A stretch of DNA of 64,000 bases. It comes from Bryobacteraceae bacterium (GTDB lineage Bacteria; Acidobacteriota; Terriglobia; Bryobacterales; Bryobacteraceae). The notes beneath the pieces were generated by a model. That model saw nothing but the letters and a program-made list of their open reading frames with translations. It did no database searches and was not told the origin of the DNA. Positions 1 through 64,000 of this stretch are shown here, one piece after another. Numbering within the stretch: the stretch's first letter is position 1; the number at the start of each line of letters is the position of its first letter. Both the position numbers and the translations under genes were made by a program. Location: positions 16,872-80,871 of the forward strand of contig JBEKMJ010000029.1 of the NCBI GenBank assembly GCA_050008575.1, given 5' to 3'.

Positions 1-1875
1 GGCTTGTCGTTCCCAAACAAAGCGGAGCCTTCGGTGGAAGTGGTGGCGGCGGCGACGCTTGAGCTGGAGTCGCAGTGGGTGGCCGCACGGATTATGGGAC
101 TCGAAGGCCAAATGCAGTTGCGCGGCAGAACCGCGGACTTCCGGGACTTCGCCGTATTGGTGCGTAACTCCGAGGTGCTCGAAGAGTTCACGCGCGCCTT
201 CGACGACTGTGGCATTCCGTATTTGGTCAACCGAGGGAAAGGATTCTACGAGACGCGCGAGGTGGTCGACTTGATGCACCTGCTGCGCGTGTTGGTGAAT
301 CCGCTGGATGAAATCAGTATGGCGGCGGTGTTGCGCTCACCATTCGTCGGGGCATCCGACGAGGCTTTATTGAGATTGTTCGCGCCGCGGGAGGGTGTCG
401 AGGGAAGTCTCGACACGGCGTGCATGAGTGCGTGCGCCACGTTTCGCGGCCAATTGACGCGGTGGCGCGCGGTGCGCGATTACACGGCGATCGACCAGTT
501 GCTGCTGCGGGCTATGGACGAGTGCGGCTATCAGTGCCCCGCGGGGCCGCGCGGCGCGGCGAATATCGAAAAGTTCCTGGCGCAGGCGCGGGCGGCCAGC
601 ACGCGGCAAACGCTCGCGGAGTTCGTGGAGGAAATCGAGATCCTGCGGGAATCCAAACCGCGCGAGCCGGACGCGCCACCGGAAGATTCGGCCAACGCCG
701 TGAAGATCATGACCGTACACGCGGCCAAAGGGCTGGAGTTTCCCGTTGTGTTTCTGGCGGCGATGCACAAGGGGATCGACGCAAATCCAGGCGCGATTGC
801 GTTCTCGCCGCGCATAGGGCTGGGCGCACGCTGGCATCATCCGGTTTGCCGGGAGGATAAAGATAAGGACGATGCGTTCCAACATGCCATCCGGCACGAG
901 CTGAAACAGCGCGAAAAAGAGGAGGGCAACCGGTTGCTGTATGTGGCCATGACCCGCGCCGAGGAGCACCTGGTGTTGTCGTTTTCGACAAATGGCAAGA
1001 AGCCGCAGAACTGGGCGGCGCTGGTGGCGGAGCGCTTGGCAGGGCGCTTGGCCGTGAGATCCGTCACCGCACCACCGGAGCGGCCGGCGCCCCGCGCGCG
1101 CAATGAAGCGTCCGTCTCCGTGCAGTGGCTGGCGCGGCCGGACGTCACCGAACAACACGACTCGCAAGCCAACGTGACGTCCATCGCCATGTTTGCCGAT
1201 TGCCCGCGGCGCTATTACCTTTCGCGCTACTTGGGATTCGAAGGCACTAGTGGGGCAGGCTCGCAGCCTGCAGCGGCCTCGCAGGCCGCCCGCCCGCCGG
1301 CCGACCTATTCGGCCAACAGGTGCACGCCCTTCTGGCGGGCGCAACCGTAGAATCACCCGACGCAGAATCCCTTAAACTGGCGGACCTGTTTCGCAAAAG
1401 CGCGCTAGGCCGGCGCGCCGCCGCCGCCGCCACCGTCGAGCGCGAATTCGACTTTCTAATGGACGTAGAAAATCTAGTGCTGCGCGGCCAGATCGACCTA
1501 TGGTTCGAAGAGCGCGGCAAGACCGTGCTGGTGGACTACAAGACCGATCGGGTCAGCGCCGCCGACGCGCCGGCCCGCGCGGAACAGTACGCGCTGCAGT
1601 TGCGGTTGTACGCGCTGGCGCTGGACCGTCTCTCCGGCCGCGCGCCCGATGAAGCCTACGTCTACTTCCTGCGGCCGAATATCGCCGTGCCCGTGGACCT
1701 CCGGCCTTCGTTATTCGACTCGCCCGAAGCGGCCGTGCGCGAATTCCGCGAAGCGCAGGAACGCCGGCATTTTCCGCTGCGTGAAGGCCAGCGCTGCCGC
1801 ACCTGTCCGCATTTCACGCGCCTGTGCCCGGCGCGCCTCGCGTCTGACGCTCCCGCTTCTCCCACCCCGGCTTGA
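1..1875 (+). CDS. UvrD/AddA-type helicase-nuclease, C-terminal part (5' end lies outside the window): helicase C-terminal domain plus PD-(D/E)XK nuclease with a 4-Cys cluster
   Basis: The frame is open from the window edge. 'MTVHAAKGLEFPVVFL' and 'LLYVAMTRAEEHLVLS' are UvrD-family helicase motifs. 'LRGQIDLWFEE...VLVDYKTD' is a RecB-type nuclease motif. Cys in 'FADCPRRYY' plus 'CRTCPHFTRLC' resembles the AddB/Cas4 Fe-S Cys pattern. Confidence 0.85.
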   Translation, partial: GLSFPNKAEPSVEVVAAATLELESQWVAARIMGLEGQMQLRGRTADFRDFAVLVRNSEVLEEFTRAFDDCGIPYLVNRGKGFYETREVVDLMHLLRVLVNPLDEISMAAVLRSPFVGASDEALLRLFAPREGVEGSLDTACMSACATFRGQLTRWRAVRDYTAIDQLLLRAMDECGYQCPAGPRGAANIEKFLAQARAASTRQTLAEFVEEIEILRESKPREPDAPPEDSANAVKIMTVHAAKGLEFPVVFLAAMHKGIDANPGAIAFSPRIGLGARWHHPVCREDKDKDDAFQHAIRHELKQREKEEGNRLLYVAMTRAEEHLVLSFSTNGKKPQNWAALVAERLAGRLAVRSVTAPPERPAPRARNEASVSVQWLARPDVTEQHDSQANVTSIAMFADCPRRYYLSRYLGFEGTSGAGSQPAAASQAARPPADLFGQQVHALLAGATVESPDAESLKLADLFRKSALGRRAAAAATVEREFDFLMDVENLVLRGQIDLWFEERGKTVLVDYKTDRVSAADAPARAEQYALQLRLYALALDRLSGRAPDEAYVYFLRPNIAVPVDLRPSLFDSPEAAVREFREAQERRHFPLREGQRCRTCPHFTRLCPARLASDAPASPTPA

Positions 1876-2989
1876 ACAGCGGCAAGTAGTTCTCTTGCTG
1901 GTACGGATGCTTCAGGATCTCTTCGATGTTCAGATCGATGCCCAGCCCCGGCCGGTCCGGCACTTCGATGTAACCGTCGACCTGATGCACCGGATGGGTC
2001 ACGATGTCCCGCTCCCACGGTTCGTTGAACTCGTCGAACAATTCATGAATGAAGAAATTGGGAATGGAAGCGTTGAGCTGCACGCACGCCGCCGAACAAA
2101 CCGGCCCTTGCGCGCTGTGCGGCGCGATCACGCCGAAATGCGCATCCACCATGTCCGCGATCTTGCGCGCGGCGAATAGGCCGCCCAGGTTCAGCGGCTC
2201 CGGCTGCAGGATGTTCACCACCTCGTGCTTGAGCAGCTCCGCGAACTGCTGCTTGGTCGAAAGGCTCTCGCCGGTCGCGATGGGCACCGGACTGCGCCGC
2301 GCCACTTCCACCATAGCTGGAATGTTGGTGTGCGGCACGGGCTCTTCGAACCATGTGGGCCGAAACTGGTGGATGGCTTCGGCAAACTCCACCGCGGTGG
2401 CCACGTTGAACCGGCAATGCCCTTCGATCAGCAGGTCCACCGGCGGCCCCACGGCATCGCGCACGGCGCGGATGATGTCCACCGCCAGATCGAAATCGTA
2501 GCGCGAAAGGTACCGCCAGCTCGATCCGAACGGATCGAATTTGAGCGCCGTGTAGCCGCGCGCGGCGACCATCTTGGCCTTCGCCGCGAAGCTCTCCGGC
2601 GTGCGCGGGCCGCGATACCAGCCATTGGCATATGCGCGCAGCTTCTCGTGGCATTGCCCGCCCCACAGGTTGTAGATGGGCTGATTGCAAGCCTTCCCGA
2701 TGATGTCCCACAGCGCGATCTCGATGGCGGCGACCGCGCACATGTGGATCTGCGCGCCTTCCGTGTACACGTCGCGAATGAGACGCTGCGAAATAGTCTC
2801 CACCTGGAACGGGTCCATCCCGATCGCCAGCGGCTTCAGCTCGTGGATGGCGGCCTCTACGGTCTTGGCAAAGCAATTCACAGTGCCCTCGCCGACGCCG
2901 TGGATGCCTTCGTCGGTGGAGACTTTGGCGAATACCCAATTCTTCCAGGGATTACCGGCGATGTAGGTGTCGATGGCGGTGATTCTCAT
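1814..2989 (-). CDS. Enolase-superfamily dehydratase (mandelate racemase/muconate lactonizing enzyme family, galactonate-dehydratase-like)
   Basis: 'MRITAIDTYIAGNPWKNWVFAKVSTDEGIHGVGEGT' is a typical N-terminus of this family. The ATG at 2989 was chosen over the longer ORF start at 3052. The 3' end overlaps the convergent helicase gene by 62 nt. Confidence 0.85.
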   Translation of the reverse strand: MRITAIDTYIAGNPWKNWVFAKVSTDEGIHGVGEGTVNCFAKTVEAAIHELKPLAIGMDPFQVETISQRLIRDVYTEGAQIHMCAVAAIEIALWDIIGKACNQPIYNLWGGQCHEKLRAYANGWYRGPRTPESFAAKAKMVAARGYTALKFDPFGSSWRYLSRYDFDLAVDIIRAVRDAVGPPVDLLIEGHCRFNVATAVEFAEAIHQFRPTWFEEPVPHTNIPAMVEVARRSPVPIATGESLSTKQQFAELLKHEVVNILQPEPLNLGGLFAARKIADMVDAHFGVIAPHSAQGPVCSAACVQLNASIPNFFIHELFDEFNEPWERDIVTHPVHQVDGYIEVPDRPGLGIDLNIEEILKHPYQQENYLPLFKPGWEKRERQTRGAPGTGA

Positions 2990-3060
2990 GAAGGGGATTC
3001 TAGCATTCGTACAGGCGCCTGAGGACCGCGTTACAAACAACGCGGCGTGCACAACGCCCT

Positions 3061-3069
3061 TGTTATACT
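3061..3069 (+). promoter_or_regulatory. Candidate extended -10 element (TGtTATACT) 10 nt upstream of the gltX ATG
   Basis: 'tgttatact' at 3061-3069. There is no Shine-Dalgarno sequence between it and the ATG at 3080. Confidence 0.3.
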
Positions 3070-3079
3070 GGATTTTTCC

Positions 3080-4516
3080 ATGCTACGAGTTCGCTTCGCG
3101 CCGTCTCCCACCGGCTTTCTCCATATCGGTAGCGCGCGCACCTTCATCTTCAACTGGCTCTACGCGCGCCACAACAACGGCGCCATGATCCTGCGCATCG
3201 ACGATACCGACGTCGAACGCAATACGCAGGCTTCGCTCGATTCCATCTTCGATGGGTTGCGCTGGCTCGATCTCGGATGGGACGAGCGGTATCGCCAATC
3301 CGAGCGGCTGGCGGTGCACCAGGCAACCGCGCAAGCCATCCTCGAAAAAGGCCTCGCGTATCGCGATTTCACGCCCGCCCAAGCCGATGCCGCCGATGCG
3401 GCCCGCGGCGAAGGCACGTGGCTCTTCAATCCTGGCATGCGCGAGCTTTCCGCCGCCGAAAGCGACCGGCGCGCCGCGGCCGGAGAGCCGTTCGTGCTGC
3501 GCTTCCGCGTGCCGCGCGCCCGCGCCATCAATGTGTGCTTTCGCGACGCCGTTTACGGCGAACAGGTCAAATCGACAGCGGATATCGAGGATTTCGCGTT
3601 GTTGCGCAGCAACGGCATGCCGACTTATCACTTGGCGTCCTGCGCGGACGACGCCGACCTGCGCATCAGTCACATCATCCGCGGCCAGGACCATCTCACG
3701 AATACCTTCAAACACGTGCTCCTCTTCGAGGCCGCGGGCGCCACGCCGCCGCAGTTCGCACACTTGCCGCTGCTGATCGCCCCGGACGGCGCGAAGCTTT
3801 CCAAGCGCCGGCACGGCCCGGTGGTGAGCGTGACCACTTATCGCGACAACGGCTTCCTGCCACAAGCTTTCGTGAATTTCCTGTGCCTGCTGGGCTGGTC
3901 GCCTAAGGATGATCGCGACCGCATGGGCCGCCAGGAGTTGATCGATGCGTTTTCGTTTGAAGGCATCAATCGCAGTAACGCCGTAATCAACTTCACCGAA
4001 GACGACCCCATCGATCCCAAGGCGCTGTGGCTGAATGGGGAGCACATCCGCGCTCTGCCCGTCGAGGATCTGGCCGACCGCCTGCTGCCATTCGTACACG
4101 CCGCCGGCATCGACGTGGACCGCCCGAAAATGCTGCGCATCGCACCGCTGGTACAGGAGCGCATCAAGTTATTGCGCGATGTATTGACGGTGGCGGATTT
4201 CTTCTTTGTGGACCAGTTGCCGCCTTATGACAATGCCGAGTTAATCCCGCAGAAAGGCGACGCAGCCATGGGGCTGAAGGCCCTGCAATACGGCCGCGAG
4301 ATCCTCGCAACGGCCGAATTTACACACGACGCGTTGGAACAGACCTTGCGCTCCGCCGCTGGCGCGCTGGGAATCAAGACCGGCCAGATGTTTCAGCCGA
4401 TTCGCGTGGCGGTCTGCGGCCGCAAGAACGCGCCACCTTTGTTTGCGACCCTCGAGGTGCTGGGCCGCGATACCTGCCTGGTGCGCATCGATCAGGCAAT
4501 CCGGAAGTTGCAGTAG
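3080..4516 (+). CDS. gltX: Glutamyl-tRNA synthetase
   Basis: '[26 protein letters not shown]' carries the HIGH motif. 'KLSKRRHG' is the KMSKS-type motif. Length is 478 aa. Confidence 0.93.
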
Positions 4517-4532
4517 GAGTCTTTCGCATATT

Positions 4533-6232
<1,700 letters not shown>

Positions 6233-6236
<4 letters not shown>

Positions 6237-7840
6237 TCATTCTGGGAATCGGCGGCATTCTGGGCGACGCCGCGGCGGCCGTTTTGAGCGGCGGCTCTCT
6301 GGTGGCGGCCATGGAAGAATCCAAGCTCAGCCGGCAGGGACTCAAAGCCGGCGCGCACACGGGACCCACGGACCTTCCCGAGCAGTCCATGGCCGCGTGT
6401 CTCTCGCTGGCTGGCGCGGCGCCGGAGCAGGTTGACGCCGTGGCTATCGTGCGTCCATTCACGGCCGGGCCGGAGGCGTCGCTGCACCTGCAGTTGCGCG
6501 CGCGATTTCCCAATAGCCGCATCGTGGTGGTGGAACATCACACGGCGCACGCGGCTTCGGCATACTATCCGTCTCCGTTCGAAGAGGCTACCGTGCTGAC
6601 TCTGGATCGCGCGGGCGATTTCCGCTGCGGCACCCGTTGGCACGCGGCAGGCACGCAACTGACGCTCGACAGGGAGCTGTATTATCCCGACTCGCTGGGC
6701 GACCTATATGGCCGTGTGACTGAGTTACTGGGCTTCCGCGCCAACCTGGAAGAGCACAAGGTGCAGTGGCTCTCGGCATCATGTGGCGCGGGCGACGACC
6801 GGTTCCGCGACCTGTTTCTGGAAATCATGCCCATGCGGGACGGCGAATGGCCCCGCCTGGACCGATCGTTCTTCGATGCCGAGCGGCTGACCTGCGGCGG
6901 CTTCGGCGCGCGCTTTTACGAGCGGCTGGGGATCGACGAGGGCGCCGCGGTGCCCGAGCCGCTGCGCGCTCCGCTGGCGGCCGGCATACAGCGCGCCGTC
7001 GAGGAGACGGTGATCCGCATGGCCGGCTCGGGCACGCGGCGCCTTTGCCTGGCCGGCGGGTTGGGCTTGAACGCGCTGCTGGTTTCCGCGCTGGAACGCT
7101 CGTCGTTTGAGAATGTTTTCGTGCAGCCGGCAGCGGGGAATGCGGGCACGGCGCTTGGCGCGGCGCTCAATACCTGGCATGCCGTCTACAACCAGACCCG
7201 GCGCGTCCGCCTCGATAACCTTTATCTGGGTCCCAGTTACACCGCGGAAGAGATCAAGCGCGTACTCGAGAATTGCAAGCTGCGGTTCCGGTACATCCTG
7301 ACCACGGAAGAGACCGTCGACACGGCCATCGCGCAGCTTGCCGAGAACCGTATCGTGGCTTGGATGCATGGCCGCATGGAATTTGGGCCGCGCGCCCTGG
7401 GTAACCGCAGCATCCTGGCGTCGCCGTTGGACGGCTATGCCGCCGAGAACCTCAACGCCTTTATCAAGCATCGCGAGCCGTTCCGAAAATTCGCCGCCTC
7501 AGTGCCGGCCGAGATTGCCGGCGAGTACTTCGAGTGCGGTTCCAACGCCCGCTTTCTGGCCACCGCCGGCCGCGTTCGCCCGGCCCATCGCGGGCGCTTT
7601 GCCAGCGCGGTCCTGAACGGCGACGTGGTCCGCGTACACACGGTTTCGCAGGAGGACAATCCCCTGTACTGGAAACTGCTGCATGCCGCGGGGAAGGCCA
7701 CCGGGCTGCCGGTGCTCTACAACACTTCGTTCAACCTGTTCAGCGAGCCGCTGGTGTGCACTCCGCGCGACGCCGTGCGCAGCTTCTATTCGTCCGGAAT
7801 CGATGCCATGTTTGTCGGTAATTTCTTTCTGCAGAAGTGA
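6233..7840 (+). CDS. Carbamoyltransferase (NodU/CmcH family)
   Basis: '[18 protein letters not shown]...AMEESKLSR' and '[30 protein letters not shown]' fit the family pattern. The ATG overlaps the glnS stop (ATGA). Confidence 0.88.
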
Positions 7841-9622
7841 CCCGGGTAAGTAGACCGGATGTTGCAACAGGACAGCGTCGCTCACCGCGATGACACTGGG
7901 TTCAGAGCCTGGCGCCGAGCCGGCAAAGCCAACGGTAACGGCCGCAGTCTCCGGTGGAGGATAGGCGCTAACTACCATTGTGCTGAAAGCATGGGACGCG
8001 ATCGGTTCCGAAGGGTAAGTATCCAATATATCACCCGATGAATTCTTGAAGACGATACGCATGTACGCGCCGGGATCGCCGGACACAAGCCGCACGGAAG
8101 CCGCGAAGCTGTAAGGGCGGGTTCGATTGGCGCACTGCGTTTCGAAGGCGTAGCCGCCGGCGCCATGCAACTCAATGCGCGCCGCGCGCGGGCCATTCAG
8201 GAGATTCATGCGTGCAATCTGCGGGAGGCCTAAAACCGACGCCATGCCGACAGTGCACACACCGGCAGGGCCGCCCGCGGAGGCATAGAGTGGAAGGGCG
8301 CGCGGCAAATCAAAGAACGGATGCGGGTACATGACGGTTGGCAAATACAATTCCGGACGCACACACACCATGCCTGCCGGAACGTTCGCCCAATTTCTTT
8401 GATACACGGCCAGGCTCACGAAACGCCGCGCCAACTGGCCCCATCCGTCCATGGGACTGTGCCGCCGTAGGTGCACATATCCAGCCAGCGCATGTTGCGG
8501 CAGCGTCAACAGGACCATCAGCGCCAGCGGGAGGAACGCGTTCGAATACTGGCTGCGGGCGATGCTGAAGACGCCTTCCGCGAGCCATGCAAGAATCAGG
8601 CCCAGAGCCGCCGCCGGCAGATATTGGTATCGACTGGACGCGGCTGAGGGGATGCCTAGCTGGACCCTGCCTACAGCCGTCAACGCGTAAGGCAACAGCA
8701 GCATCGACAACGGCACGAGCAGGGCGAACATGCGGTCCTTCGAAAGAAAGCGGCGCCAGAAGAACAATCCCGCCACCGAGAAGATAATGCTCAACACCAG
8801 GGGCGCGCTCAGCGGCGCTCGGTAGGACGCCGCCAAGCCGCGCATGGCAGTGAAAGCCCAGGGAATCACTTGCAGCGCCTGGCGCACGCTTGCCTGGCTG
8901 AGGGCATGCTCCAAGCCGCCGCGGTCGGACCGCAGCAGGACTGTGAAGCCGAGCATGATCGTTACGGCCGGCAATGTGCAAATGGCCGCCACTCGCTTCC
9001 AGGTGCGTCGGCGCGATGCCGCAGCCTGGGCGGCCAACAGCGGAACGACCAATAATCCGAAGCCCATCGACCAGCTTGCGAGCAAGGCGGTGCACATCGT
9101 GACCGCCAGCAGGAGTGGCTCTCCCCGCCGCAGATAGCGGCTGCCAACAATCAGACTCAATAAGATGAACAGCAGCGCCAGAGTGGTTTGCTGTCCCGCT
9201 TCCCACATCGTGACTTCCCAATAGACGCCGCTAAACGCAAAGAACAAGGCGCCGAATACCCGCGCAACGGCCAAAGCGGCGAACTCGGCCGAAACAACAT
9301 ACAGCAAGGCGGCATTGGTGGAATGGATGAAGATATTAACCGCCTGATAGGGAAAATTATGCATGCCAAACAACGCGTACTGAAGATACAGTACAGCTTT
9401 TGACACGGGCATGAAGTGCTCGTTATGCATGCGCCATATCGTCCGCCAGCCTTGTTCGTGAAACTCGCACAGAATGTCCCATGTATCGCCGAAGAAGTAG
9501 AGTTGGAACGGCCGGTAAGCGGCTAGAGAAAAAAGCGCGGTGGCCAGGACGACGATTCCAAGAGGGGCATAGTCCTGCCTGCCCAATCTCGTGGCGCCGG
9601 GCGTGATTTTGCCAGCGTGCAT
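7499..9622 (-). CDS. Polytopic membrane protein, possibly a GT-C-type (PMT/ArnT-like) glycosyltransferase, with a C-terminal soluble domain
   Basis: About 12 hydrophobic segments (e.g. 'LALLFILLSLIVGSRYL', 'LLVVPLLAAQAAA') are followed by a non-membrane region. The start is uncertain: the ORF start at 9697 would overlap the divergent gene, so the ATG at 9622 was chosen. The frame has no stop until 7499, 342 nt inside the convergent carbamoyltransferase gene. Confidence 0.55.
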   Translation of the reverse strand: MHAGKITPGATRLGRQDYAPLGIVVLATALFSLAAYRPFQLYFFGDTWDILCEFHEQGWRTIWRMHNEHFMPVSKAVLYLQYALFGMHNFPYQAVNIFIHSTNAALLYVVSAEFAALAVARVFGALFFAFSGVYWEVTMWEAGQQTTLALLFILLSLIVGSRYLRRGEPLLLAVTMCTALLASWSMGFGLLVVPLLAAQAAASRRRTWKRVAAICTLPAVTIMLGFTVLLRSDRGGLEHALSQASVRQALQVIPWAFTAMRGLAASYRAPLSAPLVLSIIFSVAGLFFWRRFLSKDRMFALLVPLSMLLLPYALTAVGRVQLGIPSAASSRYQYLPAAALGLILAWLAEGVFSIARSQYSNAFLPLALMVLLTLPQHALAGYVHLRRHSPMDGWGQLARRFVSLAVYQRNWANVPAGMVCVRPELYLPTVMYPHPFFDLPRALPLYASAGGPAGVCTVGMASVLGLPQIARMNLLNGPRAARIELHGAGGYAFETQCANRTRPYSFAASVRLVSGDPGAYMRIVFKNSSGDILDTYPSEPIASHAFSTMVVSAYPPPETAAVTVGFAGSAPGSEPSVIAVSDAVLLQHPVYLPGSLLQKEITDKHGIDSGRIEAAHGVARSAHQRLAEQVERSVVEHRQPGGLPRGMQQFPVQGIVLLRNRVYADHVAVQDRAGKAPAMGRANAAGGGQKAGVGTALEVLAGNLGRH

Positions 9623-9686
9623 GGCGGAGTGCAGTCCGAAAGAATAGCACAAGCGCGTGCGGCTATACTGAAACCATACATTTTCC

Positions 9687-12029
9687 ATGCGCTTCATTTT
9701 GGTTTGCCTGCTCAGTGTGCCGCTTCTCTATGCTCAGTCGCCTGACGAGAAGGAAGATCTCCCCAATCCGGTAGCGGGGCAGTCCGAAGCCATCGCCGCG
9801 GGCAAGAAATTGTATCTGGAAGGCTGCAGCGGCTGCCATGGCCCTACCGCGGAAGGCGGCCGCGGTCCCAACCTGGCGCAAGGCGACCAGATCCGCGGCG
9901 CCACGAACCGGCACTTGGTCTCTGTCATCACCGATGGCGTGAAGGGGTCGGATATGCCGCCATCCGGGCTGACCGGCGACAAGGTCTGGCCGCTTATCGC
10001 CTATCTCCGGAATTTGACGGCCGTGGCGTTCGATAGCACAGCGGCGGGCGACGTGCAGTCCGGCAGCGCCTTGTTCTTCGGCAGCGCGGGCTGCGCCAAC
10101 TGCCACACGATCCGGGGACGTGGTGGTTTTCCCGGTCCGGATCTTTCCAATATCGGCCGGGTGCGTTCCTTCCGCCAACTCCGCGAATCGCTGGTCGATC
10201 CCGATGCCAAAATCGCGGAAGGGTACGGCGGTGTCACCGTCATAACGAAGTCCGGGCAGACGATTGCAGGCGTGGCGCGCGACAATACCAATTACGCGAT
10301 CCAGATTCTCGATGCGCGCGGGGATCTTCATCGCCTTTTGAAAGCGGATCTGCGCGAGGTGGTCTTGCGCGGGGGTTCGCTGATGCCTGGAGATTTCAAG
10401 CAGCGTTTGAGTTCCCGCGACATTGAGGACCTACTTGCATTCCTCGGACGGCAGTCGATACGCGGCAATGCGGCGGCTACCGTTGGCACGCCCGCCTCCA
10501 CGGGCGCGCGCTACGATCTGATCCGCGCGGGCGCGGGGGCCGATTGGCTAACCTATGCCGGCGATTACGCGGCGCACCGCCACAGCCCGCTAAAGCAGAT
10601 CACGGCCGCCAACGCCGGGTCGCTGGTATCGGCATGGGTCTACCACGTGGATGGCGCCACTCACTTGGAGGCCACGCCGCTGGTCTACGACGGCGTCATG
10701 TACATCACCAATAGCAACGAAGTACACGCGCTGGACGCGCGCACTGGCCGCCCGATTTGGAAGTATCGCGACGAACTGGCCAAGCGCAGCGACGTGAACC
10801 GCGGCGTCGCCATTCTCGGAGACAGCGTGTTCTTCGTCACCAGCGATGCGCACCTGGTGGCGCTCAACCGCAAGACGGGCGGTGGACTGTGGGACCGCGA
10901 GTTTGCAGACACCAGCCGCGGCGCGTTCGCCACGCTAGCGCCCATGGTGGTGAGGGATCGCGTGATCGTGGGAGTATCGGGCGGCGATACGGGCGTGCGC
11001 GGATTCCTGGCGGCATTCTCCGCCGCTACCGGCGAAGAGTTATGGCGTTTCTGGACTGTGCCCGCCAAAGGCGAACCCGGCGCGGAAACATGGGGTGAAC
11101 TGGGCCCCGAATGGGGTGGCGCGGCGACCTGGCTCAGCGGCACTTACGATGCGGAGCTCAACGTTCTCTACTGGACAACCGGGAATCCGTGGCCCGATTT
11201 TTACGGCGGCGCGCGCCATGGCGACAATCTCTATTCCGATTCGCTGCTGGCGCTGGACGCCGATACAGGCAAGTTGAAATGGTATTTCCAATTCACGCCG
11301 CACGACACGCACGATTGGGATGCGCAGTCCTGGCCCGTGCTGCTCGACAGCCTGTACGAAGGCCACCAGCGCAAGCTTCTGCTGCACCCCAACCGCAACG
11401 GCTACCTCTATGTGTTAGATCGGACTACCGGCGAATTCCTGCGCGCCACGCCTTTCGTGGAGAGGCTGAATTGGGCCAAGGGCGTGGATGCGAAGGGCCG
11501 TCCAATCGGGAATCCCGGCATGGAGCCTTCGCCGAACGGCACGCGCGTGTGTCCTTCGGTGCGCGGCGCTGCTAACTGGATGTCGCCTTCGTATAACCCG
11601 CAAACGGGATTGCTCTATGTGCCTACGCTGGAACAGTGCGATGTGTATAGCTCATCCGCCAAGACACCCGAGCCGATGAAGAACTTCGCAGGCACTGGCG
11701 GCGAGGCAATTTCGAAAGAGCCGGGCAAATTCTATCTGCGCGCGCTCGATCCGCGCACCGGCGGGAAGCGCTGGGAATACCCGATGACCGGGCACGGCGA
11801 TATGTGGGCGGGAACTGTTTCCACCGCGGGCGGCCTGGTATTCTTCGGCGATGACGACGGGCAGCTTGTGGCTGTGGACGCTGTGACGGGCAGGCATCTT
11901 TGGCATTATTATCTGGGACAGAACATTACTGCCTCGCCCATTACCTTCATGGCCGATGGTAAGCAGTATGTGACGATTGCCGCGGCCACCGATGTTTTCA
12001 CGTTCGCGCTGTTCGAGAGTGCTCGTTAG
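9687..12029 (+). CDS. Quinohemoprotein: signal peptide, two N-terminal c-type haem domains, and a PQQ-type beta-propeller dehydrogenase
   Basis: Signal 'MRFILVCLLSVPLLYAQ'. CXXCH motifs 'CSGCH' and 'CANCH'. PQQ-dehydrogenase-like repeats ('GVMYITNSNEVHALDARTGRPIWKY', 'VFFVTSDAHLVALNRKTGGGLW', 'TPHDTHDWD'). Confidence 0.85.
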   Translation: MRFILVCLLSVPLLYAQSPDEKEDLPNPVAGQSEAIAAGKKLYLEGCSGCHGPTAEGGRGPNLAQGDQIRGATNRHLVSVITDGVKGSDMPPSGLTGDKVWPLIAYLRNLTAVAFDSTAAGDVQSGSALFFGSAGCANCHTIRGRGGFPGPDLSNIGRVRSFRQLRESLVDPDAKIAEGYGGVTVITKSGQTIAGVARDNTNYAIQILDARGDLHRLLKADLREVVLRGGSLMPGDFKQRLSSRDIEDLLAFLGRQSIRGNAAATVGTPASTGARYDLIRAGAGADWLTYAGDYAAHRHSPLKQITAANAGSLVSAWVYHVDGATHLEATPLVYDGVMYITNSNEVHALDARTGRPIWKYRDELAKRSDVNRGVAILGDSVFFVTSDAHLVALNRKTGGGLWDREFADTSRGAFATLAPMVVRDRVIVGVSGGDTGVRGFLAAFSAATGEELWRFWTVPAKGEPGAETWGELGPEWGGAATWLSGTYDAELNVLYWTTGNPWPDFYGGARHGDNLYSDSLLALDADTGKLKWYFQFTPHDTHDWDAQSWPVLLDSLYEGHQRKLLLHPNRNGYLYVLDRTTGEFLRATPFVERLNWAKGVDAKGRPIGNPGMEPSPNGTRVCPSVRGAANWMSPSYNPQTGLLYVPTLEQCDVYSSSAKTPEPMKNFAGTGGEAISKEPGKFYLRALDPRTGGKRWEYPMTGHGDMWAGTVSTAGGLVFFGDDDGQLVAVDAVTGRHLWHYYLGQNITASPITFMADGKQYVTIAAATDVFTFALFESAR

Positions 12030-12396
12030 CCTCGGCCAGGGCTGGGCGAGCCTTCGCTCGCCTGTGCCGGCAGGGGTGCCGACACGGCACGCTGAGAGCG
12101 TGCGCCACGCTCCAGAGCCGGGTGGACCCGCTGGAAAACGGGCCCCAGATCTCGATATGGTCAATGACTAGGCGGACACGTGATTCACATCGCTTCCGTC
12201 AATGTAGTATCTGGCGATGGCTCCCGCCGAATTAATGCCATTGGAGATTGTCCCTTGGCTGGCGGCCGTGCCCGCGCCCGGAACGTCGAACGCGGTTCTG
12301 TTGGCCTTGTCCGGCTGCTGCACGGGCATTCCCGCGGCGAAGACGAAGCAAAGAACTGGCAGGATGCGTTTCTTCGTGCTTTTCTCCCTGGCTCGG

Positions 12397-12834
12397 CTAC
12401 TGAATCTGATCGATTGTCGCTACCAGGCCCACGTTGTCGTTTGCCGCATCCGTCGAAGTCGCCACAAAGTCGATCGTCGTTCCCTTCTTGAGAGTCAAAC
12501 CGCTCAGATTGAAATCCTGATAATCGCCGAAGAACGTCAAGCTGCTGTCAAACAGGATGGTCGTCCCGTTTTCATAGATCGCTACCGTCACGTTAGGCAG
12601 CGACAGGTCCAATCCCTGGAACTGCCCGAAGATCCGGTACTTGCCAGATTCCGGAGCAGTCCAACGGGCCGCCACGACGTTGGCCTCCGCGGCTAGATAC
12701 AACATGGTGTCCGGTACGATCACCGTCTCATAGTGCTGCGTGTACAGCGTCGTGCTCAACTCAATGGCCACTGAATTCGGATAACTTCCGCCATTCCAAC
12801 AGCAGGGAGCGTCCGTACAGCAGGTCGTGCTCAC
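12397..12834 (-). CDS. Hypothetical protein or gene fragment (Cys-rich N-terminus, beta-rich)
   Basis: GTG-start ORF in a visibly AT-richer stretch with no signal peptide. An in-frame stop lies 11 codons upstream. I recognise no family. Confidence 0.3.
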   Translation of the reverse strand: MSTTCCTDAPCCWNGGSYPNSVAIELSTTLYTQHYETVIVPDTMLYLAAEANVVAARWTAPESGKYRIFGQFQGLDLSLPNVTVAIYENGTTILFDSSLTFFGDYQDFNLSGLTLKKGTTIDFVATSTDAANDNVGLVATIDQIQ

Positions 12835-12945
12835 CGTAAAGGGCGTGAATGCCCCGCGCAGCGATCATCGCGTTGAGTCGCCGGTAGAAATCGCGCGGAA
12901 GAGAGACGGCCGATTCGCTCTCAGCCTGGCGCTCGGGGAATTTGG

Positions 12946-13452
12946 GTGCATCTGGATTTAGCCGATTTGCGCCGGGCCGGCGCCGACGCGGACGAACTGG
13001 ACAAGATCAGGCCGTTTGACCCCGCGGCCCCCTATCTCCGGGCGGAACTGGCGCTGGCGCAGGCCAGATGGGATGCGGCGGAGAGCCAGGCTGGCGAGGC
13101 GACGCGGCGGCTCGGAACAGCGGTGGACCGGCCCTTGGAAGTTGCGATCGCCTTGGTGCGGGCCGCAGGGCTCAACGGCGGCGGCCATCCCCGCGAAGCG
13201 CTACGCGTGTTCGATGAGGTTGCTCCGATGCTCGATCGGTCCCGCCGCGCGCTTCTGCAGATTCGAGCGCGCGTGTGCCATTTGCGGGCGCAGGCCTTGC
13301 TGGGATCGTGTCCGGGCGCCGCGCCGTTCCAGGATTTGCTGGGCGCCGCGAAGAGGCTGGGGATTCCCGCGCTGGGGCGCGACGTGGAGCGGGCAGGGGG
13401 CCTGCTGCGGGTTAAATGCGGCACGGCGGTTTACGCGGTTCGCCGGGACTGA
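12946..13452 (+). CDS. Hypothetical protein, probably the C-terminal remnant of a helical-repeat regulator
   Basis: GTG-start ORF with an Ala/Leu/Arg-rich helical sequence. An in-frame stop lies 21 codons upstream. No recognisable N-terminal domain. Confidence 0.3.
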   Translation: MHLDLADLRRAGADADELDKIRPFDPAAPYLRAELALAQARWDAAESQAGEATRRLGTAVDRPLEVAIALVRAAGLNGGGHPREALRVFDEVAPMLDRSRRALLQIRARVCHLRAQALLGSCPGAAPFQDLLGAAKRLGIPALGRDVERAGGLLRVKCGTAVYAVRRD

Positions 13453-13460
13453 CTCGAACC

Positions 13461-14390
13461 CTAACGAGGCTCCGCCACTTCACCCCCCAGCACGAGCTTC
13501 GTATCGGCGCGGAACTTCTTGTAGTCGCGGTAAGTTACATCCCGCTCGAGATTGAATTCTTTGAGCAGCGCGACGCGCGCATCCAACTTCACCGCCATGT
13601 GTTGCGGCAGCCACACTTCGTCGTTCACCCGTGTTTGCTCCATGACGACGCGCGAGCCTTTGTGCAGGCGCGCCAACACCAGCCCAAAGGAGACCGTGTC
13701 GATGCACTGAATATCGAGCTTCTTCCATTCCGACTCGATCTTGTCGATCCAGGCTCGGAAGCGGAGCTTGGACAAGAATCCGGCTTCTTTCATATGCGGC
13801 CGGTATCCGGGCCTCGGCACGGCGTCGATCACGTAGGTTTCACGCCCGTCGATCGATTCGATGCCGGCCAGACGGAAGTTGTAGGCGTCCGCCACCTCGC
13901 GCACAAACCGGCGATCCTCTTCCCGCTGTTTCTCGGCTTTCTCCTGCCGCTTTTGACGCTCCTTCTCGTCTTCGCCCGCGCGCTTGGCGACTACCCTCTT
14001 GATCTTTTCTTCTTCTTTCGCGGCAGCGTCGCTGGAAAGCGCTTTGTCGTCTTTGGCCACCAAGCGGCGAACCTCCGAGCCGTAAAGCTCCATCACTTCG
14101 TAGGTCGTCGCCTCTGTGGACTTGACGTGGCCCTTGCCATCCAGCGTGTGCGTTTCCGAGCGTTCGGTGTAGGTGTAATCGCGCTGCTTTTTGTCGTTCT
14201 GCAGGTCGGCGTCGGCGACGTGGCGGAACAGGTCGCGGATCTGGTCTTCGGAGAGGGCGGGCGAGCCGCCTTTTGCCGCCGGTTCGGCGCGCTCTTGGGC
14301 ACACAATCCGGCCGAAACCAGGAAGACGGCCAGGATGCCCGGCCCGGTATGCATAACGAAGACCCTCTTGCAGTCAGACGATGGTTTCAT
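13461..14390 (-). CDS. Secreted LolA-like / outer-membrane-lipoprotein-sorting-like protein
   Basis: Signal 'MKPSSDCKRVFVMHTGPGILAVFLVSAGLCAQ'. A charged coiled linker is followed by a C-terminal region ('YNFRLAGIESIDGRETYVIDAVP...WLPQHMAVKLDARV') resembling the LolA-like fold family. Confidence 0.7.
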   Translation of the reverse strand: MKPSSDCKRVFVMHTGPGILAVFLVSAGLCAQERAEPAAKGGSPALSEDQIRDLFRHVADADLQNDKKQRDYTYTERSETHTLDGKGHVKSTEATTYEVMELYGSEVRRLVAKDDKALSSDAAAKEEEKIKRVVAKRAGEDEKERQKRQEKAEKQREEDRRFVREVADAYNFRLAGIESIDGRETYVIDAVPRPGYRPHMKEAGFLSKLRFRAWIDKIESEWKKLDIQCIDTVSFGLVLARLHKGSRVVMEQTRVNDEVWLPQHMAVKLDARVALLKEFNLERDVTYRDYKKFRADTKLVLGGEVAEPR

Positions 14391-14789
14391 CGAAATGTTA
14401 CAACGGACGTTCCGGGCACCACCACAATTACTTCTTTCCTGGGTCGCCAGGTGAAGTGGAAAGCGACACATCGCCGTCGGCGAACGGCTGACCGAACCGG
14501 CGGCATGGCGGGCCCGATGAAATTAGGTCCCGAGGCCGAACCCACGATAGAATTGAACTGTCATGGATGCGAAGAGTCCCAATTCCCGTGCCGCGGAAAA
14601 GGTTAGCGCCATTCTTTCGAGGCAGGGCCGGGGATTGACTACCGGCGAACGGGAAGCGCGCTTGCAGGGCTTTGAGCGAATCGCTAATTCTGTTCGCGCT
14701 TGTGGTTCCAAATCCGGAGGACCTCGCCCGCTCCCCGGGGAGTCCTCGGAGAGGCCGTATTCGCGCATAGCTGCCTTTAGAACGTCGGT

Positions 14790-15045
14790 GGTTCCGTAAT
14801 CCACGGCGAACCCCTTCGATATCGTCAGCCAATCCGCGCCCCTCGATCCCGCGTCTATCGTGCAGCCAACCACGCCGCGGGCGCCGGCAGAGTAGCGCCT
14901 TTGTTGGCGCGCCTGTGCGCCTTCGCCGTATCCCAGCGCGATGGGCAGCGTGTCGAACAGCGCGGCCACCGTGGTCATCATGACGGGTCGGAGGCGCAGC
15001 ATGCAGCATGCAGCCCGAGTAGATGGCTCCGAACGGCGGCTTGCC
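14790..15045 (-). pseudogene. Decayed 3'-terminal fragment of an RND permease gene (displaced gene end)
   Basis: Translation 'MLRLRPVMMTTVAALFDTLPIALGYGEGAQARQ' matches 'MLRFRPIMMTTVAALFGTLPIALGYGEGAEARQ' of the intact pump at 16532-19630. A 7-nt duplication at 15001-15014 and downstream indels break the frame. The lower boundary is approximate. Confidence 0.75.
14904..15045. repeat. Direct-repeat copy 1 of the RND 3' region (partner at 16694-16828)
   Basis: Hand alignment gives about 124 of 135 aligned nt identical, plus one 7-nt insertion. Confidence 0.85.
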
Positions 15046-15068
15046 TGCGGGCCGGCCTCCCCTGCAAG

Positions 15069-15097
15069 TTGACTAAAACTTGAGCTATAGGTAAAAT
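15069..15097 (+). promoter_or_regulatory. Near-consensus sigma70-type promoter (TTGACT-N17-TAAAAT) for the three-gene cassette
   Basis: TTGACT at 15069-15074 and TAAAAT at 15092-15097. The inverted repeat CAAGTT/AACTTG (15065-15070 and 15077-15082) straddles the -35. Confidence 0.5.
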
Positions 15098-15123
15098 TCT
15101 AATGGTGGGTTGCGGCGACGCGA

Positions 15124-15576
15124 ATGCCATATTCGGTAGCCACGATCAGCGGTGTTCCACGCACCCGTCGTGGCATTGGATTTCTTGAGTCCGCGGACAA
15201 TGGCCGGGTTAACGCCAAGCGATATTTCGACAAGCTCAAGGAGAAGACCGCGCGAGACGTGCGCGGCAGGTTCGACTACTGGTTGGCGGGAGGCCTATTC
15301 GACAAGTACTTTCACGGCTGGCCGAACGACAGGGAACATAAACATTGCTTCGTATTCAAGTGGAAGCAAGCGGGAACCCATCATCGTTTCTACGGTTTCT
15401 TGTGTAACCCTATGGAGTCGAAAGATCCGCCTTTCCAGGTCTGTATCCTCGTATCCCACGCACAAAAGAACACGGAAGAGACGGACCCTTCAGAGTTGAA
15501 TACAGTGAACGAGTTGAGAATTAAGAAAGAAGTCGTGAAGGCCGTGATGGCGGCATTTCCGGACATTGACGAATAG
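15124..15576 (+). CDS. Gp49/HigB-like (RelE/ParE superfamily) putative toxin, enlarged variant
   Basis: 'HRFYGFLCNP...FQVCILVSHAQKNTEETDPSELNTVNELR' fits the Gp49-like core pattern (R-x-aromatic, hydrophobic strand, K-x-x-x-x-T/P, E-hydrophobic-x-x-hydrophobic). An XRE antitoxin-like gene lies immediately downstream. AT-richer than the flanks. Confidence 0.65.
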   Translation: MPYSVATISGVPRTRRGIGFLESADNGRVNAKRYFDKLKEKTARDVRGRFDYWLAGGLFDKYFHGWPNDREHKHCFVFKWKQAGTHHRFYGFLCNPMESKDPPFQVCILVSHAQKNTEETDPSELNTVNELRIKKEVVKAVMAAFPDIDE

Positions 15577-15585
15577 GAGAACCGT

Positions 15586-16098
15586 ATGCCTAACGAATTG
15601 CATTGGACCGAAGTGGAGCCCAAGGCCTTTGCGCACAGCATGGCTTTCGGTTTCATCGCCCAGATTGAAAAAAGATTAGAGGATCTGGGTCTCAGCCAAT
15701 CCGAATTGGCGCGTAGGCTAGCCGTCTCGGAGGGCGCCGTGTCCAAGGTCCTGAACAATCCTCAGAATCTTACGCTGGAAACAATTGCCAAGTATACGCG
15801 CGCGCTTCAGACAAAAGCGGCAATCGTCGCGTACGACGATAATGATCGGACGAACAGGAACGGGCCAGTGTTGCCGGAGATCTTCAATATTTGTTGGGAG
15901 CGCGCCGGAAAGCCCCGCGACATGTGGTCTCTGGAGGCGGTTCCAAGGAGACCCTCGCGCGCTATGCGAAGCCGAGCGTATCGGAAATTGAGGCACGCGA
16001 CGAGACAGTGGCGGGGATCCCATGAATTCGGCGCACACCCTGGTTCGCAGAGCTCGGGTATTGGGGCGATGGGTCGCGCAACCTGGTCGCAGAAATAA
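15586..16098 (+). CDS. XRE-family helix-turn-helix protein (putative antitoxin/regulator)
   Basis: 'LGLSQSELARRLAVSEGAVSKVLNNPQNLTLETIAKYTRAL' is a classic HTH_XRE segment. AGGAG lies 6 nt upstream of the ATG. The basic C-terminal ~70 aa look unusual, so a frameshift is possible. Confidence 0.75.
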   Translation: MPNELHWTEVEPKAFAHSMAFGFIAQIEKRLEDLGLSQSELARRLAVSEGAVSKVLNNPQNLTLETIAKYTRALQTKAAIVAYDDNDRTNRNGPVLPEIFNICWERAGKPRDMWSLEAVPRRPSRAMRSRAYRKLRHATRQWRGSHEFGAHPGSQSSGIGAMGRATWSQK

Positions 16099-16110
16099 AG
16101 GAGCACTGAA

Positions 16111-16467
16111 GTGTCTAGAAAAGCACGAGACACAGCGGAAGCTGCGTCGCCGATTAATCTTAAGGAGATCGCGATCGAAGAACCTGAAGACGGGGTGTTC
16201 GACGCGTATTCAAATGTCGTCCAACTGAATTGGACCTCCAATGATGTCACACTTCGCTTCGGACAGCTCATTCAAGTTCCAAACCCCGAATCGCCGAAGT
16301 GGGGGGATCAATACGGAACACTTCTGGAGCGAGCCGCCGTCACTCTGCCTTGGCACCAGGCCAAGGTTCTCCGGGACATGCTGGACGGCATTATCCGGAA
16401 CTATGAGCAGATCAACGGCGAGCTTAAGCCGCTAAAGTTGCCAGCCCCTCCCGCTCCCATCGCGTAA
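16111..16467 (+). CDS. DUF3467-like protein (function unknown)
   Basis: 'DAYSNVVQLNWTSNDVTLRFGQ' and 'RAAVTLPWHQAKVLRDMLDGIIRNYEQINGEL' match my recollection of the DUF3467 pattern (YsN..h.hs..EF.hDF ... P.hAK.L...L...I..YE..fG.I). AAAGGAG lies 7 nt before the GTG start. Confidence 0.7.
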   Translation: MSRKARDTAEAASPINLKEIAIEEPEDGVFDAYSNVVQLNWTSNDVTLRFGQLIQVPNPESPKWGDQYGTLLERAAVTLPWHQAKVLRDMLDGIIRNYEQINGELKPLKLPAPPAPIA

Positions 16468-16531
16468 CACGATCCGGTCGATCATCCGATTGGATTGTAC
16501 GCGCAGGTTTCGCGCCACTCGCCAACTTGAC

Positions 16532-19500
16532 CTATCCGGCAGCTAACTCGCGAGGCCGTGCCGGCGACTCAGCGCCCTTACTGCCCCTCAGCCAGGTCTG
16601 GACCCTCTCCATGTACAGATAGATCACCGGCGTAATATACAGCGTCAGTAACTGCGACACCAGCAGCCCGCCGACCACGGCCAGGCCCAGCGGCTGGCGC
16701 GCCTCCGCGCCTTCGCCGTAGCCCAGCGCGATGGGCAGCGTGCCGAACAGCGCCGCCACGGTGGTCATCATGATGGGGCGGAAGCGCAGCATGCAGCCCG
16801 AGTAGATGGCTTCGAACGGCGGCTTGCCCTCCACGCGCTGCTGTTCCAGCGCGAAGTCGATCATCATGATGGCGTTCTTCTTCACCACGCCGAACAACAT
16901 GATCAGGCCGACGAAAGCGTAGAGGTCCAGCTCCTTGTGAAACAGGCGCAGCGTGAGCAGCGCGCCGAACACCGCCGAGGGCAGCCCCGAAAGAATCGTG
17001 ACGGGATGGATGAAGCTCTCGTACAGAATGCCCAACACGATGTAGATCACCAGAATGGCCACGATCAACAGGATGGACAGCCCCTGGAACGACTGCTGGA
17101 ATTCCTTCACGGTGCCTTGGAAGTTGACGCTGATAGTGGGCGGCACGCGCAGCGATTGTACGGTGTCTTTCACCTGCTGGGCGGCATTGCCGAGCGAGAA
17201 ACCGGGCGCCAGGTTGAACGATATAGTCACGGCCGGCAATTGTCCGAAGTGGTTGACGGTCAGGGGACCGACGCCGCGCGATAGCTTCACCACGGAATCG
17301 AGGGGCACCAGCGGTCCCTGCGTGGAGCGCAGATAGATTTTGGAAAGGCCTTCCGGCGTGCGTTGATAGCGCGGCTCCACCTGCATGATGACGGCGTACT
17401 GATTGGCCGGCGAATAAATCGTGGAGACTTGCCGGTCGCCATACGCGGCATAGAGGGCATCCTCAATCTGCTGCGGGGAGAGGCCCAGCGCCACGGCGCG
17501 ATCCCGGTCGATGTCCACGTTCACCTGCGGGCTGGCGATCTGCAGGTCGGAATTCACGTCCAGAAAGCCCGGCAGCGCGCGCATCTTGTCGACCACCGGA
17601 TCGACCCAAGCGTAAATCTCCTTCAAATTCGGGCTCTGCATGGTCATCTGATACGCGCTGGTCGAGAATTGTCCGCTCACCGTGATGGGCGGCGGATTCT
17701 GGAGGAACACCATGATGCCGGGAACGGCGCCCACCTGGGGCCGCACCCTGGCCAGGATCTGGTCGGCGGTAAACTTCCGTTGGGAGCGCGGCTTCAGTGT
17801 GGCGAACATGCCCACCTGGTTGCCGCCCATCATGAAGGCGCCGGTGTTCTCCACATCCGGATCGCGCTGTACGATATCCGCGACGGCGCGCAGGTGCTTG
17901 GCCATCGATTCAAAAGAAATATCCTGGCCCGAAAGAGCGAACCCGAAGAAAAACCCGCTGTCCTGGCTGGGGATGAACCCGGTGGGCATGCCGAAGAACA
18001 TATAAACGGTTCCGCCCAGCAGCAGGAGGCCGGCCATCAGCGTGGCGAATTGATGGCGCAACACGCCTTTCAGGGTGTAATCGTAGCCCGACGCCAAAGC
18101 CTGGAACCCGGACTCAAACGCGCCGTACATGCGGCCGTGGCGGCCGGTATGGCTATATCGCAGGAAACGGCTGCCCAGCATGGGCGTGAGACTCAGAGAC
18201 ACGAAACCGGAAATCAGAATGGCGATGGCGATGGTGACGGCGAACTCGTGCAGCAGCCGTCCCACGATGCCGCCCATGAAGAGGATGGGAATGAAGACGG
18301 CCACCAGCGAGACGGTCATGGAAATAATGGTGAAACCGATTTCCTTGGACGCCAGCAGCGCGGCTTCCATGCGCCCTTTACCCATCTCCATGTAGCGGAC
18401 GATATTTTCGAGCATCACGATCGCATCGTCGACCACGAACCCCACCGACAGGGTCAGCGCCATCAGGGAGAGATAATTCAGGCTGTAGCCGAGCAGATAC
18501 ATGGCGGCGAACGTACCGACGATGGAGAGGGGCACGGCCACACCCGGAATCAGGGTGGCGCTCAGGTTGCGCAGGAAAATGAAGATGACCATCACCACCA
18601 GGCAGACGGTGAGCATGAGCGTGTATTCCACGTCGTCGATCGAACCGCGGATGGATTCCGCCGCATCGCCGCCGATTTCGAGCTTGATGGCGGGCGGCAG
18701 TTCGCTTCGAAACTGCGGCAACAACGCTTTGACGCTGTTCACCACTTCCACCGTGTTGGTGCCGGGTTGGCGCTGCACGGCGAGCATGGTGCTTTTCTTG
18801 CCGTTGAACCAGGCACCGGTCTTGTCGTTCTCGAAGCCGTCGATGACGGTACCGAGCTGCTCCAGCCGTATGGGCACACCGTTCTTATAAGCGACGATGA
18901 TAGGCCGGTAAGCGGCGGCGCGGGTCAACTCGCCGCTCGATTGCACGGTGAAAGCCTGCTTCTCGCCGTACAATTTGCCGGTGGGCAGGTTCACGTTGCT
19001 GCGCTGGATGGCCTGCATCACTTCGTCGAAACCGACGCCGCGCGCGGCCAGTTCGTCGGGATTCAATTGCACCCGCACGGCAAACTTCTGGCCGCCGAAC
19101 ACCTGCACACGCGAAACGCCGGAGACCATGGACATGCGCTCGGCCAGCAGCGTTTCCGCGTACTCGTCCACGGTGTAGGCCGGCAGGGTATCGGAACTCA
19201 GGGAGAGGAACAGCACCGGTTGTTCGGCCGGATTGGCTTTTTCGTAGGAAGGCGGATGCGGCATGTTGGCCGGCAGCACGCCCTCGGCCTTGGCAATGGC
19301 GGACTGGATATCCTGCGCGGCCGCGTCGATATTGCGCGCGAGGGTGAATTGCACGTTGATCTGTGTAGTTCCCTGGGAGTTCGTGGAACTCATGTTTTGC
19401 ACGCCGGCGATGGTGGAAAACTCGCGCTCGAGCGGCGTGGCCACCGCCGCGGCCATGGTCTCCGGGTTGGCGCCCGGAAGCGAAGCGTTGACCTGAATGG

Positions 19501-19630
19501 TCGGATAATCGACGGTCGGCAAAGCGGCCACCGGCAGCGACCGGAAGGCCACGGTGCCGAACAGCAGAATCGCGAACATGACCAGCGCGGTCATGACGGG
19601 ACGCTCGATGAAGATGCGGGAGATATGCAT
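16532..19630 (-). CDS. RND efflux permease (AcrB/MdtB-like, HAE1 type)
   Basis: 1032 aa. 'MHISRIFIERPVMTALVMFAILLFG' is a typical AcrB N-terminus. It shows the 12-TM architecture with two large periplasmic loops. Confidence 0.95.
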   Translation of the reverse strand: MHISRIFIERPVMTALVMFAILLFGTVAFRSLPVAALPTVDYPTIQVNASLPGANPETMAAAVATPLEREFSTIAGVQNMSSTNSQGTTQINVQFTLARNIDAAAQDIQSAIAKAEGVLPANMPHPPSYEKANPAEQPVLFLSLSSDTLPAYTVDEYAETLLAERMSMVSGVSRVQVFGGQKFAVRVQLNPDELAARGVGFDEVMQAIQRSNVNLPTGKLYGEKQAFTVQSSGELTRAAAYRPIIVAYKNGVPIRLEQLGTVIDGFENDKTGAWFNGKKSTMLAVQRQPGTNTVEVVNSVKALLPQFRSELPPAIKLEIGGDAAESIRGSIDDVEYTLMLTVCLVVMVIFIFLRNLSATLIPGVAVPLSIVGTFAAMYLLGYSLNYLSLMALTLSVGFVVDDAIVMLENIVRYMEMGKGRMEAALLASKEIGFTIISMTVSLVAVFIPILFMGGIVGRLLHEFAVTIAIAILISGFVSLSLTPMLGSRFLRYSHTGRHGRMYGAFESGFQALASGYDYTLKGVLRHQFATLMAGLLLLGGTVYMFFGMPTGFIPSQDSGFFFGFALSGQDISFESMAKHLRAVADIVQRDPDVENTGAFMMGGNQVGMFATLKPRSQRKFTADQILARVRPQVGAVPGIMVFLQNPPPITVSGQFSTSAYQMTMQSPNLKEIYAWVDPVVDKMRALPGFLDVNSDLQIASPQVNVDIDRDRAVALGLSPQQIEDALYAAYGDRQVSTIYSPANQYAVIMQVEPRYQRTPEGLSKIYLRSTQGPLVPLDSVVKLSRGVGPLTVNHFGQLPAVTISFNLAPGFSLGNAAQQVKDTVQSLRVPPTISVNFQGTVKEFQQSFQGLSILLIVAILVIYIVLGILYESFIHPVTILSGLPSAVFGALLTLRLFHKELDLYAFVGLIMLFGVVKKNAIMMIDFALEQQRVEGKPPFEAIYSGCMLRFRPIMMTTVAALFGTLPIALGYGEGAEARQPLGLAVVGGLLVSQLLTLYITPVIYLYMERVQTWLRGSKGAESPARPRELAAG
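16694..16828. repeat. Direct-repeat copy 2 (inside the intact RND gene; partner at 14904-15045)
   Basis: See the hand alignment described for copy 1. Confidence 0.85.
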
Positions 19631-19644
19631 GGTTAGAGCGCCAT

Positions 19645-20847
19645 CTAGAGAGTCAGGTTATCGACCTTGGCGGCCGCCACGGGCTGAACCTTCGCGCCAG
19701 GGTACAAGCGCAACTGGCCGTCGGTGACTACTGTTTCGCCGGGTACGACGCCTTTGGCGATGACCGCTTTGCGGCCGATCGTACGAGCCACTGTAACGGG
19801 CCGCGGCTCGACCGTCTGGTCCGATTTCACTACGAAGACGAACTGGCCGCGCTGGCCGTCCTGCACCGCTTCGGACGGCACTACGGTGGCGTTGCTCTGG
19901 GTATCGAGAGTGAGCAGCACGTTGACGAACTGGCCCGGCCATAGCATGCGATCGGTGTTGTCGAAGACGGCTTTCAGCCGGATGGTGCCGGTGTTGGTGT
20001 CCACCGTATTGTCGATGACCTTCAGCCGGCCGCGCGCCATGCGGTTAGGATCGGCGTCGGTGGAGGCCTGCACGGCGAGGCTGGCCAGCGCGCGCTGCCG
20101 GACGGCGCCGAGCTGCTCCTCCGGCACGCCGAACGACACGAAGATGGGGGCAATCGCGTTGATGACCACCAGAGCCACGTCGTTCACCTTGATCAGATTG
20201 CCGGGATGCACCAGCAGATTGCCGGCGCGGCCGCTGACCGGCGAACGGATTTCGCAGTAGCCGAGGTCCAGTTTGGCGCGCGCCACGGCGGCCTGATCGC
20301 TTTCGAGCGATGCGCGGGCGCTCTCGATGGCGGCTTGATCGGCGTGGACGGACTCGTGCGCGGCATCGGCGGCGGCGCGCGTCTGGGTGGCTTGCATAGC
20401 GGGCGCGACGCCTTCCTTGGCGAGTTGTTCATAACGATAGGCGTCGGCTTCGGCGCTTTTGGCTTGCGCGGTATCGCGCGCCAGGTTGGCTTGAGCCTGG
20501 GTTAGTTGCGCGCGATCCTTATTCACCGCGGATTCGGCTTGCGCCAGCGCCTCCCGATATGGACGCGGATCGATCTCGAACAGCAGATCGTCTTTATGGA
20601 CGTCGGTGCCTTCGGTGAATTGCACGCTGAGTAGTTCGCCGGCCACTTGCGATTTGATCTGGACGGTTGAGGAAGGCTCGACCGTGCCAATGGCGCGCAC
20701 TTCAAGCGGCATGGCTTCTTCGGCCGCGACCGCTACGCTTACGGGGACGGGTGGCATTCCACCGGTGGCCTGCGCCTGCTGCTTGCCACAGCCGGAGGAC
20801 GTGAGCGCCAGGAACATCGCGAAGGCAGGCAGAATCCCCTGTCCCAC
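19645..20847 (-). CDS. RND membrane-fusion (periplasmic adaptor) lipoprotein, AcrA/MdtA-like
   Basis: Lipobox 'LALTSSGC', then 'VSVAVAAEEAMPLEVRAIGTVEPSSTVQIKSQVAGEL' and a coiled-coil hairpin. It lies 14 nt upstream of the permease. The start is ambiguous (GTG at 20847 or ATG at 20817); the 512-aa ORF start is rejected. Confidence 0.9.
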   Translation of the reverse strand: MGQGILPAFAMFLALTSSGCGKQQAQATGGMPPVPVSVAVAAEEAMPLEVRAIGTVEPSSTVQIKSQVAGELLSVQFTEGTDVHKDDLLFEIDPRPYREALAQAESAVNKDRAQLTQAQANLARDTAQAKSAEADAYRYEQLAKEGVAPAMQATQTRAAADAAHESVHADQAAIESARASLESDQAAVARAKLDLGYCEIRSPVSGRAGNLLVHPGNLIKVNDVALVVINAIAPIFVSFGVPEEQLGAVRQRALASLAVQASTDADPNRMARGRLKVIDNTVDTNTGTIRLKAVFDNTDRMLWPGQFVNVLLTLDTQSNATVVPSEAVQDGQRGQFVFVVKSDQTVEPRPVTVARTIGRKAVIAKGVVPGETVVTDGQLRLYPGAKVQPVAAAKVDNLTL

Positions 20848-20995
20848 GCTTGTGAACTGGAGGGCGGGCAATTCTGCCCGCAGCCGGCTGTCAGCCGGCT
20901 CTGGCCGCCTAGAAGGCGGCCGCCGCCAGACGATGCCCCATAATTTAAGTTCGGAGTTTTTCACAAAGTTCTCTCTATTGTACCCTGGAGGTTCC

Positions 20996-21523
20996 ATGGC
21001 AGACTTGCGCATCCCCAATTGTGAAGCGTGCCTGCGCGTATTGCGGCAGACGCCCGGTATACTTCGGAACCTGCTGTCGCTGGCGACGGCGGAGCAGTTG
21101 GACTGGCGGCCGTCCGCTGAGCGGTGGTCGATCGGCATGGTGCTGGCGCATTTGGCGGAGGTGGAGGTGAAGGGGTTCCGCAACCGATATGAAGCGATGC
21201 TCGGCGCGGAGGGGGCGCTGATGCGAAGCTACGATCAGTTGGCGCTGTTCCGCGCCACGGCGCAGTTCGATCCGTTTGCCGAGCTGGCGCGGTTCGAAAA
21301 AGAGCGCGCCGAAACACTGGCGCTGCTACAGGCGATGCCGGATGGCGCTGGCCGGCGATCCGGCCGGCACGAGGAACTGGGAACGATCACCGTGGCGCAA
21401 CTGCTGAACGAATCGGCCTTCCACGATCTGGGACATATCCGGCAGGTGCTGGAACTGTACCGGGCGCACGCACTCTATCCGGAGATGGGGGCTTATCGGG
21501 GGTATTACAAGATCAACCCTTGA
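20996..21523 (+). CDS. DinB-family (YfiT-like four-helix bundle) protein
   Basis: 'WRPSAERWSIGMVLAHLAEVE' and 'ESAFHDLGHIRQV' are the His-containing DinB-type helices. Start taken at 'MADLRIPNCEAC'. Confidence 0.85.
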   Translation: MADLRIPNCEACLRVLRQTPGILRNLLSLATAEQLDWRPSAERWSIGMVLAHLAEVEVKGFRNRYEAMLGAEGALMRSYDQLALFRATAQFDPFAELARFEKERAETLALLQAMPDGAGRRSGRHEELGTITVAQLLNESAFHDLGHIRQVLELYRAHALYPEMGAYRGYYKINP

Positions 21524-21567
21524 GGCGCGCCGCGGCGTCGCTGGAGATTCTGTCCCGCGGCGCGGGG

Positions 21568-21576
21568 TGCTAGAAT
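21568..21576 (+). promoter_or_regulatory. Candidate extended -10 (TGcTAGAAT) ending 6 nt before the ATG, suggesting a leaderless transcript
   Basis: 'tgctagaat' at 21568-21576 and the ATG at 21583, with no SD. It is preceded by a 9-10-bp GC stem (21527-21535 and 21555-21563). Confidence 0.35.
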
Positions 21577-21582
21577 CCCGGC

Positions 21583-22881
21583 ATGGACGATCCGAACACG
21601 GACCGCAGGCAGTTTCTCAAATCCGCAGGCGTGGCGTTGACCACCTCCCTCTTCACCGGCAACGTCCGGGGCGCGAACGATCGCGTGGCTGCCGCATTCA
21701 TCGGCATGGGACGTATGGGCACCGGCAACCTGGACTACGCCATGCGCCAGCCCAATCTACAGGTGGTGGCCCTCTGCGACGTCTACCAGCCCAACCTGGA
21801 CGACGCCATGGCCCAGGCCGGCGCAAAGGGCCAGACTCCCCGCGCCGTCCGCGATTTTCGGGAGATCCTGGCGGACAAGTCGATCGATGTCGTCAATATC
21901 TCGACGCCCGATCACTGGCACGCTTACATGACCGTCGAAGCCTGCAAGGCGGGCAAGGATGTGTACGTGGAAAAGCCCGTGTGCGTGGTGGTGGAAGAAG
22001 GCCGCACGATGGTGGAAGCCGCCCGCAAATACAACCGCGTGGTGCAGGCCGGAACCATGCAGCGTTCGGCGGCGCATTTCCAGCAGGCCTGCGATATCGT
22101 GCGCCGCGGCGAATTGGGCAAGGTCACTTTCGTGCGCACATGGAACTACGGCAATTCACCGGCGGAAGGCATCGGCAATCCGCCGGACAGCGATCCGCCG
22201 GCCTCGCTTGATTGGGATATGTGGCTGGGGCCCGCGCCCATGCGGCCCTTCAACCGCAACCGCTTCGGCGTGGACCCCAACAATTTCTCGTATTTTCGCT
22301 GGTTCTGGGATTACGCCGGCGGCATGATGACGGACTGGGGCGTGCATTGGCTGGACATCGTGCAGATGGCGTTCGACGAGGCCATGCCGCGCTCCATCGC
22401 GAGCATGGGCGGCAAGCTGTGGTTCACCGATAACCGGGAGACGCCCGATACGCTGCAGGTCACTTACGAGTATCCGGGCTTCATCGCCACTTACGAGAAC
22501 CGCAACGCCAACGCGCAGTCGATGTTCAACAAAGGCGGCGGCATCCTATTCCACGGCAACGAGGCGACTCTGTACATCGATCGCGAAGGTTTCCGCGTAA
22601 TACCCGAGGGTAAGGGCGGCCAGCACAAGGAGGTGAAGTCCACTTCGAGCGGCAATCTGAACCATTGGGCCAACTTCCTGGAATGCGTGCGGACACGCGA
22701 GCGGCCGGCCAGCGACATTGAGAAGTGCTTTCGCTCCACCTCCACGTGCCTGCTGGGAAACGTGGCACTGCGCAGCCGGATGCGTCTGGATTGGGACGAA
22801 CGCGAATTGACCGTGGCGCAGGAGGCGGCGCGCGGCTACCTCACGCGGGAATATCGTGCGCCTTGGAAGCTGGTGGTGTAA
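21583..22881 (+). CDS. Gfo/Idh/MocA-family oxidoreductase with TAT signal
   Basis: 'DRRQFLKSAGVALTTSLF' is a twin-arginine signal. 'AAFIGMGRMG' is the Rossmann motif. 'ISTPDHWH' and 'VYVEKP' are family motifs. Confidence 0.9.
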   Translation: MDDPNTDRRQFLKSAGVALTTSLFTGNVRGANDRVAAAFIGMGRMGTGNLDYAMRQPNLQVVALCDVYQPNLDDAMAQAGAKGQTPRAVRDFREILADKSIDVVNISTPDHWHAYMTVEACKAGKDVYVEKPVCVVVEEGRTMVEAARKYNRVVQAGTMQRSAAHFQQACDIVRRGELGKVTFVRTWNYGNSPAEGIGNPPDSDPPASLDWDMWLGPAPMRPFNRNRFGVDPNNFSYFRWFWDYAGGMMTDWGVHWLDIVQMAFDEAMPRSIASMGGKLWFTDNRETPDTLQVTYEYPGFIATYENRNANAQSMFNKGGGILFHGNEATLYIDREGFRVIPEGKGGQHKEVKSTSSGNLNHWANFLECVRTRERPASDIEKCFRSTSTCLLGNVALRSRMRLDWDERELTVAQEAARGYLTREYRAPWKLVV

Positions 22882-23110
22882 GGAAGGAAGAAGGAGCCCG
22901 GCAGTTGCGGCAGTGACGCTCCGGAAACGGAGCGTGAGGATGAAATGGCTGGATGTTTTGGTTGTCCTGGCGGGGAAACGGGCGGACCGAACTCCTTCTT
23001 CGCCTTCACCATAAGCCGTGGGCGGACGGAATAATGGAGCCATTTGTCCCAAATGATTGAAAACAGGCCGCGAAAATTCTGCCTCGCCGTGTGAATGCAA
23101 AGGCGCCCTA

Positions 23111-23220
23111 GTGGGGCAGGCGTCTACGCCTGCGGCGGGTCTCCGGACCCGCCGGAGGGCGAGTAGGCTCGCGAAGAGCGGGTTCTGGAGAACCCGCGCA
23201 GGACTGGAGTCCTGCCCCAC
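23111..23220. repeat. Array of five consecutive GC-rich hairpins enclosed by a 10-bp inverted repeat GTGGGGCAGG/CCTGCCCCAC
   Basis: Stems read directly: 23116-23133 (7 bp), 23134-23153 (8 bp), 23159-23172 (5 bp), 23178-23197 (8 bp), 23198-23215 (8 bp). Confidence 0.8.
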
Positions 23221-23234
23221 CAAACGCCGGCGGC

Positions 23235-24128
23235 TCAGAAGACGCGGACGGATATGATGCGGCGCATGTCGTCGCCACGCTCATTGCGGAAACCCGCCAG
23301 GTCGGGCTGATCGTGCTCGATGCGGGCGCGCCGGCCGCCAAACTCCTCCTCGGCGAACACCTCCACTCCCCGCGCGCGTCCGAAAAACTTCACCGAGGCA
23401 AAGCGCTCGATCAACGGGTCCGGCAGGCGGCGTACTTCTTCTCCCACAACCACGCAAAACGCCCGGCCGCGATAGCCCGCTTCGCGATAAAAGCAGACGC
23501 CATCGCCATCCATGCCCCAGCGATGCTCGCGGTCGTCGAAGCGGCCGTAGTAGCGCTGCCAACGGTGCTCACGGTCCCAGTCGTCGCCGTCGCGTCCCGC
23601 GTCGTCGCGGCGCGCCAGATCCGCCAGGCGGCGGAAGACGAACCGTTGATTGGCTTCGCCGTTCACCTCGTAAGTCTGGACTCTGGCGCCGTCGCGGGTC
23701 GACGAGTTCGGGATGTCCAAGGTCTTGCCGAGACGGTTGGTGATGAGCGCATTGCCGTCATTGGCCGGCGCGATGCGCCATTGCTGGCTGGGGCTGCCGG
23801 TGAATGGCATGCCGCGTACGGGCGTGCTGTTGCCCGCGCCCATGGCCTCCAGCGCAGCCCCGTTCATGGCATTGCGCAGAACCCAGAATCCAGGCTCGGC
23901 GGGCACGATGTCCCATTGCTGGTTATCGGTGTTGCGCGCCGAGAACTGGATGACGCTGGTCTGGTCGTTGCGGTCCAGGTCGATTACTTTGCCGGATCGG
24001 ACATTGCCGATTTCGTACCGGCCCGGCCCGTTGAATCCGCCTTGCGCCCAGGCGGGGATGGGCATCGCGACAACCGCGGCCAGCGCGAATGCGGCTGCCG
24101 CACTAACTTGCGATTTTAGAGTAGGCAT
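23235..24128 (-). CDS. Secreted ricin-B-type (beta-trefoil) lectin fused to a beta-gamma-crystallin/I36-inhibitor-like C-terminal domain
   Basis: Signal 'MPTLKSQVSAAAAFALAAVVAMPIPAWAQ'. QxW repeats 'QQWDI', 'QQWRI' and 'QRFVF'. C-terminal 'VCFYREAGYRGRAFCV...SVKFFG...VEVFAEEEFGG'. GGAGGA precedes the ATG at 24128. Confidence 0.8.
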   Translation of the reverse strand: MPTLKSQVSAAAAFALAAVVAMPIPAWAQGGFNGPGRYEIGNVRSGKVIDLDRNDQTSVIQFSARNTDNQQWDIVPAEPGFWVLRNAMNGAALEAMGAGNSTPVRGMPFTGSPSQQWRIAPANDGNALITNRLGKTLDIPNSSTRDGARVQTYEVNGEANQRFVFRRLADLARRDDAGRDGDDWDREHRWQRYYGRFDDREHRWGMDGDGVCFYREAGYRGRAFCVVVGEEVRRLPDPLIERFASVKFFGRARGVEVFAEEEFGGRRARIEHDQPDLAGFRNERGDDMRRIISVRVF

Positions 24129-24194
24129 GTATCCTCCGTTACGGTTGTATTCCAGCATAACGCTGCGCGATACACTGGAGCGCGGCGGTACATC

Positions 24195-24884
24195 ATGGAC
24201 TACACCTACGAAGATATGGCCAAAATGATCGACCATTCCCTGCTGAATCCCACGCTGACCGAGGACGATCTGGAGCGGGGCATACAACTGGCGCTGGAAT
24301 ACGACGTGGCCAGCGTCTGCATCATGCCGTTTTACTTGCAGCGTTGCGCGGAGGCGCTGCGCGGCAGCCGCGTGAATGCCAGCACCACCATCGGCTTTCC
24401 GCATGGCGGCCACACCACGGCTGTCAAACTGGCGGAGGCGCGCCAGGCGCTGGCGGACGGCGGCCAGGAACTCGACCTGGTGGTGAACGTCAGCAAGGTC
24501 CTCAGCGGCGACTGGGGCTACGTGCGCGCGGACATCGGCGCGGTGATCGAGGCGGCGCACGAGGCCGGGCAGAGGGTGAAAGTGATCTTCGAGAATTGCT
24601 GTCTGCACGACGCGCAGAAGATCCGCCTCTGCGAAATCTGCGGCGAGTTGCGGGCGGATTGGGTGAAGACATCCACAGGCTATGGCACGGGCGGGGCCAC
24701 CATGGAGGATCTGGCGCTGATGCGGCGGCACTCGCCGGACTACGTACAAGTGAAAGCGGCGGGCGGAGTGCGCGACCTGGATGCGTTGTTGCGGGTGCGC
24801 GCGCTGGGCGTCACGCGCGTGGGGGCTACGCGCACGGCGGCTATGCTGGACGAATGCAAGCTGCGGCTGGCCGCGGGCGTTTGA
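24195..24884 (+). CDS. deoC: Deoxyribose-phosphate aldolase
   Basis: 'MIDHSLLNPTLTEDD', 'DLVVNV', 'VKTSTGY' (Schiff-base Lys region) and 'VKAAGGVR'. Confidence 0.92.
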   Translation: MDYTYEDMAKMIDHSLLNPTLTEDDLERGIQLALEYDVASVCIMPFYLQRCAEALRGSRVNASTTIGFPHGGHTTAVKLAEARQALADGGQELDLVVNVSKVLSGDWGYVRADIGAVIEAAHEAGQRVKVIFENCCLHDAQKIRLCEICGELRADWVKTSTGYGTGGATMEDLALMRRHSPDYVQVKAAGGVRDLDALLRVRALGVTRVGATRTAAMLDECKLRLAAGV

Positions 24885-24919
24885 CGGCGACCCGCGTACA
24901 CCCGCGCTACCATAGCTGC

Positions 24920-25339
24920 ATGGCCGACGCCGCGCACAGCCTCCTCACCGGACTCCGGCATCTCCTGCTGGCACATCACAAGACCCTGCTCGATTCCGAA
25001 CGCGCGCGTTACGACCACGACGTCGAGCGCATCAAGTCCAGCGGACAACTGCTGAACCTGGTGCTGCGCGATCCCTTCTTCGCCTGGCTGCACGAGCTCT
25101 CCGAGCTGATCGTGCTGATCGACGAGACGCTGGACGCCGACGAGCCGGCCACCGCCGCGGAGGCCGCGCGTCTGCTGGCGCAGGCGCGCACGTTACTGAC
25201 ACCGGCCGAAGCGGGACAGGGCTTTCGCGGGCAATATTTCGATGCGTTGCAGCGCGATCCCGATGTGGTGATCGCGCACGGAGCGGCGGTGAAGGCAATG
25301 GCCACGCTGGAGGCAGACGGGCGGGAAAAGGCCGAATAG
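24920..25339 (+). CDS. Hypothetical helical protein
   Basis: 139-aa ORF from the ATG at 24920 with coding-like composition. No family recognised. Confidence 0.55.
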   Translation: MADAAHSLLTGLRHLLLAHHKTLLDSERARYDHDVERIKSSGQLLNLVLRDPFFAWLHELSELIVLIDETLDADEPATAAEAARLLAQARTLLTPAEAGQGFRGQYFDALQRDPDVVIAHGAAVKAMATLEADGREKAE

Positions 25340-25444
25340 GAAATGCGAGCCTCGTGGCGCAGGCCCGTGGCCTGCCGGCGGCCTCTCAGGCCGCCAGCGC
25401 GTCAGCGCGCCATTTGTGGGGGCAAGCCATGGCCGCTCACTGTA

Positions 25445-26278
25445 TCAAACGTCGCACAACTTCGCCGCTTCTTCGAGCGACGTCATCGGGTCCCGCGTCG
25501 GCACAAACTCGTGCGCAAAGTAACCCGTGAAGCCGGCGCCCACAATCGCCTCCGCCACCGCCCGCCACTGCAGTTCCTGCGTGCCATCCAACTCGTGCCG
25601 CCCCGGCACGCCGCCCGTATGGAAGTGCGCGATGTACTGAATGTTTTCCCGGATTGTGCGAATAATGTCGCCTTCCATAATCTGCATGTGATAAATGTCG
25701 TACAACAGTTTCACGCGCGGCGAATCCACGCGCTTCATCAACTCTACGCCCCAAACCGTGTGATCGCACTGATAGTCGTGATGGTCGATCTTGCTGTTGA
25801 GCAGCTCCACGCAGATAGTAACGCCCTTGTCCTCGGCCAGCTTCTTCACGCGATTCAGCCCGATCGTGCAATTGTCCAACCCTTCCGCGTCCGCCTGGCC
25901 GCGCCGGTTGCCCGAGAACGTGATCACGTTGGGCGCCTTGGCGGCCGCCGCGCGCCCGATGTTTTCCTCCATCTCGGCCACCAGCCGGTCGTGACTTTCC
26001 TTGCGGTTGAACCCATCGCCGATCTTGCCGGCGCCCGGCGTCATGGCCGGCACCAGCCCGTACTTCTGCACGGTGGGCCATTCCTTGTAATCGATCAGGT
26101 CGATGCCCCGCAAGCCGATGCGCGCCGCCTCGCGCGCCAGATCGTCGAGGCTCATCTTCCCGTAGCACCAGCGCGCCGCGGATTGCTTCAGACGGCCCTT
26201 CAACGGAGCCGGTTGGGCGCTCAAAGACGGCAGGGCCGCCGCCGCGCCCGCCAGTTGGAATGCGGTTCTTCGGGTCAT
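25445..26278 (-). CDS. Xylose-isomerase-like TIM-barrel protein (hydroxypyruvate isomerase / sugar phosphate isomerase-epimerase family) with TAT signal
   Basis: 'MTRRTAFQLAGAAAALPSLSAQ' followed by 'ICVELLN', 'YDIYHMQIMEGD' and 'IAHFHTGGVPGRHE'. An alternative ATG is at 26293. Confidence 0.85.
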   Translation of the reverse strand: MTRRTAFQLAGAAAALPSLSAQPAPLKGRLKQSAARWCYGKMSLDDLAREAARIGLRGIDLIDYKEWPTVQKYGLVPAMTPGAGKIGDGFNRKESHDRLVAEMEENIGRAAAAKAPNVITFSGNRRGQADAEGLDNCTIGLNRVKKLAEDKGVTICVELLNSKIDHHDYQCDHTVWGVELMKRVDSPRVKLLYDIYHMQIMEGDIIRTIRENIQYIAHFHTGGVPGRHELDGTQELQWRAVAEAIVGAGFTGYFAHEFVPTRDPMTSLEEAAKLCDV

Positions 26279-26312
26279 AACTGTTAGAATCATAAGATAC
26301 ACCCTCTCTGCC

Positions 26313-29300
26313 ATGACCGCCAGTGACCAACGCCGCCAAGCCCTGCTGGACGCACTCGAGAGCCGTATCTTGGTCGTCGACGGCGCCATGGGCACCATGC
26401 TGCAACAGCAGCACCTCACGGCCGCGGATTTCGGCGGGCCGGTGCTGGAGGGTTGCAACGAAATCCTGGTGAACACGCGGCCCGACGTGGTGCTGGGCAT
26501 CCACCGCGCGTACCTGGAAGCCGGCGCCGATATCATCGAGACCAATTCGTTCAACGGCACCAAAAGCGACCTGGTGGATTACGGCGTGGATGGCGAATCC
26601 TACGACCTGATGGTGGCGGCGGCGCGGCTGGCGCGTCAGGCGGCGGACGAATTCTCGACCTCGCGCAAGCCGCGCTTCGTAGCCGGTTCCATGGGTCCGA
26701 CACGCAAGAGCATCACCATCAGCCGCACCATTACCTTTGACCATCTACAGCAGGATTACTACGATCTCGCCAAGCCGCTGATCGATGGCGGCGCCGATAT
26801 TCTGCTGCTGGAAACCTGCCAGGATACGCGTAATATCAAGGCCGGTCTGCTGGCCATCCGGCGGCTCGCGCGCGAGCTCGGCCGCCGCATTCCCGTGATG
26901 GTCTCGGGCACCATCGAAACCATGGGGACCATGCTGGCGGGCCAGACGGCCGACGCGCTCTACGCATCCATCGAGCACGCCGATCTGCTCGCCGCGGGGT
27001 TGAATTGCGGCACCGGCCCCGAATTCATGACCGACCACCTGCGCACGCTGAGCGAGATGGCCTCCACGCGCGTCTCCTGCTACCCGAACGCCGGCCTGCC
27101 GAACGTGGAAGGCGAGTACAACGAAACGCCGCAATCGTTCGCCGAGCAACTCGACCGCTTCGTGGCGCACGGCTGGCTCAACCTGGTGGGCGGATGCTGC
27201 GGCACCACGGCGGCGCACATCAAGCTGGTCGCGCAGATGGCCGAAGGCAGGAAACCGCGCCCGCTGAAGGCGCCATCGCATCGCGCCTATTATTCCGGCA
27301 TCGAGCTGGTGGAGGCCGAAGACAGCAACCGTCCGCTGATCGTGGGCGAGCGCACCAATGTGATCGGCTCCCGGCTGTTCAAGAACCTGATGGCCGAGGA
27401 GAAGTGGGAAGAGGCCACCGAAATCGGCCGCCGCCAGGTGAAGAACGGCGCGCACATTGTGGATGTCTGCCTGCAAAGCACCGACCGCGACGAGATCAAG
27501 GATATTCCGCCGTTCTACGAGAAGCTGATTCGCAAGATCAAAGCGCCGGTGATGATCGACACCACCGATCCGCGCGCCATGGAACTGGCTCTGACTTATT
27601 GCCAGGGTAAGTCGATCGTCAACTCGATCAACCTGGAAGACGGCGAAGAGAAGTTCGAGCGCACGTGTCCGATCGCGAAAGCGTACGGCGCGGCGCTAAT
27701 TGTCGGCTGCATCGACGAAGACAAGCAGCAGGCGCAAGCTTTCACGCGCGAGCGTAAGCTGGCGGTGGCCCAGCGGTCTGTCAAGCTGCTTACTGAGAAG
27801 TACGGCGTCGCGCCGGAAGATATCGTCATCGATCCGTTGGTGTTTCCCTGCGCCACCGGCGACGCCAACTATATCGGCGGTGCGGTGGAAACCATCGAAG
27901 CGGTGAGGCTCGTCAAGGAAAACATCCCTTATGTGAAAACCGTGCTGGGCATCTCCAACGTCTCATTCGGCCTGCCCGCCGCCGCGCGCGAGGTGGTGAA
28001 CTCGGTCTTCCTGTATTACTGCACCAAAGCGGGCCTGGACTTGGCCATTGTCAACGCCGAGAAGCTGGAGCGCTTCGCGTCGATTCCGGAACACGAGCGG
28101 CGGCTGGCGGAGAGCCTGCTGTTCAACACCCCGCCCGCCGACGGCCCCGCGGATCTGCATCTGGCGCCCGAAGACTGGCGCCAACAAACTCTCGCCCAGC
28201 GCGCCGCCATCAACCAGTTCCACATCGGGGCTATCAGCGATCATTTCCGCAAGACCGGCGCCCGCGTTAAAGTCCGCGCCGAAGACCTGCCGCTCGACCA
28301 GCGCCTGGCTAACTATATTATCGAAGGCACTAAGGACGGGCTGATTCCCGACCTCGACCGCAAGCGCGCGGAAGGCGCATCGCCGCTCGAAATCATCAAT
28401 GGCCCGCTCATGACGGGCATGGCCGAAGTGGGCCGGCTGTTCAACAACAACGAGCTGATCGTAGCCGAAGTGCTGCAATCCGCTGAAGCCATGAAGGCGG
28501 CCGTGACGCATCTTGAGCAGTTCATGGAAAAGGCCGATTCGGCGACGCGCGGCAAGATCGTGCTAGCCACGGTGAAGGGCGACGTGCACGATATCGGCAA
28601 GAACCTGGTCGAGATCATCCTGAGTAATAACGGATACCTGGTGATCAACCTGGGCATCAAGGTGCCGCCCGATATTCTGATCCGCGCTTATCAGGAGCAC
28701 ACGCCGGATGCCATCGGGCTTTCCGGGCTGCTGGTGAAGAGCGCCCAGCAGATGATCGTCACCGCGGGCGATTTGAAAGATGCCGGCATCCGCGTGCCGC
28801 TGCTGGTGGGTGGCGCGGCGCTTTCCGACCGCTTCACGCGTACACGCATCGCGCCGGCTTATGGCGAAGCCGTCTGCTACGCCAAAGACGCCATGACCGG
28901 CCTGGATCTGATGAACCGTCTGATGGACCCCGCCGCGCGCAATGCCACCATGCAAGACCACACTTACGCCGAGGCGCCCGCGCCGGTCGAGGCCGCCGAA
29001 GAGGCGCCCGTGCGCGTGACCGAGGCCCGCAGCCGCAAGGTGCGCCCGGATATTCCGATTCCCGCTGCACCCAACCTGGACCGCAAGGTGCGCGACGTGC
29101 CGCATCTGGCCGAGATATGGAGCTACATCAACCCGCACATGCTCTACGGCAAGCATCTGGGATACAAGGGCAACTTCGAGAAGAACCTGGCGGAGCACGA
29201 TCCTAAGGCGCTCGACCTGTTCCATAAGATGGAGGGACTAAAACACGAGGCCGCCCAGTTCATGCGTGTGAAGACCGTGTGGCAGTTCTTCGAGGCCGAG

Positions 29301-29870
29301 CGCGATGGCAACGCCATCCAGTTGTTCGCGCCGGGAGCGCTGGCCCCGCTGCATACGTTCCGTTTTGGCCGGCAGCATCGCGACGAAGGATTGTGTCTGA
29401 GCGATTACATCCTGGATCCGGAGGACGGCAAGCGCGATCACATCGCTATGTTCGTAGTTACGGCGGGCGCTGGCATTCGGGACAGGTCGGAGGAGTGGAA
29501 ACAAGCCGGGCTGTACTTCAAGTCGCACGGCTTGCAGGCGCTGGCTATCGAGACGGCGGAAGGTTGCGCCGAATGGCTGCACCGCCGCATCCGGGAAGAT
29601 TGGGGTTTCCCCGATCCACCCACCATGACCATGCAGGAGCGTTTCACGTCGCGGTATCGCGGCAAGCGCTATAGCTTCGGCTATGCCGCCTGCCCCAACC
29701 TCGACGATCAGCAGGCCATCTGGAAACTGCTGCGGCCGGAAGACATCGGCGTGCGGCTCACCGAAGGTATGATGATGGACCCGGAAGCCAGCGTCAGCGC
29801 GCTGGTGTTCCATCATCCCGACTGCGCGTATTTCACGGCGAGTGAGGAGACGGAAGCCGTGATGGTGTAG
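26313..29870 (+). CDS. metH: Cobalamin-dependent methionine synthase
   Basis: 1185 aa. Contains Hcy-binding, pterin-binding, B12-binding ('GDVHDIGKN') and AdoMet-activation domains in the canonical order. Confidence 0.96.
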   Translation: MTASDQRRQALLDALESRILVVDGAMGTMLQQQHLTAADFGGPVLEGCNEILVNTRPDVVLGIHRAYLEAGADIIETNSFNGTKSDLVDYGVDGESYDLMVAAARLARQAADEFSTSRKPRFVAGSMGPTRKSITISRTITFDHLQQDYYDLAKPLIDGGADILLLETCQDTRNIKAGLLAIRRLARELGRRIPVMVSGTIETMGTMLAGQTADALYASIEHADLLAAGLNCGTGPEFMTDHLRTLSEMASTRVSCYPNAGLPNVEGEYNETPQSFAEQLDRFVAHGWLNLVGGCCGTTAAHIKLVAQMAEGRKPRPLKAPSHRAYYSGIELVEAEDSNRPLIVGERTNVIGSRLFKNLMAEEKWEEATEIGRRQVKNGAHIVDVCLQSTDRDEIKDIPPFYEKLIRKIKAPVMIDTTDPRAMELALTYCQGKSIVNSINLEDGEEKFERTCPIAKAYGAALIVGCIDEDKQQAQAFTRERKLAVAQRSVKLLTEKYGVAPEDIVIDPLVFPCATGDANYIGGAVETIEAVRLVKENIPYVKTVLGISNVSFGLPAAAREVVNSVFLYYCTKAGLDLAIVNAEKLERFASIPEHERRLAESLLFNTPPADGPADLHLAPEDWRQQTLAQRAAINQFHIGAISDHFRKTGARVKVRAEDLPLDQRLANYIIEGTKDGLIPDLDRKRAEGASPLEIINGPLMTGMAEVGRLFNNNELIVAEVLQSAEAMKAAVTHLEQFMEKADSATRGKIVLATVKGDVHDIGKNLVEIILSNNGYLVINLGIKVPPDILIRAYQEHTPDAIGLSGLLVKSAQQMIVTAGDLKDAGIRVPLLVGGAALSDRFTRTRIAPAYGEAVCYAKDAMTGLDLMNRLMDPAARNATMQDHTYAEAPAPVEAAEEAPVRVTEARSRKVRPDIPIPAAPNLDRKVRDVPHLAEIWSYINPHMLYGKHLGYKGNFEKNLAEHDPKALDLFHKMEGLKHEAAQFMRVKTVWQFFEAERDGNAIQLFAPGALAPLHTFRFGRQHRDEGLCLSDYILDPEDGKRDHIAMFVVTAGAGIRDRSEEWKQAGLYFKSHGLQALAIETAEGCAEWLHRRIREDWGFPDPPTMTMQERFTSRYRGKRYSFGYAACPNLDDQQAIWKLLRPEDIGVRLTEGMMMDPEASVSALVFHHPDCAYFTASEETEAVMV

Positions 29871-30301
29871 TGGGCTGCGTTCAGGCATTGCTTAGGTTTT
29901 GCAAGGGATCGAGGTTCATCGAGCTGCGCCAAGCCGCAGCCGCTCGGAAGCACGAGGCGGCGCGCACCCGGCGGCCTGCCAATCCACAAGTGCGTAGTCC
30001 GTCGACGTAGCGGTTCGGGCCAGCTTCGTGGTGAGTAATCCGATCAAAACGTCTGGCCGTTCAACGAGGTAAGTCTGCGCTGGCAATCACCACGGCCGGG
30101 TGCACTTTGGTCTCCGCGGCGCCTGTCAACCTGCCAACGAAGACGTCGCCGGGCTTCGGCGTTAGGAATCCCGCCACGGTTATTGGCAACGCCGTGATTT
30201 ACCGGGCGCCGGAGGTTCGATTGTATCGGGGAAAGCCGTCTCTGATCCTCCCGGCGGGCCGTTGGCGGACTAGCTGCGTTGCGTTCCGGGGGCATGCGCC
30301 A

Positions 30302-30331
30302 CCAGATAGCCCCTCTCCAGATAGCTCCTCT
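30302..30331. repeat. Tandem 15-mer (CCAGATAGCCCCTCT / CCAGATAGCTCCTCT) abutting the putative padR -35
   Basis: Read directly: 13 of 15 nt identical, two copies. Confidence 0.7.
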
Positions 30332-30332
30332 C

Positions 30333-30362
30333 TTGACGCAGATGCCCTTCCCGTTGTACACT
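30333..30362 (+). promoter_or_regulatory. Candidate promoter TTGACG-N18-TACACT upstream of padR-ADOP
   Basis: TTGACG at 30333-30338, TACACT at 30357-30362, ATG at 30389. Confidence 0.35.
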
Positions 30363-30388
30363 TCTGTAGGCTACCAAAAGGAACGAAA

Positions 30389-30736
30389 ATGCCCCCGGAT
30401 AAACCGGACGTCCTACACGGCTCGCTGGTGCTGATGGTGCTGCGGACGCTCGACAGCCTGGGTCCGCAACACGGCTGGGGAATCGCCCGCCGCATCGAGC
30501 AGACCAGCGGGGATGTCCTGGAGTTGAACCAGGGTTCGCTCTATCCCGCGCTGCTGCGTCTCGAACAGTTGGGTTGGATCGCCTCCCAATGGGGCACTTC
30601 GGAAAACAACCGGCGGGCCAAATTCTACTCCATCACCCGCGCAGGCAAGAAACAACTGGCCGCGGAAACCGAAAACTGGGAGCGCATCTCCGGCATAATC
30701 GGCCGCTTTCTCCGGCCTGGCGGCGTGGCGTCATGA
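30389..30736 (+). CDS. PadR-family transcriptional regulator
   Basis: 'LVLMVLRTLDSLGPQHGWGIARRIEQTSGDVLELNQGSLYPALLRLEQLGWI' is a typical PadR winged helix. Confidence 0.9.
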   Translation: MPPDKPDVLHGSLVLMVLRTLDSLGPQHGWGIARRIEQTSGDVLELNQGSLYPALLRLEQLGWIASQWGTSENNRRAKFYSITRAGKKQLAAETENWERISGIIGRFLRPGGVAS

Positions 30737-33396
30737 GGCATTTGCGGGTTCTGTGGCGCCGGTTCGCCGGAATGCTTTCGAAAAACCGTGTGGAGCGCGA
30801 CCTGGAGGACGAACTCGCCTTCCATCTCCAAATGGAAACCGCCGAATTGATTCGCCGCGGCATGCCGCCGGAAGAAGCGCGCTGCTCGGCCCTACGCCGG
30901 TTCGGAGGTATCGCGCGCACCAAAGAAATCTATCGCGAAACCGGGGGATTTCCCATGATCGAAGTGTTTTGGCGGGATGTGCGGTTTGCTTTAAGGATGC
31001 TGCGGCGCAATCCGGGCTTTTCTCTGTTGGCGATTCTTTGCCTCACGTTGGGCATCGGCGCCAATGCCACTGTCTTCAGTTGGATCGAAGGCATTCTCTT
31101 GCGTCCGTTTCCTCTCGTCACCCAGCAGGAGCGCATGATGGCAGTCACGGGAACCAATCGCGGCGTGGCTGGGCACGACGATGTCTCTTGGCCCGATTAC
31201 CAGGATTTCGCGAAAAATTGCACGCTGTTCGACGCATTCATCGTCGATCGCATCACCGGCATCGCGCTCAGCGTCGGCGACCGCGCGGAGCGTGCTCCAG
31301 CCAGCATTGTCTCATCGAACTACTTCGACGCCTTGGGTGTCCATCCGATCCTGGGCCGCGGCTTCGAACCGGCCGAGGACATCGGGCGCAATGCGCATCC
31401 CGTTACGGTGATCGGCTACCAGGTGTGGCGGGAGCGCTACCACGGCGACCCGCGCATCGTCGGGAAGGCCCTGATGCTGAACGGCCTGCCGCACACCATC
31501 GTCGGAGTGGCTCCGGAAAATTTTCACGGTACGTTCGTCGGTTGGGCGATGCAATTCTGGCTGCCACTCTCCATGCAGGAACTGTTCGACCCAGGCGGGT
31601 ACAAGCTCGAAGACCGCGGCGCGCGCTGGATCGAGGGTTTTGTGCGCCTCAAGCCCGGCGTCAGTCCCACGAGGGCGCAGTCCGAGATCTCCGCCGTGGC
31701 CAAGCGCCTGGAGGACGCCTATCCGGCCACCAACCGCGGCCGCGGCGTTCGGCTTTATCCCCTCTGGCAAACACCGTTCAACAATGCCGGCACGCTGCTT
31801 CCGACGCTCAAAATCTCGCTGGCTGTCGCCATCGCGGTGCTGCTGATCGCCTGCGCCAACGTCAGTAACCTGCTGCTGCTCCGATCCTTTCGGCGCCGGC
31901 ATGAAATGGCCGTGCGTCTGGCCATCGGCTCCGCGCGCCGCCGTCTCTTCGCACAGCTTTTCACGGAGGGATTTATTCTGGCGGCTTTCGCCGCGGCCAG
32001 CGGATTCGCTCTGGCATACACGTGCCGCAACCTTTTGGTGCTGCTCCTTCCGGCCCGGGGCGGCGTTTCCATGTATCTGCCCGGCGGGTTGGATTGGCGC
32101 GTCCTCGCACTGAGCGCCGGAGTTTGCGCGGTCTCCACGCTGCTGTTCGCGCTGGTTCCCGCCCTTCAGGCGAGCGATATCGATCTGGCCGGCGCCATGC
32201 GGGCCGAATCCGGCGGCGTGGTTGGCGGAGGACGGCGGGCGCTGCTGCGCTCCAGTTTGGTGCAGGTGCAGGTGGCGCTCAGCTTCGTGCTGCTCGTGGG
32301 AACCGGCCTACTGATGCGGAGTCTCCGCGCTGTCGAGGCCACCAACCCTGGCTTCTCAACTGCGAACGTGCTGGCAACCACCATCGACTTTGCGGCGGCG
32401 GGATACAACCGCGATCGCACGCGAAACTTTCAGGAACTGCTCGTCGATCGCCTTCAATCGCTGGCAGGAGTGCAATCGGCGGCCTTCACCGGTCTCGCGC
32501 CCTTCACCGTGCGCAGCTATCAGTCCGCATCGATCGCGGTGGAAGGTTATGAGGCGCCGCCGGATCGACAGATTACCGTCGAATCCGTCGGGGTGGGCCC
32601 CTCCTACTTCGCCACGATGGGAATCCCTCTGGTCGCGGGCCGGGAGTTCGCCCGCACCGATACCGGCGCCGCTCCCCCCGTGGCGGTCGTCAATGAGATG
32701 ATGGCGTCGCAGTACTGGAAGGGCCTCGATCCGGTCGGCCGCCGCTTTCAAGCCAAAGGCCAATGGCTGCGGGTGGTAGGGATTGCGCGGATGTCGAAGT
32801 ACCGGAACCTCACCGAAATCCCCCAGCCATTTTATTACACGCCGCTGCTCCAGACCGGCGGGGGGTCCGGATTGGAGGTGCGTACGGCTCTTCCGCCCGA
32901 AACCTTGACGAAGGCGTTGCGCAGCGAAATCCAAAAACTCGATGCCAATCTGATTCTCGGTGAAGTAATCACCATGCGCGAACAGGTGGATCGCACCACC
33001 GCGTTCCGGAGGACCGCCCTCGGCATGTTCGCCCTGTTCGGTGGATTGGCCCTTCTGCTGGCTGCGATCGGCCTATACGGCGTGATGTCCTACACGGTTT
33101 CGCAGCGTATGCGCGAGTTCGGACTGCGCATGGCGTTGGGCGCGGACACCGCGGACCTCTTGCGCGGCGTCGTCCGGCATGGACTGAAGCTCACCGCCGC
33201 CGGCATCCTCCTGGGTATCGCCCTCGCGATGGTGGTCACACAGCTCGTCGCCAATCTTCTGTACCATGTAAGCCCGCGCGATCCGTTAACCTTTGCAGCG
33301 GCGGGCGCGGTCATGGCGATCGCCTCCCTGGCGGCGTGTCTTGTGCCGGCCTGGCGTGCCTCGCAAACCGACCCGGTTCGCGCCCTCCGTACATAA
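30733..33396 (+). CDS. ADOP-family (acidobacterial duplicated orphan permease) MacB/FtsX-type ABC permease
   Basis: 'LEDELAFHLQMETAELIRRGMPPEEARCSALRRFGG' is a typical ADOP N-terminus. Two FtsX-type 4-TM modules are present. The ATG overlaps the padR stop (ATGA), and no adjacent ATPase gene is present. Confidence 0.9.
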   Translation: MRHLRVLWRRFAGMLSKNRVERDLEDELAFHLQMETAELIRRGMPPEEARCSALRRFGGIARTKEIYRETGGFPMIEVFWRDVRFALRMLRRNPGFSLLAILCLTLGIGANATVFSWIEGILLRPFPLVTQQERMMAVTGTNRGVAGHDDVSWPDYQDFAKNCTLFDAFIVDRITGIALSVGDRAERAPASIVSSNYFDALGVHPILGRGFEPAEDIGRNAHPVTVIGYQVWRERYHGDPRIVGKALMLNGLPHTIVGVAPENFHGTFVGWAMQFWLPLSMQELFDPGGYKLEDRGARWIEGFVRLKPGVSPTRAQSEISAVAKRLEDAYPATNRGRGVRLYPLWQTPFNNAGTLLPTLKISLAVAIAVLLIACANVSNLLLLRSFRRRHEMAVRLAIGSARRRLFAQLFTEGFILAAFAAASGFALAYTCRNLLVLLLPARGGVSMYLPGGLDWRVLALSAGVCAVSTLLFALVPALQASDIDLAGAMRAESGGVVGGGRRALLRSSLVQVQVALSFVLLVGTGLLMRSLRAVEATNPGFSTANVLATTIDFAAAGYNRDRTRNFQELLVDRLQSLAGVQSAAFTGLAPFTVRSYQSASIAVEGYEAPPDRQITVESVGVGPSYFATMGIPLVAGREFARTDTGAAPPVAVVNEMMASQYWKGLDPVGRRFQAKGQWLRVVGIARMSKYRNLTEIPQPFYYTPLLQTGGGSGLEVRTALPPETLTKALRSEIQKLDANLILGEVITMREQVDRTTAFRRTALGMFALFGGLALLLAAIGLYGVMSYTVSQRMREFGLRMALGADTADLLRGVVRHGLKLTAAGILLGIALAMVVTQLVANLLYHVSPRDPLTFAAAGAVMAIASLAACLVPAWRASQTDPVRALRT

Positions 33397-33629
33397 TCGG
33401 TCATACCGCCCTGTCGCGGATTGACAGCGGCAGGAACTTCGCGCCCGGCACCCTGCCAGCCAACCGATGGCCGAAAACCACGTAGCGCCCAAGTCTGTCG
33501 CCGGCGCCCGCCGATTTCATCGGCACGACTCACGCTTGACCGCCATAGGGACGCTTCATAGAGATGGCAGTCTCCTCCGCGATCAAGACCGAGCGCCCTT
33601 CGGCGGCCAACTCCTGGCCTGCGATGAAG

Positions 33630-34052
33630 CTAGTCGGCCCGCTTGCCGCTCGCTCGCCGGGGCTTCGGCTTGCCCTTGAGATTGAGCGCCACTGCGGCGC
33701 GGATGAGATCCTTCAGGGCCACTTCATCGACCTGGTCGCCTTCGTGGATGTCGATGGCGCGCCTGGCATTCCCGTCGAGGCTGGAGTTGAATAAACCTGA
33801 AGGGTCCTGCAACCGAGCTCCCTTGGCAAATGTCATCTTGACCACGTTCTTGTACGTCTCTCCCGTCGAGACGATGCCGCCGTGGGACCAGACGGGAGTC
33901 CCCATCCACTTCCACTCTTCTACGATCTCAGGGTCTGCCTCGTGTATGATTTCCCGCACTATCGCGAGCGTCTTCCCGCGCCAGTCCCCAAGTTCCTTGA
34001 TCTTCCGGTCGATTAGTGCAGAGGCGGATTCCACCGGGACGGGCCTTTTCAT
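33630..34052 (-). CDS. DUF1801 (YdhG-like) domain protein
   Basis: 'GDWRGKTLAIVREIIHEADPEIVEEWKWMGTPVWSHGGIV...KMTFAKGA' fits the DUF1801 pattern. Confidence 0.75.
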   Translation of the reverse strand: MKRPVPVESASALIDRKIKELGDWRGKTLAIVREIIHEADPEIVEEWKWMGTPVWSHGGIVSTGETYKNVVKMTFAKGARLQDPSGLFNSSLDGNARRAIDIHEGDQVDEVALKDLIRAAVALNLKGKPKPRRASGKRAD

Positions 34053-34290
34053 GTACACCTCCAACTCTCGCGCCTATTTTAGCTGCGCTCAGCGTAACCT
34101 GCACCCTCCGCAAGTGGAAGCCTCTTCTGGTTCGATAGCCGTTCGGAAAGACGGTTACAACTGTACCCTGGCTCCCATCGGCTTCAAAGGGAGCCCACTC
34201 GCGCATATGTGCTGAGTCGGCTAGCGCCTGCCGGCCGGCTCCACACTCGTCCTATGACACAGTGAATCCGACGATTCGCTTTGCATCAGG

Positions 34291-36552
34291 TTAATTCCGT
34301 ATATACTCACTGGTCAGCGAATTCTTTGCAGTGAGCAACTGCTTGGGCGTGCCTTCGAACATGACCTTGCCGCCCTTGGTGCCGCCTTCGGGGCCCATAT
34401 CGACGACCCAGTCCGCATTTTTGATCACCCTGGTGTTGTGTTCGATCACAATCACCGTGTTGCCGGCGTCCACCAGCCGGTTCATGATCTCCAGCAGGTG
34501 ACTGAGATCCGACATGTGTAAACCGGTGGTGGGCTCGTCCAGCACATAGATGCTGCCTTGTTTGTGCAGCTCACTCGCCAGTTTGATGCGCTGGCATTCG
34601 CCACCGGAGAGCGTGCTCAACGGCTGACCCAGGGTCAGGTAATCGAGGCCGACGTCGCTCATGGCCTGTAGCTTGCTCGCGATCTTGTCGATCTTGAAGT
34701 ACTCGAGCGCCTGGCTGACAGTCATTTCCAGCACATCGTTGATCGATTTTCCGTTGAGCTTGTATGCCAGCACTTCATCTTTAAATCGTTTGCCCTCGCA
34801 GATCTCACATGGCGACTTGACCTCGCCCATCGCGGGGATCTCCGTGTAGATCACGCCCAGTCCCAGGCAGTTCTCGCAGGCGCCTTCCGAATTGAAGCTG
34901 AACAGCGACGGGCTCACCTTGTTCGCGGCCGCGAAGGCCTTGCGCACCTCGTCCATGATGCCGGTATAGGTGCCGGGATTGGACCGGATCGAGACACCCA
35001 CGGGGGACTGGTCGATCACAATGGAGTCCGGGTGTTGACGGAGAAAGGTCTGATGAATTAGCGAGCTCTTCCCCGAACCTGCCACACCTGTGATCGCCGT
35101 GAGTACGCCCTTCGGGATGTCCACGCTCACGTTCTGCAAGTTGTTGGCTTTTGCATTCTTGATGGGCAGTTTTCCACTGGGGGAACGGAAATCGCTTTTG
35201 ATTGAAACCGACTGTTTCAGATATTTTCCGGTCAGTGTGTCCGCGCTCAACAGGTTCTTGAACGGACCTTCGTACATGACCTGGCCGCCCCGGCTTCCCG
35301 CATGCGGGCCCAGGTCCACGATATGGTCGGCCACTTTAATGACATCGGGATCGTGTTCCACCACGAGTACCGTATTTCCCCGATCGCGCAATTGTTGAAG
35401 CAGTTCATTCAAACGATGCACATCGCGCGGGTGCAGACCCACGCTGGGCTCGTCGAACACATACATCGCGTCCACCAGGCTGCTGCTCAGGTGCTTGACG
35501 ATCTTCACGCGCTGCGATTCGCCGCCGGAGAGCGTGTCCGTTTCACGATTTAAGGCGAGATATTCGAGGCCGATATCCACCAGATATTGCAGGCGCTGGA
35601 TCAGTGTTTTCAAAATGGGTGCGACTTTCGGTTCCGCGATCGCCTGGATCACGCCGATCAACCGGTCCACTTCCATCGCGGCCAGCTCGGCGATGTTGTA
35701 TCCGCCGATCTTGCACTTCAGCACTTCCTGACTTAAGCGCGCGCCCTTGCACACCGTACACGGCGCCATCGTGATGTAAGGCGCCACCGCCTTTTGTGTA
35801 CGTTCCGACATGGTCTTCAGGTCGCGCGTGATGTACTTGGCGGTAAATCTGGCGATGATGCCTTCACACGTCAAATTGAAGGTCTTGCCTCCGACATTTG
35901 TTTTCAACTTATATGGTTTGCTGTACAAAAGCAGTTCCATTTCCTTTTCGCTGAACTTCGAAAGCTTCTTGTCCATATCGAAGAGTTTCGACCGGCCGAG
36001 GAAGTTCCAGCCCCAACTGTCGACCGCATATTCACCGAATAGGATCGCGCCTTCGTTCAGCGATTTGGATTTATCGAGGAACAGATCCACGTCCACGCCC
36101 ATCTTGCGGCCGAGGCCGTTGCAGTTCGGGCACATGCCCTTTGGGTCGTTGAAGGAAAAGACATTCGCATGTCCCACATGGGGTTTGCCGATGTGGGAAT
36201 ACAACCGGCGCAGCACCGGGTAGATGTCGGTGATGGTGCCCATCGTCGAATGAGATCCGCCGCCGAGCCGTTTCTGGTCCACCACGATCGGCATGCTCAG
36301 GTTCTCAATAGCGTCGGCGTCGGGTTGGGAGTAGCGCGGCAGGAAGGTGCGGATGAACATGCTGAAATTCTCGTTCATCTGGCGTTGCGCCTCGGTCGCG
36401 AGGGTATCGAAGACGATCGACGATTTGCCGGAACCCGAGACGCCGGTGAAGATGGTGATCTTGCGTTTGGGGATGCGCAGCGAGACGTTCTTCAGGTTGT
36501 TCTCCCGGGCGCCGCGGATTTCGATGTATTCCTGGGGCATGGTTTTCTCCAC
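34291..36552 (-). CDS. UvrA paralogue (short, ~750-aa class; double ABC ATPase with zinc modules)
   Basis: 'IEIRGARENNLKNVSLRIPKRKITIFTGVSGSGKSS', a second Walker A 'GVAGSGKSSL', signatures 'LSGGESQR' and 'LSGGECQR', and CxxC pairs ('CPNCNGLG', 'CTVCKGAR', 'CENCLGLG', 'CEICEGKR'). It is about 190 aa shorter than canonical UvrA and visibly AT-richer than its surroundings. Confidence 0.9.
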   Translation of the reverse strand: MEKTMPQEYIEIRGARENNLKNVSLRIPKRKITIFTGVSGSGKSSIVFDTLATEAQRQMNENFSMFIRTFLPRYSQPDADAIENLSMPIVVDQKRLGGGSHSTMGTITDIYPVLRRLYSHIGKPHVGHANVFSFNDPKGMCPNCNGLGRKMGVDVDLFLDKSKSLNEGAILFGEYAVDSWGWNFLGRSKLFDMDKKLSKFSEKEMELLLYSKPYKLKTNVGGKTFNLTCEGIIARFTAKYITRDLKTMSERTQKAVAPYITMAPCTVCKGARLSQEVLKCKIGGYNIAELAAMEVDRLIGVIQAIAEPKVAPILKTLIQRLQYLVDIGLEYLALNRETDTLSGGESQRVKIVKHLSSSLVDAMYVFDEPSVGLHPRDVHRLNELLQQLRDRGNTVLVVEHDPDVIKVADHIVDLGPHAGSRGGQVMYEGPFKNLLSADTLTGKYLKQSVSIKSDFRSPSGKLPIKNAKANNLQNVSVDIPKGVLTAITGVAGSGKSSLIHQTFLRQHPDSIVIDQSPVGVSIRSNPGTYTGIMDEVRKAFAAANKVSPSLFSFNSEGACENCLGLGVIYTEIPAMGEVKSPCEICEGKRFKDEVLAYKLNGKSINDVLEMTVSQALEYFKIDKIASKLQAMSDVGLDYLTLGQPLSTLSGGECQRIKLASELHKQGSIYVLDEPTTGLHMSDLSHLLEIMNRLVDAGNTVIVIEHNTRVIKNADWVVDMGPEGGTKGGKVMFEGTPKQLLTAKNSLTSEYIRN

Positions 36553-36565
36553 GATTTGATATTTT

Positions 36566-37698
36566 AATTGATTCGTCAGAAGAATCTGTGCGTGAGCTCC
36601 GGCTCGGGCAGTTTGCCAAGCGAATGATAGAGCGCCAGTTCGGCGGCTCGGAAGGTTCGGAACCCATAGGATTTCCTCATAGTGACTTTGCTTTGCTGTT
36701 CAGACCCTCGATTACGCCGCTCGAGAACTCCTTCCGGGCGCGAAAATAGTTGAGTTCGCGGTGGGCGCGTAATGTTCTGGCAACTTTCTTCATCGGCTCG
36801 ATCCGCGAGCGCATCACTTGGCCACACCATTGGTCGAGGAACTTGGCTGCCCAGGCGGTCCACTCGTAATTCCAGAGTTGCTGGAAGTCTTCTGGTTGGC
36901 GGTGAGATTCGCCGGCCGGTTGAGAAGGCACCAGCGGGATTTGGTCAGGACGGAACCGGTCGAGGATGTTGAGGGCGTGGGCACATTTTTCGCGAATCAC
37001 ACCCAAATACGGTTTCCACATGTCCGAGTAGACGAATTCGATCTTCGCCGACACCTCCGGGCCAATCATGGTAAAGAATTCCGTGAAGGTTTTCACGGTC
37101 CGTTCCTTGCCCATCCACAGCAGCCGGGTACAGCCCAGATCGACCTGATACACCAAGGTCATATATTTTGTGCCCTTGGCCGCGCCCAATGGCGCGAATG
37201 GCCCCCAGGACGCGATGCTCCAGCCCCCAGGTGACCAGATACGCCACCGCGTCGTGGACCTTATCCAGGAAGTGCGAAACTCTTCGGCGGTTTCCTTCCA
37301 GGAGAGTTTGCGCGCCCAATGCCCCAGGAAATGCATGTGAACCTTGGTGGAACTGTGGTTGCCCATGCCCCATGGCACTTCTTCGACCAGCACCCCGCAT
37401 TGTTTGCAGTTCACCCGTCGCATGCAATAGACCAGAAAAACCGGATAGCCTCAGAAGCCGATGAACTCAAACCGTCGCGGTGTGGGAGACTGGTCGTAGC
37501 CCGGGGCGGGTTGATGACACCTGAACATATGGCTGCGGATCGTTTCCGCGGTCGTACCGGAATGAGAATGGCCTGTTCGTCTTCGGCGAAACGGGCTTGC
37601 CCGTAGACAAATCCCGGGATGGGATGGCACTGGTTCAGAATCCTGGGAAGGCGCATGAATTGACCGGGGCGACACGAAGATGAAGACGAATTCCAATT
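36566..37698 (-). mobile_element. Decayed ISL3-family insertion sequence (transposase pseudogene 36576-37656 with frameshifts and an internal deletion)
   Basis: The transposase is readable only by frame-hopping: 'MRLPRILNQCHPIPGFVYGQARFAEDEQAILIPVRPRKRSAAICSG' / 'CHQPAPGYDQSPTPRRFEFI' / 'MRRVNCKQCGVLVEEVPWG...' / 'DKVHDAVAYLVTWGLEHRVLG' / '...SSGVIEGLNSKAK' / 'TMRKSYGFRTFRAAELALYHSLGKLPEPELTHRFF'. Tentative terminal inverted repeats are AATTGATTCGTC (36566-36577) and GACGAATTCCAATT (37685-37698). Confidence 0.75.
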
Positions 37699-38009
37699 CT
37701 CCCCCATCGACGCCCCCCGCGCTATTGCCATACTGCCGCGACTGCCGCGATCTTTCGGAGTGGCCAGAGCGCTGGATGGGCGTGGAAGAAGACCTCCCGC
37801 TAGGTACAAGACTCGTCGAGTGCTTCATGCCCTTCCTTGTTCACCTAGCGGAGTCTGGCCTGTCAAAAAGAACCGTCCAAAACCACGTCGACAATATGTG
37901 GCTGCTTTGCGGAGAGATCATTCGCGACGTGAACGAAGACCCTCATCTGAGGAAGGTTGCCGCGGAACAACTCGTCCGCAATGCAATCCACGAGGACGGC
38001 GCCCCCTAA
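37680..38009 (+). CDS. Hypothetical protein (weak resemblance to an integrase SAM-like/core-binding helix bundle)
   Basis: 109-aa ORF with coding-like composition. 'FMPFLVHLAESGLSKRTVQNHVDNMWLLCGEII' resembles the 'fl.yL...glS..T...y...l' pattern. The start lies in the putative IS end, so this is uncertain. Confidence 0.35.
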   Translation: MKTNSNSPPSTPPALLPYCRDCRDLSEWPERWMGVEEDLPLGTRLVECFMPFLVHLAESGLSKRTVQNHVDNMWLLCGEIIRDVNEDPHLRKVAAEQLVRNAIHEDGAP

Positions 38010-38139
38010 TCCACAACGGCTGGGAAGACGAGCAACGCTCCTTCGACTCCACCTGCCGCAGGTTCCACCGCTTCCTCTCTCAATCCCAGCGCTGAACTTC
38101 GCCGGTTACCCACAGATTCCCCGGACGAGCCATTTATTG

Positions 38140-38589
38140 CTAACTGGAGCGCTTGGCTGTGCGCGCGGTAGTCTGGCTGCGTTTGACCTGCGCGCGGCGG
38201 CGGCCCGTCGCGAGATTCTTGGCCGCTTTGTCCTTAGCCGACTGGCTCACCGCGATGTGGTTCACCACTTTGATGGCGCCGGCGGTTTTGGCCAGCCGCG
38301 TCGCCGTTCCTTTATGTTGCAGCACATCGGTCTGCCCTTCGATGGTGGCGACGCCGCCCTGTACGTGAACCTGGAAATTGTGCGTTGAAATCTTGGACTT
38401 GGCGAACTTCGCGCGAATGGTCTTTTCCAGTTGGGCGTCCGGCATGGACGCCACCTTCGGCATGGCGGACGGCTTCGGCCGCGTCACAGGGGCGGTGAGG
38501 GTTTTCACTTCCGGTCCGGGCTTGGTGGCGGCGTGCGCGATTCCCATGGCAAAACAGAGTCCAAGGCAGAGCGGGGCTATTTTTAGCAT
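38140..38589 (-). CDS. Secreted BON-domain protein
   Basis: Signal '[20 protein letters not shown]'. '[43 protein letters not shown]' is a BON-domain pattern. Confidence 0.8.
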
Positions 38590-38669
38590 TATCAGGTCTC
38601 CTTAACTTAAAATGTGCCCGCGGCGACGGTTTGCTCTCACGAAACATGCTTCGCGCTATAACAAAGCTG

Positions 38670-39548
38670 ATGCCCATATATGGAGGAATGGAGTGCGGCG
38701 GCACAAAGTTCGTGTGCGCCACCGGCGGCGAAAGCGGCAAACTGCTGGCACGGACCGAGTTTCCAGCTACCATGCCAGCCGAGACGATCGCCCGCGCGCT
38801 GGACTTTTTCCGGGCACAGCCGCACGCGCTGCAGGCGATCGGCATCGGATCGTTCGGTCCCGTGGACCTGGACCGCGCGTCGCCCAAATTCGGCTACATT
38901 ACTTCCACGCCCAAGGCCGGCTGGAGCGATACGGACCTGGCGGGCGCCGTGCACCGGGCCACGGGACTGCCGGTGGGCTTTGACACCGACGTGAACGCCG
39001 CGGCGCTGGGCGAACACCGCTGGGGCGCCGCGCAGGGCCTGGATACTTTTCTTTACCTGACGATCGGCACCGGCGTGGGAGGCGGCGGCATGGCCAACGG
39101 CGGCTTGCTGCACGGCCTGGTGCACCCGGAGATGGGACACATCCGCGTGCCGCGCGACCCGCGCGACGCGGACTTCCCCGGCAACTGCAAGTTCCACCAC
39201 GACTGCCTGGAGGGACTGGTCGCGGGACCCGCGTTGGCGGCCCGCTGGGGACAACCGGGCGAGACGCTGCCGCCCGAGCATCCCGCGTGGGATCTGGAGG
39301 CGCAGTATATCGCGCTGGGACTCGCAACCTGGATCTGCACGCTCTCGCCGCAACGGATCATTTTGGGCGGCGGCGTGATGCGGCAGGCGCACCTGTTTCC
39401 GCGCATCCGGGCAAAAGTGCTGGAGCTGCTGAACGGCTACATCCAGTCCCCCGCAATTCTGGAGCGGATCGAGGAATACGTCGTGCCGCCCGCTTTAGGC
39501 GGCGATGCGGGCGTATTGGGAGCTATCGCGCTGGCGGCCATGGCGTGA
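38670..39548 (+). CDS. ROK-family sugar kinase (fructokinase-like)
   Basis: '[13 protein letters not shown]', '[11 protein letters not shown]', '[10 protein letters not shown]' and the Zn motif 'GHIRV...[10 protein letters not shown]'. Confidence 0.85.
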
Positions 39549-39562
39549 GATACTTCGCTTAG

Positions 39563-39615
39563 GGAACCGCTTATGGAACCGCTTATGGAACCGCATATGG
39601 AACCGCTTATGGAAG
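39563..39615. repeat. 12-nt tandem repeat GGAACCGCTTAT x4.4 at the 5' end of the next gene
   Basis: Copies at 39563, 39575, 39587 (1 mismatch) and 39599, plus a partial copy at 39611. Each junction creates an in-frame ATG (39573, 39585, 39597, 39609). Confidence 0.9.
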
Positions 39616-40064
39616 CATGGTGGCGCGGCCGTTCCTGGCGTTTCTGGCTGACGGTTTTATCGCCGCTCCTGGTTATGGGGGCGTGCGGATTGTTCTTCGC
39701 GCGCTCCCGCCAGATGGGGGCCGAGGCCGAGCGCGCGGCGGCGCTATTTCATAAACAGCTCGCAGCGGGGCAATACGACGCCATCTACGACGCGGCCGGC
39801 GTGGATTTCAGAACTGCGGTCAACCGTTGGGATGCGGGCAGACTGCTGGCCACCGTTCACATCAAAATGGGGGAGTGCCAGACGCCGGCGGGGTCGCTGG
39901 GCTACTTCACCAACATGAATACTTCGGGCACCAGGGTGCAGCTTCGTTACCGTTTGGCGTGCGCTAACGGCGCGCTGGACGAGACGCTGGCTTATGCGCC
40001 GGATGCCGGCGGGCTGCGCCTGGTGGGTTACGATTTCCGCAGCCCGACGCTGATCTTGAAGTAG
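39573..40064 (+). CDS. Hypothetical single-pass membrane protein
   Basis: 'MEPLMEPHMEPLMEAWW' is followed by the TM segment 'FWLTVLSPLLVMGACGLFF' and a ~110-aa soluble domain. Which ATG is used is unknown. Confidence 0.6.
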   Translation: MEPLMEPHMEPLMEAWWRGRSWRFWLTVLSPLLVMGACGLFFARSRQMGAEAERAAALFHKQLAAGQYDAIYDAAGVDFRTAVNRWDAGRLLATVHIKMGECQTPAGSLGYFTNMNTSGTRVQLRYRLACANGALDETLAYAPDAGGLRLVGYDFRSPTLILK

Positions 40065-40084
40065 GTGCGCGTAAGACGGGCTAA

Positions 40085-40705
40085 GTGGAGACGCATCGCC
40101 GCTATATTATTCCGGCATTGGCATTCCTGCTGACCGGGTGTGCCGCTCGGCACGCGCGCGGGCCGGCGGCCGCGGTCCCTCCGATGAGCCACGGCTACAT
40201 CGACCTGGAGCCGGGATGGCGGCTGCGCGTAGTAACTCCCTTACTCAAATCCGGCGGCTACCGGCTTACGTTCAGCGACGAAACGACCAGCGGCAACACC
40301 ATCACCCTAACGGCGGGAGACGACTTTCTCGGGTACGAGGTGGCCTACTATGGTGTAAAGCCGCGCCATGGATTGGATCTCTTGTCGGCGGAAACCACCA
40401 GAGACGGCCATAGCACTCCGCAGCCAGAGCCAGTGGCGCACTTGTTTCGGTTGCCGCGCGGCGTCCGGCACGTGCGGCTGATCTACCTGGTGCGCGCGAG
40501 CCCGGCGGATCACGACATGGCGGTCGCGGCGGCCAATGACATGGAGGCTTTGGAAACGCTGACCCGGCGCGTGCTGGCGAACCCTATGGACGATTGTCAC
40601 GCCGGAGACGGTGCGTTTTGCGCTTGGATTCCGGCTGGAATAGCGGTGGTACCGCAGGTTCGACGGACGATTAACGGCGCCGAGGAGTGGGTTCCGGCGC
40701 GATAG
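40085..40705 (+). CDS. Hypothetical lipoprotein
   Basis: GTG start; 'IIPALAFLLTGCAAR' is a lipobox. No family recognised. Confidence 0.6.
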   Translation: METHRRYIIPALAFLLTGCAARHARGPAAAVPPMSHGYIDLEPGWRLRVVTPLLKSGGYRLTFSDETTSGNTITLTAGDDFLGYEVAYYGVKPRHGLDLLSAETTRDGHSTPQPEPVAHLFRLPRGVRHVRLIYLVRASPADHDMAVAAANDMEALETLTRRVLANPMDDCHAGDGAFCAWIPAGIAVVPQVRRTINGAEEWVPAR

Positions 40706-40753
40706 CGCGGCGGCCGGCCGAAGTCCAGTGGCTAGCTTCGCTCGCGGAAGAGC

Positions 40754-40792
40754 GGGCCTGCGAGGCCCGCGCAGGCTGCGAGCCTGCCCCAC
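40754..40792. terminator. Twin GC hairpins with identical TGCGA loops ending in CCCCAC, between convergent genes
   Basis: GGGCC-TGCGA-GGCCC (40754-40768) and GCAGGC-TGCGA-GCCTGC (40771-40787), then 'cccac'. Confidence 0.5.
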
Positions 40793-40799
40793 GAGGCGG

Positions 40800-42035
40800 T
40801 TATAGCGCCAGGCGCGCCACCGTTTCCAGATGATAGGTCTGCGGAAATAGATCTACGAGCGTCAGAAGCTCGATCCGGTATCCCGCGCCCATTAGTCCCG
40901 CCAAGTCGCGCGCCAGCGTGGCCGGGTCGCAGGAGACCAGCACTACTTGCGGCGGGCGCAGTTGGGCAAGCCGCTCGACCATGCGCTTGCCGATGCCGGC
41001 CCGCGGCGGGTCCAGCAACACGAAGTCCGGCGCGGTGTCCAACTGTTCCAGCCAAGCTTCCGCATCCGTCTGTTCCACGCGCAACGGGAGGCCGGCCCGC
41101 TCCGCGTTGAACCGCAAATCGCCTGCTGCCCGCGCACCCGATTCCACCGCGGTCACCGAAGCGAACCGCTGCGCCAGTGCCAGCGAAAACAGTCCCACGC
41201 CGGCGTAGAGATCGAGGGCAGTCTGTCCTTCCGCGCCGTCCAGCGCGGTCTCCACCAGCTTGCCGATCAGGAACCGGTTCACCTGGAAGAACGAGCCGCG
41301 GCTCACCCGCCAGGTGTGTCCGGCGGCCCGATAGTCGAGCGCGCCCGCAACCAGGCCAGGGATGCGTTCCGCGCACCAGTCGAAGAAGCGCCGGGCTACG
41401 GGGCGCTCCGCCTCCGGAACATGAAGCTGCATTTCCGTTTCATTGGTGAACAGCTCGATCTGCGGCACGAATCGCGGCCAGCGCGGATCGCCCAGCATTT
41501 CGCGCAGAGTGGCCATGGCCCCCTCGATCGCGGGCGAGGCGATGGGGCACCGCTCGATTGCGCACAATTTGTGCGATTGCGCTGCGCGGTAGCCTAACCT
41601 CCCGTTCGCGATATGCAATTGCACGCGATTGCGATAGCCCCATGGCTCGCCCGCCACCACGCGGATCTCCGCGGCGCCGGGCGGCGCGATCTTCCCGATG
41701 CGGCGCAACTGGTCTTCCAGAATCGCGCGCTTCAGCGCCAGCTGCATCTCGTATGGCGCATGTTGATAGTGGCAACCGCCGCAGCGCATGAAATAAGGGC
41801 ACGGCGGCGTCACCCGCTCCGGCGCGGCGCCCAGCACCTCCAGCAATCCGGCCCGCACCAGACCGGGCTTCTCGCCCGCCGCACGCAAGCGCACGCGCTC
41901 GCCGGGCAGCACGAAGGGCGCCAGCACCGCGCGGCCATCCAACCGGCCCAGCCCCTCGCCGCCGTATACCAGCTTCTCCACCGTGATCTCGAAATCGCTT
42001 AGGATAAAATTTACTCCTTCGAACTCACCTACCAT
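40800..42035 (-). CDS. 23S rRNA (uracil-C5)-methyltransferase, RlmD/RumA family (TRAM + Fe-S + SAM MTase)
   Basis: 'VEKLVYGGEGLGRLDGRAVLAPFVLPGERV' (TRAM), 'CPYFMRCGGCHYQH' (Fe-S Cys cluster), 'LDLYAGVGLFSL' (SAM motif I) and 'VLLDPPRAG'. The start is uncertain: the ATG at 42035 overlaps the trpS ATG. Confidence 0.85.
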   Translation of the reverse strand: MVGEFEGVNFILSDFEITVEKLVYGGEGLGRLDGRAVLAPFVLPGERVRLRAAGEKPGLVRAGLLEVLGAAPERVTPPCPYFMRCGGCHYQHAPYEMQLALKRAILEDQLRRIGKIAPPGAAEIRVVAGEPWGYRNRVQLHIANGRLGYRAAQSHKLCAIERCPIASPAIEGAMATLREMLGDPRWPRFVPQIELFTNETEMQLHVPEAERPVARRFFDWCAERIPGLVAGALDYRAAGHTWRVSRGSFFQVNRFLIGKLVETALDGAEGQTALDLYAGVGLFSLALAQRFASVTAVESGARAAGDLRFNAERAGLPLRVEQTDAEAWLEQLDTAPDFVLLDPPRAGIGKRMVERLAQLRPPQVVLVSCDPATLARDLAGLMGAGYRIELLTLVDLFPQTYHLETVARLAL

Positions 42036-43020
42036 GAGAGCACGAGTCTTCTCCGGCATGCAGCCGTCCGGAAATCTACATATCGGCAACTATCTGGGCG
42101 CGCTGAAGAACTGGGTGCGGGTGCAAACCGAATACGAGTGCATTTTCTGCATCGTAGACCTGCACGCCGTCACCGTCTACCAGGACCCCGCCGAGTTGCG
42201 CGCCAAGATTATCGAGATCGCGGGGCTGTATCTGGCGGCTGGCATCGACCCCCGGCAGTCCAGCATTATGGTGCAATCCGCCGTGCCGGCGCACGCCGAA
42301 CTGGCCTGGATGCTCACCTGCGTCACGCCCGTGGGCTGGCTGGAGCGCATGACGCAATACAAGGCCAAGGCCGCCAAACAGGAATCGGTGAGCGACGGCC
42401 TGTTGCAATACCCGTGCCTGATGGCCGCCGACATTTTGCTTTACCAGGCCGCCGCGGTGCCTGTGGGCGAGGACCAGGCGCAGCACCTGGAACTGACCCG
42501 CGATATTGCGCAGCGGTTCAATTCGCTCTACGGCGACACGTTCGCTATGCCCGCTACCAGCCTACCCGGGGTGGGCGCGCGCATCATGGGCCTGGACGAC
42601 CCCACCGCCAAGATGAGCAAGTCGGCGGCCGGCGCGAACCATGCCGTGGCGCTGCTCGATCCGCCTGACCGTATCCGCAAGATCGTGATGCGCGCCACTA
42701 CCGATTCCAATCCGGCCGTGGATTTTGAGAATTTAGGCGACGGCGTGGCCAACCTGCTGAACATTTTTCAAGCCTTCGCCGGCTGGACCGATGACCGGAT
42801 GCGCGCGCACTTCAGCGGCATGCGCTACGGGGAGTTGAAGAAGCAGGTGGCCGAGATGACCGTTTCGCAACTGGAGCCCTTCCAGCAGCGGTATCGGGAG
42901 ACGATGTCCGACCCGGCTTACATTCCCGGTATCCTGCGCGACGGCGCGGAGCGCGTCGGCCCCATTGCCAATTCCACGGTGGATCTGGTGAAAAGACGCA
43001 TGGGCCTGTACGCGGAATAG
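42034..43020 (+). CDS. trpS: Tryptophanyl-tRNA synthetase
   Basis: 'RVFSGMQPSGNLHIGNYLGALKNW' (HIGH-type) and 'KMSKS' ('AKMSKSAAG'). Confidence 0.93.
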   Translation: MRARVFSGMQPSGNLHIGNYLGALKNWVRVQTEYECIFCIVDLHAVTVYQDPAELRAKIIEIAGLYLAAGIDPRQSSIMVQSAVPAHAELAWMLTCVTPVGWLERMTQYKAKAAKQESVSDGLLQYPCLMAADILLYQAAAVPVGEDQAQHLELTRDIAQRFNSLYGDTFAMPATSLPGVGARIMGLDDPTAKMSKSAAGANHAVALLDPPDRIRKIVMRATTDSNPAVDFENLGDGVANLLNIFQAFAGWTDDRMRAHFSGMRYGELKKQVAEMTVSQLEPFQQRYRETMSDPAYIPGILRDGAERVGPIANSTVDLVKRRMGLYAE

Positions 43021-43042
43021 TGGGGCAGGGCCATGCCCTGCC
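43020..43042. terminator. GTGGGG-prefixed 8-bp hairpin (GGCAGGGC-CAT-GCCCTGCC) abutting the trpS stop
   Basis: Read directly. It has the same 5' motif as the elements at 23111 and 46227. Confidence 0.55.
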
Positions 43043-43069
43043 GCGCTAAACTATAGAATTACCAACCTC

Positions 43070-44011
43070 ATGAAATATTTCCCGTTTTTCCTGCTAACAG
43101 CCCCCGTGTGGGCGCAGTCCGCCACGCCGCCCGCCGCAGCCCCAGCGCCCTCCAAACCGAAAGTGACGATCGACATCGGCAAGATGCTCGCCGCCAGCGT
43201 AACGCCGGATACGGTAGTCGCCACTTTCGACGACGGCCGGAAACTCACCGCCGGCGAGTTGAACAGCTTTCTGGAAGCCATGCCTCCGAACATGCAACAG
43301 GCCGCGCGGCGCGACCGCAGGGCTTTCGTGCAGCAGTTCGCCCTGATGCATCGGCTGTCGGAAATGGCCGAAAAAGCCAAGCTCGACCAGCAAAGTCCCA
43401 CCCGCGAAGCGCTCGCCTTCAATCGCATGTATTTGCTGATGAATGCGCAGTTGCACGGAGTGCTGACCACCATCAACGTGCCGCCCGCCGAAGTGGAAAG
43501 CTCTTACAATGCGAACAAAGAACGCTTCAAACAGGTTAGGGTGAAGGCGATTTATGTCACCTTTTCCGCGGACCCATCCGCGGCCGGCGCCGACGGACCG
43601 CAACACCGCACCGAAGCCGAAGCGCAAGCTAAGATCAACGGCCTGCGGGCCGCCATCGTGGCCGGGGCGGATTTCGTCAAGGTGGTGAAAGAGAATTCCG
43701 AAGACACGACCTCGGCCGCCAAAGACGGCGACTTCGGCACCTTGCGCAGCACCGACAACCTTCCGGAAGGCATTCGCACTGCCATCTTCGCGCTGAAAGC
43801 CGGCGAACTAAGCCAGTCCGTGAAGCAGCCCAAGGGCTTCTATCTGTTCCGCGCCGAAGAGATCGCCGCGCAACCGTATGCCGAAGTGCAGGAAACCATC
43901 CTCAACGAGTTGAAGCAGGCGCGCTTCAAGCAGTGGATGGATGAAATCAACGGCAGCTTGAATCTGAAGATTCAGAACGAAGCGTATTTTATCGAGAACG
44001 GCGGTAAGTAG
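43070..44011 (+). CDS. Periplasmic peptidyl-prolyl isomerase (SurA-like N-domain + parvulin domain)
   Basis: Signal 'MKYFPFFLLTAPVWAQ'. The parvulin region is 'VRVKAIYVTF...GDFGTLRSTDNLPEGIRTAIFALKAGELSQSVKQPKGFYLFR'. Confidence 0.85.
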   Translation: MKYFPFFLLTAPVWAQSATPPAAAPAPSKPKVTIDIGKMLAASVTPDTVVATFDDGRKLTAGELNSFLEAMPPNMQQAARRDRRAFVQQFALMHRLSEMAEKAKLDQQSPTREALAFNRMYLLMNAQLHGVLTTINVPPAEVESSYNANKERFKQVRVKAIYVTFSADPSAAGADGPQHRTEAEAQAKINGLRAAIVAGADFVKVVKENSEDTTSAAKDGDFGTLRSTDNLPEGIRTAIFALKAGELSQSVKQPKGFYLFRAEEIAAQPYAEVQETILNELKQARFKQWMDEINGSLNLKIQNEAYFIENGGK

Positions 44012-44043
44012 GGTAGATAAGCTATCGGCTTTCAGTTTCTCCG

Positions 44044-44811
44044 TCACTTCAATTCGAACGCCGCATGTACGGTGTTCGAATATCCGGGTCCTACGACAAT
44101 CCTTTGGGTCAGATTGTAATAGCCGTCGGCGGAGAATACGGCTTTGTACGCGCCGGGCGCCAGCCTGGTGGTGAAAGGCGTCCGTCCGATGGGCGCGCCA
44201 TACATGCTGACCAGCGCGCCCGGAGGATTCGAAGTAAATGCGATATCGGCCAGGAACCTGGCCGGGTCGAGTTTCACTTCACCGTCGATATAGGCAGCCA
44301 CGCCGGTGCCCTCGGGGAACGCCTCGTCTTTGCCAAAAGCGAAGAGCAACGGCGGCGCCTCCGGCTTAGCCATGGCCGCTGCCGCTACCTCGGCGACGGC
44401 TGGGGTGTCCGCGTGTCCTGCCGCGCGACCCTCCTTCGCCGCGCGAATGGCTACTTTGCCGCCGTCCAACAGCGGCAGGCAGTTGAGGCTCACGCCCAGT
44501 TTCCCGCCGCGCCCCATGCGGGTCTTGGGCTCGGCCTGGGTAATGATGGCGGTCGCTCTGACGCCGCGCGCGATTACTAGCAGGCCATCGATTCGCAGGT
44601 CGTCGACAATCTCAAAATCCACTTTGTCGCCGGGTTTGGCGTTAGTGAAAGTGAGATCGCGCGTCAGCCGCAAACGGATTGGGGTGGCATCGTGCAAAGC
44701 CAGCGCCACGGGAACCGCGGATTGGTTGGCGGCGCTAATTGGCGCCTGACCGGAAACTGCGAAGGATGCGAGCGCTAGCGAAGCGGCGAGTCGGCGTGCG
44801 GGCTGGGCCAT
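44044..44811 (-). CDS. Secreted PEGA-domain protein
   Basis: Signal 'MAQPARRLAASLALASFAVSGQ'. C-terminal 'IAFTSNPPGALVSMYGAPIGRTPFTTRLAPGAYKAVFSADGY' is the PEGA pattern. The longer ORF start is rejected. Confidence 0.7.
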   Translation of the reverse strand: MAQPARRLAASLALASFAVSGQAPISAANQSAVPVALALHDATPIRLRLTRDLTFTNAKPGDKVDFEIVDDLRIDGLLVIARGVRATAIITQAEPKTRMGRGGKLGVSLNCLPLLDGGKVAIRAAKEGRAAGHADTPAVAEVAAAAMAKPEAPPLLFAFGKDEAFPEGTGVAAYIDGEVKLDPARFLADIAFTSNPPGALVSMYGAPIGRTPFTTRLAPGAYKAVFSADGYYNLTQRIVVGPGYSNTVHAAFELK

Positions 44812-45005
44812 TCCATCATTCTGGGCCGAATATGGCTGGCCGGCAACGTTAACGATAGATAATGGCGCGAGGGCGCCACTCCAAAACGTCCCCTCCAGTA
44901 CCACGGCCAGCGCCGGCCATTGACCGCGGGCCGGATTGGGCGGAGAATCGTGGAAGCGGCGTCCGCCCGCCATGGCGGTTGCGGGCGCTAAGGAGGGTAT
45001 GGATT

Positions 45006-46217
45006 ATGACGCGTAAGATGCAGCCACGACGGAATCGGATTTCAGGCACGGTAGCGGCTGCTGCCCCGCTGATCGCGCTGGCGGTGCTGGCAACTCCAAC
45101 CGCGCCCGCGCAAACCTACAACGTGCTTTACGCATTCCCCTCTTTTTCCAGCGGCGCGCAGCCCTTGGGCAACCCGCTCATCGCAGGGCACAGCCTCTAC
45201 GGAACCACCGACATCGGCGGAGTGGGACAGGGTCCCTATGGGTTAGGCACCATCTTCCGGCTCGATTTGCAGACTGGCCAGGAGACTCTGCTGCACAGTT
45301 TCGCCGGTTACCCTTCGGATGGGGAATTTCCGTACGCCGGGGTGATCTCGGACCCGGCCGGCAACCTCTACGGGACCACCTACTACGGCGGGCTGCAGAA
45401 TTACGGAACGGTGTTTATGTTGAGCGCGGCGGGAACGGAAACACTGTTGCACAGCTTCAGCGGGCCGGACGGAGCCGACCCGGATGGCGGCCTGGTGCGC
45501 GACGCGGCGGGAAACCTTTACGGGACGACCATCGGGGGCGGCATCGCCAACGCCACTTGCCGCACTAACATTGGCACCGATTCCTGCGGAACGGTGTTCA
45601 AGCTGGACAGCGCCGGCAACCTGACCACGCTGCACCGCTTCGCGGGATCGCCCGACGGCGCGAATCCCGTAGGGAGCTTGTTTCTGGAAGCCGGCAGCCT
45701 TTATGGCACGACTTCGCTGGGCGGATCGTTCAATCAGGGGGCAGTGTTTACGATCGACAACCAGACGGGTGCGGAGACGGTGTTGTACGATTTCACCGGG
45801 GCGGCGGATGGCAAGAGTCCCTTGACCGGCGTGATCGGAGATGGACAGGGCACCCTTTATGGGACCACCAGTACGGGCGGCGGTGGCAACGGCGTCGTCT
45901 TCAAGCTGCCCACCGCGGGCCGCCTGGAAACGGTTCTGTATCTTTTCAGCGGGATTGATGGAGCTAATCCGTCGGCGCTGACCATTGGAGCACAGGGCGA
46001 ACTGTACGGGACGACGTACAATGGCGCGCTGGGATACGGGACGGTGTTTAAGTTGAATTCAAAATCGGGGGCCCTCACCACGATTCACCGCTTCCGCAGC
46101 GGCGCGGACGGAGCGTACCCAGCGGGCCTGGCGCGAGACTCCGAGGGCGCTCTGTACGGCGCCACCGTCTACGGTGGCCGGTCCACCGACGGGACAATCT
46201 TCCAAGTCACGCCATAA
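45006..46217 (+). CDS. Secreted GloVer-type tandem-repeat protein (choice-of-anchor-like)
   Basis: About 8 repeats of the form 'G.LYGTT..GG....GTVFKL'. Signal 'APLIALAVLATPTAPAQ'. Confidence 0.8.
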   Translation: MTRKMQPRRNRISGTVAAAAPLIALAVLATPTAPAQTYNVLYAFPSFSSGAQPLGNPLIAGHSLYGTTDIGGVGQGPYGLGTIFRLDLQTGQETLLHSFAGYPSDGEFPYAGVISDPAGNLYGTTYYGGLQNYGTVFMLSAAGTETLLHSFSGPDGADPDGGLVRDAAGNLYGTTIGGGIANATCRTNIGTDSCGTVFKLDSAGNLTTLHRFAGSPDGANPVGSLFLEAGSLYGTTSLGGSFNQGAVFTIDNQTGAETVLYDFTGAADGKSPLTGVIGDGQGTLYGTTSTGGGGNGVVFKLPTAGRLETVLYLFSGIDGANPSALTIGAQGELYGTTYNGALGYGTVFKLNSKSGALTTIHRFRSGADGAYPAGLARDSEGALYGATVYGGRSTDGTIFQVTP

Positions 46218-46226
46218 CGGCTTGGA

Positions 46227-46357
46227 GTGGGGCGGCGCCATGCGCCGCCGCGGGGCTTTTAGCCCCGCTTTGGGCGAGTTCCGCTCGCACTCGGCGAGCG
46301 AAGTGGGCTTAAGCCGTCTGAAAGCCGACTCAGGAGCGGCGCATGGCGCCGCCCCAC
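46227..46357. repeat. Compound palindromic element: perfect 22-bp inverted repeat arms (each itself a hairpin) flanking about four inner hairpins
   Basis: GTGGGGCGGCGCCATGCGCCGC (46227-46248) is the exact reverse complement of 46336-46357. Inner stems include GCGGGGCT-TTT-AGCCCCGC (46250-46268) and CGCTCGC/GCGAGCG (46282-46300). Confidence 0.85.
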
Positions 46358-46378
46358 CGGTTTCTTCATTTGTATAAG

Positions 46379-47200
46379 TCATGCCTTGAGCATGGCATTG
46401 ATTTCCCGATAGCTTGCCGCGTCATCCGCGAACGCAAAAGTGCCATGTTCCAGCATCTCCCGCGCTGCCCTTAGGAAAGCGCCCAGCGCGGCGCGAGAGA
46501 GCGCGCTGCCCACGCTGACGCGCCTGACGCCGATCGCCGAAAGTTCAGCCAGGCTCAATTGCGCGCCCTGTAAACCCATCACCACGTTTACCGGGCGGTG
46601 CACGGCGCCCACGATGGCGGCGATATCGTCCTTACCGGTCAGGCCTGGCGCGTAGAGCACATCGGCGCCCGCCATTTGGTAGGCCTGCAAGCGCGCGATC
46701 GTGTCTTCCAGGTCGGGCCGGCCGGCCAGGTAATTTTCGGCCCGCGCGGTCAGTGTGAAAGGAAACGGAAGGGCGCGCACCGCCTCGGCCGCCGCGCGGA
46801 TGCGCTCCACCGCATGCGTCCGCTCATAGATAGGACGCCCCGGCTGCCGCGACATATCTTCGATCGACCCGCCCACGGCGCCCGCGGCAGCCGCCAGCCG
46901 GATGGTTTCCGCCACCGTTTCCGGGTCGTCGGCGTAGCCATTCTCCAGATCGGCGCTGACCGGCAGTTCCGTGGCGGACGCGATCGCGGACACGTGCGCC
47001 AGCATCTCGCCGCGGTCGATCGTGTTGTCCGGCTGCCCGGCGGAGAAGGCATATCCGGCGCTGGTGGTGGCCAGCGCCTCGAAGCCCAGGTGTGCCAGCA
47101 GCCGCGCGGTGCCGCAGTTCCACGGATTGGGAATGATGAACGCGCCGGCACGCATATGCAGCGCGCGAAAGGCCTGCCCCTTTTCAGCCTGCGTCAACAC
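46379..47200 (-). CDS. Isocitrate lyase/PEP mutase-family enzyme (2-methylisocitrate lyase-like)
   Basis: '[33 protein letters not shown]' and 'VGGSIEDM' are family motifs. Confidence 0.88.
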
Positions 47201-47547
47201 GGCGCTAACGGTCCCCGGAGCGTCGAGGGCCGTCCGAACGTGCCATCCACGGCTTCAACGAAGTTCCTCTCTTCGCGCAGGATCAGGCGCTGGGTCTGTG
47301 CCATGCTGAAATTCTCGCGCGCTTCCGGGTCCGACCGCAAGCGGGCCCGGTAGGCCTCGTAGGCGGCCAGACTGTCGAAAGCAATCAGGCCCCAGGCCAC
47401 GTCGTTAGTGCCTTCATGCGGAAGAAAATATCCGACCAGGTGGCCGCCGCAGCGTGGAATGATGCGGCCCCAATTCTCCGCGTACTTTTTGAATCCTTCC
47501 CGCTGGAACGGGTCGATCTGGTAGCGGATCACGCAGGTGATGGTCAT
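47194..47547 (-). CDS. NIPSNAP-family protein
   Basis: '[60 protein letters not shown]' fits the NIPSNAP pattern. It overlaps the downstream gene start by 7 nt. Confidence 0.8.
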
Positions 47548-47608
47548 GGCGAGTCTCCAGGTCAGTATGGCCGTTTCCGAACAAGGATACTTCGTTTATC
47601 ATGAAACT

Positions 47609-48310
47609 ATGGATGTCGAAGAGCATATGGACCTGGCAGTCTCCAGAATTGCGGCGGCCATCGGCGAGCCGGCCCGGGCGCGCATGCTTTATAACCTATT
47701 GGATGGCCATGCGCGCACCAGCACCGAGTTGGCGATGGTGGCGGAGGTGAGTCCGTCGACCGCCAGCGTGCACCTGCATCGGCTGATGACGGAGCGCCTG
47801 GTAAAAGTGCACGTACAGGGCAAACACCGCTATTACAGCCTGGAGGGGCCGAACGTGTCCGGTGCGCTGGAAGGGCTCAGCGTGCTCGCGGGCGGATCGC
47901 GCGGCCAGTTCGTGCCCAACACGCCCAGCCGGCTGCGCGCCGCGCGCACTTGCTACGACCACATGGCGGGCACGCTGGGCGTGGCCCTGCACGATCGCTT
48001 TCGGGCGCTGGGCTGGCTATCGGCCGATTACGAGTTGAGCCTGGATGGGTTGAAGGGGCTCGCGGCGCTGGGCATCGACGTGGAGCGAACGCGCGCGCTG
48101 CGCCGCCGGTTCGCGTACGCCTGCCTGGATTGGAGCGAGCGGCGGCCGCATGTCGGCGGAGCGCTTGGGGCGGCACTTCTGAACGTCGCGCTGAAGAGGA
48201 AATGGGTGGTGCAGGATCTCGACAGCAGGGCTTTAGGCGTCACCAGTCTGGGGCGGCGCGAAATGCTGGCGCGGTTCGGCCTGCGGGCTCCAGAGGGCCG
48301 GCCGGATTGA
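47609..48310 (+). CDS. ArsR-type winged-helix regulator with a C-terminal extension
   Basis: 'IAAAIGEPARARMLYNLLDGHARTSTELAMVAEVSPSTASVHLHRLMTERLVKV'. It is divergent from the NIPSNAP/ICL-like operon. Confidence 0.8.
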   Translation: MDVEEHMDLAVSRIAAAIGEPARARMLYNLLDGHARTSTELAMVAEVSPSTASVHLHRLMTERLVKVHVQGKHRYYSLEGPNVSGALEGLSVLAGGSRGQFVPNTPSRLRAARTCYDHMAGTLGVALHDRFRALGWLSADYELSLDGLKGLAALGIDVERTRALRRRFAYACLDWSERRPHVGGALGAALLNVALKRKWVVQDLDSRALGVTSLGRREMLARFGLRAPEGRPD

Positions 48311-48335
48311 GCGGGATTCACTGGTTTCAGGGTAC

Positions 48336-48526
48336 AGCCTAGCCACCATCACAGGCTGAAGCCTATGCCACCATCACAGGCTCTCCAGAAATCTTCTCGC
48401 CGAACTGTCGATTTGCGAGGCGCGGGGCTGAAGCCCCGCGCGGGATAAATCCCGCCCCCCAACTTGGGTTTCTGCCCCTGGTGACGGCCCCGGCCGTCCA
48501 CGCTGAAGCCTATGCCACCATCACAG
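48336..48526. repeat. Intergenic element: a 25-nt exact direct repeat (48355-48379 and 48502-48526) plus an abutting variant copy, flanking GC hairpins
   Basis: 'gctgaagcctatgccaccatcacag' occurs twice. A variant 'agcctagccaccatcacag' is at 48336-48354. A 9-bp stem GCGCGGGGC-TGAA-GCCCCGCGC is at 48420-48441. GCTGAAGCC occurs three times. Confidence 0.85.
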
Positions 48527-48536
48527 ACAATACCAA

Positions 48537-48992
48537 ATGGTTATGCCACTAACTGGTTATATGCGGAAGGCGCCGGAACGCCTGGACGCCACGTTCGCGG
48601 CGCTGGCCGATTCCACGCGCCGGGCCATCCTGGCGCGGCTGGCATCCGGCGAGGCGTCGGTGACCGAACTGGCCGAGCCGTTCGCCATGACCCAGCCGGC
48701 CATCTCAAAGCACCTTAAGGTGCTGGAGCGCGCCGGTCTGATTTCGCGCGACCGCGATGCGCAGCGCCGTCCCAGCCGGCTGGAGCCCAAGCCGCTGGCG
48801 GAGGCCACCGCATGGCTGGAGAGCTATCGCCAATTCTGGAACTCCTTCGTGCGCCTGAATGGTTTGCTGGGCGAGTTGAAAACCGCGGGGAAACCAAGGC
48901 CGCGGCCCGCGGGCAGAAAGCACGGAACTGGTCAGGCGCTGGCTGCTTGGTCCGCCCGGCTGGACCATGCCCATTTGCGAAATCGACCTTAA
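48537..48992 (+). CDS. ArsR/SmtB-family regulator (C-terminus probably altered by the adjacent deletion)
   Basis: 'LDATFAALADSTRRAILARLASGEASVTELAEPFAMTQPAISKHLKVLERAGLISRDRDAQRR'. An alternative ATG is at 48561. The tail after 'YRQFWNSFVRLNGLLGELK' looks non-native. Confidence 0.8.
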   Translation: MVMPLTGYMRKAPERLDATFAALADSTRRAILARLASGEASVTELAEPFAMTQPAISKHLKVLERAGLISRDRDAQRRPSRLEPKPLAEATAWLESYRQFWNSFVRLNGLLGELKTAGKPRPRPAGRKHGTGQALAAWSARLDHAHLRNRP

Positions 48993-49226
48993 GGTGGGCG
49001 GCGCCTATCGCTATGTCTGGCGCAAGGAGGGTACACCGGTGAAGCATTGACAACGACTATTTTCGCCGAGGAAAGCGGCATTACCAGAACCATGATCGCC
49101 GTACTCTACGAATCGCAGGAAGCGCGCGACACGGCGCGGCGTTCCGGCATGGAACAGGGTGTGGCGGCAAGCTACAACCGGCTTGAGGAACTGTTGTCGT
49201 CGATGCTGGCCGCGCACCCGAAATAA
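48925..49226 (+). pseudogene. SRPBCC/AHSA1-like (Aha1-domain) gene remnant, in two pieces in different frames
   Basis: Frame-1 piece 'ELVRRWLLGPPGWTMPICEIDLKVGGAYRYVWRKEG' stops at 49048-49050. Frame-0 piece 'TTIFAEESGITRTMIAVLYESQEARDTARRSGMEQGVAASYNRLEELL' ends at 49226. The N-terminus and about 40 central residues of the usual domain are missing. Confidence 0.65.
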
Positions 49227-49256
49227 CCGCGCAAGGGAGCCCGCTGGAAAGAAATG

Positions 49257-51341
49257 CTATTTATCGAGCGCGGCTTCCAGCCTGGCCAGGCGCTCTTCCA
49301 GCGCGCGGATCTGTTGTCCTTGATCCCGGATCTGCTCCTGCTGCGTGGCGATGGTGGAACTCTGCTTCTGCAATTCGTTCAGCAGCATAGGGCCCAGCAC
49401 CTGGTACTTTACGGTCTCGATCTGGCCGTCCGCTGAGCGCGCCACCAGATCCGGATAGACGTCCGCCACCTCTTCGGCGATTAGTCCGTATTGGATGGGC
49501 TGCGACCCATCGTTGTACGGCTTTTTGTATCGAAAAGTCACCGGCCGCAGCCGCAGCAGCCCGCTGCTCGAGTCCGCCATATCCTGGATGTCCTCCTTGT
49601 AGCGCCGCGACGAAGAAGCGATGCCGAGTTGCCCGCTGGAGTTCACCAGCACCGCCGCGCCCGTGATGTTCGCATTGTAAATACCGGCGATGAAAGCGGA
49701 GGTCTGGCTGCCCTGGGTCCCGATGCGGATGACGGCGCTATCGGTGGAGGCGCCAAAGTTGCCGATCTCGATGTTATTGCTGCCGGTGGTCGCGAATGTG
49801 GCGGCGTTGGCGCCGAGGGCGATATTGTTGCTGCCGGTGCTGATCGCCGCCAGCGCGGCGTAGCCGAAGGCCGTATTATTGCCACCGGTGGTATTGCTGT
49901 ACAACGCGTTGAAACCGCCGGCCGTATTGTAGCTCCCGCCGGAGTTGAAAGTCAGGGCGAAGGCGCCGCTGGCTGTGTTCTGGCCGCCGGTATTGTTGGA
50001 GTTCAGCGCGTAATAGCCGCTGGCCGTGTTGTAGCCCCCGCTGGTGTTGGCTTCCAACGCGTTGTGGCCGTCGGCCGTGTTGGCGGTCCCGGTGGTGTTG
50101 GCGTTCAGGGACTGGAAGCCGCTGGCCGTATTGAATGCCCCAGTCGTGTTTAATTCCAGAGATCCCGCGCCGTTGGCTGTATTGTCGGACCCGGTAGTAT
50201 TTGCGAACAGCGCCTGGAAACCGCTGGCCGTGTTGTAGCCCCCGCTGGTGTTAAAAAACAGGGCCGATGCGCCGCTGGCTGTGTTGTTGGACCCGGTGGT
50301 GTTTGCGACCAGGGCGGAGTCCCCGCTGGCCGTGTTAGCGGACCCGCTGGTATTCGACTCCAGCGCGTCTACGCCGCTGGCCGTGTTGAAGTTCCCGGTG
50401 GTGTTGCTGGAGAGCGCCTCGTTCCCGACGGCGGTGTTGCTGAAGCCGGTGGTGTTGTGGTCGAGCACTAGGGGGCCGACCGCGGTGTTGCCGTACCCGG
50501 TGGTATTGACTTGCAGCGCATTGGTGCCGATGGCGGTATTGAAGGTTCCCGTGGTGCTGGGCGCCAGTGCCCCCAAGCCCGCGCTGAAGTTGTAGGACCC
50601 CGTGTTGGGGGCCTGCAGCACCGGCAATCCGCTTGCCGACAGAATGTTCCCGCCCAGCGTGAGATTGGAATCCACTTTCGCACTGCCATTGACCTCCAGA
50701 CCGGCCGCGGGTGTGGTGGTTCCAATGCCGATACCGCCGCTGCTCTGGTAGATCGAGGAATCGGCCAATCTCGAGCTGCTGGTGAACCTGGAGATATAAC
50801 CGGCTGTACCGGTGCCGGTGAGGGACGGCAGCGCGGAGGCCGCGACCGTGGCTGGCGCCGGGGTCGCCGATTGGGCGGGCGGCGCGGCAGCCGATGAGCC
50901 TGCCAACATGTACGCCGAGGCCGGCATGCCCCCCAGCGTTTCCGCGTCCGCCGCCTTCAATGCGTAGGGAACACCCACCAGCAGAACGCGGGGTTCCTCA
51001 GGCGACCCCGGCAGTTGCGGCGCCACGCCCAGCCAGCGCGCCTTGCCGGTCGCGAACAGATCCAACGGCAAACCCTCCGGCCGCATGGAACCCAACAGCA
51101 CGGTGTAATGCCCCTGATCGTCGAGCGGCACGTTTTGAATCTCGCTCCACAGGGGCGCGCCGCCCTGCTGCTCCTCATATAAGGAGAAGGCGATTCCCAC
51201 AATGCCGGTTTGCGGCGCGCCCGCGGCATCCTTCACCATGCCGCTGAAGCTGGTCACACGCGGAACGAGAGGGCGTTGCTGCGCCATGATCGTCCCGGCG
51301 AAGCAGAAACTTAAACAGAAGCAGGCTGCGCGATTGGTCAT
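49257..51341 (-). CDS. Secreted tail-fibre-like protein: signal peptide, N-terminal domain, ~19 x 14-aa Hep_Hag-like repeats, and a C-terminal S74-type intramolecular chaperone domain
   Basis: Signal 'MTNRAACFCLSFCFAGTIMAQ'. Repeats follow 'NTASG..AL..NTTG..'. C-terminal 'SSRRYKEDIQDMADSSSGLLRLRPVTFRYK...QYGLIAEEVADVYPDLV...VKYQVLGPMLLNELQKQ' plus a coiled coil. Confidence 0.85.
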   Translation of the reverse strand: MTNRAACFCLSFCFAGTIMAQQRPLVPRVTSFSGMVKDAAGAPQTGIVGIAFSLYEEQQGGAPLWSEIQNVPLDDQGHYTVLLGSMRPEGLPLDLFATGKARWLGVAPQLPGSPEEPRVLLVGVPYALKAADAETLGGMPASAYMLAGSSAAAPPAQSATPAPATVAASALPSLTGTGTAGYISRFTSSSRLADSSIYQSSGGIGIGTTTPAAGLEVNGSAKVDSNLTLGGNILSASGLPVLQAPNTGSYNFSAGLGALAPSTTGTFNTAIGTNALQVNTTGYGNTAVGPLVLDHNTTGFSNTAVGNEALSSNTTGNFNTASGVDALESNTSGSANTASGDSALVANTTGSNNTASGASALFFNTSGGYNTASGFQALFANTTGSDNTANGAGSLELNTTGAFNTASGFQSLNANTTGTANTADGHNALEANTSGGYNTASGYYALNSNNTGGQNTASGAFALTFNSGGSYNTAGGFNALYSNTTGGNNTAFGYAALAAISTGSNNIALGANAATFATTGSNNIEIGNFGASTDSAVIRIGTQGSQTSAFIAGIYNANITGAAVLVNSSGQLGIASSSRRYKEDIQDMADSSSGLLRLRPVTFRYKKPYNDGSQPIQYGLIAEEVADVYPDLVARSADGQIETVKYQVLGPMLLNELQKQSSTIATQQEQIRDQGQQIRALEERLARLEAALDK
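49752..50594. repeat. 42-nt-period coding tandem repeats inside the tail-fibre-like gene
   Basis: Periodicity is seen in the protein (aa ~280-560 of the ORF-track translation). Boundaries are approximate. Confidence 0.8.
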
Positions 51342-51441
51342 ATTTTCCCTCTTGGACTTGAGACTGTTTTGAGTGCCCCCGGTGGCATACGGCCCCGGAT
51401 TGGAGGCAGTATAACACTTGACCAAATGCAAATGGCCGCGG

Positions 51442-51526
51442 CCCCACGGCGGGGGTGCTTAGCGGTTTCTATCCGTCAGGATCCCCAAAGCTGTTAAGCA
51501 CCCCCACGGCGGCGCATGGCGCCGCC
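51442..51526. repeat. Intergenic hairpin element: 11-bp stem GGGGGTGCTTA/TAAGCACCCCC, CCCCACGGCGG twice, and the GGCGGCGCATGGCGCCGCC module
   Basis: Read directly. The 19-mer at 51508-51526 shares 18 nt with 46336-46354 and is the reverse complement of the module at 46230-46248. Confidence 0.6.
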
Positions 51527-51540
51527 CTACACGAAGAGTG

Positions 51541-51570
51541 TAGACTTTTACGACAAACAGGTCTTATAAT
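51541..51570 (+). promoter_or_regulatory. Candidate promoter TAGACT-N18-TATAAT upstream of nifJ
   Basis: TATAAT at 51565-51570. The GA-rich SD 'agagggggaag' lies just before the TTG start at 51618. Confidence 0.4.
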
Positions 51571-51617
51571 ATGTCTTAAAGCATTCTAGCCATCCGCAAT
51601 CCGAAGAGGGGGAAGTT

Positions 51618-55195
<3,578 letters not shown>

Positions 55196-55196
<1 letters not shown>

Positions 55197-56212
55197 TGCT
55201 CGACCTATCCAAGACTATCGACCTGACCACCACTTATCTGGGACTGAAGCTGCGCAATCCGCTGGTGGCTTCTTCCTCGCCCATGTGCGCTGACATAGGT
55301 AACATCCGCCGCATGGAAGACGCGGGCGCGGGGGCCGTGGTGCTGCACTCGCTGTTCGAGGAGCAGATCACGCTGGAGAGCTACGAGCTCGACCGCTTCC
55401 TTTCGGCTGGAGAGAGCGTCGGAGCGGAAAGCACCACGCAATTACCCGATATGCTCGGCTACAACCGTGGACCCGAAGGCTACCTGAAACACATAGCCAA
55501 GGTCAAAGCGGCGGTGCGCATTCCGGTGATCGCCAGCCTGAACGGCACTTCCGTGGGTGGCTGGCTGAAGTACGCCGTGGAGATCGAGCAGGCCGGCGCG
55601 GACGCACTGGAGTTGAACATTTATCACATCCCGGTCGACCCGGAAGTGACCGCCGACCAGGTCGAACGCAAATACTGCGACCTGGTGCGCGAGGTGAAAT
55701 CGGCCGTGAGCATCCCCGTGGCCGTGAAGCTGGGGCCGTACTTCAGCGCGATGGTGAATATGGCCAAACGCCTGGAAGCCTCCGGCGCGGATGGCCTGGT
55801 GCTGTTCAACCGCTTCTACCAGCCCGATTTCGACCTGGAAGCCCTGGAGGTGGTGCCCAACCTGATCCTGAGCAACCAGTATGAATTGTTGCTGCGGCTG
55901 CACTGGATCGCGGTGCTCTACGGCAACGTCAAACCGGACCTGGCGCTCACCGGCGGCGTCCACACCGCGACGGACGTGGTGAAAGCCATGATGGCCGGCG
56001 CGAAGGTGGCCATGATGACTTCCGCGCTGTTGAAGAAAGGCATCGGTTATCTGGATACCATGTTGACCGAGTTACTCATCTGGCTGGGCGATCACGAATA
56101 CGATTCGATCCGGCAGATGCAGGGCAGCATGAGCCGCAACGCCGTGCCGCAGCCGCAGGCCTTTGAGCGGGCCAATTATATGAAGGTGTTGAGCTCGTAC
56201 GCGATGGGGTAG
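55196..56212 (+). CDS. Dihydroorotate-dehydrogenase-like flavoprotein (PyrD family, class-1-like)
   Basis: 'LKLRNPLVASSSPM', 'ALELNIY' and 'IPVAVKLGPYF' fit the DHOD/DHPD TIM-barrel pattern. The start overlaps the nifJ stop (TAATG), and AGGAGG is at 55183-55188. Confidence 0.85.
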
Positions 56213-56603
56213 GTTCTGCACCAGTGCACCGTCGCCCGCGTGGAGGCAGATCGGCGTCCTTGGCCCAAAGCTCCGTGGTATTCCACCTACCGGCGACCGC
56301 GATGCAGTTGGGGCGGTAACCGGAAACCCCATCGACATCCCGGCGCGAAATGGAATGAAAGCGTGACCACCGTTGAAGCTCCGAAGTTGAAGGAGCCCAC
56401 CTTGGATCCGGTTCTTGTGCGGGCGTATACGCGGGCTGTGGGACGGTGTTCTCATTAAATTCCGCCGGCTTCACGCCGGTTTATCCCGACGCTATGGTGC
56501 CTGCGCCACGATCCTGGCTTAAAATAGCTTAATTGGCGTCCGCGAAACCGGCTGTGCCCGTGCGGGCGTCTATGGTTTTGGTTTTCTCCGACAGGTGTAT
56601 CGG

Positions 56604-57407
56604 ATGGCGCAGACCGGGAAGCCTCAACAGGCCCGCATCAACGGCCAGATCATCCTCGACCAGCTTGCGCGCAACATGGAGCTGGGGCAGTTCGAGATGG
56701 GTTACAGCGTGCTCGTGCCGTGCATCTTCAGCGTCTACCTGCACCCTGGCGATTTCGAGCGCCTGGCCAACATCCAGGACCTCATTAAGGAAGATGCCGC
56801 CCGCGCGCTGGCCGCCCGCCTGACGCAGTGGAACGGCAAACAGCCGCTATTCAAGCGCGGCAAGAAGCAGAAGCTGTATCGCATCGCGCGGCACGACTGG
56901 TGGATCGAATTCTTCGCCGATAGCGAGAACGTGGTGCCGCCGGGCGACGTGGAAATACACTCCGAGCTGAACGACGTGCCGCAGCCCGGATACCGCGGCA
57001 TCAAGACCACGCTGATCGGCCGCGAGACCTCCGTCACGGAAGCTCGCGTGGCGCGCGACCGCACGCTGACGCGGCGCGGCGCGGACCAGGTTTTCGCAGA
57101 AATCCGCTACGAGGACGATTCCGGACCGCAAAGTTACTTCGTCACGCAGAACGAGATCTCGATCGGTCGCGGCGGCCAGGATCTCTCGGTGGATTTGCCC
57201 CTGTACACCAACGATGAAGTATCGCGCGAACATCTGCGGCTGCGGCGGGATCCGGCCACCGGCGGATTCACGGTATCGGACAACAGCCGGAACGGCACCT
57301 GGCTGAACGGACGCAAGCTGGCGCGCGGGACCGAAGAGCCGCTGCCGGACCGCGCGCGCATACAGGTGGCGGACGTGATCACGCTGTCGTTCGAAGCGAA
57401 GAGATAG
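56604..57407 (+). CDS. FHA-domain protein with an FhaA-like (DUF3662-like) N-terminal domain
   Basis: C-terminal FHA: 'ISIGRGGQDLSVDLPLYTNDEVSREHLRLRRDPATGGFTVSDNSRNGTWLNGRKL'. N-terminal 'VLVPCIFSVYLHPGDFERL' resembles DUF3662. An alternative GTG start is at 56595. Confidence 0.85.
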   Translation: MAQTGKPQQARINGQIILDQLARNMELGQFEMGYSVLVPCIFSVYLHPGDFERLANIQDLIKEDAARALAARLTQWNGKQPLFKRGKKQKLYRIARHDWWIEFFADSENVVPPGDVEIHSELNDVPQPGYRGIKTTLIGRETSVTEARVARDRTLTRRGADQVFAEIRYEDDSGPQSYFVTQNEISIGRGGQDLSVDLPLYTNDEVSREHLRLRRDPATGGFTVSDNSRNGTWLNGRKLARGTEEPLPDRARIQVADVITLSFEAKR

Positions 57408-57418
57408 GGTTAAGAGAC

Positions 57419-58345
57419 ATGGCGGCGGCCGTCCAATGGCGTTCAGGCGTGGCTACGGATACGGGACTGGTGCGCGCGTCCAACGAAGACCGCTACTGGA
57501 TCGACGACGACGGCGGGATTTTTCTGGTAGTGGATGGGGTGGGCGGCCACGCGGCCGGCGAGATCGCGGCGGAGACGGCTGTCGAGGTCATTCGCGGCGA
57601 TTTGCAGGTGTCGAGCGGCGGCGCGGAGGACCGCGTGCGGCGGGCGATCGCCGCGGCCAACAACCGGATCTACGACCTCGCGCAAGGCTCCGGCGATCTC
57701 CGCGGCATGGCCTGCGTGCTCACGTTGGCGCTGGTGGACGCGGGCGAGATGGTGATCGGCCATGTGGGCGACTCGCGGCTGTATTTGATCTGGAATGGCG
57801 CAATTCGCAAGCTCACACCGGATCATTCGCCGGTTGGCGAGGGCGAAGACGCCGGCGAATTGACCGAAGAACAGGCCATGCTGCACCCGCGGCGCAACGA
57901 AGTCTTCCGGGACGTGGGCACGCGGCCGCACGCGGCGGGCGACGACGGTTTCATCGAGGTCCGCCGGTGTCGTTTCAAGCCGGAAGCGGCATTCCTGTTG
58001 TGCAGCGACGGCCTGAGCGACGTGTTGCCTTCAGTTGCGATCCGCGACATCGTGGAGCGCTACCAGGGCGACGCGGCGCAAGTAGCCCGCGAACTGGTGG
58101 AGGCTGCCAATGAGGCCGGTGGCAAGGATAATATTACGGCCTTGTTCGTGGCCGGCGAGGAGTTCCGCGGCCGCACGCGGGAAGCACGCGAGCGGCATGC
58201 CACCACACGCATGCGGGCGGCGCCGGCCCTTGGCCCACGGCGGCGATTCTTCGCCGGCCGCATCGCTTTCCTGTTTTATGGAATGGTGTGCGGCATGCTG
58301 CTGGGCATCCTGCTCATGGCCATGTGGCGCGAGGTGAAAGGATGA
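57419..58345 (+). CDS. PP2C-family Ser/Thr phosphatase with a C-terminal membrane anchor (PstP-like)
   Basis: 'TDTGLVRASNEDRY', 'FLVVDGVGGHAAGEIAAE', 'LLCSDGLSD' and 'GGKDNITALFV'. The TM segment is 'IAFLFYGMVCGMLLGILLMAMW'. Confidence 0.9.
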   Translation: MAAAVQWRSGVATDTGLVRASNEDRYWIDDDGGIFLVVDGVGGHAAGEIAAETAVEVIRGDLQVSSGGAEDRVRRAIAAANNRIYDLAQGSGDLRGMACVLTLALVDAGEMVIGHVGDSRLYLIWNGAIRKLTPDHSPVGEGEDAGELTEEQAMLHPRRNEVFRDVGTRPHAAGDDGFIEVRRCRFKPEAAFLLCSDGLSDVLPSVAIRDIVERYQGDAAQVARELVEAANEAGGKDNITALFVAGEEFRGRTREARERHATTRMRAAPALGPRRRFFAGRIAFLFYGMVCGMLLGILLMAMWREVKG

Positions 58346-60003
58346 CTATGCAGCCCGCTACGCGCTTCGGACGCTACGAGATCATCCGCCGTCTGGGCAA
58401 GAGCATGAACGACGTGTATCTGGCGCGCGACACGCGCGAGAACCGGCATGCCGCGCTGAAGCTGATCAAATCCGGCCCGGATGCCGTTTCGCAACTGATC
58501 CTGGAGGCGGAGCGCCGCGGCGCGGCCATTCAGCAAACTCTGCGCGCGCTGGATCCGCGCGTGATCGAGATCTACGATTATGGCGACTTGGACGGCTATT
58601 TCTATGTCGCCATGCAGTACGTGGAAGGCCGCAACCTGGCGGAAGCGCTGAAGCACGATGGGCGGATGAGTGGTTATCGGGCCGCGCGCATCGCACTGGA
58701 GATCTGCGCCCAACTTGAGAAGTTCCACGCATTCCGGCCGGGCGATGAGGTGGCCTCATCGGTGGTGCATGGCGACATCAAGCCTTCGAACATTCATCTG
58801 GGTCCCAACGAAACCGTCCGGCTGCTGGATTTCGGGATCGCCAAAACGCTGCGGCCGGATCGCGATTCCACCGTCCACAGTTTCGGCAGCCCCAGCTATT
58901 GTTCGCCGGAGCGGCTGGGACGATCGCTGCTCGATCAGCAAGCCGATTTGTGGGCCGTGGGTGTGACGCTCTACGAAATGGTGGCGGGTGCGCCGCCCTA
59001 CCAGGCCGAAAACACGCGCAAGCTGGAAAGGTTGATCCAATCGCGCAGGCCGCCGCGCGCCTTGCCGGCCACCTGCCCGGCGCCGCTGAAGGCCGTGATC
59101 CGTAAAGCTCTGGCGCCGGATGCGGTGCGGCGGTACAAATCGGCCGCGGCATTCGGCGGCGATCTGAAAGCGTTTCTGGAAGGCGCGGAGACGGTGGCGG
59201 CGGGAGAGAAGCGTGGCGCGTGGAAGCCGAATCCCACGGTCGAATCCGGGCAGGCGTCCAAACCGAAGCGAGTCCGGCGGCCGTCCCCAATCAGAGGCCC
59301 TCTACGAGTGGCGGGGCGCATCGCCGGCGCGCTCGGCTGCGTGCTGGCCGGAATGGTCCTTTTTATCGGGACCAGCTATTGTTCGCGTTATTGGCGGGCC
59401 AACCGGAAGGCGGATCTGAGCGCCGAATGGTCTTTATACGGCGATCTGCGGATGCAGTTCGGCTTCCTCGGCAGGTATTCGCCGGCGGAACGCATGCGCG
59501 CGCCGCTACTGGCAGCGCATGAGAAGGCGGGTGCACAGGCGTTGGACAGCTCCGACTGGGAGAAAGCGGAGTTCTGTCTCGCCCGCGCGATGGATCTGGG
59601 CGGCGGCCCGGACATCGCCGGCAAGCTGGCGCTGGCGCGCGGAAATCTCGCGTTGCGGAGCGGACAAAGCGACAAGGCTCGCGACCGTTTTCTGGAAGCT
59701 GCGCGCGATATGGCGCAATCGGCCGATCCGCACCTGGGGCTGGCGCGAGCGCATCTGCTGGCCTCGCGGCCCGGCGATGCACTCGCGGAATTGGCCACCG
59801 CCGAGCGGCTAGGCTACCGGCTCGGCCCGCCGGAGTTGGACGAAAGAGCGCAGGCTTACCGGCTGCGCGGTTTTGAGGAACTGCAGGCCGGGAGCGTGGC
59901 GGCGGCGCGCCAGGATTTCGCGGCCGCGGGTCAGCCCATTCCGGAGCCGGCGCCACCCAAGCGAAAGGCCGTGCCCAAGCCGAGGCCGCGCAAATGGCGG
60001 TAG
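58342..60003 (+). CDS. Membrane Ser/Thr protein kinase with an extracytoplasmic TPR-like helical-repeat domain (no PASTA repeats seen)
   Basis: 'FGRYEIIRRLGKSMNDVYLARD...AALKLIK' (Gly-loop/VAIK-type Lys), 'VVHGDIKPSNIHL' (HRD-type), 'DFGIAK' and 'SPSYCSPE'. TM segment 'IAGALGCVLAGMVLFIGTSY'. The ATG overlaps the phosphatase stop (ATGA). Confidence 0.9.
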   Translation: MTMQPATRFGRYEIIRRLGKSMNDVYLARDTRENRHAALKLIKSGPDAVSQLILEAERRGAAIQQTLRALDPRVIEIYDYGDLDGYFYVAMQYVEGRNLAEALKHDGRMSGYRAARIALEICAQLEKFHAFRPGDEVASSVVHGDIKPSNIHLGPNETVRLLDFGIAKTLRPDRDSTVHSFGSPSYCSPERLGRSLLDQQADLWAVGVTLYEMVAGAPPYQAENTRKLERLIQSRRPPRALPATCPAPLKAVIRKALAPDAVRRYKSAAAFGGDLKAFLEGAETVAAGEKRGAWKPNPTVESGQASKPKRVRRPSPIRGPLRVAGRIAGALGCVLAGMVLFIGTSYCSRYWRANRKADLSAEWSLYGDLRMQFGFLGRYSPAERMRAPLLAAHEKAGAQALDSSDWEKAEFCLARAMDLGGGPDIAGKLALARGNLALRSGQSDKARDRFLEAARDMAQSADPHLGLARAHLLASRPGDALAELATAERLGYRLGPPELDERAQAYRLRGFEELQAGSVAAARQDFAAAGQPIPEPAPPKRKAVPKPRPRKWR

Positions 60004-60012
60004 CATACCGCT

Positions 60013-60100
60013 GGAGGGCGGGCTTTAGCCGGCGAGGGACTTTAGTCCCGCCCTCGCTAGACCGGGGCGCAAGCCCGGCGCCGTCTAAAGCCCGCCCTCC
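60013..60100. repeat. 88-nt compound palindrome (perfect 16-bp outer stem, two inner hairpins) between the kinase and the SEDS-PBP gene
   Basis: GGAGGGCGGGCTTTAG (60013-60028) is the exact reverse complement of CTAAAGCCCGCCCTCC (60085-60100). Inner stems are GCGAGGG/CCCTCGC (60032-60038 and 60051-60057) and CCGGG/CCCGG (60062-60066 and 60073-60077). Confidence 0.9.
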
Positions 60101-60116
60101 AAACTGGGACATCGGC

Positions 60117-63100
60117 TTGTTCTGCCTGGCCGGTGCTACGGTGCTGGTGGCGGCCGGCCTCGCGTTCGTATACGCCGCCAAAACACAAAACTTCCCGGAC
60201 GTTTCCGAACGCCTGCGGCACGGCGACCTGTTGAATCTCAATACCGTGTCGAGCGCGGAGCAACTAGCGCCATTTCTCGACATAGTCCAGGACCGCGCGG
60301 AACGGGAGGCCGACGCCGAAGAGCTGCTGGCCTTTCTGCGCGCCGCCCATCCGCTGCGCAACGTGGGCACGCTCTCCCGTCTGCGCCGGCAACGCAAGCC
60401 GCTGCTGCCCATATCCAAGCTCAAACCCGCCTTGGTGGTGCGCACACCCGTCGAATTCCGGCGCGCATATCTCATCTGGTCGGCTGTCTACCTAAGCGGC
60501 TTCTACCTGGTATGGTTCGCCTGGCGCGCGCGCCGCGGGCCAGGATGCAAGCATGGCGACATCGCGATCCTGCCGGCGCTGCACCTGCTCTCCGGCATCG
60601 GCCTGATCCTGATGGTGAGCCTGCGCGACCCTTTGCGCGATACGCTCGAATTCCGCAAGTTCGCGCTGGGCGTATTTCTCGGCTGCCTGTTGTTGCTGCT
60701 GCCGCTGGTGCGGGCTTTCGATTACCGCCGGCTGGCCGACTGGATCTACACGCCGCTGCTGGCCGCGTTCGCGCTGTTCGCCCTGCTGCTGATCTTCGGC
60801 TCGGGCCCGGGCGCCAGCGACCAAAAGGTCAACTTGGGGCCTTTTCAGCCGGTCGAAGCCATCAAAATTCTAGTGGTGCTTTTCCTGGCCGGATACTTCG
60901 CGCGCAATTGGGAGCGGCTGCGGGACCTGCGCCAGAAGGGTCTGCGGGGCATGGGCGCACATCTGGGCGTGCCGCGCCTGGCGCATTTGATGCCGGTGGC
61001 TTGCGCGGTCGCCGTCGCCATCCTGCTGTTCTTCGTGCTGAAGGATCTGGGACCGGCGTTAGTCCTGTTTTTCCTGTTTTTGACGCTGTTCTCGGTGGCG
61101 CACGGACGGGCGGGACTGGCGATTCTCGGGATCGGCATCCTGGTTGCCGCCGTGTGCGTTGGCTATCATTTCGGACAACCGCGCATGGTGGTGGACCGCA
61201 TCGACATGTGGCTCTCGCCCTGGGACAACGACGTCCACGGAGGAAACCAACTGGCGCATGCGCTGTGGGCGTTCTCGACGGGCGGCGTATGGGGTTCCGG
61301 CCCGGGCTATGGCGACCCCGGCGTGATCCCGGCGGGCCACACGGACCTGGTTTTGCCGGCGATCGGCGAAGAGTGGGGCTTCGCGGGCGTGGCGACGGTG
61401 TTTCTGCTGTTCGGATTCCTGATCTACCGCGCGTTTCGTATCGCGATGCGCACCGTGTCGGATTACGCCTTCTTTCTGGCGCTGGGCCTGGCGTGTTTGC
61501 TGGCCTTCGAGATGTTGCTGATCTCCGCGGGAGTGCTGGGAGTGCTGCCGCTCTCGGGCGTGGTATCGCCATTTCTGAGCTCCGGGAACACCGCCATGCT
61601 GGCGAACTTCTTCATCTTCGCGCTGCTGCTGGCCATCTCGATGGGCAATCCCACGCCGCATGCGCACCCATTGTTCCGCGCGCCGCTGCGCATTGCCGGG
61701 ATAGCGCTGGCGGCGTGCGCGGTGGTGTTGATCTGCTTCGCCGCGCGCTACCAGGCGATCCACGACCGCGCCTATCTGGCGCGCGATGCGCGCGTATTCG
61801 AAGACGATGGAGTGAAGCGCGCGCAGCACAATCCGCGCATCAACGCGATCGCCCGCGAGATCCCGCGCGGCGACATCTTCGATCGCAACGGCGTGCTGCT
61901 GGCTACCGGCGATTGGAAGAAGCTGCTCGAGCGGCGCGCGCAATACCAGGCTCTGGGCGTCGACATCGACCGGGCTTGTTCGCGCCTGGATTCGCGCCAT
62001 TATCCATTCGGCGCAGAGACCGAACACTTCCTGGGCGACCTGCGCACGGGAGAGAATTTCCACGCGGCGAACGCTTCCCTGGTGGAGCGCGATTCCAATG
62101 CGCGGCTGCAGGGTTATCAATATTCCGAACTGGTATCGCTGGTGCGCTACCGCCACCGGCCGGGCAATCCCGCGTTGCGCAGCCTGCTGGCGCGCGACCG
62201 CGACGTGCGCACCACGCTGGATATCCGGCTGCAACTGTGCGCGGCGGAGATCCTGCGCCGGCGTCTACGGCAGGCCAACAAACAGAACGGCGCGGCGGTG
62301 GTGATGGATGCGAATTCCGGCGACGTGCTGGCCATGGTCAGCGTGCCGGAACCCGCGCCGCCGGCCGCGCGCAACGCGCCGCCTTCGGATGACGAGTTGC
62401 TCGACCGCGCGCGGTACGGCCAGTATCCGCCCGGCTCGACGTTCAAACTGGTGACGGCCATGGCGGCCCTGCGGCTCGATCCGGACTCGCGGAATCAGAC
62501 GTTCACTTGCCGCCGTCTGCGGGATGGGCGCGCCGGCGCGATGGTGGAGGGCTACCGCAGGCCGATACGCGACGACATCAAGGACCAGCCGCATGGCACA
62601 CTTTCCATGGAACGCGCCATCGAAGTTTCCTGCAACGCTTATTTCGCGCAACTCGGAACCTACCAGGTGGGGGCCGAGGCGCTGCAGCAAGCCGCCGGCT
62701 TGCTGGATATTTCGACGGGCGATTTGCCGGGATTGAGGGCTACTTTACCATTCGCGTCTTACGGGCAGGGTCCGCTGCTGATCACGCCGTTCAAGATGGC
62801 GCGCGTGGCCGCCACCATTGCGGCGGGCGGCGCCATGCCGCAGGGCCGCTGGGTGATCGACGGAAACAATACGCGGCAGGATGCCCCGCGCCCTATCGTG
62901 GCGGCCGAACCCGCCGGGTTTATCGCCGGCGCCATGCGGCTGGTGGTGACCGACGGCACCGCGCGGCACGCCATGGCCGGAACGCCCGTCAACCTGGCCG
63001 GCAAGACCGGCACCGCGCAACTGGGCGAAGGCGAGCCGCACGCCTGGTTCGCGGGTTTCGCGCCGTATGACGGAGACGCCAGCCACCGCATCGCATTCGC

Positions 63101-63197
63101 CGTGCTGGTGGAACATGGCGGCTATGGCGGCCAGGTGGCCGCGCCCATCGCGCGTGAGATCATGGAGGCTGCGAAGGACTTGGGACTGGTGCCGTGA
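60117..63197 (+). CDS. Fusion protein: SEDS (RodA/FtsW-type) polymerase domain plus class-B penicillin-binding protein (dimerisation + transpeptidase)
   Basis: SEDS part: 'LGPFQPVEAIKILVVLFLAGYF' and 'GHTDLVLPAIGEEWGFAGV'. PBP part: 'RGDIFDRNGVLLA', 'VVMDANSGDVLAMVSVPE', SxxK 'GSTFKLVTAMAAL', SxN 'SCNAYF' and KTG 'GKTGTAQ'. It is one uninterrupted frame. The start is uncertain (TTG at 60117 chosen); the first 41 codons of the track ORF are the palindrome. Confidence 0.9.
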   Translation: MFCLAGATVLVAAGLAFVYAAKTQNFPDVSERLRHGDLLNLNTVSSAEQLAPFLDIVQDRAEREADAEELLAFLRAAHPLRNVGTLSRLRRQRKPLLPISKLKPALVVRTPVEFRRAYLIWSAVYLSGFYLVWFAWRARRGPGCKHGDIAILPALHLLSGIGLILMVSLRDPLRDTLEFRKFALGVFLGCLLLLLPLVRAFDYRRLADWIYTPLLAAFALFALLLIFGSGPGASDQKVNLGPFQPVEAIKILVVLFLAGYFARNWERLRDLRQKGLRGMGAHLGVPRLAHLMPVACAVAVAILLFFVLKDLGPALVLFFLFLTLFSVAHGRAGLAILGIGILVAAVCVGYHFGQPRMVVDRIDMWLSPWDNDVHGGNQLAHALWAFSTGGVWGSGPGYGDPGVIPAGHTDLVLPAIGEEWGFAGVATVFLLFGFLIYRAFRIAMRTVSDYAFFLALGLACLLAFEMLLISAGVLGVLPLSGVVSPFLSSGNTAMLANFFIFALLLAISMGNPTPHAHPLFRAPLRIAGIALAACAVVLICFAARYQAIHDRAYLARDARVFEDDGVKRAQHNPRINAIAREIPRGDIFDRNGVLLATGDWKKLLERRAQYQALGVDIDRACSRLDSRHYPFGAETEHFLGDLRTGENFHAANASLVERDSNARLQGYQYSELVSLVRYRHRPGNPALRSLLARDRDVRTTLDIRLQLCAAEILRRRLRQANKQNGAAVVMDANSGDVLAMVSVPEPAPPAARNAPPSDDELLDRARYGQYPPGSTFKLVTAMAALRLDPDSRNQTFTCRRLRDGRAGAMVEGYRRPIRDDIKDQPHGTLSMERAIEVSCNAYFAQLGTYQVGAEALQQAAGLLDISTGDLPGLRATLPFASYGQGPLLITPFKMARVAATIAAGGAMPQGRWVIDGNNTRQDAPRPIVAAEPAGFIAGAMRLVVTDGTARHAMAGTPVNLAGKTGTAQLGEGEPHAWFAGFAPYDGDASHRIAFAVLVEHGGYGGQVAAPIAREIMEAAKDLGLVP

Positions 63198-63203
63198 GGC
63201 CTC

Positions 63204-64000
63204 ATGAATCTGGCGGAGTTTCTCGAAAAATTTGGCCGCACCGTTTTCGAAAGCCCGTTCTCACACGGGCAAGGCGATGAACCGCCCGAGGTGGCCGAGA
63301 TTCGCCTGGCCATTCTGGACCAGGTCCGCGAGAAGAGCTACCGGTTGGGCGGCCGGAAGGTTTTCCCGTTCAATGTGGTGCGCATTCACGTGCGCGGCAT
63401 CGAAGACAGCCGCGCCCCTACTTTTGCCGGAAAGTTCTTCCGTACCTATTTCGAACAGGAGCTGCGCGGCAGTCTGGACCGGAGCGAGTGCCGGTATCCG
63501 GAGGATCTGCGCGTAGACGTACAGGTCACGCGGGAACTGCCCGCGCCCGGCGAGCGATGGGTGTGGGTGGAAGCCGAGTCGCAGGACCGTCCCGCCGCGG
63601 CGCAACGCCGGACCGCCAGGCTGATCGTGGTGGAAGGCCAGGCCAACGCGGCGGAGATTGCGCTATCCAAAGCCCGCACGAACATCGGCCGCACCGTCGA
63701 CGTGTACCGCTCCGAAGGCCTGATCCGCCGCAACGATTTGGCTTTTTCGGAAGACACCGAGATCAACCGCACGGTGTCGCGCGAGCATGCGCACATCGCC
63801 TACGACAAAGCCGCGGGCGAATATCGGCTGTTCAACGACCGTTGGTACAAGCGGGAGCAAAGCGGCGCGCCCGACTGCGGAATCTGGATCGTGCGCGATG
63901 GGCTCAGCCAGGAAGTGCATCGCACGGCGCGCGGGACGAAGCTGGAGCATGGCGACGAGATTCATTTCGGGAAAGCGGTGGCGCGGCTTCAGATGAAGTG
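63204..64000 (+). CDS. Second FhaA-like protein (DUF3662-like N-domain + FHA), 3' end at or beyond the window edge
   Basis: Not in the ORF track because there is no stop in the window. I translated it by hand from the ATG at 63204: 'MNLAEFLEKFGRTVFESPF...PPEVAEIRLAILDQVREKS...FPFNVVRIHVRG' (DUF3662-like) and '...TNIGRTVDVYRSEGLIRRNDLAFSEDTEINRTVSREHAHIAYDKAAGEYRLFND...GDEIHFGKAVARLQMK' (FHA). Confidence 0.85.
   Translation, partial: MNLAEFLEKFGRTVFESPFSHGQGDEPPEVAEIRLAILDQVREKSYRLGGRKVFPFNVVRIHVRGIEDSRAPTFAGKFFRTYFEQELRGSLDRSECRYPEDLRVDVQVTRELPAPGERWVWVEAESQDRPAAAQRRTARLIVVEGQANAAEIALSKARTNIGRTVDVYRSEGLIRRNDLAFSEDTEINRTVSREHAHIAYDKAAGEYRLFNDRWYKREQSGAPDCGIWIVRDGLSQEVHRTARGTKLEHGDEIHFGKAVARLQMK

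What the first reader, a model, noticed from the sequence alone, without database searches (positions are those of the whole stretch)
15065..16467. Three-gene module: enlarged Gp49/HigB-like toxin + XRE HTH + DUF3467, a possible tripartite TA or defence cassette
Three co-directional genes sit with 9- and 12-nt gaps behind TTGACT-N17-TAAAAT. SD sequences precede genes 2 and 3, and a 6-bp inverted repeat CAAGTT/AACTTG straddles the -35 as a candidate operator. Gene 1 has the Gp49/HigB-like RelE-superfamily core ('HRFYGFLC...FQVCILVSHAQKNTEETDPSELNTVNELR'). It is about 40-50 aa larger than typical members, with the extra segment 'FHGWPNDREHKHCFVFKWKQ'. Gene 2 is an XRE HTH protein with an odd basic tail. 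Gene 3 matches the DUF3467 pattern, a family with no assigned function. Toxin-HTH pairs are well known. A fixed third DUF3467 partner is not a system I know to be described. The module also rides on the mini-island above, which is the usual address of TA and defence cargo.
Basis: partly seen in the sequence, partly recalled or inferred. Interest (0 to 1): 0.65.

Follow-up and report, generated by a model that had tools for sequence, protein, structure and literature searches.

The report
Toxin–antitoxin operon with DUF3467 partner
A three-gene operon encodes a probable RNA-cutting toxin, its DNA-binding antitoxin and a small acidic protein of unknown function (DUF3467); DUF3467 genes consistently follow antitoxins with a matching basic tail, which suggests a SecB-independent version of the "chaperone-addicted" toxin–antitoxin systems.

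Summary
Gene 2 is an XRE HTH protein and gene 3 is DUF3467.

Gene 1 matches no Pfam, NCBIfam or PADLOC model. It belongs to a small family of about 325 clusters. Its confident AlphaFold model is closest to the S. pneumoniae HigB toxin. The "extra segment" is the family's conserved core, not an insertion.

The central claim holds. In 63 of 64 informative loci, DUF3467 genes of this clade directly follow a toxin–antitoxin pair. The pairs belong to at least four types: gene1/gene2, Gp49–XRE, a Gp49-like family B, and MqsA-type.

Antitoxins next to this DUF3467 clade carry an Arg/Lys-rich C-terminal tail. Gene-2 homologues followed by a different third gene do not (p≈5e-10). Gene1–gene2 pairs are never bicistronic, and their third gene comes from three families with no detectable similarity.

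This is the logic of toxin–antitoxin–chaperone (TAC) systems, but DUF3467 shows no detectable SecB relationship. Best reading: a TAC-like tripartite module in which acidic DUF3467 binds the antitoxin's basic tail. Toxicity, binding and defence are untested. I rate it a new variant of a known kind.

The parts
15069..15097 (+). Sigma-70-type promoter: TTGACT, 17-nt spacer, TAAAAT
   Evidence: Only promoter-like site in 14700-16700. The core is invariant in relatives L051 and L052 while the upstream flank diverges.
15065..15082 (+). CAAGTT-N6-AACTTG inverted repeat over the -35; weak operator candidate
   Evidence: Present in the sequence. The left arm is not conserved in L052 or L051. A 6-bp repeat of this kind is expected by chance.
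15124..15576 (+). Gene 1, 150 aa: putative toxin from a small unannotated family, with a divergent HigB/Gp49-like RelE-superfamily fold
   Evidence: 88 homologues, none with a Pfam domain. 325 clusters in 1.84 billion proteins. AF2 pLDDT 92.5. Foldseek best PDB match is HigB 6af4; best viral match has TM 0.63/0.73. hhalign to Gp49-like family B gives E 8e-4. Invariant H64, R88, Y90 and K115; nearly invariant K79.
15586..16098 (+). Gene 2, 170 aa: XRE-HTH antitoxin candidate
   Evidence: HTH_3 at 36.6 bits. antidote_HigA scores 30.6 bits, below its 47.7 cut-off. A homologue sits directly downstream of a gene-1 homologue in 42 of 42 genome loci.
15664..15816 (+). HTH_3 domain of gene 2 (residues 27-77)
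15817..15933 (+). Conserved post-HTH segment of gene 2 (residues 78-116, KAAIVAYDDNDR..GP..EIFNICWERAGKPRDMW); possible toxin-binding part (inferred)
   Evidence: Conserved across all 44 homologues aligned.
15934..16095 (+). C-terminal extension of gene 2 (residues 117-170, pI 12). It includes the Arg/Lys-rich stretch VPRRPSRAMRSRAYRKLRHATRQWR (nt 15940-16014) and a distal SSGIGAM motif. Proposed DUF3467-binding ('addiction') tail.
   Evidence: The tail is variable among gene-2 homologues. It is basic only when DUF3467 of this clade follows. pI.
16111..16467 (+). Gene 3, 118 aa, acidic (pI 4.9): DUF3467 protein, proposed partner of the antitoxin tail
   Evidence: PF11950 at 36.3 bits, cut-off 25. 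75 homologues, nearly all with a PF11950 hit. AF2 model shows three strands and a long helix, pLDDT 68.6. Always the third gene behind a TA pair.
14905..15045 (.). Left copy of a ~140-bp direct repeat: a frameshifted fragment of the RND pump gene's 3' region
   Evidence: 88% identical to 16695-16828, with a 7-bp indel. Weak ACR_tran hit on the 159-aa ORF (L127).
16695..16828 (.). Right copy of the direct repeat, inside the intact RND pump gene (16532-19630, minus strand)

Best explanation
The operon is a tripartite type II toxin-antitoxin module that works on the toxin-antitoxin-chaperone (TAC) principle, with DUF3467 in the place of SecB.

Gene 1 is a divergent HigB/Gp49-like RelE-superfamily protein. 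It is most likely a ribosome-dependent mRNA endonuclease (inferred from fold and conserved basic residues).

Gene 2 is its antitoxin. The HTH would repress the conserved promoter, and the conserved parts on either side of the HTH would neutralise the toxin (inferred).

Gene 2 ends in a poorly conserved, strongly basic C-terminal extension. Gene 3, the acidic DUF3467 protein, binds that extension and keeps the antitoxin soluble, stable or active. Toxin control therefore depends on gene 3 (inferred from co-variation, not shown).

Loss or titration of DUF3467 would free the toxin. Candidate causes are a competing basic ligand from a phage, or stress.

Shown here: the gene order; the universal linkage; exchange of the third gene between unrelated TA pairs; co-variation of tail chemistry with third-gene type.

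Inferred: toxicity, RNase activity, physical tail-DUF3467 binding, and the trigger.
For: Linkage. Gene1-gene2 homologues are adjacent in 42 of 42 genome loci and always have a third small gene. DUF3467 of this clade follows a TA pair in 63 of 64 loci with at least 600 nt of upstream DNA.

Modularity.
- DUF3467 proteins 55-65% identical to gene 3 sit behind toxins and antitoxins unrelated to genes 1 and 2. BLASTP gives toxin E 0.39, and antitoxin 23% identity confined to the HTH.
- Partner pairs include Gp49-like family B (Gp49 16-24 bits), bona fide Gp49 (40-57 bits) and MqsA-type antitoxins (35 and 42 bits, cut-off 30).
- Conversely, gene1-gene2 pairs carry one of three third-gene families with no similarity to each other by hhalign: a ~90-aa family in about 31 loci, DUF3467-like in 8, and a 172-182-aa family in 2.

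Co-variation of the tail with the third gene.
- Maximum K+R in 25 residues: median 9 with DUF3467 (n=51) against 3 with the 90-aa family (n=29), p=5e-10.
- Net charge of the last 70 residues: +8 against -1, p=3e-11.
- A 'basic run + hydrophobic + R/Q + S/G' motif occurs in 20/51 against 0/29 tails. An IGA[SM]-like motif occurs in 16/51 against 0/29.
- DUF3467 core charge is anticorrelated with tail charge (Spearman -0.47, p=1.5e-4, n=59).
- Gene 3 has pI 4.9 and the gene-2 tail has pI 12.

Toxin fold. The Gp49-like TAC toxin HigB of M. tuberculosis has four strands flanked by helices and a long C-terminal helix, with catalytic R68, R77 and K95 (PMC9098466). Gene 1 has K79, R88 and K115 on the corresponding strands.

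TAC definition and modular ChAD elements: bioRxiv 10.1101/2024.02.24.581848.
Against: - No experiment supports any step.
- DUF3467 shows no SecB relationship. There is no PF02556 hit. hhalign against E. coli SecB gives probability 0.1%. No SecB appears among the Foldseek matches, although that model is only moderate (pLDDT 68.6).
- Gene 1 fails every toxin HMM, and its structural match is modest (TM 0.38-0.54).
- The statistics are not corrected for phylogeny, and many loci come from related peat and soil Acidobacteriota.
- Deep-branching DUF3467 partners of gene-2 homologues (L033, L034, L036) have non-basic tails. The charge rule therefore holds for the clade, not for the whole family.
- No binding or multimer model could be computed.
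Confidence: 0.55

Rival explanations
1. DUF3467 binds the antitoxin tail but is not a stabilising chaperone. Instead it acts as a co-regulator or sensor. It might tune operator binding by masking a basic, DNA-binding tail, or serve purely as the trigger-sensing subunit of an abortive-infection system.
For: The same tail and third-gene co-variation fits any binding partner. Arg/Lys-rich tails can bind nucleic acid. TAC chaperones also act as phage sensors (bioRxiv 10.1101/2024.02.24.581848).
Against: Nothing distinguishes this from the main model with the data at hand. The module is nearly absent from viral contigs and from PADLOC models, so a defence role has no direct support.
Confidence: 0.17
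2. DUF3467 is the real antitoxin and binds the toxin directly. The HTH protein is only the transcriptional regulator, as in three-component systems such as PaaR2-PaaA2-ParE2 or omega-epsilon-zeta (own knowledge).
For: Three-gene TA systems with a separate regulator exist. DUF3467 is small and acidic, as many antitoxins are.
Against: A direct toxin binder should co-vary with the toxin. Here near-identical DUF3467 proteins (55-65% identity) accompany toxins with no detectable similarity, and one toxin family accepts three unrelated third genes. What does co-vary is the antitoxin's tail. The HTH proteins also keep conserved non-HTH segments, as expected of a toxin-binding antitoxin.
Confidence: 0.1
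3. The operon is not a toxin system. Gene 1 is a non-toxic RelE-fold protein, for example an inactive HigB-like regulator, and the cassette has another role.
For: Gene 1 matches no toxin HMM. M. tuberculosis HigB2 and HigB3 are non-toxic RelE-fold proteins (PMC9098466). In L045-L047 the toxin ORF is truncated while the other two genes remain intact.
Against: The family keeps invariant R88, Y90, K115 and H64 and nearly invariant K79. The gene order, overlaps and short gaps, HTH partner and IS association are those of TA modules. In sister modules with the same third gene, the toxins are bona fide Gp49.
Confidence: 0.1
4. Gene 3 lies next to a two-gene TA pair by chance.
For: None beyond the prior for a single locus.
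Against: 63 of 64 informative loci, plus 4 of 4 distant relatives, show the same arrangement across several phyla.
Confidence: 0.01

Closest known systems
Toxin-antitoxin-chaperone (TAC) systems: M. tuberculosis HigB1-HigA1-SecB^TA (Rv1955-1957); E. coli HigBAC, MqsRAC and CmdTAC
   Same: Tricistronic order of toxin, antitoxin, third gene. The toxin has a Gp49/HigB-type fold. The antitoxin has an XRE HTH and a poorly conserved C-terminal extension. The extension co-varies with the third gene. The third gene is shared among different TA families (HigBA-like and MqsA-type), as SecB^TA is (PMC5105189, PMC6377645).
   Different: The third protein is DUF3467 (118 aa, three predicted strands and a helix). 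It has no detectable SecB similarity. The tail is Arg/Lys-rich, rather than defined by the aromatic pattern described for ChAD. Chaperone dependence is untested.
HigBA / Gp49-XRE type II toxin-antitoxin pairs (Pfam PF05973 with HTH_3)
   Same: The toxin gene comes first, followed by an XRE-HTH antitoxin behind a single promoter. The fold of gene 1 is closest to S. pneumoniae HigB.
   Different: Gene 1 is below detection for PF05973 and all other toxin models. It forms its own family of about 325 clusters. A third gene is obligatory.
Three-component TA systems with a separate regulator (PaaR2-PaaA2-ParE2, omega-epsilon-zeta; own knowledge)
   Same: Three small co-transcribed genes that include a DNA-binding protein.
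   Different: In those systems the third component is the repressor. Here the HTH sits on the protein that occupies the antitoxin position, and the extra gene has no DNA-binding signature.
PADLOC candidate system PDC-M64
   Same: Gene 2 matches the PDC-M64C HTH model (E 5e-9).
   Different: Genes 1 and 3 match nothing in PADLOC, so the resemblance is only that of a generic XRE HTH.

Membership tests
Pfam Gp49 / HigB-like toxins (PF05973, PF05015, PF09907) for gene 1 | Match to the family HMM above the gathering score | tested here: not met
   No hit for gene 1. None of 64 family members hits any RelE-superfamily model at E<=1. No NCBIfam or PADLOC hit.
RelE/ParE (BECR) superfamily for gene 1 | Fold: antiparallel sheet flanked by helices, similar to solved toxins | tested here: inconclusive
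   AF2 pLDDT 92.5, with strands at 16-23, 63-65, 75-82, 85-94 and 105-115 and helices at 31-54 and 122-144. The only credible PDB match is HigB 6af4 (probability 0.93, TM 0.38-0.54). An unnamed viral protein matches at TM 0.63/0.73. hhalign to Gp49-like family B gives probability 24%, E 8e-4.
RelE/ParE (BECR) superfamily for gene 1 | Conserved basic catalytic residues on the central strands | tested here: inconclusive
   R88, Y90, K115 and H64 are invariant and K79 nearly invariant. They lie where R68, R77 and K95 of HigB^TAC would map (PMC9098466). The mapping is by pattern, not by superposition.
RelE/ParE (BECR) superfamily for gene 1 | Toxicity and mRNA cleavage | not testable with these tools
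   Needs expression and cleavage assays.
HigA-type XRE antitoxin for gene 2 | XRE HTH domain, encoded directly after the toxin | tested here: met
   HTH_3 at 36.6 bits. Adjacent to a gene-1 homologue in 42 of 42 loci.
HigA-type XRE antitoxin for gene 2 | Match to the NCBIfam antidote_HigA equivalog (TIGR02607) | tested here: not met
   30.6 bits against a cut-off of 47.7.
DUF3467 (PF11950) for gene 3 | Match above the gathering score | tested here: met
   36.3 bits against a cut-off of 25. The listed homologues carry PF11950 apart from P0097.
TAC systems | Tricistronic toxin-antitoxin-third gene operon | tested here: met
TAC systems | Third gene encodes a SecB-like chaperone | tested here: not met
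   No SecB Pfam hit for gene 3 or for the alternative third genes. hhalign against E. coli SecB gives probability 0.1%. No SecB among Foldseek matches, on a model of moderate confidence.
TAC systems | Antitoxin carries a C-terminal extension beyond its conserved domains | tested here: met
   Residues 117-170 lie after the last conserved block, and every homologue has a variable tail. The MqsA-type partners are 207-221 aa against a 131-position model.
TAC systems | The extension is specific for the third protein and moves with it between TA families | tested here: met
   Tail charge and motifs follow the third-gene type. The same DUF3467 clade occurs with at least four TA backbones.
TAC systems | Antitoxin stability or solubility depends on the third protein | not testable with these tools
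   Needs co-expression, tail deletion and binding assays.
Known anti-phage defence systems (PADLOC-DB 2.0) | Component models match the genes | tested here: not met
   Only generic HTH models hit gene 2. Genes 1 and 3 have no hit.

The most novel reading that the evidence does not exclude
Chaperone (or adaptor) addiction of toxin-antitoxin modules is not confined to SecB. DUF3467, and two further unannotated families found here at the same position (a ~90-aa family and a 172-182-aa family), would be independent classes of third components. Each would recognise its own short motif in the antitoxin's C-terminal tail.

DUF3467 would read an Arg/Lys-rich motif by charge complementarity. It could serve as the sensor that releases a new HigB-like toxin family when a competing basic ligand, such as a phage protein, appears.
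Probability: 0.4. Interest if true: 0.8.

Novelty: new variant of a known kind. Interest (0 to 1): 0.65.

Why it matters
DUF3467 is a Pfam family with no assigned function. The full-text search found no literature linking it to toxin-antitoxin biology: 'DUF3467' occurs once, in an unrelated paper, and 'PF11950' never. The neighbourhood and co-variation data give it a concrete, testable role as the third subunit of TA modules, binding the antitoxin's tail.

If confirmed, the TAC concept would extend beyond SecB. It would add a recognition code (a basic motif read by an acidic partner) that could be grafted onto other antitoxins. It would also add a new HigB-like toxin family and two further candidate third-component families.

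It would also matter for annotation. Two-gene TA finders would miss the dependence on the third gene, and defence-system catalogues have no model for it.

Tried and rejected
- SecB homology of DUF3467. Pfam, hhalign against E. coli SecB (sequence verified against 5jtl) and Foldseek gave nothing. I rejected it as a demonstrable relationship, but the structure model is only moderate (pLDDT 68.6).
- SecB identity of the 172-182-aa third genes of L040 and L042. I suspected this from an N-terminal 'VELFSIELKDV' stretch. There is no Pfam hit and no BLASTP similarity.
- Common ancestry of the three third-gene families. hhalign probabilities are below 1%.
- A sequence-level link from gene 1 to solved toxins. 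The profile search of the PDB gave only chance hits.
- The 6-bp inverted repeat as operator. Its left arm is not conserved in relatives.
- A frameshift artefact as the origin of the basic tail. Rejected, because close relatives keep the tail in frame with conservative changes.
- Phage carriage. The DUF3467 clade is absent from IMG/VR, and the gene-1 family appears on one 4-kb fragment.
- The diverse alignment A3 could not be used to scan viral contigs.
- Literature searches for 'DUF3467' and 'PF11950' found nothing relevant.
Full report
**1. What is there.**
The + strand carries three tightly spaced ORFs:
- 15124-15576, 150 aa
- 15586-16098, 170 aa
- 16111-16467, 118 aa, GTG start

The gaps are 9 and 12 nt. 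GGAG and AAGGAG precede genes 2 and 3. TTGACT-N17-TAAAAT lies at 15069-15097. It is the only promoter-like site in 2 kb, against 0.8 expected by chance. Its core is invariant in two relatives whose upstream flank is unrelated.

The CAAGTT/AACTTG repeat exists, but its left arm varies in those relatives. G+C falls to 0.49-0.55 inside the module, against about 0.60-0.65 in the flanks. Public gene calls for the identical contig (GCA_964425385.1) give the same three genes.

**2. The three proteins.**
Gene 2 has an XRE HTH (HTH_3, 36.6 bits). Gene 3 is DUF3467 (36.3 bits, cut-off 25).

Gene 1 hits nothing in Pfam, NCBIfam or PADLOC.
- It has 88 full-length homologues of 145-170 aa, none with a Pfam domain.
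- An exhaustive profile search finds only 325 clusters in 1.84 billion proteins.

A deep-alignment AlphaFold model is confident (pLDDT 92.5). It shows a sheet flanked by helices, with C-terminal helices. Its only credible PDB match is the S. pneumoniae HigB toxin (probability 0.93, TM 0.38-0.54). An unnamed viral protein matches better (TM 0.63/0.73).

HigB of S. pneumoniae and the M. tuberculosis TAC toxin are Gp49-like toxins with a long C-terminal helix and catalytic R68, R77 (R73 in S. pneumoniae) and K95 (K92) (PMC9098466). Gene 1 keeps K79, R88 and K115 on the corresponding strands. I therefore treat gene 1 as a divergent HigB/Gp49-like toxin, not as a member of PF05973.

**3. Gene 1 and gene 2 are never alone.**
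A scan of one genome per species gave 42 loci. Most are Acidobacteriota; others are Desulfobacterota, Nitrospirota, Gammaproteobacteria, Verrucomicrobiota and Myxococcota. In all 42, a gene-2 homologue follows the gene-1 homologue.

Gene-2 homologues share an N-terminal helix (HWTE.S..DF), the HTH and a block KVAIVAYDD..GP..EIF..CWE..GKP.DFW. After that block, every one continues into a non-conserved tail of 50-90 residues.

A third small gene always follows, but its family differs:
- a ~90-aa family with no Pfam hit, in about 31 loci
- DUF3467-like proteins, in 8 loci
- a 172-182-aa family, in 2 loci

hhalign finds no similarity among these three families.

**4. DUF3467 is a recurrent third gene of several TA types.**
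Close relatives of gene 3 (55-65% identity) were looked up on long contigs. Each sits behind a ~140-aa protein and a ~200-aa HTH protein. These are not homologues of genes 1 and 2. BLASTP gives E 0.39 for the toxins, and 23% identity confined to the HTH for the antitoxins.

A metagenome scan added 64 loci. Among DUF3467 loci with at least 600 nt of upstream sequence:
- 57 have a toxin ORF plus an HTH antitoxin: 10 of the gene-1 family and 47 of a 'family B'. Family B scores 16-24 bits on Gp49.
- 3 have the antitoxin, with the contig ending before a toxin could be seen.
- 1 (L064) has both, but the antitoxin frame runs into DUF3467.
- 2 (L080, L113) have MqsA-type antitoxins (35 and 42 bits, cut-off 30) that are about 80 residues longer than the model.
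- 1 (L092) has a 5'-truncated DUF3467 behind an ABC ATPase.

Four distant DUF3467-like proteins also follow toxin-HTH pairs. Three of those toxins are bona fide Gp49 (40-57 bits) and the fourth is a weak Gp49 hit.

**5. The antitoxin tail follows the third gene.**
Antitoxins followed by this DUF3467 clade have an Arg/Lys-rich stretch in the tail, whatever their backbone. Examples:
- window: RRPSRAMRSRAYRKLRHATRQWR
- L008: QKQRRHTRRCFYHIRSPRKRTKR
- L043: GKRRRRIRGNNRRRRPK
- L049: RHKIRRKRAAFNGRRRSIHPKKRR
- L080 (MqsA type): QRRKTERRM..HRRLRRGTSRH

| Measure | DUF3467-linked tails (n=51) | 90-aa-family-linked tails (n=29) | p |
|---|---|---|---|
| Max K+R in 25 residues (median) | 9 | 3 | 5e-10 |
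| Net charge, last 70 residues (median) | +8 | -1 | 3e-11 |
| Basic-hydrophobic motif | 20/51 | 0/29 | 2.7e-5 |
| IGA[SM]-like motif | 16/51 | 0/29 | 3.2e-4 |

Gene 3 is acidic (pI 4.9, clade median 4.9) and the gene-2 tail has pI 12. Across 59 pairs, DUF3467 charge is anticorrelated with tail charge (Spearman -0.47, p 1.5e-4).

These tests are not corrected for phylogeny. However, the pattern repeats across unrelated antitoxin backbones. Deep-branching DUF3467 subfamilies have other, non-basic tail motifs.

**6. Interpretation.**
The following are the defining features of TAC systems (bioRxiv 10.1101/2024.02.24.581848; PMC5105189; PMC6377645):
- a TA pair followed by a third gene
- an antitoxin with a disordered C-terminal extension specific for that third protein
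- exchange of the third gene together with its tail between TA families

The one defining feature not met is SecB. DUF3467 has no SecB hit by Pfam, hhalign or Foldseek. Its model (three strands and a long helix) is only moderately confident.

My conclusion is that the module works like a TAC, with DUF3467 as a different, acidic partner of a basic tail. I do not file it as a TAC member.

A direct toxin-binding role for DUF3467 is unlikely, because it does not co-vary with the toxin. A purely regulatory or sensing role for the tail-DUF3467 contact cannot be excluded.

**7. Context and mobility.**
The module lies between ~140-bp direct repeats (14905-15045 and 16695-16828). These are copies of a stretch near the 3' end of the convergent RND pump gene, and the left copy is a frameshifted fragment. 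Relative L052 is syntenic but lacks the left copy. L051 has a longer pump fragment there.

IS1-like or IS1595-like transposase genes lie within about 1 kb of related modules in roughly 13 of 42 genome loci and 9 of 64 metagenome loci. The family is almost absent from viral contigs.

**8. Verdict.**
The tripartite reading is supported by comparative genomics. The module is best described as a new, SecB-independent variant of chaperone-addicted TA systems. It gives DUF3467 its first functional hypothesis. All biochemical steps remain to be tested.

Noticed in passing
window 14905-15045 and 16695-16828: The module, together with the last ~54 codons of the RND pump gene, is bracketed by ~140-bp direct repeats (88% identical). 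The left copy carries a 7-bp tandem duplication (GCAGCAT) and is a frameshifted fragment of the pump gene. This looks like a footprint of insertion by single-crossover recombination. Relatives L051 and L052 show a longer left copy and no left copy, respectively.
   Followed up: partly
L001-L042, third gene (e.g. L014:7018-7299, L012:4476-4757): About 31 of 42 gene1-gene2 loci carry a different third gene of ~90 aa (consensus MPEATQ..F..KELAEILVK.Q.IHEGIWG.YV.FG). It has no Pfam hit and a mostly basic pI. The antitoxin tails next to it are aromatic-rich rather than basic. It may be another unannotated 'third component' family.
   Followed up: partly
L040:7016-7534 and 10745-11263; L042:6990-7538: A third, 172-182-aa family occupies the same position. 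It has no Pfam hit and no similarity to SecB. L040 carries two copies of the whole module about 3.7 kb apart, with an IS1595-type transposase gene between them (7830-8798).
   Followed up: partly
L006:7389-8249, L019:7350-8270, L033:2453-3283, L014/L015/L025 (~4915-5860), and L068, L077, L088, L100, L109: IS1-like transposase genes (DDE_Tnp_IS1, 19-31 bits; the L033 gene scores 18.8, below the 24.1 cut-off) recur within about 1 kb of both gene-1-type and family-B-type modules. This suggests that the cassettes travel with, or are targeted by, one IS family.
   Followed up: partly
L064:945-1892: The antitoxin reading frame continues into DUF3467 as one 315-aa ORF, and the basic stretch is lost. 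This is either a sequencing frameshift or a natural antitoxin-DUF3467 fusion. A fusion would support a physical interaction.
   Followed up: no
L045-L047:2124-2429: The Gp49-like toxin ORF is only 101 aa and appears truncated, while the antitoxin and DUF3467 genes stay intact. This may be toxin decay that leaves an antitoxin-partner pair.
   Followed up: no
L092:600-1793: A DUF3467 coding region lacking its N-terminal part lies in frame behind an ABC-transporter ATPase gene. This is the only locus with no toxin-antitoxin pair upstream. It may be a rearrangement or a chimeric assembly.
   Followed up: no
L121/L122:2299-4132: One DUF3467-type trio sits in a cluster of other toxin-antitoxin genes (nucleotidyltransferase/HepT pair, ParE toxin). 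This is typical of TA islands.
   Followed up: no
window 13461-14471 (-) and 12946-13452 (+): The two ORFs to the left of the module (336 aa and 168 aa) have no Pfam match. The 336-aa gene is conserved in the syntenic relative L052.
   Followed up: partly
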